This document shows, in pieces, positions 1-64,000 of a DNA stretch of 64,000 bases. The notes under the pieces were generated by a model that saw nothing but the letters and a program-made list of their open reading frames with translations, made no database searches and was not told where the DNA came from. The stretch is from Bugula neritina (Eukaryota; Animalia; Bryozoa), in the NCBI GenBank assembly GCA_964035545.1, contig OZ037768.1, forward strand, positions 23,221,319-23,285,318, given 5' to 3'. Positions within the stretch are counted from its first letter, which is position 1. Each line of letters opens with the position of its first letter. Position numbers and translations under genes: made by a program.

Positions 1-1122
1 TTGGCAAGCTATTGTAGTTTTCCAATGCCAACTATAGTAATAAAGACAAATTATTGTTACTATTATTATATCTTATTGTTTCGTCATTGTGTATGTAGGT
101 GTACCGCTAGGTGTATGACATATAACAAAGGTGAACTCGTAATCAGACCGAAGTAACTGCTCTATTTATTTGAATAATAGCGTATCTAACTGAAAGCGAT
201 TTGTTCATTCAAACAGACAGCTTTGTTTATTTTGAGTAATTTATCCAGACGTTTGCAGCTTTAAAAAAGCTGAGCGCATATGGAGTATAATGTAAATGCA
301 ACTGTAGCATAATAATACTAATAGAGTGCTGAAACATATATAAAGTTTTAATTGTTCAATTAGTATTATGTAGATATATTTTGACAATTATATATGTAAG
401 ATTTGCTTGAATAAAACTTTATCTAATGAAAATTGTAGACGGACTTTTGTGTTCCTTTTTGATAGGTTATTAGATGAAAACAGAGCTTCCAGGTTGATTA
501 ATAAAGTAATCCATCAGAATTAATGCTTGGAGTTTAGCAGAATGTATTATAGCTTTACCTAAGCAATATAAAGGATGTATCTTTGTACTAATCTACAATA
601 GTGTCCCTAACCCTTCTTAAAGACACACATTTTTTTTTCAAAAAAAAGTATATCAGGGAAAAATTATTTATTTTTTAGCAATACTTTTTGTGTAAATGCT
701 GCTTTTTGCTTTAAGATGCATTACTCTGAACAAATTTCTTTGAACAAATTTCTCCTTATTATATCATATTATATTATAATATATCATATCATATAATATC
801 ATATTATATTATATTATATCATATCACACTGCATACCATATTATACTATAATTATTATATCATACCATATCATAGATAATAACTATTAATAATTCCAGTC
901 TAGCCAGCATAGTTAATGTATAACTAAATACCTTGACAACTTAACCTAGATTTAATCTGAGATAAAATTTATATCTACTTTTGAAAAAACGTTTAAAGAA
1001 CTTTTGATACCTAAAGTACATTATTTTGGCTTTTGAAAAGTTGATACTTGCTAATTCTAACTAGAATATGTTGGCTTCCTTTGAAGCTATTGAAAAGTAT
1101 TTTCACATTCATTAGCTTGTAG

Positions 1123-1343
1123 TGAGGGAGCAGCCGTGATCTAGCGGTTAAAACATTTGCCTATAGTAAGCACGAAATCATGGGTTCGAGCCCCAGTAAA
1201 GGCCATTGGTGATGTTAGGAAGAGCATCCAGTCATAATATCTCCTGTGCCTCATCTGAATAAGTCCTTAGCCCACTTATAAAAAACCTTTTCATTAGGTA
1301 TTTCTCACAGGGGTGGTGGCTATAAACTTATGCGAGTATTTTT
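1123..1343 (+). mobile_element. tRNA-derived SINE with 12-bp target-site duplication
   Basis: Pol III A-box-like (TGATCTAGCGGT) and B-box (GGTTCGAGCCC) head followed by a non-tRNA body; flanked by direct repeat ATTAGCTTGTAG at 1111-1122 and 1344-1355. Confidence 0.8.
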
Positions 1344-2594
1344 ATTAGCTTGTAGCTTGTAGCTTACCTAAGGATCTGACTACATTGAGAAACGAATTCG
1401 GTCATAAAACAGACAGACAGATTGTTGTGTTGACATTTTGAGAACATGCTGGTAAAAGTTTGTATATGCAATAAAATTCTAGAAATGTTGCTGTGGCACC
1501 TGTTAGATTGTGTGTTGTAAAACAATGTAACACGTAACTATGTACTGTATGAACTGCTCAGTTTATCAAAATACCATAGTTTTGAAAACCGACTTTTCAA
1601 ATGTTTTTAAAATTACAAGTTATCTAGCATTCAACACATGACTGGTTTTTAAAGATAATGGCGACCGAGTTATTTTATAGCAGCGTCTAGATTTATGTGA
1701 ACGGCCTTTTGCTAAAATGAATGTGGATTTAAGCTTTGCATGCGTGGCTTCTTATAGAAGACATAGTATGAGGCATAAAACGTCAGTGAGCGTGTTTTGA
1801 ACATTGCAAATGCTATTATTATATTATTATTAACTTCTTATTACAGAAGACATGTTTCCTCTCTTATAATCTATAATTTTATTTTCCTATATGCCAAGAA
1901 TATTAAGTAGATTTCAATGTCAGTAATACTATAAAACAGTGCTAGATGGGGAGAGACCTTTAAGATAGGCTCTACTAAATTTTTTAGCACTAAAAGCACT
2001 GATTTTTCTATGCAGTTTTTTTGTCTTTGTCAGCTGACTTTGATAATATGCCAAATAAAGTCATTGTCTTTTGTAAATACTGCTGAGACTAACATTTCTG
2101 ATTTGATATTCTTGAGGATCAATTCTCATTAAGAATAAAGCCTTAGACCTCTGTTCAAAGCTTAGAGTTTAGGATGGAGTTTGACCCCTCTCCTGCTAGT
2201 CTAATTTGCGACTAGGAATTAAATCATCTTCCTGGAAGGAGCGGATTCAGATTGGTTCCCTTTTTAAGTGTGTATTTATTCCTCTTCTTACCTCAATTAT
2301 TAGGGTAATTAAAAAGGTCCAACTTGTTTTTATGAAAATATAATATCGTTTTATAAGCTCCATTGTTTAGTTATCTTTTATGCACCTTTATATTGTATTG
2401 CTTTTAGCTTTCAAACTTTCTCATTTATGTTATTTAGAATGTGAATTCACCTGTATATAAATATATACAGGAGTTAAACGTACCTTGCAGGTATAATTAT
2501 GCCCTTATTGTTTAGAATGTTGTCTTTCTTCAATGTGTACACATGTATATACACCAGTTTCATGTATACTTTGTATACAATTAATTAAATTTAG

Positions 2595-4200
2595 GTCACT
2601 TCCTGGCAGGTTTTGGCACAGACGAGTGAGCTGTTGAGGCTGCAATGGCATTCATAGATTTAGCAAAGTCATGGAGCTGTGAATAACTCAACTAAAAACA
2701 AACATTGTAACTGTCTATTGGCAAATAGTTGAAGTATTTACAAGGAAAAACATTTTCTTCAACTCTTGTAACATGAACTCTTTTATTAGCCTAGAACAAA
2801 TTTTTCCCATATTTTTAAAGAGTTTTTCACCAAAACAACATTAAGCTATGTAAAACTTTGTGTTTAGCTGAAATTGTTTAGATGTTTTGCGTGGAAGTTT
2901 GAAGTATTGGCTGGGTACAGTGATAGACTTTGAAAAGCATTTATGTGCAATGATTGAGAAATTTCAATATCTTAAATTCTTTAATTTGCTTAACAAAAAC
3001 ATGACTTCTTCTGCTACAATATCAGGTGAGAACAGCTTTTTCTCAACTTCTCCATTACTGCACCTATCTCTTGAAAAAAAAGGAGACTAAATGAGCTGAA
3101 ACATAGCTAAATAGAAACGTAGCTCTAGCCGTGGCTGTAAGAGAAGCAGAGCAGAGGGACAGGGCCGTTGAGTGTCCTCCAACTCACTCCCTCTTTAGCT
3201 CTTGCCCAAGTTAACAAAACAGCTGTGCTGGTACTGTGCAACGTTTCTTTTGATCTGACTAAAATAACACACCGTGGACTGCCCATTGTTGGGTACAAGT
3301 TGTGTCAGCTCTAAGGCCACAATATTATTCAACTAATAGTAATAATATATATAGCCTTAGTTTGGTGAAAATTGGACAGTTTCAAAAAGAACCTTGTTTT
3401 AACCATTGTGCTATAACTTTATAATATATAAGTGCCTTTAACATCGGTACGGTTAACTGCTCTCCAAACAAAAAGACTCAAATCTATAATAGGAAATGAA
3501 AAGGTTTAAAACTGGCACGTTGACACACAATTTTGTGACTCTACACTATATGCACTATATTACAAAGATGTTGATTATTGAGAGGTAATGTATTTAATTA
3601 GTGTTGTATACAACTTTGTCCTTAGAACATGCAGTGCATTTTATTTTCATGAACTTAGCAACATGTTGCATTATGTATTTGGAACATTTTTCAATACATT
3701 CATACATGTGTGTGTGGATATGCACGTAATTCTTCATATAAGACTAGTTACTGTCGATACATCATGGAAAACTAACAAGCTGCAGCCTTCAGAAAAATGC
3801 CTTACTTTATGAGAAATGTTAGCTATGTGTGTCATCATATTATTCTGATGGTTGCTGGTTAGTTATATAACCATTCCAATCATTATGTATCATCAAACAG
3901 TTATATCTGAATCTCTTTGATTAGATACTAGACAAACTGTGACTCTACATTTCTAACAGGATGTCTGTATGTTTCGTAGCAACAACTAAACAAATTAGTT
4001 TTGTTAAGTGAATTTATTTCAAGTTTTCGAGACAGTATGATTACATGGTAGAACTATTTATTTATTTCAGACAATTTGCCATGCTGTGTTACGTAATTCT
4101 TATGTCAACGACCTCCACTAGTTGAGCTGCTCCATGGGAGATTTTAAAGTAAAGAGAAGAGATGGGTGTGGCTAAAGATTACAGATGATTTACTCATTGT
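2595..4200 (+). pseudogene. Probable decayed multi-exon gene, family not recognised
   Basis: Several segments with AG and/or GT boundaries translate as protein-like text interrupted by stops or frameshifts: ~2595 HFLAGFGTDE*AVEAAMAFIDLAKSW; 2882-3025 VLRGSLKYWLGTVIDFEKHLCAMIEKF..; ~3513-3584 WHVDTQFCDSTLYALYYKDVDY*E; ~3790 RKMPYFMRNVSYVCHH; ~4071 TICHAVLRNSYVNDLH*LSCSMGDF. Confidence 0.4.
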
Positions 4201-6399
4201 TAATAATATGTTCAAATTTAATGATATAAATTATGTAATCTAAAAGTGTTAATACAGATGCTCTGAATGATTCTTTTGATTTAGTTTGGTGACTTTTTTA
4301 GCATAATAACATGAGATTGATTTTCAGACTTGTGTTAGTAATTTTGTGTGTGTAAACAATGTAGTCATATGAAATTGTTTTTTTTTTTGTAATTTTGGAA
4401 TGCTGTTTTCAAAACTATTGTTTAACTTGAATGTTTAGTAAATAAAAAACAGATGAAATTTGGTTGTAAAATTTGCATGTTGCAAGTATGATAACAACAA
4501 AACTTGAGTAAACTATTCATCATTTAGATTTTAGAGGGTCTAAGCTCTAGAAATATCAAAATTGAAACTTTATATTTTCCAAAAGCAATTTTGTAAATAC
4601 AAGTTAATTCAGATAATAATTATTGTGACAGTAAGGTCAATTCTTTAAAAGGCTGCTGTAAAATAAAATAACAAAGTATTGCAAAGTTCGGGTTCAAACA
4701 GGTTGTTAATAGCAGTGTGGGGAATTTTTAAATAACGTTGAGGATCTTATAACAGTTTTACTGTTAAACTGATGCTTAAACAAATAAGATATTATGCTGA
4801 CTCATGATGACATGAGATGAGTGATGATTCACCCAGATGACGGTGTTGATTTGGTCAGACAAGGATGTTTGTGGTGTAGCCACTCAACAGATGTCAAAAT
4901 AGCCCAACACGGTTCCATTTGATTAGCAAAAATATGCAAATAAAACAAGATTTAACTTGAATTTCATAAAATATTTTTTAATATGTCCATGATCACCAAT
5001 TTATTATTCAAATGCTACAATACACTGTGCTTCCTGGCAATAATGAGTTTAACAAAATATTATAAATTGAATAGTTATAGCTACTGTATTTCTATACAAG
5101 TGTTCAGTAAATGAATGGTAGATTTCTTGATGTATTGGAACATTCGAAACTAACAAGTTTGCACTTATTTGCTTCGAAGTAGTAGGCAATGCTGTGAAAC
5201 AGTTGACCTATTTCTGCCGTATAACCTTGAAATTGTTTTTCAGCCCTTGAAGCATACTCTATGCCCATTCATAATGTGCACTCAGGTGAAAATGTGAAAT
5301 GTGCCAAAAGTGCCCCCAAGCTATTTTCGAATTAATTTCACGGGTGAATATCTGTGCACAAGCGTATGGCTTTTGTACCTTTTCATAATCGAACATTATG
5401 CAACCATTATTTTATAAAGATTTGTAGGAACTAAATAAGTTAGTAATAATAGTTGTTTGCATAGAGTCCTGGGTATGGAATGAAGGTCCATGTATGAGTC
5501 TTTGATTAATGAATGATCAATCTAAATAGATTAACCAACTTTAAAACCGATATCTTAGTATTTCTATATTGTATCATGCAACATTAATTTTCTGTAATCT
5601 GCACAGCATTTCGATATTGAGCCTTGTATGGTGCATGATATATCATTATTGCGTAACTTACAATTTAGCGATGCTATAAAAAAATAATGTATTAATTTAT
5701 TCAAAACCACTTTTATTCTGCATGTGATTCACCAAAGACTGAATATCATGACTCACTTTTCAGGATGCATGTCTTAATTTTGTATCATAAAACACGTGAT
5801 ACTGACTGTTCATATTTCTGGCCTTTAGTTATTATTGTTTATAAAATAACAAAATACCTTAATAATAAGTAAAATATTTATTAGCTTATGGCTAATGAAT
5901 AATATTGTTTTTATATCAAAGTAGCTTACTTCAGTAATGTTATTTGTATAAGTTTTGTTTTTTAAAGTTATGCATGTAAAACATCTCAATTTTATAAATT
6001 GAAGTTGATTTTGCTTGCTTTGAAGCAATGGAAATTTATTACCACATTTTAGCATATAAAACAAGTATATATATTAAGAATAGAAATACAATAGAATATA
6101 TTCAATTACATAATACTGTTTGTAAGCTAGTAGATTTGAAATGCACAAAGAATTTATGGTATAAAGTTTTTAAAGGAATATAATGTAATAAAATCATTGT
6201 TAAGTACAATAAACTATACAGTGCACAGAAATATTTATGTTATAATACTTGAAGAACAAAGAAACCAAGCATAATTGTCTAAGTGGCAATTATTTGTAAA
6301 AGAACATTTGCTACTGGAACCAGCTTTGTCGGCTTATGACATATATAATAATAGCATCAACACATAAGAATGTGAATAACTTGAAAAGTTGTGAGAATA

Positions 6400-8004
6400 T
6401 CAGGCATGTTTCTTTCGTTGATTGCTCTGATGAAATAATGCAGTTAAAGAGAAAGATGCCAACGACCTCTTATAGCCTTTTACAATCAGACTGAGAAAAA
6501 CAACAACAATGAAAATAATAATACTGATGAGGACCAGGATATCGGTGGGTATGATTTTGATCCAGTGTTGAGTTCTGTCAGAAACTTTGAGCTTTAAGTT
6601 CTCGACTCCATTGCCACTTGGGATAGCTTCCTCAACAGCCTCTAATATTCGCTCATCGGCTGTTTTGGAATCGCACGCCCGTAGCTTTAAAGATGCCATT
6701 TGAGCACTTTTAGAGTAGTTTTGGTTGGTCAACACGTGAGAAATGGCGTTCTGAAGAGTGCGGAGTGAAAGGTCATGGAAATTTAAATAACTTCCCATTT
6801 GAAAGTTGTGAGTCATCTGATAGGCATTTGTGTTTTGGTCAGCTTGAATTGGAATTGCAATGACAGGAACTGCGTTGTATATAGCTTCCACGGTAGAGCC
6901 CAGTCCAGCGTGAGTCACGAATAGCTTACAGTTTGGATGAGCGAGCAAAGCATTCTGGGGGATTGATTTTCGAACAATTAGGTTAGTTGAGACGCTTGTT
7001 ATAGCAGAGGCCCTGCTGCCTACTGACCAGATGACTGTATGATTAAGCTTACCGAAAGTCTCCGCCAGAAGTTGTAGGAAGCTGTCGGAGAGTTCTAAGC
7101 TGCCTCTACCAAAGGCCACCACTATGACACCAGAAGAAGATCTGTCCATCACGTCTCTGTAATCATGGCTGAGTTTGTTATTCGACAACATGGCACCACC
7201 AATTCGCACATATGATTTGTGAATAGGAATTTCACAGTCTATGGCGCTGTTTGAATATATCAAAGTAGATTTCGGGGTGTTGGCGCTAATCTGCCAATAA
7301 GACTGAGTCTCCTGATGGTGGATAAGCTGGTGTTTCCTAACAATGTGCTCGATACCTGGGTAGAAGTAATACATCCGTAGCATGTGATCACAGACATACA
7401 GCATCGTGTTTATTAGTCTTTTCATCAGTCCGTTGAGGTCAATGAAGCCAGCCAGTGTGTAAGGTACTCGGTCCATAAGCTCTAGACTTAAGGGATTCTG
7501 CACACCGCCGAGTCCGCTAGAAATGACTTGTATGCAAGGAATGTTAAGAAAGTGACAGAGAGCAGGCATACCGTAGTCCATAGAGTTGTAGATTATGAGA
7601 CTGTAGTTGGAGAACTTGATGTAATCCACCAGATGAGGGTGCGACAGTCTGTCAGCAGTACTCTGCTCCGTCAGCAATCTAATTTTGCTCATGATGTCTA
7701 GCGGAGAATGTCTATTCTTATTAATAGTAATTTGCTCGATATCTTCTGTATTAGGAGATGAGTATTCAAAAAAATCGATGTCTGGTGAAGATCTCAAAGT
7801 TTCCTGCGCTATTGATTGCCTTTTCTTGCACAGAAATCCTACCGTGTATCGGGTGTTGAGGAACAGTGTCAAGGACTCCATGAGGTGTGAGTGAAACGAT
7901 TTCACAATGTCAAATGAGATTACCAGAACTTTCTCTGATGGCAGATCCGTTTCTACTGACACTGAAATGAGACTCCATAGCAACAACAAAAAGTGACATC
8001 GCAT
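6400..8004 (-). CDS. UDP-glycosyltransferase (GT1/UGT family), single exon, 534 aa
   Basis: Signal peptide; N-terminal SH catalytic His (KSFHSHL); UGT signature IPQNALLAHPNCKLFVTHAGLGSTVEAIYNAVPVIAIPIQADQ; C-terminal TM helix and KKxx ER-retrieval end (KKHA). Confidence 0.95.
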   Translation of the reverse strand: MRCHFLLLLWSLISVSVETDLPSEKVLVISFDIVKSFHSHLMESLTLFLNTRYTVGFLCKKRQSIAQETLRSSPDIDFFEYSSPNTEDIEQITINKNRHSPLDIMSKIRLLTEQSTADRLSHPHLVDYIKFSNYSLIIYNSMDYGMPALCHFLNIPCIQVISSGLGGVQNPLSLELMDRVPYTLAGFIDLNGLMKRLINTMLYVCDHMLRMYYFYPGIEHIVRKHQLIHHQETQSYWQISANTPKSTLIYSNSAIDCEIPIHKSYVRIGGAMLSNNKLSHDYRDVMDRSSSGVIVVAFGRGSLELSDSFLQLLAETFGKLNHTVIWSVGSRASAITSVSTNLIVRKSIPQNALLAHPNCKLFVTHAGLGSTVEAIYNAVPVIAIPIQADQNTNAYQMTHNFQMGSYLNFHDLSLRTLQNAISHVLTNQNYSKSAQMASLKLRACDSKTADERILEAVEEAIPSGNGVENLKLKVSDRTQHWIKIIPTDILVLISIIIFIVVVFLSLIVKGYKRSLASFSLTALFHQSNQRKKHA

Positions 8005-10800
8005 TTTGATACGAAAATATAGCGTCTAGCATGCACTGTATAGTGTATAGCTTATAGCGAGTTGTGTATAGCGTGTAAAATATAAAATTATTAGCTGCCT
8101 GTTAAACGAATTGCTCAAGTCGTAATGATGAAATGAAGTATGGAATATAATATATATAGCAATATTTTACTTCAAGTTGAAGCAAAACAGCCTATTATTT
8201 GACCTACAACGGTGGGTGGGACTATAACTTTAATAGGTGGAGCTAAGCGCTATTCATGCAATATTATAACCATACCAGGAAGTATGCTATAGAATTACTG
8301 AAGCATAAAATTCTCTTCATCGGGTGCATTATTTAAAATAAACATAATAGCAAAATATAATCGTAACGTCTTATACATGTATGTCTTTCAGATATGATTA
8401 AGGGTGACCGATAAGCCAAGGAAAGGTTGAAAGGAGTGACTTAAGTTCATTACTTTTATACTTTGAATCTCTAAGAGCACGCCCTTTCTTGTTGAGCTGC
8501 CTATACCAATGAATAATACTATTATGATAGCAACAATTGTATCATCTCTATACAAATTTTATCGTTCAATAAAGAAGGTGTATAAACTACTCAAACATTC
8601 AGCTTGTTATTATAATATTTACAAGTTTTATGTGTAACATTGTGTCTAGCCTGTAGCTTTCATTAGCGATAATAGTCTGAGGACATGATTTATGCATTTC
8701 CTAATAGTTAGAAATAACTGTGTAAATCATAGCGTTGACCATTGGCTCAGGTTAACAACCTCTCAATACTAACTACTATTTTTAATAAATTTAAACATTG
8801 TATTTTTTGCAACAAGATTACATTATATGAAATAATTTATTAGTGTGTTGTAATTTAATAGCTTCTGATGTGCATTATGATATACTTTACTTGGTGTTCA
8901 TTACGTTTTGTAATGCTCTGTTTTAGGAGTGGTCATTATTATGCAAGTTTTCAGCTAGGGTCAATGGCCTCATTTATATCTGATTATGTTTTTACTTCTT
9001 TTGACAAAAGCTGCGGTTGAAGTTTGTAAGTATTTAGCAAAACAAGTGCAAACAACTCCGCATATCTCTCTACATTATGAACACTAAATTGATACACAAT
9101 TTGTCAACTTTTACAACTTGCTGTAATAAAGTTGTAAAGGTAAAAATTAGTTAATTTGATATATTTATATATATTGAATAAGTGATTGATTGTATATAAA
9201 TGTTATTAAAACTAAGCGAATATTTATGAAAATAATTTGTACGCTGCATTGCTCTATACTTGTCAACTGTACAGGTCTAGAAATAATATTCTAATTAGAA
9301 TCAGCATGAGGACACAACTCTGAGGTATAATTACACTGCCTAGATTCTATGAGCTTATACTCCTCAACTTGTATTTGATTGCTAGAACCTAAGGCTTTAG
9401 CTTTGAGCACTATAATAAATAGCTTAATGATAATTTTGTAATTAGAGTTTAAAATGTTTTTTATGCATTCTCTAGCCATATAACTGTTATTAAATTATAT
9501 TTTTATTAATGTTTATATCATATTAGCTATATATCAAACCTCTGCTGAATTTCTAAAAAGTCTGTACGTGTAATAGGACACTAATTAATACATATCCAGT
9601 GGTGCTAAAATTGCTGCTTGGAGACCAAAAATATCTTCAGTTATCTTCTTTCACGTTTTATTCGACGTCTTTATTACAGAGTTGTCTTTTCGTGCCAATT
9701 ATGAAAAAGGATATTATGGCCTTATAGCGTCCGCCCGCTTTTCATTCATTTTGATTAAAAACGCCCAGGGTTATAGTCTGAGATTTAACGTTTTGGCATC
9801 AAGTGGGCTATAAAGAAATGCACGATCGACACTAATAAAGAAATAGACCCTCAGCCATAAATGACCTTACCCACAGAATTCAATCTATGACCCATCTCGT
9901 ACGATCTTATGAGCAGGGCAAGGAAATGATTATGATTATCCAAGTTGTACTTGTATAGTAATACTATTAGTTAAAGGCACTTAGAGTTAGTGTGTGAATT
10001 AGTTTATTATATTTGATATAACTAGGACAAAAGTGTAAATATATACTGAAATAACTCGATTTGAAGCATTACTACTTTTTAGAAACTAGTATTTTGTCTC
10101 CTGGACACTTTGACTTACTTTTACTTTTAGTTTTAGTTTTACTTTTACTCTTAGTAAGTTACTGTTACTGTTAGACTTAGAGTTAGTGTCTTAGCAGTCA
10201 ACGGTAGCGGCACTCACTCTCAGAGTCAGTCTCAAGATTAAGATTGAGATTCAGATCGAAGACGAAAGACAGTTGCTCCGAGTGACTCATTCAAGATTGA
10301 TTTTCACGTTGAGTCTAGCAGTAGTACATTATTGTTAAAGAGACGTAGTTGTACTTATACTTATAGTGACAGTTTTACTAGCAATACTAATAGACAACAA
10401 TAAAATATATAACTTACACTTATAGTTATATTATTATTAACTGCAGTAAGTGTAACTACTATCACTACCGCTACTAGTATTACTATTAGATATATTTATA
10501 GTGTCACACAACCACACAATAATATAAGTGTTAGCATCAGTGTGTACATCAAATGAGTCATAAGACATAATCAGTATAAGTAACATTCACTTTTACAACT
10601 GTTATACTAGTTGACTTATATTAATAGATTTCGACTAACAAATTTATACGGTAGTTCTACCAAGCTCAATGTTGAGCATGAATCAAATTCGAAACTAAAT
10701 GGAGATATAATAATCAACTAGCTCTTCAACTAACGACTCTTCATTCGAACTGGTGACAGGAACTATTATTGTTAATACTGTTGAACTCATAAAAATACCA

Positions 10801-13800
10801 ATGGATATGCTACCTACCTCATTCCAATTTCTTTCTGGACTTGGAGATGCACTTGAAAAAAAGTTTTTCTCCGAATGGTTTTGGTTGCCTGAAAATATAA
10901 CTTGGAAGGATTTTGAAAATATTCCCGGTGATGGCATATATATACCTCAACCTAAAGACATACTTTATTGCATTCCGGTAGCTGTGCTTATATTTTGTGC
11001 GAGGATATTCTTTGAAAGGTGAGATTTTTTTCCTAATTCAGGTTACCAAGTACTAGAATTATATTTTCACATTTACTCAATCACTATGATTAATCATTAT
11101 AAAAATGTAGGTTTATTTTTTGCCTTTACGTGTGGAAATAACGGCATTTTGTCACAAATTCAAAAGTAATAAGTCCTAATTTAGTTAATAGTAAATTTCG
11201 TTTTGGTCTTTTGCAATAATTTTTGATATTGAAACTGAGTGAAATGCTAACATTGTCTACGCCATATGAGATTGCAGTGTACTAAACGCATATCCCACTT
11301 ACTTTGCTAAAGTTCTAGTTGACAGTTTATAATCTCAGTACATAAAAATAGGCTATATGTTAATGCATCTCAATTAATGTCTTTTAGTTCTGCGTGTTCT
11401 TTAAACTAAGTAAAATTAGATAGTTATTTTTGTTAAATCAATTTGATGCCAGATATAACTATCTAATAACATGCTAAAGATTGTATCAACCATCAAGATA
11501 ATGTGTAAATACTCATTGATAGGACTACCAGCTTCTAGCATTGGGCTACACTTCTATTATATTGAATTATCTTGAACTAACAGTGAAGCTATAAAGTTAT
11601 TTTTAGTTTTTACTGATTAAACATCATCAGTAGTTGCATTGTTTTTAAGTTAAAAAATAATCTCTCCTATCATCTAATATTTACAAAATCTTGTTGACTT
11701 TTATAGCTTTTTAAATTCCATTTTGTCACGTGTTGATGAAGTATACTCAAAGCACATTATTAGCTAATAATATATGAAAACAAGTATGTAAATAAAAAAC
11801 AAGTGAATAAATATAAAAATGTTTATTTATTTACTCCAAAGATGACCCAACTTTTTGCTGTTGGTGTTAGATAATAATATGCATGTAAAACAACAGCGTA
11901 GAAAATAGAAAACTTGTTTGAATTCAAGTGATGATTCAATATGTTGTAGGTTCATAGCGTATCCCTTCGGTGTGTATATGAACATATCTACTAAGACATA
12001 TTCATGTCCTGACAACTCTCAACTAGAACAGATATACCTGAAGACACCTCGTCCAGCGTCGTCTCAAGTACAGGTGAGTGAAACAGCGCTGGCAGACTCA
12101 CCATCCTATGACATCACAACGTCATCAGTTTTCAACTAGTTGTTCATGAAGTCGAAAGCGTTGGAAACAGATAGTTGCTAATCTAAGTAATTGGGGTGTT
12201 TTGCAACTATTTTTCATGTATGTCACAGCATTGAGAGAATGTCTTTTGTGTTTTACAGTTATGACTGTTTTTATTTACTGGTGCAGGCATCAGCTGTGTG
12301 AAAATTTGTCATTTTTTGTTCATGACTCACTCTCAGTAATACTCTCACAGTTGTACTCACTCACAGTTGTACTCTCTCACAGTTGTAATCTCTCCCAGTT
12401 ATAGTAACTCACAGTTGTACTCACTCACAGTTGTACTCTCTCACAGCTGTACTCTCTCACAGTTGTACTCTCTCTCAGTTATACTCACTCCCAGTTATAC
12501 TCACTCATAGTTTTACTCTCTCACAGTTATAGTCACTCCACTCAGAGTGCATACAGTTACACTCACTCTCTCCTTAACGTGCTAGCTTGGCTAGTTAGTA
12601 GGGAGTATTTTAGCTATACCAGGAGAATTTAAACAGTTGGTATGTTGATACGTGGTACGGTGATAACTGCAGTCCATATGTAGTATGACACTGTACACTG
12701 TATAACAATAGTGGAGGCTTTATCTCCTGTGGCTTTTGTTCATCAATAGCCTGAGTGTTGAGTTTCTACTGCTACTCTACAAAATGTAGATGGAGTCAAC
12801 AGCCTCTAGAGCTGATGTTAGTTATATCCAGTGTGCCGTCATGTGTAGAGCTCATAGCTCTGGGAATAGTGTATAGGGGATCTGCTTAATTTCATGTTCT
12901 ACTCTGTGTGTGTGGATTGCAAGCTTTTACTCTTGTATATGCTGTAGTGTGTACTGTAGTATACTGTAGTGTGTACTGTAGTATACTGTAGTGTGTACTG
13001 TAGCACACTGCAGTGTGTACTGTAGTATACTGTAATGTGTACTGTAGTATACTGCAGTCTCTACTGTAACACCCCGTAGTGTGTACTGTAACACACTACA
13101 GTTTGTACTGTAACACACTGTAGTGTGTAATGTATGTTACACACTACAGTGTGTTACAGTACACACTGTAGTGTGTAATGTAACACCCTGTAGTGTGTAC
13201 TGTAACACCCTGTAGTTTGTAATGTATGTTACACATTGTAGAACATTGCCAAACAGACTGATCTTTCAACAAGGCAAATAGAGAGATGGTTTCGCAAAAG
13301 AAGAAATAAAGACCGGCCCACTGTGATGAGTAAATTCACTGAAACAGCGTAAGTGTGCGCCCCAGCTGTCTTCTGTCAGCTATGCTGTCCCTGTGCTAGA
13401 AAGTTCAATGATGTTCGCCCACCAGTGCCCTGATGTCTACAGTATGATTCTTTCTCTAACAAAGACATCAGATGCTCACTATGAATGCATGCACCATCTA
13501 TATGTCCACTCTGTGTGTTATAATCAACCTCCAGCGAAGTGCCATATTCCCTAGATTTCTCCTATACAATCATTTCTATACACGTGCATGTAATTTCCAA
13601 TCTCATTATAATCATTCTAATAATAATTCTAATAAATGTACCAGGAATTCCTTTTATATCACCACTCTGTATGGTCTAATGTGTTGCTACCGATTGCAAT
13701 GTGCGTTACTTTCAAAGTAACATTTTGTAGTTTAGCTCCTTGAATCTGGTTGGTGGTGGGTTGGGGGTGGTGCCACACACCCCGTATGTTGCTGCATGGT

Positions 13801-16800
13801 CACATGGTTTGTACAAGGGTGTTGTATGCTTGTTCAACCCTGTGTTTTACTTACCTTTACTTACTTCTACTTACATCTAGTTTTCCCTGCTATACTTTAG
13901 TTCCAACAGCTTACGTTATCTGTTAGTTGCAATGAGTTCTAGTGTTTCGTGTGGGTGTGGCATCTCATTTTACTAGTTATTGCTTTAGTGTTGGCTGTTA
14001 TGGGTTCGTGTTACTATTTAACACTATAGTAGTTGTAACATTATTATGTGAGCTGGTAATTATTGCTCTTTTGCTGGCAATTTTTTATGTTTGGTGTGCA
14101 TTATAACTGGTTTAAGATGTAATTATGATCTACTTGGGAAATGAGTGCATTGCTATGCAGTACATGCAGCTTCTACTAGCATATAGCACAGACTCTGTAT
14201 AGTATATACTGTGCAGTATATAGTATAGTCTGACGTATATAGTATAGTCTGACGTATATAACGTTACAGGTGGAGGTTGTTCTACTATTTCTCCATTCTC
14301 ATATACGGTATAGTAGTATTGTGGGACAAGCCCTGGTTTACCAACCCTAGACGATGTTGGATGGACAACTTCCCACGTCAAGTCAGTTTGAAATACGCAT
14401 ACTGCTATACTTGTATATTTTAGACATCTACCATAACGTATTATGTATTATATGTAATACAGTATATTCTGTATTACAGCATGTCACTGATGGTATTTTC
14501 TGGTACTATATGATTGAGCTGGGATTCTATCTGTGCCTCATCTTTTCTCAGTTTAGAGATGTTAAAAGAAAAGTAAGTAGAACTGTAGCTCTCAGTTAAG
14601 TGAAACTAAATATTTAGTAAAGTGAAACTAAATATTTAGTAAAGTGAAACTAAATATTCAGTAAAGTGAAACTAAATACTCAGTAAAGTGAAACTAAATA
14701 TTCAGTAAAGTGAAACTAAATATTCAGTAAAGTGAAACTAAATATTCAGTAAAGTGAAACTAAATATTCAGTAAAGTGAAACTAAATATTCAGTAAAGTG
14801 AAACTAAATTATCTGTGTAAGACCTGCTATAGAAAAGGGATGGAACAGTGTAATATTATCTCAAGAATCACTGCTCTGCTGCTTATCTTTGTGTGGGAAG
14901 GTCACATGTCCACTCTGTGTACCTTGACCCTTAGACTTCTGTGCTAACAGCTCAGCAACATGTGGACTTTATTACTTAGCATACTAAAACACACTTCAAT
15001 ATTCAGCCTCGGTGGTGTGAATTCATCCCAATATATTGAGCTCTCTATGAGTTTTACTTATAGACTCTAGGGCTATTTGAGTCAAGAAAGAGGATTGGCT
15101 AACATTATTTGGGTCACTACTAAAATTGTTTTTGATCAACTTAAGTTAAATCTGTCGAGTTAATTTTTCTGTTGGTGTTTTGTTACTACACTGTAACAAT
15201 AACAATGTCATCCCGTGGAGAAACTTTTCCTTCATATAGTTTTTTATTCGAATATAAATAATATAAACTAGCAAAAAATATAAAATACTACAAATTTGCA
15301 TTTAAACTTAAATTGGCCCAAGATGTTGAAAATTGCTGGCTGTACATTAGCAAAGAACTCCTAAATACTTTTTAAGTTTGCCTATCAAATGAGTAGTTTT
15401 TCAACAGAGTGTGTTTTGCACGTTCTCTAAATTGACTGAGTAAAGAAGCGGTTGATTCAGAAGCTCAGAATTCACACAAGCAAAAAGCTTTCTTTCCAAA
15501 ACTCACTAGCAACGAGCTTTACTGTCACCGAAAATGTTAATTCCACACAAACATTTTAGCAAACAAAGATTGTTAGTGTAAAAAAACAATGTGTTCATCT
15601 GATTCTTAGTGGACAGGCCCTGACATGTTATTAATTTTCTGGCTAGCATCAGATTTTAATTTTGGAGTCATCTTCTTCCAAACATTGTGTAGAGGACAAC
15701 TTCTAAACTAATTGCCAATATATCGTACCTTATTCATATGAAACCAATAGCACATATTTCTGTAAAAATTACCTGTTTACTACCAGTATCTTATGTTGAG
15801 TATCATATAACCATTGTATCTATCTGAATCGTAATGTAAACAATGTATGTTGCCATGGTTACAGGATTTCTGGGAGCATTTCACTCATCACCTAGCAACC
15901 ATATTTCTCATGCTATTCTCCTGGTTATGTAATGTGGTTAGAGCTGGATCTCTCATACTCTGCCTGCACGACGTAGTCGACTGGACACTAGAGGGCGCTA
16001 AACTCAACAGATATATGAACAAAACGTTCCTGTGTGATATCCTGTTTGCCATGTTTACAGTGGGCTGGTTCATCACCAGACTTATAATCTACCCGTACTA
16101 GTGAGTAGCAAGTTTACTAGTAAGAACTTAGGCTATTTAGATAGTGTGTGGGGGTATGCAGGCTGGTGATGTAGTTCATAGCAATGTGAAGTGTGCTGTA
16201 ATTTAGAATTATCTTCTCTTGGTTAATGACAGTCAAGTGTACACAACTCTAGCAGTTTCATAATTCTACCTTTCATTTACTATCTGTTGAATGTATTGTA
16301 ATAATGTTTGACTATTTAATATATTGTAGAAAAATTACACTTATAATAGTATATAATAATGATGCTATATAATACTTTGCATAATATACTATATATTATG
16401 ATAATGTACTATATAGTGTATACTATAATAATATATATATAAATTACTATATAATATACTATACTATACTAATGCTATAGGAAAGTATTCAGCTACCATA
16501 TAATTTGGTAAAAGTTGATTTATTATAGTTACTGCTAGCTTATTTACTGCATAGCATGATCTGTTGTGTTATTCTGTAATATTATATTACCACATATCTA
16601 TATTATATGTTATATTACCACACATCTATATTATATTTATTCAGTATAATCTACTCTACGAGCATAGAGTCTGCTGAAATACTTGGCTATGCTCACTCCA
16701 TAGCCCTGTTCAATGCTCTACTCTGCACCTTGCAAGTGCTGCACGTCATATGGTTCGGCATCATTGCTAAGGCAGCGTACAAGGCTGTCGTAGTGGGAGA

Positions 16801-18758
16801 GGTACGTCAGTATTACACATTTTGTATATATTGTTGCTGTGAAACCCTGTTTATATCCTTCAACTATCAGATGAAAAATAGTTGAAACCCCATAAAAAAA
16901 CCCTCCCACCCACCCCCACCCTCCTTATTTGAACAGAAATATGAAATAGTTTCCTTCTTTTATGCCTGAAACAGGTTTATATTATGGCCCTATATTTACT
17001 CCCATTAAATCATGATATATTATGAAGATATGTTGTAATATAGTAAGTGTTATATGATGTATAATATTATCATATAATATATGATATAATATATAATAAT
17101 ATAATGATATTTTATGTAATATATATCCCTCACTATATTATATCATATTATTATGTAATATGATGATGCAACAGTAGCTGCAGGTAAAGATGGTGACTTC
17201 ATTTCATAGTTTCCTCTTACAAATAGACAGACTTTACTCTTCATCAGTGGCCTGAGTAGTTCTTATTATGTAATAATTATGGCATTCCAAGGGTCATGAA
17301 ATGAAATCAATGACAATGGAAGACAATTATTAATTCAGCGCAATATCATGTATTGAGTAGAAAGATTGTATCTTATACTGAATGGCTGGCATATAATATT
17401 AATATAGCACCCAACTTAGGTGGCAGTTGTCTCTATAGTACCTACTTATGTGGTGTTATAAACCTAGGGGGTGCCTATAACACCACCTAAGTGAATTTTC
17501 TCAGAAATATTCTAAATGGTTTCCTAAGTGTGTAAAACATGTTTTCAACATGTTTTTTACAAGTAGGTTTATTTTTGACATGAAAATTTATCCCCCTCTT
17601 TCGTTGCTTTTAATAACCAACTCACTTTAGGTGGCAGCGCCACGTATGTTAGCCTATATTAAATTTGGAAGTTATATATATATATATATATAATATTATT
17701 ATGTGCAAGCAATGTAGTCGCATTTGAACTACCTAAGGGTACCAAAAATAGCTTTTAATTCAACTGAAATATCCCAACTTGCTCTAAAAATTAAAAGGCA
17801 TCATTTTTGTAAACGTGACATGTTAGATAGATGCAACATTATTTTTAATTTTTTCACTGATTGAGGATCTGATATGTTTAAACTTTGAACTACATTTTCT
17901 AATACCGCCTCATGAATGCAAATGATTTATCTATTTGATATGCCAAATATTATAGTAGTTACCAATCGCTTGGAAATGTGGATGCATCCATGCAGCGTAA
18001 AACTATCATATTTGAGTAGCAGTGGAGATATTGATGCGGGTCGTATGAATAGCAAACATCAGTGCATTGATAATCATTATACAGCTAATTGTTTTATTTG
18101 TCACTTATATTTAACTCCTTTTAAAAACTTATTCCAGGAAATGAGTTATATGTATTGTAATTCCTTAAAAATCATTTGATGAACGTTTTAATCCGGTTGG
18201 CAACACAATTAGAGTTGATGATATAACAACTGGTGTAAGTGATGTATAGAATAATGTTGTCCGCTATCTTCCATGTGGAGCAGCATGTAAACTGTAGGTG
18301 GGGGGGAGGGGGGGTGAACTCTGTGTGGTGTTTACAAATCATTCTTTTGTTTGCAACTTTTTGATTAAAAATGTTTTGATTTCCAAAACACTTATTGTTG
18401 GTGAACTTTTCCAATACTTTCAGCTTCTTGTCAACTATTAACTAATGGCAGATAATTAAACGGTCAACACATAAATTTGTGTTGTGTTAAACAACTCCAT
18501 GTGTAGTTATCTTCACAAATGATCGAATATTTGCATTCTTTCACAAATGTGTTTTGCTTTACCTTTGTTTTGTGATGCCACATCTGGTCAGCCATGTTGT
18601 TTTGTGATGTCACATCTGGTCAGCCATGTTGTTTTGTGATGTCACAGGTGGAAAGAGATATCAGAAGTTGCAGTGAGGAGTCGGACGTATCAGTTGATGA
18701 AGGTAAAGGTAAACACCAGCATAAGAATGGCAACTCAAATGGCATTCAACACAATTGA
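10801..18758 (+). CDS. CERS: Ceramide synthase (Hox-like + TLC/Lag1 domain, CERS2-6/schlank type), ~385 aa
   Basis: Exons 10801-11018, 11950-12073, 13242-13348, 14270-14381, 14480-14572, 15865-16100, 16645-16801, 18648-18758, all GT-AG and in frame. Motifs: FWLPENITWKD, homeodomain-like RQIERWFRKRRNKDRP, Lag1 motif RKDFWEHFTHH..LHDVVD..EGAK, C-terminal DIRSCSEE. Confidence 0.95.
12340..12540. repeat. ~18-bp minisatellite (CTCTCACAGTTGTACT-like) in CERS intron 2
   Basis: About 10 visible degenerate tandem copies. Confidence 0.85.
12942..13240. repeat. 11/22-bp minisatellite (GTATACTGTAGTGTGTACTGTA) running into the CERS exon 3 acceptor
   Basis: Tandem copies that degenerate into ...ACACATTGTAG, the acceptor ending at 13241. 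Confidence 0.85.
14596..14808. repeat. 22-bp minisatellite (AGTAAAGTGAAACTAAATATTC) x ~10
   Basis: Near-perfect tandem copies starting ~25 nt after the CERS exon 5 donor. Confidence 0.95.
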
Positions 18759-20223
18759 CTGACTGATGGCAGCACGAAGCCAACTGAGGGTAAACATAGT
18801 GTGACTACATGGTGAAAACTATAGAGCAACCCTCACAGTGCATTCTCTATTCAAAGTATGAATCTAATCACAGTTTCTATATATTACACTCATTTCCATG
18901 TATATGTTGCCCGTTATTCAACACATATTTATTATTTTAATAATTGGTTTATTAATACGAGCAGTTTGCTAGCTGTAATTATTGCTAATATTTTGTCTAC
19001 AATATTGTGTTTATTTTGGATTGTTTCTGCTACAGACAGCTGTTTGTTACTCTAGCGTTTTATATGCTGATACAAGAATATCCACTCTCTACTATCATAT
19101 ATTAGTCAGCATTTACAGTGTATCTGTTCTCATTAATGTTCTATTTGATTATTAAGATAATTATTATTTTAATGCTCATTAAATGAAGTAATAGATTCAC
19201 GCAGGTGCCAGTAGGGTTTAGTCCTGATGGAATTTATTGATTTTGCAGTAAAAGTTACTAAAAATATTATATTATTGTTTTTGAGCATCTGAATTTGTAT
19301 CCTACAATTTCCAAATCATTTTTCTTCATGAAATTTTATGCAAATTGTCTTTACTTGTTATTTTAGATTTGGTTTTCAGGGTTTCAGCATTGTTATACTT
19401 TATTTCTCCGCCAGTCATTGTATCAGCAATAATAAAATCTTTCTCTATCACAATATTCTGTCCTACACAAGTCAGTCTGTAAAATCACCATTTCTTCGTA
19501 CAATTCTGTTGAGCTGTTATAGCTCACTGTCTCAAGGAATCATTATATATCGGAGAAAAGGCAACTCTGTTGATATATTATGACTAATAAGCATACATGT
19601 TACATTCAGTCGCATACTGTGAAAAGACAGTTAGTTATCCTAGTTATTTTCTTTCAACGTTATTTTTCCTCAGCTAATCACATGGAAGTGCTAATTATTT
19701 TTTCCAAAAATGTTTATTTAAAAAATAATTATTCAGATATACAACACGTATGATATGGGAGATCTAACAGTTAGAATAAAACCATGACAATAGAGTTGAC
19801 ATAAATGCCTTACAAAACGTTCATTCACATAGATTAATGCATGATTTTTCTCAGAACTGGTTTTCAGTGCAGAATTCAACTGACTGGCATAGTATAACAC
19901 AGCAGCTGTAGTAGGATCATAGAATCAGTAAATAGGGGACTGTTAAAGGCAGACTGTTTGGGCCATACACACTCCCTGTTTTAATGAAGCTGCCATATAT
20001 TTTAGGTCAGTGTCACTAGAATGTAGTTAATATAATTTGACCTTGGAGGTCACCATGTGGGAGTAAAGCTTACTCATGCGTAACACAAAAACAAAATAGT
20101 ACATAAATATAAACAAAATCTATCCTTAACAATAGCTTAACAAATATTTTCAACTCGCTACTGAAAACTTGCTCCGGCCGTGGTGCTGCCGCTAGACGGT
20201 GAGAGTAGAGTCAGCGTTTTGTC

Positions 20224-22695
20224 TCAATATTTGTTGATGTTAAATAAGCGCACCTGGTGGAGTTGTGGCAACTTGGGTACGAGGACGAACCCTAGAGTGA
20301 CGACGTTGATGAGGAAATGGACTGTATCGTACATTGTGTATATCCCAGTTAGAATAAATCTACAGAAATATATGAATATAATATATAATCATATCTAAGG
20401 AGCTACGAGGTGACAGTCATGTGACTCTCCCTACAGGCTTAGCTACACATGACTGACCTCTTCTAGTGTCAGTTTCATATTTCAACTTGGACATTCAGCT
20501 ATAAAACAAAAGCTTTTAATACACCTGATCAGCCAGCGCCTTCTCCTATAATTTTTTAACATTTAGCCAAAAATCTAAATGATTTCTTCCTGAATCTACA
20601 GGCTAAAGGTAATGTGACACTCTCAATGTAAGTTTACTTTGAGAAATGAAATTCTGAGAAAAGGGAAAATTATTACTTTTTGCAAAAAAGTGTACACTAT
20701 GAATCAGAGATGATTCAGTGGATTAAACAAATTCCCCAATAAGGAAAAATCACAAAAGCTGATGGTATTACACTATTATGGCGGGTCATAAATTGTAGTG
20801 AAGACGCAATAAACAAAATGGAAAAATCCCGACTTTAGCACCAAAGGAAGTTGACAAAACAGTAATTATTACTCAAACTTTACCAGGTAATCAGTAATCA
20901 TTATAGGAGACAAAGTCAGATATTTCTCATCATAGAACTTCTAAGAATATAATCATGTATATCTATTTTGGTAGAAACTTTCCTAAACTGTTCCTTGAAC
21001 ACAGATGGTGGCGCAACAACCTCCATTCTACTCCACACCCAAATTAATTGACCATCTTTCACTATTTTTATATCAAATAATAATTTAACTGAACTGTACT
21101 GAACAACAATTTAATAAAACGCTTGGTTGCGTTCATATAAATGTAAAATACAGAAGTTGGAATAAACCAATAACTTATTGGTGAAAAATTTTAAAACTGA
21201 ATGACTTAGAAATAAAATACCCTATCCTCTACGCACATTTAGTAACAATTGGATGTGGTTAACTTACAGTACAACTGGTACGACTGTTAGGAACTTTTTG
21301 GTGCCAGTAAACTGTTTGCCGTAATCTAGTTGCTCCCACTGAGTTAGCATTCTTGCTTCCCCCTGGTCATTAGTCTGCCATGGTGTTCCCTTTACTATGT
21401 GCAGCAGCACAAACATTCCCTGTTAGCATGACACACTACATTAGCTGGGATAGACACAAAACCAGTGACGGTGTTGATGAGAAAGAGAAGACTAGAGTGG
21501 TATGGACATGTATGTATGGGGGGGGGGGGGGAGACAAAGAGAATAAGCAACGTCAGTGTTGAAAGCAAGAGAAAGAGAGGAAGACCAAAACATTAGTGGG
21601 TGGATACCATAAAATTAAATATGAAAAAGTAGAAGCAGACTAGCAAGGACATAAGTGATAGAGTTAGATGGAAATCATTGATTGAGTTGGCTATGCAGAA
21701 CCCCTTTATCTGAAAGGACTAAAATGGGTACGGTAAGAATAGACTGTAGCTCAAATAAGAAGAAAAATTAAATACACACTTTAAAAAGCATTTAAGTAAT
21801 TAGTAAATAAAAAACTCTAATCCGCACTATACTATATACATCTGATCTAAACTATACTACATGTATATACTATATCTATACTATACTATAAACTTCTAAT
21901 AACAGTATCATCATAATATTAAAATTTAGTTGGACAAACCCTAAACGCTGGGTATTTCATCAACATCTCATGGAAAGCTGGACCTATTCAAATAATTTCC
22001 TCTATTGGAAAGTTAGCAACATTGCCAATGAGTAAACACAATGTTTACAAAGAGTTTACACTCCATTGACTCAGCGCATATCTGTTAGATAGCCTACTGG
22101 GTATTTCAGATATTCAGATAGTACAAACTGCAAACATAACACTTCTTAATAACACACAAGAAATATGAATAGAACAAGCAATAAACGATCAATAAAAATA
22201 GTTGGTAAATCCCTTTTCCAAAATATTTAAACTGAAGCCTAGGACTGCTATGGATACATGGAAAGCATTTCTTATCCATGGAAACGCTTGGAATGTACAG
22301 CAAGCTGTCAGGTGACTTTTACAACCAGTAGTACTCATCTCTCACGCACTCGATTATCAAGACTGAGATTGATAAAACTTAGCTATAAACATTGTGAATG
22401 ACAAGACAGTATATACTGCCTTGTCATTCACAGTGTTTAATGTTTATAGCTAATGTTTAAAGCTTAGCTATAAACATTGTGGATGACAAAACAGTATATA
22501 CTGTCAGAGTTCTAGACTCACGATGTTGTGGATGACATTAGTGAGAGTCCAGGCCATGGCAACGCTGATGAAAGGAACACTCATTATAATCCAGTGCAGC
22601 AGCGCAACTAGAAGTGTGTAGAAAATCCACATTCCTTTACTGTTCAGATATGAGTGGGTGGGGTTGTTTTCACTACTAGCTGTTCCAACATTCAT
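20224..22695 (-). CDS. ORMDL: ORM1-like protein (ORMDL), regulator of serine palmitoyltransferase, 153 aa
   Basis: Exons 22695-22522, 21419-21268, 20359-20224. [23 protein letters not shown]...[10 protein letters not shown]|..[63 protein letters not shown] is a canonical ORMDL sequence. Confidence 0.97.
22379..22505. repeat. 75-bp hairpin plus a direct copy of its left arm in ORMDL intron
   Basis: TTAGCTATAAACATTGTGAATGACAAGACAGTATATACTGCCTTGTCATTCACA..TGTTTATAGCTAA (22379-22453); left arm repeated at 22464-22505. Confidence 0.85.
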
Positions 22696-25441
22696 CTTTA
22701 TTTGTAACTAAAAGTTATATTAATTTATTGCATTTAATAATTAGACATGTTTAATATGCCCGTTATAAACTGGCACCTTAAGTTGGCAGCTATAGAAAAA
22801 ATTGATGTCTTCTAACAAAGATATAGTAGTTATAATAATAGAAATATTATATCTAATATAACAAAAGTAGTAAAACAACACAAAGTTATGCTATTATGTT
22901 TGATATAATATAAATAATAAAATTAAATCCACTTATGCAAACATAATGATGGTGAATTGGTTGCATGGCTTTAGGGAGCACTTGGTTGATGTGTCACATG
23001 GTTTGGGATACAAATATGAGTAGTACTAAATACTAGTTACTAACTACTAGCTGCTAGGTATTAGTACTACAACTAACTAATATACCATATAACAATAATA
23101 CCAGTAGGCTACTTATATTACTAGTATTATTCAAAGCACTGAAGCTAATGCCAATAATAATAATGGCAACAATAACATTATTAAAATAATATTTATTGTC
23201 TTATTAGTGATATCAATATTTTAGCAATACCAATAGCATTTATAGCAACGTTAATGTTAATTATAGTTTTATATATATTATTCACAACGGCTATTTATAA
23301 AAAGTATAATAAAATAAATATTATCAATCAATAATATAGATATATGTAACTAAAATGTTATTAGAATAATGCTAACATATTAGATTTTTACATGTACAAT
23401 ATATAAGCAAAACATCTAGAATACAAATTACACTGTTAGCAATTTCAGTTAAAAAATTTTTGCCAAAAAATTAGTAAAATAGAAATTACTTTGTGGTAGT
23501 AACTAGTTTGAATAATATGGAGCTTGTATATGGACAGACTTTCAACTATCTGCCAGGATTGTGTTATACAAGCAAAGCCAGTTGAACTAATATTTTTTGA
23601 AACTTAAAGAGTAAATTTTATCACATATTTGGATGAACTGGTATGTATGTATGTATGTTGCAAGAACAATAATAAACTATTGGAAAAATCTCAGCTCAGT
23701 AAGTTATTTTAGCTGTAGTAGTTTGTAGTTATAAAGTGCCCAATATGGTGTGGTGGAACTCTTAGTAAGCTTGCTATTTAGTATATTTTGCTCTTTGAGT
23801 TGGCTCACATCACATCACTGAATGAGTGCAGTAAAGGGTTTTATTTTATAATTTTTAAAATAAAATATCTCCTTCTGGCTTTATTGCCATCACAATTTGC
23901 ATTAAATATACAAGTTGAATTCCATAAAAAATTATAGAAACATCTTAGTACAGCAGCATTACTATAAAATTGCTGTGAAATCAGTTTTTTATTAATCAAG
24001 CGAAACTGTCATCACTTTATCATTGCGGTAAGGTGGCTATAAGAATTAGTACAATAATTCATATAAATTACAGCTTGGTTAGTGCTACTGTTACAAACAA
24101 TTATATATTATAGCAACTTTTGTGAGAAGTATATTCCTTATTATCACCATGTAATTGTTCGTGCTAAATTGTACTGATTAGGATCATTACAGAGTATAGA
24201 CCAATAACTATTATTAATTGTAATACTAATAGTAAATGGCACCAACTTTTAAATATATTCCTTTTAAAATTGATAAGTTATATCAACTTGGAAAATATAA
24301 ATTTTTATTTAATACTAATTTAACTTTATGAGTTTTTAGGCAGTTGAATCATTATTGTTTATGTTGATGTAAAACCGAACTAAACATTTGGTAATCAATT
24401 TACAATTAATATAATAATTATAATTTCAATTTAGATATAAATATCAAATTCAATATAATTTAAATTATAATATCAATACTAATATTTATATTATTTATAG
24501 TAATATTATAAAACATAACAGTATTACTATTATGAATCATGTTTAGTACTAGTATTAGAATTACTGATTAGTAATGCAGTAGATATCCGTATAACTATAA
24601 CTGTAGGCATCAGCATTACTATAGCTATTAGTATTAGTCTTACTTACTATTAGTACTACTATTACTACTCTCAGTGTTATTGTTATAAGTTAAAGCTATA
24701 ACTATAACTTAAACAATCACAGTTACACTTACTATTAATATTACTACTAGTATTAGCAACACTAATAATTAGTAATTAATATTACTATTAGTAATAGTAC
24801 TAATAGTAATAGTAATAGTATTTTTATTGCATTCACTGTTTAGTTTTACGATTAGTATTAGATTTAATGCTTAAAGTTAATACTTGAACCTTTGAAGTTT
24901 TAGTTATTTCGTTTATTTCAATAAGTAATAACTCTTAGAATTATATTCATATTGACGATCACAGTTATTATTATTAGGTATCAAATTCAATACGATAATC
25001 ATAATGATAATGAAAGTCTATTTTAATTTTAATTTCAACTACAAAGACTTAGACTAGAATTAGTCATAATAGACACAGTTACACTTATTATTAGTGTTGG
25101 ACTTAGTGTTACTGTTAGTGAGTTACATTTTGACTTCGTTTTAGAGTTAGTCTTACACTTACTGTCAGTGTTAGTGTTAGACTTAGAGTTAGTGAGTTAC
25201 AGTTTCAGTTTGAGTTACTGTAACTGTTACAGTGTTAGTGTTAGTGTTACATCAATTTTAAAAAGACTATAATTCTAATCATGTAGGAAATCAGACAATT
25301 CATATTCATATTGCATTGATATTACTATTATTTTGAAAAGTTAGTAAGTTATAAAAACTAGTACAATTAAGGTTCACTTCTAGTTGTCAACTTGTAGTTG
25401 GCCTTTGTAAGAACAAGTCAACATCCAACACCACCAACTAA

Positions 25442-25448
25442 CCGGAAG
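25442..25448. promoter_or_regulatory. ETS/GABP-type motif CCGGAAG in the putative ORMDL promoter
   Basis: CCGGAAG upstream of the inferred ORMDL 5'-UTR intron (acceptor just before the ATG, ~22708). Promoter role is inferred. Confidence 0.4.
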
Positions 25449-27359
25449 CGACCTGGGCTTAACAGCGATTAAGCTATCTCCTTATGTTCTATATAAAAAT
25501 AATGCTAATTAGACGCACAATTAACTCCCAGGCTAGTCGAATACTTTTCTTGGGAGATGTGAACCATAAGCAACAAAAGTTGTCTACTCGATCTAGCGAG
25601 ATGTAAAATAATATTCGTGCACAAGTAGCATCTGTGTGAAATTTGAATAATAGCATTATACATTAATTCAATTTTATAAACTTTGTTTAATTTTCAGCAC
25701 TTGAAACTGTTCATGCTCATATTCATTGTGATGTGAAATTATATTAATTGAGTTTGTTAATCAAAAGTTAATCTACTGCCTGCATGATTTGCTTATTGCA
25801 AAAGATGATGAAATTTAAAAGCAACATACCCCGTATTTGCTGTAATGGTAGTTTCAAAAAGTTGCTAATCAGTGAGCTTTTCGGCAGCATGCTGCAGTGT
25901 CGGTCGTTTTTACTTAATAATACCATGAATCTTTATTATATATGACTATTGTATATTGTAATGTTATAGCTTATCATTGCTATATTTGACAATTAATAAA
26001 ATCCCAGTTATTACACAAGACTTTTCAAACCAGGCAAGTGGTTATCATCTAACATTTCTTTATTATTATCTCTCTGTCTGAGGCAGAAGTCTGTCGCACT
26101 ATTGCGTGATGCTTTGAAACAATCCAAATGATTGTCAAATTGATTGCAAAATCTCTTCACCACGATACTGGTTATTCACACTCTATATGGACTTGATTGG
26201 CTTTACAGAGAAAAAGATATTATACCATAAATTTCGAAATGGAGGCATCCATTGCAAAATAAAGTGATTGTTATGTTAGCAGACGGCCTGAAGTTTAAAA
26301 CAGCTATTTTTAACTTAATTTGTCATACAACTAACAGAACAATCTGGAATACACCAGAATATTATGGAAAGTGTAAAACTTACACCATAACAAATCATCT
26401 TTTCTCTCTTTATGCAACTTTGAGCATAAGGCACGAAGAACTTATATTACCTGATAAATAATTAATTTGATTGATTGATTTATTACATATCACAGACATG
26501 ATAACATATAGCAGAATTATAATATAACATGTTAATTATGTTAGGAACAGCATTTCTTAACATTTGAAGAATCTCACACACTGCACCGTTACTTAGAGTT
26601 ATTTTATTTATAAGCTTAAAAAAAACAAATATTTTACAGGTAATTATGCAGTACATTATATTTGTGTAATACACCAAAGGTTTTGCAAAATTGTATACTG
26701 AATATACACTGCATATGCACTAGATGGCAGAAATGCTACTAAAGCAAGTATATATCAGAAAAATAGCCCATACTTTGCAGTTTTGTAGTTGGTCCACGGG
26801 CTAAACTATTCTTGATCCTGTTTTACTGACCTAATTAGATTGACCCAAATATTATATCAAGGGCTGCTTCAAACACATACCTTTAATATACGTACCTGCA
26901 GTAATATAGCAATAATGATTGTAAAAATATATTCCAAAAAACTATTTCATCTTTGTATAAATACCCGCATATACAATACCTAACTCACATTCATAAGTTC
27001 TTATATACTGACTAACATATATAAGAGCAGTTGCCAAGGAAAGGTAAAAAAAGGTGGTGAATAATTATATAGTACACAAAACCGTGTTTATTTGTTACGA
27101 GTTCTTTGGAGTTCAGCTCTTTGGTGTTAGAAGTAAGTATTTATATCAGCAGCCATCAAAATATTATACCAGCATTTGCATGTGATATGGGCAATGACTC
27201 ATGGAAAGAGAACACAAATAGCCTAAGAACTATATAAGATACATGAACAAAGGGAAGTAAAGCAACAGGTCTCCAGCCTAAATGAATGCATAAGTGTAAG
27301 CAAGGATGATGAGGCTATTATTGATTTGGATTCCAAAATAATCCAGTGAAAAGAGGGTT

Positions 27360-27400
27360 GGGGAGTTCCCCAAACGAGTATATATAAACTTGGAAGTTCC
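27360..27400 (+). promoter_or_regulatory. kappaB-like site, TATA box and a second kappaB-like site
   Basis: GGGGAGTTCCCC (27360-27371) fits GGGRNWYYCC; TATATAAA at 27381-27388; TGGAAGTTCC at 27391-27400; ~110-150 nt upstream of the ATG at 27510. Confidence 0.5.
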
Positions 27401-27509
27401 TTATGTACTCATTATTCTTTCAACCATAGACTGATACACATCGCAGCTTGGGGTTGAATAAATATATGTCTAATATCATATATGTTATAACTTTACTAAA
27501 TCCTACGCA

Positions 27510-27881
27510 ATGTACGTCTCACAGGATACAGGGATGTATACCTCGGGAATAACGGAAATTTCAAAAGAAACAGGGATGACAGGGGAACAGAAAACAGTTA
27601 TCATAGTCGTGATTATCGTAGTCATCTTAGCAACATTTCTCGTGGGATATTGTCTACAAAAGGCATGTTGTCACGTGGCGGAAGCAATTGATGAAAGAGT
27701 TGAGAGAAAATTCAGCAAGCCTAGAGCGTACAAAATTAGCCTCGGCTCAGCTCAAACCATCTCCTCCTCTTTAGCTAGTGCTCCTTCCGAACCCCAGCTC
27801 TCTATGAATGAAGCACCCCCGCCTTATGAGTCTGTAGCTGTTCATGAACCCATGCTAAGACTCAACAGCGAATGGGTGTGA
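27510..27881 (+). CDS. Small single-pass membrane protein with cytoplasmic PPxY motif, 123 aa
   Basis: Hydrophobic TVIIVVIIVVILATFLVGY helix, juxtamembrane Cys cluster (CLQKACC), APPPYESV WW-ligand motif; upstream TATA box; probable 3'-UTR intron 27916-28182. Confidence 0.75.
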   Translation: MYVSQDTGMYTSGITEISKETGMTGEQKTVIIVVIIVVILATFLVGYCLQKACCHVAEAIDERVERKFSKPRAYKISLGSAQTISSSLASAPSEPQLSMNEAPPPYESVAVHEPMLRLNSEWV

Positions 27882-30800
27882 AATTCAGATAGGGATGTTA
27901 GCTTCAACATTTTAGGTAAGTTTTACAATGCAGACTGCATAATATTATCTATAAATACATTTAAAAGACAAATACTTTTCATAAATAGTTTTGGCCAATC
28001 AGCAACATTTATTAATTTAGAAAACAGACGCTTAATATAATAATAAAGTTATTATTAGTTATTAGTAAAAACAATTTGCCATTAATTTTTACCACTTTTG
28101 TTTTCTAATTTTCGTTGAATAGACAAAGTTTATTTACAAATAACTATATTGCTTGTTGCAATACATTTTGCTGTTATTGCAGATGGAAGTCATTGTTAGT
28201 CACCAGTCAGCAGGATCCGACCACGGCAGCATTAACCTAAGATAATAGACTCTGGCCACAAGAACATCGAGTTTGGATAAATACAGAAATACTCATCTTT
28301 CCATTATTCTTAGCCTGTGGTCAACAAAATCTCCCAATACACTGAACAAGGCTATATAACTTATATTTATTGTAAGTTTATATTGTTGGTATTATAAGTT
28401 ATAAAATAGATTTTTATGGCTAATATCTGTGTTTTTCTATTACCATAGTAACTGTTAGCAGTTTTTGTGACTCATTTCTGCTACAGTAATTATTATGATG
28501 CATTATAGTTATGTTGGAAAGTTTTACTCCAATACAATATTTTCCTCATATGTGCTCATTCAACCAGTTATGATGTTAGAAGGTTTTACACCATACTGGG
28601 CAACACTAGAGATGCGAGTTAGCATTGAACAGGTTCAAACAAAGGTTTATAAACCTTAAACTTTTTGAAATGTTTTAAAACAAATATTTAAAAAGCTTTT
28701 ACAATTTTTTTCTGTATATATGCCCTTATAAGGCAATTTTTTGTTTCAAGTGTGTTTTTAGAACTATAACTGATATCAAAGATCTGTCATAGTATCTTTA
28801 AGGCTAAAGTATTTATTTTCTATTGTGCAGTATTTATTACGTAGATAGTTATTTATTATAATTACTAGTTTAAATATTTATTGTATTTTGTGAAGAAATA
28901 AAATATTTGAGTAAATCAACAGCAATGAAAAAATTCATGTATCTGCTAATTTCGCTGCCAATTCAAGTCAGCTTGTGCAGTGCTGCCAGCATTAAACTTC
29001 CAAAATATTTGCTTGACAAATATTGACCCAGTATAATAATATTGTAGTCTTAACTTCTCTGTTGTTTTCTATAAATATACCATCATTAGCTTATAACTGG
29101 GTGTGTAGGCTCATTTAATTTGAACTTTCTAAATATGGAGTTGTGTTCAATAATGAAGCCTGCATCTTGCAGTTGGGTTGAAAACTTCCATAAAATACAC
29201 AATTACGTGTGCAAATCATACAGATAATGCTTTGCTGTGTTTGAAGCCCTGATAATATATGTGGCAATAAATAAACATATTCAGGAATATTGCGCAATAA
29301 ATGTAAGTCTGTAATAGACCAGCATATTATTCATCAGATCATATATGATTACTTCTTTAGGATTTCTTCACTTGAGCTGCTAAAATTTGTCACTTTTGAC
29401 TAACTCTCTTTAGAGAAAAATTTGTAAAATAGTTGCACCTGTGTCTAAACGTTGAAATATAAAATGCAAAAACATGAAATGCAAACACGGATATTTTCAA
29501 AAATAAAATGAAAGTTAATGCGGCGCTGAGGTTTTAAACTGTAACACGTAATCTCAACAATATATTATGTAGCTTCTAAGTGTATAACATTGTAACCATT
29601 TGTAAACATTGCATCATGTTAAAAATAGTAATTGTAATGTAAACAGTTGACAGTTGATATCAAGTGGGAGTTTATCTACTGAAGGAGCTGTGAAACATAT
29701 AAACCTTTATGTGGTATTACAACACCAGCGATATCATTAATCAGAGCTCAATTAATCGTATTACAAAACGATGGAATGAAGACCCAGGAATCTATAACTT
29801 ATCTTTGCAGCAAATTTCCAATCTCCAAATAATATACCTACTCAATGTAAACATGATATAATGTGTATTTATATACCTACATTATGTTGCAGAATATGCA
29901 ACATGTGTGTATGTTCTAATGAATATGTCTTCACCTCTACTCTTTCACTGATCAGCCAGTGGCATAATAATAGCTAAAATATAGACCCTAAATATTGGAT
30001 TTATTAATGGATTTATTATTGGATATATATTAATTAGAGCTACGGCCATACACAATCTATGCAATAGATGACACACGCACAAGGCCCAATTTATAATAAT
30101 ATCTTCCAGAGTTTGAGAAACTAGCAGCATTTGTTGGCAAAAGTTCAAGCAGAGTTTTGGATGTCTATTTCCATGAGTCAAACCATTCTAAAGTCTAAAC
30201 CAGTCTAAAGGAAACAGATTTCCAGACATGATGATGGTGCTCAGTGAAATGGATAGCTGTATTTTCACGCATGCCAGTGCCTTCTAGATGTTGTTAAAGA
30301 GATAGGTGCGTGGGAGAGTATTATATATATATATATGTTATTCAGGTATTTAGCTGTGTTGAAAGGCTATTATATAATAGAATAAAAGCTAGTGTGTTGT
30401 TTAAAATGAATGTTACATTCAATGAAATCTAAAAATCTAAAATGAAGGAAATAGTGAGTGAACTAAGAGACCACTTGCCAAAAATATAAAATTTCAATAG
30501 ATAATTTCTTCCAATTCTATGGGCATTAATTGGATTGAAGATATATAAATATATATATATTATATATATAAATTTCCTTATTACTGCATATAGTCAATAA
30601 GAATCAAATGACAGTAAGATCAAAACCATAAAAGCCAATTTCAAACCCATCTAACACATCACATGATACTAAAACTGTGTAATAAACAGCCCAACCCAAA
30701 CTAAATCTTTCCTACTAGCAAAATATTGCCTGTATTTCATATTTAACTTCCTAAATGAAAACCTTTCATTCAAAATGTGTTTCTTTTATGAGATATTTTC

Positions 30801-31273
30801 CCTAGCCATTCTTTCTATTGTAACAGCTCACTTCCTGTCATGTGATGAACCATCAATGTATTAAGCAGATATATTAGAGTTATAAAGGAAATGTATTAGT
30901 GCATAAAATACATCAAACACAATAAACATGCAGTAATATCATATAATCTGAAACTATCTGCTTTCCCAGAGAAATTTCTGTTTTACACCAGGAAACAGAG
31001 TCATTATATAATAGATGCTACACTCCTACATAACATTGAATTACATCATGGAAAATAAGAGGAGATCTTGTGATATTAAAAATGGGAAAGAATGTGATAA
31101 CGAAGTAACATAATGTAACAAAATATGTAAATAAAACCACTTATATACATTTTCATCACACGCCACATGACCCAAAATCACAAGTTGGAGGTACATTTGG
31201 CCAACTGTTGAGAGTTGTAATACACAGAGGGAGCTGTTGAGAATACATTCTAGTGGAGAAACATGACGCCCCT

Positions 31274-34200
31274 TCAGCCAGTGGAGAGGCTGGGTGACGA
31301 AGATACCCTTCCCGTGTCGTACTCCGGAGTGGGGCCACGGTGTTCCTCTAGCAGCTGTTTGTAAGCTGCAATACTATTCTCATCTAAACAGTGTCTCAGC
31401 CGCTCAAAGAACCTGAGGTAGTGGTGGATATTGTGTATGGAGAGAAGAACCCCTGCCAGCAACTCCTTAGTGTTTAGCAAGTGGTGGATGTAACCCCTGG
31501 TGAAGTTAGAACAGGTGTGACAGGTGCAACCCTCCAGGAGGGGGATAAACTGGTCTGCGTACTTTGAGTCCTTCAAATCTATCTCAAACATTACGTCAGC
31601 CTTAGCCTTAGGGTTCTGTAGAGAGAGGGGGAAGCTAAGAGCACCGCCCCGCTCGGTGACCTGGTAAGTGTACGATGTGTCAAATAGATCCACCCCTTCC
31701 TCTGCGAGAGTGAGAATGGCTACGGGATGCAGAGCTCCCAGCATCACACGAACTTTATCTTCGGGGAGACAACTTATCGTGTTCCTTAAAACTCCTAGCG
31801 GCTCCTTTTCATTCCAGAAGCACTCGGCCCTGACCCCGTAGTTATGGAAACCCTCAATAACAAACCCCGATACGGTAGTCATGGCAACAGAAGCCTTTGC
31901 ACATCTAGTCCTGGGCTCCAACAGCATGCCCCCTACTAGGGAGGCTAGAAGTGGTGTGCCCTCTATCTCTGAACCTGTAGGAATAAAGGCTAAGTTTGCA
32001 GAAGCAAATGCCCATGAGAGATGATCACATGGTTTTTGAGGGAAAAAATCTCTGCTTTTCCATCTATTAATAATCATATATGGGGAGAGATATGTCGTTA
32101 TCTCTAACCCTAGATGTGAGAATTGCACAATGAAATCAGAGAGCAGCTGTGGAAAATCACCGTGACACTCACAGAGACGCTTGCATCAGCCTTATTCCAA
32201 CAAACAGCCCATGGAAAGCAGCCCTAGCGTGTCATCACTGAATAAACTCATTGTGTTGGAGTGGAAAACAACATTCTTCAAGTTGAATTTGTTTTTCAAA
32301 TTACAAAAAAGTGCATCAATGAAATTCTAGCAAACACAGTATAGTAAAATAGAATGGGCCTGTCTTCATAATATAATAGTAGACCATTTTACTCTGAGAG
32401 CTATGGCCCTTCTAAGCTCACACAACCCCTTTCCATTTCATAGCCAAGGTTTCAACAAAGGCAACATATCAAAGAGGAGGGGGAAGGGTGTGTGTGACTC
32501 ACCTTGAAGAAAGTTGGTGGTTTTCTCTAGAAAGTCTACGGTTCTGTTGTATGCCTTGTTCATGCGAGTACTCCCGGAAGTGGTAGACTCGTTACCTTCG
32601 CTGTCTCCCAGACATTGTACCATGTCACACTTGAACGCCTCTTGCACCTGCGTCGGCAGCAAAAAAGAGAAAGAGTAGAGAGAATAATGAAAATATGTCA
32701 ATATCTAGATATACTGCCCATTATAGAGAGTTTCTAGAACTGTAGAGTGTAAACGTTTACGGGGCGGTTAACACAAGCCCGACTCACAAGCTCTAGAATA
32801 TACAATACTGAATCCACCATGTGGCTGCCAGCAATTAGTGAAGTCAGCGCATACCTTGACAAAGTCAGCGGGGGAGTATTGTTTGTTGCCTCCCCTGTTT
32901 CTGACTACCATAGTCTTCTTAGTGGAGCAGTTGAACTTGAGAATCTCAGCGCTGACGTCGTGACTGGCGCAGAATACCACCATGTTGTCGAGAGAAGCAA
33001 ACTGCGGGAGACCTCGCTTACACTCTCTTACCACATCCTGGTAGTCACTGAGGGTGCTGTCGGCAGCAAATAAACATTATCAGAATGCTATGCTTACTTC
33101 ATATATATGCTACTATAGCATATTACTAAATGCTTGTTATACTTATTCCATATTATCATATGCTTGTCATTATATTATAGTATATTTAGAATAGAGTAAC
33201 ACAGACATATTATAGACTATAGACTAAGTCGGGTAGTGCTCAGGACACCCATGATTTATGGCTAGTCAGAATGTAGTCTATCTAATGTGTACATTTATTA
33301 TCTATTTACTCTAACGTAAGTCTACTGGTGGTAGAACGTGCACTGCCTGTAAGATATGATGTACACAATAGCATGTTTCAGCACAATGTACAGGTGAAGC
33401 TGAATAGCTCGGGACGAGACGACTGGGCTGAATGCTAATGAAGTGTGACGTCACGCTAAGCTAACCAGCGCTTCTCTCAAGGAGGAGTCACGTGACCTTG
33501 GTACTTGGCACGTTTCGTGCACTCAAAGTTTAAGCATCTTATGGGGCTAGCATCAAAAAGCCAAACCTCAGGTGAAAAAATATTCTTTAAAACCTATGCA
33601 ATTGTCACAACAAGCATCATCCACGACTACCAGCAGTTTGGAAAAGTCTGTCAAGAGATAATCTCATACCTAAGTTTATCCATTTGGCTAACACCGGCAC
33701 AATTCCTATAGATTAGTCACTTGCAAGATACCTGCATATTATGTAACGGAACTAATTATTTTATGATATTGCGCATTGTATATTACCTATGTGTAATTAT
33801 AATATATAATATGCTTTAGAGCAGGAAAAAAGACTAATATATGGAAAGCACTGCTTACAGAGAAGGAACTGGTTGAATTTTATCAAGTGTAACATTTTTA
33901 GATCCTGGGGGTGTAGACACCGTAACACATAACATTACATTGCATGCAACATGATAGGCTGTGAAGTATAGAGTATAATAGTAATATAATATAGTACATG
34001 GTATAGTATATAATATAGTACATAGTATAGTATATAATATAGTACATGGTATAGTATATAATATAGTACATGGTATAGTATATAATATAGTACATAGTAT
34101 AGTATATAATATAGTACATAGTATAGTATATAATATAGTACATGGTATAGTATATAATATAGTACATGGTATAGTATATAATATAGTACATGGTATAGTA

Positions 34201-35531
34201 TATAATATAGTACATGGTATAGTATATAATATAGTACATGGTATAGTATATAATATATTACATAGTATAGTATATAATATAGTACATGGTATAGTATATA
34301 ATATAGTACATGGTATAGTATATAATATAGTACATGGTATAGTATATAATATAGTACATAGTATAGTATATAATATAGTACATGGTATAGTATATAATAT
34401 AGTACATGGTATAGTATATAATATAGTACATGGTATAGTATATAATATAGTACATGGTATAGTATATAATATAGTACATGGTATAGTATATAATATAGTA
34501 CATAGTATAGTATATAATATAGTACATGGTATAGTATATAATATAATACATGATATAGTATATAATATAGTACATGGTATAGTATATAATATAGTACACG
34601 GTATAGTATATAATATAGTACACGGTATAGTATATAATATAGTACATAGTATAGTATATAGTATAGTACACGGTATAGTATATAATATAGTACATAGTAT
34701 AGTATATAGTATAGTACATGGTATAGTATATAATATAGTACATGGTATAGTATATAGTATAGTACATGGTATAGTATATAATATAGTACACGGTATAGTA
34801 TATAATATAGTACATAGTATAGTATATAGTATAGTACATGGTATAGTATATAATATAGTACATGGTATAGTATATAATATAGTACATGGTATAGTATATA
34901 ATATAGTACATAGTATAGTATATAATATAGTACATGGTATAGTATATAATATAGTACATAGTGTAGTATATAATATAGTACATGGTATAGTATATAATAT
35001 AGTACATGGTATAGTATATAATATAGTACATGGTATAGTATATAATATAGTACATGGTATAGTATATAATATAGTACATGGTATAGTATATAATATAGTA
35101 CATAGTGTAGTATATAATATAGTACATGGTATAGTATATAATATAGTACATGGTATAGTATATAATATAGTACATGGTATAGTATATAATATAGTACATG
35201 GTATAGTATATAATATAGTACATGGTGTAGTATATAATATAGTACATGGTATAGTATATAATATAGTACATGGTATAGAAGACAACTCCCAACTGGTGTT
35301 TACTCTCACAGTTATATAGGGAAACGGAGAACAGACAGACCTCATGCTAGAAGTGGCAATCTGTGGCAGGTTCTCTATCCGCTTCAAGACATCAAGAGAG
35401 AGGTGAGGCACGCTGCCACACCTGGTGAACAGCATGCAACCAGGAGTCTCAACTTTGACATCTGGCAGCCGTCTAAACGCCGACAGCGTGCCTCTGCGTG
35501 CGACAGCATCTCCTCTCACCACAAACTTCAT
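31274..35531 (-). CDS. QTRT2: Queuine tRNA-ribosyltransferase accessory subunit 2, ~412 aa
   Basis: Exons 35531-35341, 33056-32855, 32647-32503, 31974-31274 in frame. ETPGCMLFTRCGSVPHL, GVDLFDTSY, zinc site GCTCHTCSNFTRGYIHHLL..ELLAGVLLSIHNIHHY. Lacks the catalytic DSGG motif of QTRT1. Confidence 0.95.
33984..35278. repeat. 24-bp minisatellite (TATAATATAGTACATGGTATAGTA) x ~54 in QTRT2 intron
   Basis: Highly homogeneous tandem array; it produces the CTILYTIP and YYIIYYTM repeat ORFs. Confidence 0.98.
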
Positions 35532-37783
35532 CTTCTCTAAAACACAGCAGAATAAGTGCTTCTGATGATTGAAAGTGCTGAGTTTGTTAAATAGTTATTA
35601 GCAAATACAAAGTGACAGTTGCAAAGATATAATTATTATATAAAGGGGACTTTTAAAAAAGACTTTCTGAAAAGATGTTGGGAGTTGCCTTCTTTTAGTG
35701 ACAAAAGCAATATGTTGTAAAACTTGTCTGATATTAGAAGTTGATACTATCAATAATATTACAATCGAAAACATCTACAACACTATGACCGTAGTTATTA
35801 TCATAGAGCAAAAACACAGTAGCACTAGGCCAACGTAAGAGATAAATTTTGAGCTTAGCTTATACTAATGCTTCTGCAGTTAAACTTATAGCAACAAATT
35901 TGAAAATATTGGTTACTGATAAATGAGTAGTTAAAAGTATTTATTACTTGAAGTTGTAAAAAGTTTGAAAGAAAATCTTAAAACAATACCAACAGACACT
36001 TTTACCTAGAATTAGAAGGTGTAGCTAATTAGCTCACTTTAAATATAAATATTAATTAATAAAGTATTTTGGTTATGGGGACTGGTGGGGTGAGAGACAA
36101 GCTACTGCTACTAATAAACTTATTACAGTCAGTGTGCTGTCACATTTACACTTATTTAGTCTTACTCATACCAAGTCTTACACTTAAACCGCTGCTAATA
36201 CCATTTAACTTTGATTTACTTTTAGTTCAAGTTTACAGTTAGTATCGTTATCACTATTACAACTATCGCTATGCCTAGCTCGTCTTGGCTGTAGAGAACT
36301 TGAGGGGGATGAAGGAATATGATACTATCACATAAATTCTGAAAAAATTGGTTGATGATTTCAGGGTCTTTAAAACTTGTCTGTAAGTTATTACTTATCA
36401 ACTAGGGTAATGCTTATGTTCAGTCTTTTTGTTGATATGGCAATATTTCTACTGATACGCTGCCAGCAACTTTCAGTTACTCTTAGCTATTACTTTTACT
36501 TTTAGATTAGTAATTAGGTTTAGGATTAATAAAGTTGAATCATTGCATTAGGTTTTGATATACACGTACCATATATGATATATTACCAATTAAATTTAAT
36601 TAATGATACTTATACCCATAGTGGTAGTCATATTTATACTGCATTTAAATTTTAATTTAAAACTAAATGTACTCAGTCTGATAGCCATAGTGAAGGTAAT
36701 ATTTAATCTAAGTTTCATAGTTATAGTCATGCTACCAGATTACTAGTGATAGTCTATAACTATAAGTACTAGTATTAAGTACTGGTAGTATTAGCTGTCT
36801 AGTAGTCATAGTGCCACAACTACTAGTATTAGTACTACTAATATTAGCTAGATAGCCTGTTAAGTTAATCTACACAAGAATGTTAACATTGCTTAGACTA
36901 CTGCCCAAGTACTGACAACTTATTTTCTATATGCCGCACACCCCTTTTTCCCTCTAGGGAAGCCTATTGTAGAGATAACATCGACAGTAGTACTAGTATT
37001 ACTACTACTAGTAGTAACACTTATACTACTAAGTATTGACTAAGACTAACTCTAAGTTAAAGTAAGTAATAGTGCTTACTAACACTAACAGGAACTTGGT
37101 GAGTAACATTAACAGTAACTGTAATTTATTCTAATAGTAATAGACTTTAGAGTAATACCATTACAGTACAACTAATAGTACAACTATTACTAATATTAAT
37201 ACTAATAGCAATAGGCTACTATTAGTATTAGTATTACTATTAGACTAATACTATTACTATTAGTATTACTAATAGGCTACTATTACTAATACTAATAGTA
37301 ATAGAGTCAGACATGCTCACATACTGAAACTGGTAGCGATACAGTTACAAATATAGTGATATACATACTGATACTCATAGTTATAGTATCAGTATGACAT
37401 ACTGATACTCATAGTCATACTCATAGTGATAGAAAATAGCAAGGTCCTAGTAACACTAACATCAAGTTCAACTAATACTTATATTATAAGTCTAAAAGAA
37501 AAGCAGTTACAATCACTATAAGTAATAGTAATTGTAACTGATTGAGTGATTTGCTTTTGGCTTTACTAAACTTTTACTTTTACTTTTAGAGTTTAATTTT
37601 TACTCACAGAGTGAGAGTGCGACTCAGAGTCCAAAGGCAAATCAAAGTTATAGTATAACTATAACTATAAGCACTAAGAGTAAGGGTGAGGTGAAGGTCT
37701 GAAAAATAAATTTAAACGCGAGACAGTAATATATTTACTATTTAGTAGTGATGGTGACTATTAGTATTAGTGATACATTTGCT

Positions 37784-38220
37784 CAGTGTGGTATATTAAG
37801 AGTGTTGCCATTAGCAAATCTTACGGAATCATATGGGCGCCATTATGCCGAGATTGGTACCGCGAGTTTATAAAAGTTATAGAGGAAAAATTTTGCCACT
37901 TTTGTTATTTTATTTTTTTTCTATTTTATGTGTACATTTTTTAAAATTTGTTTTATTGGTAAAGTTTTTAAACACATTTTTAATGCACATAAAATTAAAA
38001 GAAAAATTAAAACTCAATCATGCACATAAATACAAAGCTATAAAGTTAAAGCTTCGCTGTGATTTTAATGTGAATATGAATTGAACAATGCTTGCAATAA
38101 CCATTATACACAAAATACGTTACAGTTGCTATAAATGTAAGACTAGTTAATTGGATGCAAATAGGCACGGTAATACTACCTAATTTATGCTATTTTTGAA
38201 TTTTGTAGTAAATATTTGGC

Positions 38221-38289
<69 letters not shown>

Positions 38290-39088
38290 TTATACTTGTA
38301 TAATATATATATAATAATATAATATAGAATATATAAAGATATATATATATTATAATAATATATTATATATTATTATATATTATATATTATATTATTTTGT
38401 AAATAATATAATATAATAATATATTTTATATGATATTATATATATATATATATAATATAATAATATATTATATTATTATATTATATAATATATTATTATA
38501 ATATATTTTATATGATATTATATATATATATAATATATATAATATAATATATAATATAATAATATATAATATATTATTCTAATATATATATATATTATTA
38601 TAATATATATATATATTATATATATAATATTATTATACTTGTATAATATATATATAATAATATAATATATAATATATAAAAATATATATATATATTATAA
38701 TAATATATTATATATTATTATATATTATATTATTTTGTAAATAATATAATATAATAATATATTTTATATGATATTATATATATATATATAATATATATAT
38801 AATATAATATATAATATAATAATATATTAGTTTATTATATTATATAATATATTATTATAATATATATATATTATATATAATATTAATATACTTATATAAT
38901 ATATATATATATATATATTATAATATAATATATAATATATAATAATATATAATATATTATTATAATATATATATATATATTATAAATAATATAATATAAT
39001 AATATATTTTATATGATATTATATATATATAATACATATATAATATAATATATAATGTAAAAATATATAATATATTATTATAATATAT

Positions 39089-39148
<60 letters not shown>

Positions 39149-39577
39149 TACATGCCGAATATTTACTACAAATTTCAAAAATAGCATAAATTAAATAGTA
39201 TTACCGTGCCTATTTGCATCCAATTTACTAGTCTTACATTTATAGCAACTGTAACGTATTTTGTGTAAAATGGTTATTGCAAGCATTATTCAATTCATTT
39301 TCACATTGTAATCACAGCGAAGCTTAAACTTTATAGCTTTGTATTTACGTGCATGATTAAGTTTTAATTTTTTTTTAATTTTATATGTATTGAAAATATG
39401 TTTAAAAACTTTACCAATAAACAAAACTAAAAAAAATGGACACATAATATAAAAAAAAAAATAAAATCACAAAAGTGGCAAAATTTTTCCTTTATAACTT
39501 ATATAAACTTGCGGTACCATTAGCGACATAATGATTTTTCATGGTTTAAAGTCAACACTCTTAAATATACCACACTG
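37784..39577. mobile_element. Non-autonomous hAT-type foldback element (long inverted arms around an AT-microsatellite core)
   Basis: Termini CAGTGTGGTATATT..AAGAGTGTTG / CAACACTCTTAAATATACCACACTG; 8-bp TSD CATTTGCT at 37776-37783 and 39578-39585; arms ~37784-38223 and ~39150-39577 are reverse complements; core is (TA)n-rich; no transposase. Confidence 0.9.
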
Positions 39578-39699
39578 CATTTGCTCCATTTTTACAACCG
39601 AGTTAAATTGAAAAATGCTCTACACGTGCTACTAGACTGTTGATCTTGGGAATTTAGTTGATTTTATTGCGGGAAGACCACTTGACCAGTCAAAGTTGC

Positions 39700-39850
39700 T
39701 AACTGGCTGTCTTACTATAAATAGTAAAACGTATAAGCGTCCAAGTGTCGACAAAATTACGTAGTTTTTGACTTATTATTAGTCGAAAATCCACGTTTAT
39801 CGTTCACCCGGAAGCTCACCCACTGTCATAGAGACCGCCCAGCCTCAAGT
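39700..39850. promoter_or_regulatory. Putative bidirectional QTRT2/SWEET promoter
   Basis: CpG-richer patch with CCGGAAG at 39808-39814; candidate donors on both strands (minus GTAAGA ~39715; plus GTGAGT 40087); both genes have an acceptor just before their ATG. Confidence 0.5.
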
Positions 39851-40884
39851 TTTGTGCAAGTTCATGCTCAACACTTGATGTATGCTTGCAGCGGCTGTTT
39901 TGCAAATTAAAGCTCTATACGTCGGCTGCTGTGCAAACTCAAGTTGTTTTCAGGTGCTTGAAATATCACTGAACTAATCCAACAGCTGGCAAGAAAATAC
40001 AGACGTCAATATTTTGATGTTGAAGCATTTTTGTTTTGTTTTTAAACTAGAAGTAGAACTCGAAGTTGAAGGCTCCAGTTGACGTTGTGAGTACTACTCT
40101 GGCTACTACTACTCACTCTCAATACTACTACTAGTACTAGTAGTCTTAGCGTAACTTATAATTACTTAGAAATTGCATATATTTATTTGAAAAACAGTAA
40201 CAATTCAATTGCAATCTACATTTAAATTCCTGGTTTAATGTTTATTTTACTATCTAGTATTTATCACAACCACGTCCACTCACACTGTACTGTGATTAGT
40301 ACTATAGTCTATAAGTATAGTTATAAAGTATAATTATTAATTATAGTAATAAACTTAAAGCCTTATTTAACTTTTTTTTCATCAGTATGAGTATCAATGT
40401 GAGTATCATTTACACATCATTGTAATTGTTGATGTCAGTCTTGTAGTTAAAATCATAATACTGATAGTCATAATGGTGGCAATAGTTACTTACTGATTGT
40501 CGTAATAATGATGCTGATAGTAATTTTTATGAACTTTTTTAATTTGGCTGTTAAAAGATCTTTGATTACATAGCATTTTTATGCTGAATTAAGTCACCAT
40601 TGCGTTTTGTGAACTGCAAATACATTGTACAATGCAGGACTTTAAGACGATCTAAAATATTTTCAATAATAGACATCATTTAACTATATATGTGCTCCTA
40701 CTAAAGATTATTTCTAGTGCACATATCTTTATACCACGTAGATTTAGTGAAGCCCAAGTATTTTTATGATCTAAAAGTGTTGGGTAGCAGAAAATGTTTA
40801 AATAATATATACATGCAGATAAACATATAATAATATAATATGCATGTGTTATGTTTAGCTTTCAATCTCCAAGCTATTATCGGC

Positions 40885-41053
40885 TATGCTCTTTGGTACC
40901 TGTTATGCTCTTTGGTACCTGTTATGCTCTTTGGTACCTGTTATGCTCTTTGGTACCTTTTATGCTCTTTGGCACCTGTTATGCTCTTTGGTACCTGTTA
41001 TGCTCTTTGGTACCCGTTATGCTCTTTGGTACCCGTTATGCTCTTTGGTACCC
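40885..41053. repeat. 19-bp minisatellite (GTTATGCTCTTTGGTACCT) x ~9
   Basis: Tandem copies ending ~50 nt before the acceptor of the first SWEET coding exon. Confidence 0.95.
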
Positions 41054-41113
41054 GCATTGTGTCATTCTTCTTTAAGGAGTGGATGACTCATAGTCTGAGC
41101 TCTTAGAGAAATT

Positions 41114-44100
41114 ATGATGGAAGTGGACCTTGAGTTGTTAAGCTTTCTTCTGCAGATTATATCTGTTGCCAATATTGCTGCAGGAATGTATGTATGCTTT
41201 TCTCATTGTCTTAGATATTAAAATTGTTGCATTATACAAATACAATTTGCTGATATTGAATTGGCCATCAATTGATTGTAGTCCAAGAAATATTCTTCTA
41301 GTATGATTCCATTTGCTATGCATATGGGAATTAATTGGGTTTATTGGTTGTTATCTAGTTAAATGTGTTTTTCTATGTGTCAATCGTGTATGGTTAAACC
41401 TACTACTGTACTGTTTTACTGCAGAAGTTGATAAATGCATTTCCTGTTCAGACATTTTAACTTTTCAATAAAATAAACTTGAAAAATTGAAATCGCCACT
41501 CATTTGCCAGGAAAGGCTGAAGAAGGATTGCCCCCTAATTTAAATATAACTTATAACTTAAGTTGTGAAACAATAAATTTACTAGACTAGAGTTTGTATC
41601 TTGCTAATGTTACATTGAGCTCTACTTTGATCCATTGAGTTCTATTTGAGTACAAAATGATTATGAAGTACTCTGCTGTTTGTTATAAAAATTCACCAGA
41701 CCTTATTGTTAGTTAGACGACTCCTGAGAGTTGGCCTCTTTTTGACTAATAATTTGATTCATTGTAGCCCAGGTTCTTTGACCTTATGGAAGACAGGAAA
41801 TACCGAAGGCTGGCCTACCCTGTTCTTCATTATTGGTCTGTGTGGGTAGGTACTATGGCTATGTGCACCTGCTGAGAGCTTCACTTGTCTCAGACATGTT
41901 AATTAGAAACATGTGGCTGCAGGTGTCTAGTCTTTACACAGTCTATACTATACAGTATGCTACTCTATACTATACTGTATACTACTCTATACTATACAGT
42001 ATACTACTCTATACTATACAGTATACTACTCTATACTATACTGTATACTACTCTATAATATACAGTATAGTACTCTATACTATACAGTATACTATTCTAT
42101 ACTATACAGTATACCACTCTATACTATACAGTATACTTCTCTATACTATACAGTATACTATTCTATACTATACAGTATAATACTCTATACTATACAGTAT
42201 ACTACTCTATACTATACAGTATATTACTCTATACTATACAGTATACTACTTTATACTATACAGTATACTACTCTATACTATACAGTATACTTCTCTATAC
42301 TATACTGTATAATACTCTATACTATACAGTATACTACTCTACACTATACAGTATATTACTCTACACTATGCTATACTGTATAATACTCTATACTAATATT
42401 ATATTCACTAAACAGTGCTATTGATTTCGCAATGGAAGTATTATTGCATTTGTTACACTTTTTCATCTTTAAGTTACATTTGCCTTCCCTGAAGTATTAC
42501 AGTTATTATATGAACTGATTATGTAGAGCAGCGGGTATGCTGGTATACGGAGTTTTCCTGGATAACTTCACGGTGAAACTTAGCGCAGGACTTGGTGTGT
42601 TAGCTAATATATATTACATCATCACCTTTCTCCTCGTCTCCAGTAAAAAGGTTTGCTATTCACCATAATATTCGTATATTCTCTGCACCGATATCTACAG
42701 CCCAAGTATCTAATTTCTATACAAAATATTAGTAACTTTCTTGTGCTGGCTACACTCATGAAAATTGACTGTAAAATATACGAGCTTAAAAGGAAATAAA
42801 TAGAACAGGTCAAGTAAAGTAAATTAAAAATTATAATGTGTTCTTTCTAAGCTTTCAGTCTACATTTTCTAAACCCTTAGTCTATGTTGCACTTGCCACT
42901 CGACCAAACATACTGGTCTACATGTTCAAAGCATAGTTTAATGATACATTTAATGTTATTTTATATTTTGTGCCACAGAAGTGCTGTTTGAGTCATCCAA
43001 TAGGATTTCACAATGTAGCTAAGTATGACCCACTGGTTGCCCTGTGTGAGGGTGTGCTCCATTTTTAGCCCAGTTTTCTGTTGGGTGGTGGTTGTAGCCG
43101 TCTCGTCTGAGTTGTGTTGACTGCCTCCATTTACCCATCGGTCCTATTCATCACTCTATCCACATCTCTATCTGTCTGTCTGTATATTCACATCTCTATG
43201 TGTCTGTCTGTATATCCACATCTCTATCTGTCTGTCTGTATATTCACATCTCTATCTGTCTGTATATCCACATCTCTATCTGTCTGTCTGTATATTCACA
43301 TATCTATCTGTCTGTATATTCACATATCTATCTGTCTGTCTGTATATTCACATCTCTACCTGTCTGTCTGTATATTCACATCTCTACCTGTCTGTATGTC
43401 CACTACCCCTTCAGTTGTATAATTTCCTTTACTGTGTTCTAGATACTTCCTACTATTCTCATTATATAAAAGCTCAACAATCACATCCCTCCCTCTTCAT
43501 TAATATTAATTTACATAATTTACATTCACTAGTACTCTGTGGTTAAGATAAGATGGTAAAGTAGCCAACACCCTCATTTACTTACAGAGGACAGAGCTGG
43601 GATACCTGGCTGTCGCGGCAGCTTACCTGACTTGTCTCGCAGGTGTTAGTCTGCTGTATTATAAAAACAATCAGGTGGACCAAATGCTCAATGTGATTGG
43701 CTCAGCCTCAACTACCGTCTTCTTCCTTATGAATGCTTCCACGGTACTGGACGTGGTAAGATTTATGTTTTTTTGAAGGCTTTCTCTCAATATCGACCTT
43801 CACTGCCGCAAATACTAGTACACATCTGCCGACTCTCCCAGTTTGGAGTTGCCCACCCACACAAAAGTTGCTCATGTATACTTTTATATTTAGATGCCGA
43901 TGCAATACAATTATTACTGTTAAAAAACTGTAAGAACTTTGAAAAGTAAAAATAATTTTAATATTCAAAAGATGACTGCAATGCTAGTGTGTATAATGAG
44001 TACTATAAGCACATCTACTGATGCTTAGAAACATGACGGCTAAGGAAGTGACTGAGGGAGACAACTTCAGTTTGTATTAACTCTTTAACTGGCGGAAAAT

Positions 44101-44689
44101 GTCAACTGCTAAGACATTATGTGAGAACGCTGCCTTGTAGAAGATCTTATTATTTCTGCTTATAAGCTAACTTTATTTTGCTTTAATTTCATTAGCTACA
44201 CTTTATGCTCACTGTGTAGATTGATGTCGTTCAGAAGAAAGTAATTTCCTTTGATCTGGTTATGTTGTTCTTTGGACTAGCCAACTCTACCCTTTGGATA
44301 TTATACGGATATCTTCTGAGAGATATGTTTCTCTATGTAAGTCTACCTCTCACTCAGTGCTTTCAGCTTTGCCTAAGTTTCTGCACCTGTTCTGTTGCTT
44401 ACACAATTATTACTAACTGTTGTGGCTGTACTTTGTAGTTATCATCTCTTTTTCAAGTAGTGCCACCAACTACTGTGAGCATCACAGTCCTATTAGTGTA
44501 GGCCCTAGGGCGTGAGCAAATTTACAATAAACTATAATACATGGGTGCATAACTCCAACAACTGGTAGAATTAAATGCCGTTCTTTATTACAGGCTCCAA
44601 ACCTTCCCTTTGTTGTAACTGGTATGCTGAAGATTTTGCTACTGACAGTCTACCCAATGACCAGCAAGAAGAACCTGAAATCTGATTAG
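41114..44689 (+). CDS. SLC50A1: SWEET sugar-transporter family protein (SLC50A1-like), ~218 aa, divergent
   Basis: Not in the ORF track. Exons 41114-41187, 41768-41845, 42527-42650, 43588-43755, 44220-44336, 44594-44689 splice in frame: MMEVDLELLSFLLQIISVANIAAGIPGSLTLWKTGNTEGWPTLFFIIGLCGAAGMLVYGVFLDN...LWILYGYLLRDMFLYAPNLPFVVTGMLKILLLTVYP. Two MtN3/saliva repeats, about 7 TM. Confidence 0.88.
41944..42395. repeat. 22-bp minisatellite (TACTCTATACTATACAGTATAC) x ~20 in SWEET intron
   Basis: Visible tandem array. Confidence 0.95.
43157..43400. repeat. 24-28-bp minisatellite (CACATCTCTATCTGTCTGTCTGTATATT) x ~9
   Basis: Visible tandem array in SWEET intron. Confidence 0.9.
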
Positions 44690-45364
44690 ACTCAGAATAT
44701 CATTGCTCTGCATGTTAACCTAGGATTGTAGTAAACTAGTTAGTGATAGATCTATTCAATCTGCCATTTTTTCTTTTTGCTGGATAAAATATTTTTAGAT
44801 TTTGCTTTTCATATATAGTTTATCAAATTGTCTACATTTGTTTATTAGGTATGTATTATTCTGATATAGCCAATTAGTTGATCTAATTTACAAAAAAGCC
44901 AGGTGAATGTTTTCACAAAGTTTGGCAAGGCTTTTTTCTAGTATTAGTAGCATTCTGTGTCAGTTTTTCTAACAATTATAACTTTGTATTTGTAAAAATG
45001 AATGTAGTTTTAGGTATTATTGGCTGTACATACCATAGCCACTTTAATATGCATATTCATGATTCACCAAAGTCATTTTCCTACTGGTGCTTACATACAA
45101 CTAAAAATAAACTTGACAGAAACACGTATGCTGAGTGGCATTTCATTCACTATAGTTTTATATACAGTTGGAATAGAGTTCATGAGTCACTAGAAATTAA
45201 AGAGACAATTTTGATATAGTATTAAGTTATCAATAGGCAAGCAAACTTTGTTTTCTCAAAGTTTTACAGGAAGTCATATGTACAAGGAGAGGGAGAGAGA
45301 AGGTAAATCTAGCAGTGAAATATGGTTCCTAAATTCTTGTGATATTCTTAGTGACCACTTGCTT

Positions 45365-48300
45365 TCAGTAAGGGGAGTAGTATCCACGCCCCCTACCCCT
45401 AAAATAATACATCACATCTGGTTACCAAACAATATAGCAAATCTTTTGTAAAAAAAAGAGGTGAACAGCCTAATCTAAGAAGTATGTAGATAATATAGTG
45501 CAGGAAATCAATACGAACTTGAAACAATTTTATAGTAATGGCTTTTGTTAACATTTTGTTACCAGTAGGCTATGCTTATATGCAAATGATAATGTTAAAG
45601 CAAGAGAACACAACTTCACAAATACTGCCAATTTCTTGCTATGAAGAAACAGTTGGGTCACTAAATAAGCTATAAGTTGTAGAAAATAATAATAAAGTGA
45701 GCAAGTTTGATACATACCTGTATCCACCCCTGTATGACGAGCGTCCTCTATACCCCCTATAACCACGAGATCTAAACCTTCCTCTCCCTCGTGGGGGACG
45801 GTTTGTGGAACTGTGTCCAGGTATGTTGGTACGTTTGGAGACAACCTACACAACCAGTCACTTGCAAGTTAGAACGCACTTGATAAACAGAGAGAGGAAT
45901 TGAGTGTTAGTTGAGGGCCAATTTTGAGAATATGTTAAAATCACTTGACCTGTAATTTTTACAGGACAGAATAATGTTCAAAATTTTGATTAATTTCAAT
46001 AAATTATGCATCAAAGATATTCAGGTATTCTGCTTAGTACTTATGTGTTTTTTTTCAGCAAAGATATTCACAAGATATAGGGAGCTAGTATTATGAATGT
46101 ATTCTCACGCTATAGACAAGACTATCAGAGTGTAAAATATGCCAGTTTATACAATCAGTGTGCATCCAAGTGTAGAATAATAAACCAGAGCAAAAGACTA
46201 GCACACAGAGTAGAGAGGGGCAGGGTAGTAGAGGGAGGGGGAGAGTAGAGAGAGGAGGGTAGTAGAGGAAGGGGAGAGTAGAGGGAGGGGAGAGTAGAGG
46301 GAGGGGAGAGTAGAGGGAGGGGAGAGTAGAGGGAGGAGGGGAGTAGAGAGGGAGGAGGGTAGTAGGATGAGGGTAGTAGAGGGGGGTACCTTAATCTGAC
46401 GGCCCCTGAACAATGAGTCATCTAGTGCTTGTGCTGTTTCAACAGACTCCGTGTCAGTAAACTCTATGTAAGCGTACCTGAATGTAGCATATTATATAAT
46501 ATATATTACAGTAAATTTTATGTAAGCGTACCTGCATGTAATATAATATATATTACAGTAAACTCTATGTAAGCGTACCTGCATGTAATATATATTACAG
46601 TAAACTCTATGTAAGCGTACCTGCATGTAATATAATATATATTACAGTAAACTCTATGTAAGCGTACCTGCATGTAATATAATATATATTACAGTAAACT
46701 CTATGTAAGCGTACGTGCATGTAATATAATATATATTACAGTAAACTCTATGTAAGCGTACATGCATGTAATATATATTACAGTAAACTCTATGTAAGCG
46801 TACATGCATGTAATATATATTACAGTTTAGAAATTATAGTGCACCAATAAACTCCTTACGAGGTACAGAAAACACTGCGGCTGCACAAAAACTACTTTGC
46901 TGAAGAAACTGGATCAACTATCAACTTATTGATGCGACACACCAAACACATGGATGTACCAACTATCTGCAGCAAATAGTAGAAATAACACTAGACTCAC
47001 CCTTTGGGATGACCGCTATATTTATCACAGTTAATTGTGACTCTGTTTATTGAACCGCAACCGTGAAAGTGACTTTCTAATTCCTCGGCTGTGGCCCCAT
47101 AATCCACCTGCAAATGTATGAAAGTACATACTATACGATATGAGAGTATATACTATACAGTATGAGAGTATATACTATACGGTATGAGAGTATATACTAT
47201 ACAGTATGAGAGTATATACTATACGGTATGCGAGTATATACTATACAGTATGAGAGTATATACTATACAGTATGAGAGTATATACTATACAGTATGAGAG
47301 TACATACTATACAGTATGAGAGTACATACTATACAGTATGAGAGTATATACTATACAGTATGAGAGTATATACTATACAGTATGAGAGTATATACTATAC
47401 AGTATGAGAGTATATACTATACTGTATGAGAGTATATACTATACAGTATGAGAGTACATACTATACAGTATGAGAGTACATACTATACAGTATGAGAGTA
47501 CATACTATACAGTATGAGAGTATATACTATACAGTATGAGTATATACTATACAGTATGAGAGTATATACTATACAGTATGAGAGAATACTATACAGTATG
47601 AGAGTACATACTATACAGTATGAGAGTATATACTATACAGTATGAGAGTATATACTATACAGTATGAGAGTATATACTATACAGTATGAGAGAATACTAT
47701 ACAGTATGAGAGTATATACTATACAGTATGAGAGTATACACTATACAGTATAAGAGTATATACTATACAGTATGAGAGTAAATACTATACAGTATGAGAG
47801 TATACACTATACAGTATAAGAGTATATACTATACAGTATGAGAGAATACTATACAGTATGAGAGTATATACTATACAGTATGAGAGTATATACTATACAG
47901 TATGAGAGTAAATACTATACAGTATGAGAGTATACACTATACAGTATGAGAGTATATACTATACGGTATGAGAGTATACACTATACAGTATGAGAGTATA
48001 TACTATACAGTATGAGAGTATATATGTATACACTAACATTTCCAACGTATATTGACCGAGCATCAACTTCCTTCTTCTCCTCGGGAGATAGAAAAGTGGG
48101 CGGGGCTGTAGGCGTGGCCGTAGGACTGGTCATGTTCATCTCCTCTGCGTGGTACTGTTTCAACCTGCTAGCTTCCTCCTCCATCTCTTTCATCTTCATC
48201 CTAATTCTCTCTAAACTCTACAGCATTACACTTATCTGGTAAGTAATATGCTTATACTAACTATGAACTACAAATACCCACCGCTGTAGTCTGAGTTACA

Positions 48301-51300
48301 ACATTATAAAATGACACAGGGCCATCTGTAAATATTGAAACGGCTTCAGAGTTTAATCTAGAATAACTGATGACAATTACACAGAAATCTGTTTTTACTG
48401 TTATCTAGACCGTCTATTCTACAACGCAGTTCACAACATATGCCTGGGACATACCACAGGCATGTTTCAACATTTCTTCATGAGTCAGTAGCTACAACTT
48501 TAAAGTTAGGGGCAGCACTTGTACTATAATGTGAAACTGGCTAACAGCTTTGCTATGGCTAAGACCTTATATATTTCAAGTAATACGCTATAACAGTCAA
48601 CTTTAATTTTGGCCTCATTGAACGCAAAATATAGAAAAACCTTAAGCATAAAATACTCAATTTAAAACATAAAGCAGAGCATGGCTAAATTATATATTCA
48701 AATTTTATATTAGTTAATATATTTATCATTGGAACTAATTTTCCTTGACTAGACCAAATGTAGATTCAACTGTAGCTGGGACTTAGTCTAAGTCAAATCA
48801 TTATATTAATGACTAGCTACTAGAACATCTGTAATAGTAAAACTAATGAATGAGATGATTTACTTCTGGTCTAATAGTAATAGAAACCTCAAATAAGAAA
48901 ACATCTCCCAGTTACTTTTAAAACTCTAGTTGTAGATTAACAATAACGTAAAACTAAATAACAACGTCTAAACTTATTACTTAAAGACTAAAAGAGTATC
49001 ATCATAATGATAATCATTATGATTATCAATATGAGTATGAATTATCATTATCATTATGAATATCGATATAAAATTAAATATTTACATTTTAATTAATTAA
49101 TATAATTATTTCAACTTAATCAAACTGATGATATTGATCATTAGACTGAATGATTAGACTTACTCTTACAGTTAGTGTTACACAGTTTGACTTTGAGTTA
49201 TACTTAACTTTAAAGGCCGTAAGCATCCAGGTTATTTATGACATTTGAGCAAAAGTTTGCATGCTTTTCAACTGTTTTATCAGCATTTTATCCAATTTCT
49301 TATACGAAAACACTACAAAAATGCAAGTAAAAGTGGTCATATTAGGTGTCTTAGACTTGCCCAGACTTGCCCGCGAGCTTGCCCTCCGTGTCCTATTCTG
49401 ACGTGGGGATGGCAAAATAGCCCTATTGTAGCGTGAGTTTATATCGCGTAAAGTTATTAAGAAGCGGGTTTGTCACAGATTCTCGTTATTCGTAGCTCAA
49501 ATCACATGCATGTTACTCTTCGGGCGGCTACTAATAACTAACGTTAGCTACGCAACATCAAGAAAGGTAACTAATTTGACTGTTTTCAAATGGACTATTC
49601 CATTTCGCTAGTTTGTAACTTGCTGTAAATCACAAAATAATTATTTTTCCTATTTTAATTTCAATTATCATGTCGACCACACTACCAGAAAATCACTCTT
49701 AAATATGCAGTAAATGATGATTTTCAACCGTTTTGTGATGAACTATAGGTTAGTAGTTGTCTACGTAAAAACAAGTTTTAAAATTTGTAATTGAATCAGT
49801 GAATCACAGTATCACTATCACTTATCAGTATGAGTATCACTAGTCTATGTCTATGACTCTCACTCTAAGTCTATGACTATCGCCTATTAGTATTGGTGAA
49901 CTATTATTAATAATATCCAATGGTTATATTTATTAATACCATTATTAGTCATAATGATAATCATATGACAGTATCAGTATGTTAATGTTACGGAGCAGGA
50001 TCAGTTTCGAAACTAATACTTGTAATATTAGTTATAACTATAAGTATAAGTTATACCGATAGCATTAGCTATATTAACATAAATATTTATATTCATAGTA
50101 ATACTAACAGCAAATCTAATATTATTATGTTAATAGTTATACTTGTAAGTTATAATATAGAGCAAACGACACAAGTATTAATTTGAACTGTTGGTCTTAA
50201 AATAAAAAGTAAAATAAATGTAAATAATAAAATATAAATTATAATAATTTAATTATACTAATACTAATAGCAATACTTATACAGTAATATAATTATAATA
50301 AATTTAAAAAAACTTAAACAACTTTAGATTTAAGGAACAATTTTAAATACAAACATAAAGATAACATTAAATAATTATAATCATAATGATCATAACAATA
50401 AATATAATTATGATTCCAATAATTATCAATATATTATATAATATTTAAATTATTTTAATTTATAATTATAATCATAATTTTTTTATTTATAGTGAATAAA
50501 TTCAATTTGACATAATAACTATAATATTATAAAGCAGTCAGTCTATCTCTAATGCTGATTGATATTCAAATTGTTATGACTGTATCATCATTCACTAACT
50601 CTAAGAGTAAGTGACTACAATTATTAGTATCAATGTTGTGTTAGAGTACTATACCCATTGGAATTTTGATATATCCATTATATTTACAACTCTGCCTGTT
50701 ACAGCTATAAATAAATTGAACCAAAATACCAACAGTGCCTAATCATCGCCTTATTTATAAAATAATCACAATCATAATGCTCAAGTTAATAGATTGGAAA
50801 TTATTGAAAATTATGTTGATGCCAATATAAATATGACATTGTATGTATCCAAGTAGTGATGTTGTAATATATCTTGGAAGATAATTACAATATAATAAGA
50901 GTTAAATTCCTCTACGTAACTTTTTTTGCAATTATTCCTTAGAATAACTATAACTTATACTCCTAACATTTAGCAGCGCATTAGTTTTAGATAGAGCTAC
51001 TAATTGTATTTATTGCATGTGAAGGTTAGTTATTCTCCATCAGCTGCATGAATGTGACTGGTAAATTCTGTAACCTTTGGCAGTAATAACTTTGTAGCAT
51101 AAATTAGACACATTTTTATAAAAATACATAATTTTAATGCTATAGCTGCTAGTAATTCTAATGGGTGTAATAATATTACAGCATTAATTTTTATTTTGTT
51201 CATGCTTCATGAAGCATTTTCTAAATTCTTTTTTGAATAAATTTCTACAATACATATAATGTGCTGAATAGATTACATATGTTGGGGTTCTTCCTATACT

Positions 51301-54300
51301 GCAGCTCAGCCTACACTCCCGCCACAAATGTTCCTAAACTACTAGCTTCATCAGGATACGGATTGATGGAGCTGTATTGATAAAAACTTCTCTTTTTAGC
51401 AGTAGAGGCATCATGAAAAAAAAGGTAAGTATTTTACTCAATAAGAATGCGGTTTTTTACTTCTACAAATTTGATAGCCTACACTATTCTATTTAAATGG
51501 AGACTGGTCTGACATAATGTGTCTGCAATTTATTAGTTATAATATAGTAAATACTATGCGGGCCTATAGATCAAATGGCTCAAAAAAAAATTAAATAAAA
51601 TATTACACAATGCTGTATTTATTAGCAATGTGATACTTAGCAACTAATTTCACATTATTATTGTTTGCAAAGTTTTATATATCTACATATGTTTGTTCAA
51701 TTCAGTGTTCTGAAGAAGAAGGTTCCAACAGCAGGGAAAAGCCTTGAACAAGATATTATGTTCTACATCTCCAACTCATTTTAACTTTGCTGGTCAGTTC
51801 ATTGTGTATCTGGAGCATAGTTTTGTATTTTCAAGTAGTTCATCAGATACCTTTGTAGATAGTAAAGATTAAAATGTTTGTGCAATGATGTCCATAATGT
51901 TGAACTGATTTATTGAAACTAAAACTGTTCTTAATTATAACAAAACTTGACAATCTTTACATAAAGAATAATGTCCTATAATCTATCTTCATTGTAAACA
52001 AAATTAGAAAGTTCCACATCAGCAAATTGTTTATCATCATCTGTAGGTGGAAGAAGCTTGCACTCAGTTATAAAGGCAAGCTGACGGTGGTTTTCTTTGC
52101 CTTCTATGAAGATTTGGAAAGAGCCAGAAAATTAATACTCTATAACTGCAAAACCATGTTGTAGTGTCTTGTGTTATTGATTGAATCATCTAAAAGAAAA
52201 ATTGTTGTATCATTATAATTTTACTGTTAAAATGAATTAGCAAATCTACTTATCTTGGTAAATATATTCAAGAACAAATACTATAGTGTAACTCAGTTTT
52301 GGTTATGTGTATGCTCCTTAAGCGAATTTACAGCAGATATCAAACTATATATTAGAGACTGATATAGGAATTAAATTTAAGCTAACCATGATGATGTAAA
52401 TAGCTGTTGAATGTGACTTCGAGAACTCTGCTGGCCATGTCAGTTCAAATACACCAGGGTGATATGTTACGAATGTCATGTCATTATTGAAATTCAGCTT
52501 TTTCAAGTGCCTCTTCACAACTCTGGCAGCATTCTGACTGCTCCTTAGCTTTCTGCGCCTGAAATTTCTTCTACTTGCACCATTCTTCTATTGGTGGAAT
52601 GTTAGCCTATAACAAACAGGTGTACCAAAGCTAAAAAATATCTAATTCACTGCACTAGGATATTATTCAACTCATTTAAATTTAATATATAGTAGTAAAA
52701 CAATCACATACTTGTATTTATTTTATCAGCTTTACTTTACAAAGCTGAACCATATGATTTAGTAACTTGTCACCATAATAAACATTGTACAACATACAAG
52801 TTGAAAACCTGATGTGATTGCTTTTTTAATAGAATATACATCACAAACATGTTACTTTGATAAGCGTGTTCATAATAAAAGTATTAAACCAGTTTGAAAA
52901 AAATTATTTTGTTATGTAATGGATCACAAAACTACATAATTTTAGACCTGTAGCTTGATGTTCTTCAAGCAACGGGCTGCTATGACTAATTAATTTTCTA
53001 TCATTGCATTTGATTGTTCTACTCATAGTGTATTGGCGAGTTAAAATTATTGGTAATTTAATGTATATTTTAGCTACCTCTGTACAATCAATGTTATAGT
53101 AATATCAATTAGGTTTTAAATTTCACTGAGTTTATAGTAAATTATTGCAACTGTTACATAACATTTGGCTAGTTCTCTAGTTCATTAAATAACCATACAA
53201 ACTTAAATTTACAACATGACAAAACACACAAAGCAAAATTAAAATAAGCATATTATGAACCAATGTAATTGATAAGTGATAATGCTGTTGTAAAACATGA
53301 ATTATCAAATTTAAATAGTTGTTATTACTATTAGTATTACTATCATTATAACAACTATAATCATTATTACTATTACTATTAGTATTAGCATTAGTAGTAA
53401 AAAATGAGTAGAGTTCAACATATACAATCTAGCGTACTATAAAATTAAAAGTAGAAGTAGAACTTCTAAAACTATCATCTGCATCATTATCAGAACTATG
53501 AGTAATACTAGTAGTTGTACTAAGAGTAATACTAATTATTAATACTAATAGACAATAGTAATAGTATCACTATGAGTATGAGACTTGGGCTGGCAGTGAT
53601 TATCAGTATCAGCATCGTCATAGTCAAAAGTTACAAGAATTAGAAGCCATATTCATATTGATATTCTCATTGAGTTATGCATAGTCATATTCATAGTAAT
53701 AGACATAGTCAATCACTGATTGAGTTAATGTCATAGTGATACTCATACTCATTATAATTAATTTATACGATACTCATACTCATAGTTATAGAGTATCATA
53801 GTCATAGTGACACTTCACCGTGAATTTAATAATAATTTTAATTTAATATTATCATTGTTGCTAATGCGGGCTAGTAAGACATAATATTACCATTAGTAAT
53901 GGTAATATTATGTCTTACTCTTAGTCTAACAGCAGCTTTATGAAAAAGTTAAACATAACTGATAACAAAACAAATTTAAAAAATAATACTGTAACAACCA
54001 ATATAATGTATATCAATATGCTAGCAACCTAATTTTCAGCTCACTTCATTAACTTTCCGTGCAGTATTGTGATGAAATAATATATTTATTAATGGTGACC
54101 TTGACATCTTTGTCCAAACGCCTTTCACGTCAAGCCCCGAACCAATTTGTAAAAATTTTGGATTTTTTACTTTTGATTATTTTTTACGAAAAGAGCTTCA
54201 AAATAAATTTAAAAAAAAGTGAGCTGTTGTCCACATGAAAAGAAATATATGAGCCAATTTTCTAAATTCAAAAAGTTACCAGAGGGTCACAATATTTTTT

Positions 54301-54835
54301 TTTAAAAATCTGTATTTTCACGGCAAGCTCTATACGTTAATATAGAAAAATAGAAGACAACTCTTCTTTCAGATTTTTCATGTGCCACGGTCACGTCAAT
54401 ATCAGTGCTATTAACACATATATTTTAATTCATTTTTTCTGGTATATTGAGTTGAGATTTTTTTTAAATATTTTGTGAATGCAACTAAAAAAGTATGAAC
54501 TTTTAATTAACAGTAATTGATTTTATCGAAATAACCTGGATGCCTACGATGTTTAAGCCCGAGTCTTAGAGTAAGAGTTGGCAAGTTAGTGTTACACTTA
54601 CTGTTAGTGTTAGTTGATCACAATGATTGAAATTGGAAAAAACACTTACTGCTTCATCTGAAGTGTCATCCAACTCGCTGGTTTCGTTTAACAAGGCACT
54701 TTCCTCATTTACCAAGCTTGCTTGATTATCGTCTCCCAAATCTTCAGACAGTGAATTATTTGTGTCTTCCACATAATCTTGATCTTCCCCATCGCCATTT
54801 TCGCCTGTTTGTGCGGGTTCGCTATGATCCGACAT
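45365..54835 (-). CDS. PABPN1: Nuclear poly(A)-binding protein 1, ~240 aa
   Basis: Exons 54835-54650, 48217-48038, 47107-47001, 46477-46390, 45845-45718, 45398-45365 in frame. Acidic N-terminus, coiled coil [76 protein letters not shown]-rich tail ending YYSPY. Confidence 0.97.
46208..46386. repeat. Purine/G-rich repeat (GGGAGAGTAGAGGGA-like) at the PABPN1 intron 4 donor
   Basis: Many GGG runs on the + strand directly next to the donor at 46389. Confidence 0.85.
46500..46826 (-). repeat. 42-47-bp tandem repeat duplicating the PABPN1 exon 4 acceptor and first ~23 nt, 7 copies
   Basis: Minus-strand unit ..TTACATGCAG|GTACGCTTACATAGAGTTTACTG|TAATAT matches the exon 4 start GTACGCTTACATAGAGTTTACTGAC. 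Confidence 0.92.
47127..48022. repeat. 22-bp minisatellite (TATACTATACAGTATGAGAGTA) x ~40 filling nearly all of PABPN1 intron 2
   Basis: Array occupies ~900 of the 930-nt intron 47108-48037. Confidence 0.97.
52003..52606 (-). pseudogene. KolX-like (P2X7 cytoplasmic-domain-like) ORF remnant inside the Kolobok element
   Basis: Frameshifted, stop-containing segments EEWCK*..ECCQSC..TYHPGVF and [30 protein letters not shown] resemble my recollection of the WC..C..ECxCC..CITxHPxF / YRxxxxW..LxxxxRxPLPxC pattern. Confidence 0.65.
53873..53919. repeat. Perfect 47-bp palindrome (23-bp arms, 1-nt centre)
   Basis: AGTAAGACATAATATTACCATTA-G-TAATGGTAATATTATGTCTTACT. Confidence 0.95.
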
Positions 54836-55738
54836 AACAAACACCCTGAGCAAGTTTTTATAGAAGCTTTTGTTTTAAGAAATACATATATTGTGGTTCT
54901 TGATGATTGAATTATAACATTGTAAAAGTTGGATTATTTTTTAAATATGTATAACTTAAAAGCCAACTGTATTGTTGGAAAAAAGTAGGAATATTAAGTA
55001 TAAAATTGGACTCGCGACAATCTGTTTCTCCAATAATCTTAAAAACAAGATGTCGATCGTGGCTCATCGTAGAGTCCTTAGCTTTATGATACTTTAGGAT
55101 CCAAGGTTATGTTTATTGAAGCTCAGAAAATAATATTAACTCCATCACTTGGTTATAGTATTCAGGAATTTGTGTAAAACCCTTCTAAGGTCAACTCTAT
55201 CAACATACTGATAAAATTAAAGATACTGTCAACTTTAAAGCGGCTTTACAATGTGTTAATTGGTTGTGTACATCATATTATAGGTTCAAGAAATGGCTTA
55301 TTTCAGAGAGACTTGGACGGAATGAATATGTATCACATGTATATACTGTATACATATACTGTATGCATGTTCTGTATGTATGCACTGTATGTATAATATA
55401 TATGTATATAATTATTGTATTTGTTGCCATTTTTATATAGTAATCTGATTTTAGATTTGATCCTAAAGAATAATTGTTATGGAGTTGCCTGCTCACAAAA
55501 CAAAGCAGCAGAGTCTAGAACTTATATCCATAGAGCTAGAGAAACATCATGGAGTGTAGTAATTACAGGTTAAAAAGGAAAGATTAATTAAGTTGGTATA
55601 TTTTCACTGTTAGAATATGCTCATAATATCAGGGCTGTAACAACTCAACAACAGTAACAAAAAACAACACAAAAATAAACAGAACACAATATAGCCATCT
55701 AGTAAACAGTGGAGTAAACAGAGAAGGTAGGGAAAGAG

Positions 55739-58700
55739 TTATGGGCAAGGGAGGGCATGCACGCAGTGGTCTATCATGCAGAGTCGTTTGTAGTAGAGTC
55801 GAATGACTGAGTGACGATGGCGCTTGACTTGAGTCGAGACGGAGGTGAACGAGACCTCTTCACACTTTCCCTCCAAGTATCTGTACCAACCATTGAGATG
55901 TGTGTTGTAGACATCAGAACCATAGTACACTTTATCACTGCTTCCTTTACATACTCGGTATACCACTGAAAGGATCCATAACAGTTAATTTAACCAATCA
56001 AATTGTATTTTATATTCGAGGATGTTATGTATGCGGAGTGCAGAATAAATGTATTACATCATAAAAACAATATCCTATAAAACTTTGTGACAGTTCACTG
56101 TCTGACCAATTACAATCTGACAGAGGACCGTTACCTGCGTGCAGCTGGTAAGACTTGGCATCAGACGGCAAATATTTCCTGGCTGTCTGGGAAAGCATTT
56201 CTAAAATACCAGAAGATGCTGTTTGAATAAAGAAACTTTTGCAATCATGTTGATTCATGTTTCCAATTCAGGTAATCAAGTAAACAAAGCTGCAGTCAAA
56301 CTAGACTAAATATTCTAAAACAGTGAATGATGTGAACAGAATAGCAGCAATGTAGAAATACTGCGGACAGTCACAGAGTCTGAGAGAGTATCGTATGACT
56401 CACCGTCCGTCAGCTCAAAGAACTGACTAATCTTGAGATGATGAGAGCCGGCCACGTCTATCATGAGGATGTAGGGAGACTGATCTATGGAGATAAACTG
56501 ACGCTTACAAATCTCCTCCTCACTCATCCCCCTCCGAACTCTCGAGCAGTAGAAAGTTTCTCTGAGGGCCTCTTCAATGCTCACCAAATTCTTTTTCTTT
56601 CCCTAAAACAACGCAGACTTGCCATTTTTATACCCTGTAAAAACTATTTGCATATAAATTAAATTTCATCTGCCTTTACATTTACAGTTGGCGCTACACT
56701 GCCACAGTACTTCAGATGTACTACACACAAACTACAGGTGTAGTGGTTATTCTTGTATATAATGGCTATATATGTATTTATTGTTAGAGCCAGCTTGGGA
56801 AACGATGTAGAGTTCTTCCTTGGTTTAATAGTGCAAGTTTGCATTGAATAGAGGACAACTCCAGAGTAGCAAGTGTAATATTTACCCTGTTGACAAACTT
56901 GAATATTCCAACAACACAGAAGGGACTTGCAGATGACATGTACTTTATGTAAGGCCAGTACTGCCTGCATTTCTCCACGTTGATCCTGTACAGTCCTACA
57001 AAGAGTTGGGAGATGCTCTTTGCCTCCTCTAAAACATACAGATGACGTCAGAATTGGCGCTATAATAAAAAATGATTATTGAAATAAGACGATTTGCCAG
57101 GGTTTTATTAGCTGTGTTACTTTCAACGGTAACACTTTTTAAATTTAGTTTAGTTGAAAATACTCTCTCGCCATGTTTAAACACATAACCTGCTATGTAT
57201 GTATGACTTCTTGCATTAATTGTGCCAAGAAAAATTTTATGCATTGGGCCTTCATTGTTCCATAATGCCACTGTTGGAGTTATCCACACTACAGAGAGAT
57301 AGCGTTTGTATGCAGCACAATGTCATCACATGGAGTGGATTGCTGATACAGGAAAACAAGAGGAATACAAGGCACTATTGTGAGCTGTTGGGAGTTGTCT
57401 ATCTAAATCAAGGTGTACCCTACACAAGCGAGACAGTTACCTGTGGGATGGAGATAGTCCAGCTCTTGGACTATGAATTTGATGAGCGAGCAGGTAGGCA
57501 GGTCGCATTTGGCCTTCGCCACTTCACTGTTGGCAATCAGCAGGTGAAGCACATCCTGCATCTTAGAAACTATTCCGTGGAAATTCATCTTCTCTGTGTA
57601 TGCAATCCTGAAACATAGCAAGTCTACAAGATGCAGATCTTCTAGCAGTGTTAGAAAAGAAACATTTGCTAATATTTGTAGAGTTCTTGTGCTTTTATAG
57701 CCTTACGTTTTCAAAGTCACCGTCTCGATTGGGAACTCACACTATGCTAATTTACTTAAAAACATTTTCACCAAAACAATAACAAAAATCAATAATGTTT
57801 TTATCTTTCCACTCCAACTACACAGAAATAAAACTAAAGCCTCTATCTTTCCAAGCCAGCAGTGATTTAGTGCAGCACACTGCAAATCATTCAAACAACT
57901 ATTTCACAGGTATAGTGTACTATATGCTCATATTAGTAATTAGAGATATATATATATATATATATATAGATTTATTTTACAAGTTTGGAATTTGTGATAA
58001 TTTTATTGTCAGATCTTTAAAATACTCCCCATATACATCTAACAGCAGGGGGAGATAAAACTAAACATACAACACTTACATCGTATCTAAAATTGGAGTT
58101 TGAGGACTTTTCTGGTATCCCTTGACAAACCTCTCACATAAGGATGCCAATACCAGCTGGATGGTCGAATTCATGAAGTTGAATGCCAGGGAGCTGCTGA
58201 AAGGGGCTGCCAGAAACAAACAACATACACTATGACATATATTACAACATACACTATGACATATATTACAACATACAGTATGACATATATTACAAGCTAC
58301 ACTATGACATATATTACAACACGCAGTATGACATATATTACAACACATTATGACATATATTACAACATACATTATATGACATATATTACAACACACACTA
58401 TGACATATATGACAACACATTATGACATATATTACAACACACACTATGACATATATTACAACACACACTATGACATATATTACAACACACACTATGACAT
58501 ATATTACAACACACACTATGACATATATTACAACACATTATGACATATATTACAACATACACTATGACATATATTACAACACACTATGACATATATTACA
58601 ACACACACTATGACATATATTACAACATACACTATGACATATATATTACAAGCTACAAGGTATCTTTTTCATACAGTTACACAAGTTTGAAAGTATCATT

Positions 58701-60852
58701 TTAGATAGAGAGAATAATATATAAACAGAAGATGTTTTTGCAGCTCAATTCTAAAGGGTTGTACTTATGAGGAGTTGAAATGTTATTGCAAAGAAACCCC
58801 TTGTAAACCAGTACACTTATGGAGTTGTCTTAACAATGACAACTTCAGCTCGGATATGTAATAAGTGATGATTACAGCGCTGGAAAATCAATGAACTAAT
58901 CAAATTCAAATTGAGACATGTAATATTGGTAGCCATACTTGAAGAGGCTTGGAAGACTTCGCAGTGAGTGTACAGGGCAATCATCTGGATAGGCAGCACC
59001 AGCGGAGGGACGGCAGAGTTGGCTGTCTTGGCGCAAACTTGGCAAGACTTGTGACCTCCTTTACAGTGCATACAGTCTGCCGGCAGCACAGCTCTTCTAT
59101 CAACTGGCAGCGCTGAGGGCAAGGACGTCTAAAAATAAAAAAAGTTACGCTCAGTTCAACCACTTATTGGAACACAACGAGACATGCCTGATGATAAAAG
59201 TTGGTTTCTTTACAAATATTGAAAAACCTCGCCCGTCCATTCAGTTTTAGTATGGCCGCTGCGTCTTATTTAGCTTCAACAGATTATTAACCAAAAGACA
59301 ACTTGCCCAGTTGTTGTTCTGGCCCTCAAAGGCTGGGGGCGAGTAGTAACCAGGGACTGGGCCAGACTCCAATGCAATCACACTAAAGCCAGCAATTCCT
59401 TTGATGGAGATGTTCTCCAAGTAGGCAGGCCAGTTCACAGGCTAAAAACCACAAGCAATGGTAGAATCTTAACAGAAGAAATTGATGTGTCAAAAAGGGC
59501 AATAATGGGGAAACTGAGAAAAGCCTGTGTTCTAGATAAAAATTGCAGAAACAAATTATAATTTCAACCTGCAACCCAAATTCAATAACTGGGGCAATTT
59601 TAATTTATATAAACTTCATCAAAACAAAGCAAAGTTATATGTATCTAGTTAAAATTACTTAAGAACTAAATATAGTTGTGACTAGTTTAGGGATTACTGA
59701 GCCATGAGATGAGCAAATGACGTTTAGAGTTGGTATTTTCCTCAGCCATGCCTACCTGTGGTTGGTTCAGTTGTATAGGCATCTGGTGAACCATCGGCAT
59801 TGCCTGGGGAGTGTAAAGCTGTGGAGGAAGCATATTATAAGCCTGGTAATTAGGCGGACCAAAATCCTGCGCCACATGCACCGGTGATGGAAGCATTGGT
59901 GACAGCGGCAGGGAATTGAATGAAGCAGTCATTATTGGTTGAAGCATGGGCTGCACTGGGTATTGCAATAGAGGTGACATTGGCACAGGTTGTAGCTGTT
60001 GAGCATGGCGATCAGGCACTATGGGTGACACTGGTCTTGCAGGTACTTTCATGGTTGCAGCAGGTGATTGGGTAGATGCCACTGTAGGATCCTGCAGAGG
60101 TCTCACAGTATTCTGCTGGGAACTTTCTGGTGTCGGTGCATCGCTGATTGAATGGGAGATTATGGGTGTCGACCGCACATTTCCGGGTGTAATTGGCGAT
60201 GACCCGACTTTTGCAGAATCTTGCGTAGAATCAGGCGAAGGTAGTGAGCCATCCGAGACGTCGGCGTTTGTTGACGGTGGAGAGGAGCTTGAGTCATCAC
60301 TTGGATTAACACTAGTGCTATCTGCAACTGTTCACAGCAGTTATGCCAAAGTAGATATATATTCAACAATGACACATTATAAAGTATAATAAAATATTTC
60401 AAATCTATTTCTCACCTGCAGTTTCCACCTTTAAACTGGTTTTCCAAGGAAACTAAAAAACACAAGAGTTATTAAATGCATGGAAATACAACTCCTATTT
60501 GGGCAGTTGGAAAAAACCTTTCACTAAATAATTTGGGACTTGAATAAACTTAGTAGCTGTGCTTAGCTTCCTGATTGGCCTAAGCCATGCTGTTTTGTTG
60601 CATTATTTGAACAGGGAATAGCAAGCGACATAGAAAATATTTTTAATACATGCCAAGTTTTTGTAAAATCCACTGTATTTACACCATGATTTCATATTTT
60701 GAATGCCTTGAGGGTTTTTTAATTATAAAAATCAACAAGTTTGCAGAAATACAGAAGTTACTTACGGTTACAGTAGAGGAACAGTTACTAAGATAACTAG
60801 ACAAATCCGCTTCTCCCTTTTCTTGAGTTGTAAAACTTAACTTACTAGACAT
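55739..60852 (-). CDS. USP10-derived paralogue lacking catalytic residues (candidate pseudo-deubiquitinase), ~649 aa, 11 exons
   Basis: Exons 60852-60766, 60452-60416, 60327-59756, 59441-59307, 59128-58939, 58206-58080, 57607-57441, 57028-56886, 56602-56404, 56200-56135, 55965-55739 give 1950 nt with no internal stop. Co-linear with neighbouring USP10: TPILDTM/TPVLDAM, ISQLFVGLYR/ISKIFGGLLR, SIEEAL/TIEDAL, YQLHAVVY/YKLFAVVY, LYYKR/LYYKR. Confidence 0.85.
58220..58652. repeat. 22-24-bp minisatellite (ACAACACACACTATGACATATATT) x ~18 next to the exon 6 acceptor of the USP10 paralogue
   Basis: Visible tandem array ending ~12 nt from the acceptor at 58207-58209. Confidence 0.95.
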
Positions 60853-62089
60853 AACAGAAGGCAAAATTTTACAGCAACAAATAACTTAATGTGAAACTTT
60901 TCTTTTCCAAGCAGGAATGAAGGACTAAAAAGCTTTGGAAAGCTACTTAAAAATAGCTTTCCTATTTTCAGCTTTCTACCTATAAAGCTGATAGCCCTAC
61001 AGCTATGTTATATCTGAAAGCTCATTTTATAGAAGTAAAGCCTGAACATGGGGGGACTATTAATATTAACACTCTGTAAAAAACCAAAAGCCCTAAGTTG
61101 ATTTTTCAGTTACTCTTTCGGGCCAACAAGTTATTTAGTTTTGATAGCAAATAAGGCTTTGGTTGAGTTTTCACATGTATTCATTTATTATGTACAAAGC
61201 TCACACCTCACCCAGTAAAGAATCTAAAAAAAATTTCCGAGCTTTGATATACAATTAAACTATACAATTACTTCCAGTCATTTTCAAAACTACAATTGAA
61301 GTTTGGTGACCACTTTTAATAAAAAGATTGCAGTAGTTTTGAATACACTTTCTTGGACAGACATGAAGAAAGAGCGGATATATAATTTGAGAAATAAGAA
61401 TTACATAATGCACACGATCATAATGCAACTTGTGTACTTGCCATTCTAACTGCCAGAGTATATCATGTACTTGAACACACTAGTTTAATAATGTAGCTTT
61501 GCAATTAGAAAAAATTCACTAAAATTTAAGACAATACATCAACATGGCTGTTAATCAAAGTATGACAATCTCAGAAAAATAGTGAATCTAAACTTTGGAC
61601 AGACAGAATAAAGAAAGAGGGTTTGGCAGACCCAACTGAAGAATCTCGAAGAGTTATAAAATAATTTAGACTTAATACAATCATGACTTAGCTAAAATAC
61701 ACATGTAAATTTATAAAGTGATACTACAATTTGATAAGCAGACACTGCATGCAAGTACCTAGTTGCACCGTGTCAAAAGTAAATAAGAGTTATATATTTA
61801 TTATTAACGTAAAAACCTATTTTAGTATGTGAGACTTGCATCAATTTGAAGACAGAGTAGTGCCTTTAGGCAACAGCAGCTGCAGCCTCGGGGATGCCAC
61901 ATTAAATCACAATCTGAAAGCCGGCAGTCTTGAGCTATTTGCACACAATTTGATTGTATAGTCAGAAATTGAGTGTTCAGCATTTCATTCTACCTGCCAG
62001 TATTTCATTCTACCTGCCAGTATTTCAGTCTACCTGCACTAAGCAAGGTAGCTCTTGCTATCAGTGTTTCTATTTCCAAGTATGTGTAT

Positions 62090-64000
62090 CTAGCACCGGA
62101 GTTTGGACGACATAGACGATTGCATCTGGTTGTGGCCGGACTGCATCATGTCACTTCTCTTATAATACAACAGGTAGGGAACACAAGGGTGTCTAAAGTC
62201 CAGCACGTCTTCAGGAGCGATTACTTTAGTGGAGTTGTCGTCAAACTTCACCCACGACTGCGTGCCGTTATGAAAGACGTCTGTGTGGTAATGGCCCCCG
62301 GTGGTCTTGGCGCCAGAGTGGTACACCACTGTAACAGAAACAAGGTGGGATACACCACTGAAACTCAACACAACAAAACACACCATGGCTTCCGCACACA
62401 ACACAATGCACATCAATACATCGAAATGTTAAACATGAAAGCTTTCCGCACCTGCAAACAGCTTGTATCTCCGCTGCTCCAAGGGGAGGGGTCTCTTCTG
62501 TGAACTCATCAGCTCTGTAAGAAGTCAACAGGAAATAGTTTTAGAGTCACATGTGTAGAAATAATGAGCTGCACATTCAACAGGCTGACAACATATAATA
62601 AAATAACATTTCCTATACTGCTGGGAGGACATAACTAAGCAGCTTATACCACGTACTATAATTATACTACATACAGCTGGCTGTTACTACGTACCGCCAT
62701 CAAACTCCAGAGTTTCACTGAACCTAAGGCTGTGAAGCACTTTCTGCGACCCGCCATCGATGTCGTAGACGAAGCACTTGAGGTGCACAATAAGTATGGG
62801 TGGCAAGAGTTCAAAGGTCAGCTTCCTGTGAGCATCCAGCAAGGTCTTGGTCTTAGGGCACTGGTACCCGTCAATAATCTCTTTGCTCACGAAATCCTTC
62901 AACGCATCTTCTATCGTATTGCCACTGGTTGTCTGGAACACACAGCGGACACTTTATAACTTGATTACTACATAGTAACTAGAGTTATCTCCCCACTGCA
63001 CAGCTTGTATTGAGCTATTCTACTACAGATTGCCACTTCAGTCTCACCTGCACGTTGAGAGGAACTGTGAAGAATGGCTCCAGCACTGCTGAGTCCGTAT
63101 TCTTGCCCCCAGTGGACAGGGAGGACCTGAGGAGGCCCCCGAATATCTTGGAGATAGGCGTGCTAGTCTTGTCCACGTTGCTGGCCGTGGGAATGGCCTT
63201 GTTCCTGTGTCCCACCTGCAGCCACTCGCCGTCTTCCTCGTCGTCTGAGCTGGAAGCCTCGTTTCCGTGCCCGTTCATCTGAGACACTGCAAAGGCAATC
63301 AAGTGAGCTGGTATTGGAAGGGTAAACGTATGACCAGAGAGACTGAAAGGTAGACTAGAAAAGCTGTATTGATATGAGTTCAGAGTTCAACCAGTTGCAC
63401 TGAAAAAATTACCAATCAACAAGACAGAGACGGGGGGGGGGGAGAGGGAGAAATTGTAAGACAGACTAACACGTGTTTCTACGTAACGTACCTGGCGAGG
63501 ACTTGCCATGGCGCAGCAGAGCCCCGATCTCTTCGTGCAGTTTATTCAGCAAGCATGTGAGGAATTCTTCAGCGTCCTCCTGTTTCCCCCTTTGAAAGGT
63601 ATTTTCAGAGGTCTTCAGTTTATCCAGCACATTGTACACCGACACGGGTTCAAAGGGCGCTCCGTGTTTCAAGTCTTTTTTGCTTCTCTTTTTATCTTCT
63701 ACTTTTTCAAACTGATTGACAAACTCAACCCTGTAACACACAGCATACTCAATAGCCAATCAGAACACAGAGATTTACCACAACATCAAAGTCAAAACAA
63801 TCTGCATACTTAGATATGAAAGCGAGACCAGTGTGTCACTGTCATTGCCATCCAAACTGAAAGCTGAGTTAGACAGGGTCTACAAATACTCACATAGCAT
63901 CGAGCACTGGAGTTACCGGCCCCTGTCTTCCCAGTGGTGGATATGCAGGCAGAGATTTCAGCAGTTGGTAAAAAGGGGGACAGGCTAGAAGTGACTGGAG
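62090..64000 (-). CDS. USP10: Ubiquitin carboxyl-terminal hydrolase 10, 3' part (5' end beyond the window)
   Basis: Exons >64000-63894, 63730-63492, 63286-63048, 62932-62695, 62514-62452, 62328-62090. LQSLLACPPFY, GKQEDAEEFLTCLLNKLHEE, TPISKIFGG, LPPILIVHLKCFVY, His box VVYHSGAKTTGGHYHTDV..WVKFDD..YLLYYKR. Confidence 0.93.

Follow-up and report, generated by a model that had tools for sequence, protein, structure and literature searches.

A probable lineage-restricted pseudo-deubiquitinase adjoining its USP10 parent gene in the bryozoan Bugula neritina

USP10 in Bugula neritina is followed, 1.2 kb downstream and on the same strand, by a gene that appears to be its tandem duplicate and in which the catalytic residues of the family are replaced. 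In our preferred reading, to which we give a probability of roughly 0.7, this copy is an independent coding gene that was produced when USP10, or at the least its catalytic half, was duplicated in tandem, that is restricted to the present lineage and that works without catalysis. The copy combines the two features by which a pseudoenzyme is recognized, homology to an enzyme family without the catalytic residues and a protein maintained by selection. Judged by its sequence, it would thus be a lineage-restricted pseudo-deubiquitinase, a known class of protein.

In the window (the whole stretch of 64,000 nucleotides that was analyzed), the copy occupies positions 60852-55739 on the minus strand (Table 1). 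An earlier note on this DNA had described an 11-exon, stop-free gene of about 649 amino acids beside USP10, and exactly such a gene was recovered as a predicted model, with 649 codons, no internal stops and ten introns, of which nine are GT-AG and one is GC-AG. It is a single-copy gene in the genome and can be divided into a 340-residue N-terminal half and a 309-residue C-terminal USP-like half. The start codon and exons 1 and 2 are putative, being placed by splice logic and conservation only. Conservation here refers to a sister lineage, represented by contigs L012 and L034 (inferred to be Bugula neritina) at a dS of about 0.22. For exon 10, an alternative acceptor that would give a 655-amino-acid model was rejected because it reads AA in a sister-lineage contig and is therefore unconserved; the acceptor 18 nt further downstream is conserved in the sister lineage and gives both the 649 amino acids and an exact match to the USP10 junction. 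The minisatellite in intron 5 belongs to a family dispersed in the genome. As for the parent gene, the first 95 nt of its Cys-box exon lie outside the window, and Pfam UCH matches three of its C-terminal exons.

Table 1. Positions in the window of the exons of USP10 and of its downstream copy, with neighboring features
Feature	Position	Strand	Details
USP10 Cys-box exon	63894..64000 (to 64095 extended)	-	NWCYVNSILQ; phase-1 start, ends AT|G; Pfam UCH six-frame
USP10 QEDAEEF exon	63492..63730	-	QEDAEEF box
USP10 exon with acidic insert and ISKIFGG strand	63048..63286	-	acidic insert, ISKIFGG strand
USP10 fingers/palm exon	62695..62932	-	LPPILIVHLKCF
USP10 penultimate exon	62452..62514	-	ELMSSQ...YKLFA
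USP10 last exon	62090..62328	-	VVYHSGAKTTGGHY, His box GGHY, WVKFDD, stop codon
AATAAA	61797..61802	-	288 nt past the USP10 stop
Copy exon 1	60766..60852	-	ATG...gtaagt; 29 codons, protein identical in sister lineage
Copy exon 2	60416..60452	-	37 nt
Copy exon 3	59756..60327	-	Ser/Pro/Gln-rich N-terminal region, PPNY
Copy exon 4	59307..59441	-	GC donor (TGG|gcaagt), still GC in sister lineage
Copy exon 5	58939..59128	-	CMHC-x6-CQVC; all four Cys kept in sister lineage
Minisatellite	58220..58644		24-nt unit, 18 copies, intron 5; stops 14 nt before exon 6
Copy exon 6	58080..58206	-	degenerate Cys box AFNFMNSTIQ (Cys to Asn); ends AT|G as USP10
Copy exon 7	57441..57607	-	AKCDLP at QEDAEEF position; TCSLIKFIVQEL aligned with TCLLNKLHEEI
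Copy exon 8	56886..57028	-	ISQLFVGLYR aligned with ISKIFGGLLR; without the USP10 acidic insert
Copy exon 9	56404..56602	-	SIEEALRE..., SPYILMIDV
Copy exon 10	56135..56200	-	acceptor tattttag; EMLSQT...YQLHA; split codon G|AA (USP10 G|AG)
Copy exon 11	55739..55965	-	degenerate His box VVYRVCKGSSDKVYY, WYRYLE, LYYKR, stop; protein identical in sister lineage
First AATAAA past the copy's stop	55112..55117	-	about 620 nt downstream; sequence only

The shared strand and the short distance from the USP10 stop raise the question of whether the exons of the copy might be used by USP10, as alternative 3′ exons or in read-through transcripts, or whether exons 1-5 belong elsewhere. Such an arrangement would also fit the intergenic stretch, which is conserved at 93.6%, above the introns, and the putative, sequence-based start codon of the copy. 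It is improbable, however, because the AATAAA past the USP10 stop, likely to be the poly(A) signal of USP10, lies between the two genes, exon 1 begins with an ATG and encodes 29 unchanged residues, exons 1-5 continue into exons 6-11 without a change of frame and are themselves under purifying selection (dN/dS = 0.245), and a transcript spliced from USP10 into the copy would encode a duplicated or truncated USP domain. The tandem layout itself is kept in the sister lineage, where the last exon of USP10 likewise lies upstream on the contig.

The catalytic elements of the USP domain are replaced in the copy, and each of the substitutions listed in the earlier note was found in the sequence. The Cys box, described as rewritten to AFNFMNSTIQ, has FNFMNS opposite NWCYVNS of USP10 (Cys to Asn); the His box, said to have no His, has KVYY opposite GGHY (His to Tyr); WVKFDD has become WYRYLE (YLE opposite FDD, Asp to Leu); and the QEDAEEF box, given as lost, is occupied by AKCDLP. 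The pairwise alignment and two independent profile alignments agree on the loss of the triad. Also replaced is the residue where the Cys box normally has a conserved Asn, which we take to be the oxyanion-hole Asn. The domain nonetheless contains 12 Cys and 11 His, each of them preserved in the sister lineage, and these residues and the very strong constraint described below would be compatible with an active ubiquitin or ubiquitin-like protease that uses non-canonical or relocated residues. Moreover, USP39 and USP52 were once called dead and were later reported to be active via non-conserved residues despite their missing triads (PMC10919355), and because of this precedent the inactivity of the copy is unproven by its sequence. 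We still regard an active protease as unlikely, since the triad, the conserved Cys-box Asn and the QEDAEEF motif have all been replaced together, and no new Cys or His occurs at or beside the aligned catalytic positions, the Cys in VVYRVCKG and the His in NTHLNG both being unaligned with them.

It is also evident that purifying selection on the degenerate USP domain is very strong. Between the two closely related lineages, the only ones in which selection was measured, the 308 codons of the USP-like domain show 43 synonymous changes and a single non-synonymous one (dN/dS = 0.005, P = 5×10−28, binomial test), and the whole coding sequence (644 codons) shows 84 and 36, respectively (dN/dS = 0.11). 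Few sequences of the locus are as constrained as this domain; the last exon of USP10 has a dN/dS of 0.027. Purifying selection, which had earlier been proposed from the integrity of the frame and the splice sites, has thus been measured directly. All 20 splice sites of the copy are kept in the sister lineage, the GC donor included, and its introns are 13% diverged with abundant indels. The indels in exon 3 are all in-frame (6 and 9 nt), and the only frame-breaking exon indel is the loss of 1 nt from exon 8 in one contig (L012); the exons of the USP-like domain are otherwise free of indels. Beyond this gap, six of the seven changes are still synonymous if the original frame is read on, and the most likely explanation is therefore a sequence error in this one metagenome contig. 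A decaying USP10 pseudogene, with a frame left open by chance or by recent origin, could account for the extreme divergence from USP10, for the lack of any Pfam match and, if it were real, for the exon-8 deletion; but this explanation is close to refuted by the excess of synonymous changes in both the domain and the whole coding sequence, by the retention of every splice site and by indels that are plentiful in introns but either missing from exons or in-frame there. On these grounds the copy is a maintained gene.

The descent of the copy from USP10 can be traced in its intron-exon structure. Its last six exons correspond one-to-one to those of USP10 in collinear order, the introns between them have phases 2, 1, 0, 1 and 1 in both exon sets, and both genes split a Met codon as AT|G; these correspondences, already pointed out in the earlier note, hold in full. 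The intron ahead of the Cys-box exon is also in phase 1 in both genes, so that six phases (1, 2, 1, 0, 1, 1) match, and two further codons, for Glu (G|AR) and Val (G|TG), are split alike. Of 16 USP genes compared within the genome, only USP10 and the copy have the intron at A|VV.H; the other 14 read through this position without an intron. The joined domain of the copy aligns with that of USP10 with a Smith-Waterman score of 92, as against 34.3 ± 4.9 for shuffled sequences (z = 11.8, Gumbel P = 1.5×10−7). By single exons, the cognate pairs 6, 8, 10 and 11 reach z values of 5.2, 3.0, 4.8 and 5.2, and 29 of 30 non-cognate pairs stay at or below 1.7, the remaining one (E11 vs U6) giving 2.7; exons 7 and 9 individually show no significant likeness to their USP10 counterparts in this pairwise comparison. 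Exons 10 and 11 together give z = 10.4 against USP10 and at most 6.6 against 20 other USP His-box exons. USP10 is thus the top-scoring USP of the genome, in keeping with the earlier view that it is the parent, and this score and the shared introns support a descent of the copy specifically from USP10.

Membership in the wider USP family is indicated by profiles as well. A profile built from nine unrelated full USP domains scores the copy at 14.2 bits, a score reached by none of 2000 shuffles, in a single collinear alignment of profile positions 11-285 with residues 11-280 of the copy domain (124.6 bits for USP10 as a control), and a profile of 18 other His-box exons gives 9.6 bits, matched by one of 2000 shuffles. 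Conserved blocks shared by USP10 and the copy are NS.IQ, TP.LD.M, IS.(L/I)F.GL.R, IE.AL, P.IL, E(L/M)(M/L)S.Q, Y.L.AVVY, DV, W and LYYKR. The copy domain is about 95 residues shorter than that of USP10, with loops and the acidic insert gone. The collinear alignment, with deletions confined to loop and insert regions, suggests retention of the thumb-palm-fingers USP fold. Standard profile and translated searches gave no match to the copy: Pfam UCH has no match to any single exon of the copy even at E = 10, its six-frame scan of the genome matched USP10 and nothing at C4:23277057-23279524, and a TBLASTN search with the joined copy model against the USP10 region returned nothing at E = 1, the similarity being distributed over short exons.

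Searches of wider collections gave no relatives of the copy. With exon 11 as a query, a library of 1.84 billion representative proteins yielded only chance matches to two tandem-repeat proteins, a homologous-protein search of its frame yielded none, the sequences of solved structures matched this exon only by chance, through the nanobody framework GWYRQAPGK, and a protein atlas returned low, meaningless scores. Metagenome scans with exons 11 and 9, in collections that may leave out records close to this genome, gave nothing that could be confirmed, the spliced product was not found in the protein collections searched, and the one sequencing run retrieved consisted of DNA contigs without exon joints. 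No inactive relative of USP10 was found in the literature searched either, in agreement with the earlier note, whose author knew of no such paralogue. That the copy is an unrelated orphan resembling USP10 by chance, as the empty TBLASTN search and the lack of matches for single exons in Pfam and for exon 11 in the structure and protein libraries might be taken to mean, is hardly credible given the Smith-Waterman P value for the joined domain, two independent USP profiles that align it collinearly beyond nearly all shuffles, six of six equal intron phases, identical split codons and its position adjoining USP10.

The N-terminal half has a different character. It is rich in Ser, Pro and Gln, bears a PPNY motif and a CxxC-x6-CxxC motif, shows no likeness to the N-terminal frames of USP10 (z below 1.5) and has no second copy elsewhere in the genome. 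As possible roles of the copy, the earlier note had proposed a ubiquitin- or ribosome-binding decoy or a regulator of USP10. USP10 carries a PAM2 motif (LLNALAEEFVPG) at about position 67881; in a motif search of the copy, both PAM2 (PABP) and FGDF (G3BP-binding) were absent, and the missing PAM2 argues against a role as a G3BP/PABP decoy.

USP-class pseudo-deubiquitinases are few, ancient and universal (USP39 and PAN2; also USP53 and USP54). Like USP10 (Ubp3 in yeast), a ubiquitin-specific protease of peptidase family C19, the copy has a collinear domain with six intron phases and positions in common with its adjacent parent, but unlike USP10 it has neither the catalytic triad residues nor the QEDAEEF box, is invisible to Pfam UCH and has an unrelated N-terminal half. 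USP39/Sad1, the pseudo-USP of the spliceosomal tri-snRNP with a scaffold role, resembles the copy in that its USP domain, kept by selection, has neither catalytic Cys nor catalytic His and is accompanied by a Cys-rich element at the N-terminus (PMC3988567, PMC10919355). USP39 is, however, an ancient protein present throughout the eukaryotes, contains a ZnF-UBP domain and can still be recognized as a USP by profiles, whereas the copy is found in one bryozoan species complex, derives from USP10 by the evidence above and stands in tandem with its parent. PAN2/USP52 of the PAN2-PAN3 deadenylase also has a degenerate USP domain without a triad, which serves as a structural module, but in PAN2 it is joined to a DEDD exonuclease and a WD40 domain, neither of which the copy has. 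An inactive duplicate beside an active parent is known from prozymes such as those of trypanosome AdoMetDC and DHS and from the MPN- partners of JAMM enzymes (PMC5201418, PMC3663545, PMC10919355), and a prozyme-like working of the copy is possible by analogy; in contrast to prozymes, the link to USP10 known here is one of gene adjacency and homology.

Under our preferred reading of the copy as a catalysis-free gene, USP10, or at least its catalytic half, would have been duplicated in tandem in the lineage leading to the present bryozoan. The C-terminal half is a shortened, collinear USP domain with its catalytic elements replaced, whose remodeled surface may bind a partner: ubiquitin, a ubiquitinated USP10 substrate (e.g., the 40S subunit) or USP10 itself. 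The N-terminal region may recruit other proteins, as in the scaffolds USP39/Sad1 and PAN2. Because the distance from USP10 is huge and present protein change is near zero, a burst of change after duplication may have been followed by fixation of a new function. A more specific possibility, which we advance only tentatively and consider unlikely on balance, is that the copy is a dedicated partner in the USP10 pathway, either binding USP10 as a prozyme-like regulator or recognizing or protecting the mono-ubiquitinated 40S proteins that are normally deubiquitinated by USP10, and that it was duplicated, rapidly remodeled and then frozen. We know of no USP-class enzyme that needs a dead paralogue. 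If this possibility were true, USP10 and the copy would be the first USP-class pair of an enzyme and its dead paralogue, a principle so far known from JAMM deubiquitinases and some metabolic enzymes.

The reach of these results is limited to gene sequences from a single bryozoan species complex. Within it, the copy would represent the birth of a pseudo-deubiquitinase in a single animal lineage with the active parent still adjoining, and it may serve as a natural case for the uses of a non-catalytic USP fold and for the pace at which a pseudoenzyme gains and then freezes a new surface.

The catalytic half of USP10 is composed of six exons (see the table), which together hold NWCYVNSILQ, QEDAEEF, GGHY and FDD; three of the six are matched by Pfam UCH, and USP10 is also matched in a six-frame scan of the genome (an assembly of 216,009,554 bases in 321 contigs). 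USP10 carries a PAM2 motif (LLNALAEEFVPG). An AATAAA is found 288 nt past its stop and the next ATG-led exon lies 1.2 kb downstream, which fits two transcription units, USP10 and a second gene (hereafter the copy), with every feature of both on the minus strand. Three 20-nt units at window 61978-62037, starting ~50 nt after the USP10 stop, likely belong to the 3' UTR. A USP10 intron contains a tandem repeat (~3250-3650 of L009, the 8 kb beyond the window's end; extended coordinates 65250-65650) with units HTPLVSLCC / TGVTVLSYA, in which all three minus-strand frames are open, resulting in long spurious ORFs inside USP10. Elsewhere in the window, an open frame on the minus strand (47981-48199) resembles, by eye, the beginning of an exon for a poly(A)-binding protein of the PABPN1 type.

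Exons of the USP10 catalytic half and of the copy
Feature	Position	Strand	Remark
USP10 Cys-box exon	64095-63894	minus	first 95 nt past window end
USP10 exon	63730-63492	minus	
USP10 exon	63286-63048	minus	
USP10 exon	62932-62695	minus	
USP10 exon	62514-62452	minus	
USP10 exon	62328-62090	minus	
Copy exon 1	60852-60766	minus	
Copy exon 2	60452-60416	minus	
Copy exon 3	60327-59756	minus	
Copy exon 4	59441-59307	minus	
Copy exon 5	59128-58939	minus	
Copy exon 6	58206-58080	minus	
Copy exon 7	57607-57441	minus	
Copy exon 8	57028-56886	minus	
Copy exon 9	56602-56404	minus	
Copy exon 10	56200-56135	minus	
Copy exon 11	55965-55739	minus	

By chaining stop-free segments via splice sites, the copy was modeled as 11 exons totalling 649 codons without a stop, the length given in the earlier note being matched exactly with a revised exon 10 acceptor. 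This acceptor (tattttag at 56201) is retained in a sister lineage, and with it a six-residue "insertion" relative to USP10 disappears; a CAG acceptor 18 nt upstream (655 aa) was rejected, the sister lineage having AA there. GT-AG ends and pyrimidine-rich acceptors are seen in nine introns, and intron 4 is GC-AG, with its GC donor at 59307 in a typical TGG/gcaagt context. The copy is a single-copy gene in the genome. Databases were queried one exon at a time and the joined protein was compared in scripts; the exon-by-exon search of protein collections found no full-length product, two metagenome scans confirmed nothing, and one sequencing run covering the copy is DNA, its contigs being continuous through introns with no joints. 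Intron 5 bears a 24-nt minisatellite (58220-58644; 18 copies, 89% matches) that stops 14 nt before exon 6 and whose length differs strongly in the sister lineage, with 305 gap columns; similar arrays occur at dozens of sites on at least eight chromosomes (C1-C7, C9; also stretches L002-L008 of the assembly).

In shuffle tests, cognate exons of the copy and USP10 are similar at copy exons 6, 8, 10 and 11 (z = 5.2, 3.0, 4.8 and 5.2, respectively), and copy exons 7 and 9 are individually not significant against their counterparts; non-cognate pairs show z ≤1.7 in 29 of 30 cases, the remaining pair (E11 vs U6) reaching 2.7. The joined domains give a Smith-Waterman score of 92 against 34.3 ± 4.9 in 1000 shuffles (z = 11.8, Gumbel P = 1.5×10−7), and global alignment yields 84 identities over 269 aligned positions, the copy's USP-like domain (residues 341-649) having 309 residues versus 405 in USP10. 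Moreover, the six introns before and between these exons have phases 1,2,1,0,1,1 in both genes, and three split codons are common to them: AT/G (Met), G/AA vs G/AG (both Glu) and G/TG (Val). A profile of 18 His-box exons from the other USP genes of this genome, USP10 excluded, scores 9.6 bits on the copy, equalled by 1 of 2000 shuffles, and a profile of nine full USP domains from small contigs of the assembly yields one collinear alignment (profile 11-285, residues 11-280) at 14.2 bits, a score seen in 0 of 2000 shuffles (USP10 control, 124.6 bits). USP10 has z = 10.4 against the copy, the best of 20 other USP His-box exons 6.6; an A/VV.H intron is common to the copy and USP10, and 14 other USP genes are uninterrupted at that position. 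Routine searches miss this relationship: Pfam matched none of the copy's exons, and tblastn of the copy against the USP10 region gave no hit at E 1. The alignments, phases, split codons and Smith-Waterman probability uphold the earlier note's one-to-one pairing of the last six exons, including its phases 2,1,0,1,1 and split Met codon, and the copy fits a tandem duplicate of USP10.

Small unplaced contigs of the assembly (L035-L043) contain full-length UCH domains in one frame, broken only by many TAA/TAG and hardly any TGA (e.g., C34:39409-40449, C83:3509-5101, C63:44738-45685, C14:15166-16110, C43:3107-3970, C117:628-1527 and C230:44857-45807). Read with the ciliate code they become intact USP domains, and the contigs appear to come from a ciliate, either an epibiont or a contaminant in the assembly.

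The pairwise and both profile alignments are concordant on the catalytic residues and bear out the rewritten active site that had been proposed: NWCYVNS of USP10 becomes FNFMNS in the copy (Cys to Asn), GGHY becomes KVYY (His to Tyr), FDD becomes YLE (Asp to Leu), and the QEDAEEF box is gone, with AKCDLP in its place. The Asn of "LIN" preceding the Cys box, which we take to be the oxyanion hole residue, is also replaced, as judged by eye. The acidic insert and loop regions of USP10 are absent from the copy; conserved strands and helices are still in order.

An exon 3 query led, through a 91%-identical fragment, to four contigs (L010-L013; two sequencing runs and two JGI metagenomes), and an exon 9 frame query to a fifth, L034, which holds copy exons 9-11 and the stop codon. 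L010-L013 are mutually >99% identical in overlaps and L034 equals L012 across the shared part of exon 9; the five are taken to be one sister lineage of a species complex. All are labelled B. neritina (two metagenomes, three runs), and their divergence from window 55397-62391 (~13% in introns, dS ~0.22) would fit a distinct cryptic species within "Bugula neritina". The tandem layout is common to both lineages, since L012 reaches from the last exon of USP10 to copy exon 9.

All donors and acceptors of the copy, the GC donor included, are retained in the sister lineage. Introns show many indel columns (e.g., 305/732, 111/472 and 125/169), whereas exons show only in-frame 6-nt and 9-nt indels in exon 3 and a 1-nt gap that L012 carries in exon 8. 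The latter (window ~56979) lies in an exon otherwise perfectly conserved, at a site covered by one contig, and is probably an error in that single metagenome contig, because six of the seven changes downstream remain silent when read in the old frame. By Nei-Gojobori counts, the whole coding sequence has 84 synonymous and 36 non-synonymous changes (dN/dS = 0.11, dS = 0.22). The ratio falls from 0.40 in codons 1-117 (15.5:21.5) and 0.15 in codons 118-340 (25.5:13.5) to 0.005 in the USP-like domain, where 43 changes are synonymous and one, D526E, is not (binomial P = 5×10−28); for scale, the last exon of USP10 has 9:1 (0.027). These splice-site, indel and substitution patterns rule out a pseudogene and agree with the purifying selection suggested in the earlier note. 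Exons 10-11 are protein-identical between the two lineages, so the "dead" motifs are themselves conserved.

Residues 1-340 of the copy are Ser/Pro/Gln-rich (S 14%, P 14%), with one PPNY motif at position 199 and a CMHC-x6-CQVC at 296-309, of which the four Cys but not a His between them are retained in the sister lineage. This half shows no similarity to USP10 N-terminal frames, and no further copies of it were found in the genome.

The copy fits a pseudo-deubiquitinase: a tandem duplicate of USP10 would have lost catalysis, been strongly remodelled and then become fixed under very strong constraint. A burst of protein change after duplication is implied, as the distance to USP10 exceeds what the present rate of protein change could build up. 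Some known pseudo-USPs are reported to keep activity through other residues (PMC10919355), and the copy is accordingly regarded as putatively inactive. No description of an inactive USP10 relative turned up in our literature searches; the known pseudo-USPs USP39/Sad1 and PAN2 are ancient scaffolds. A role as a G3BP/PABP decoy is unlikely, since the copy lacks PAM2 and any FGDF motif. The copy may serve as a reader of ubiquitin or of 40S, or it may regulate USP10. Most likely, the copy would act as a non-catalytic binder or scaffold through its remodelled USP surface, and its N-terminal region would recruit partners.
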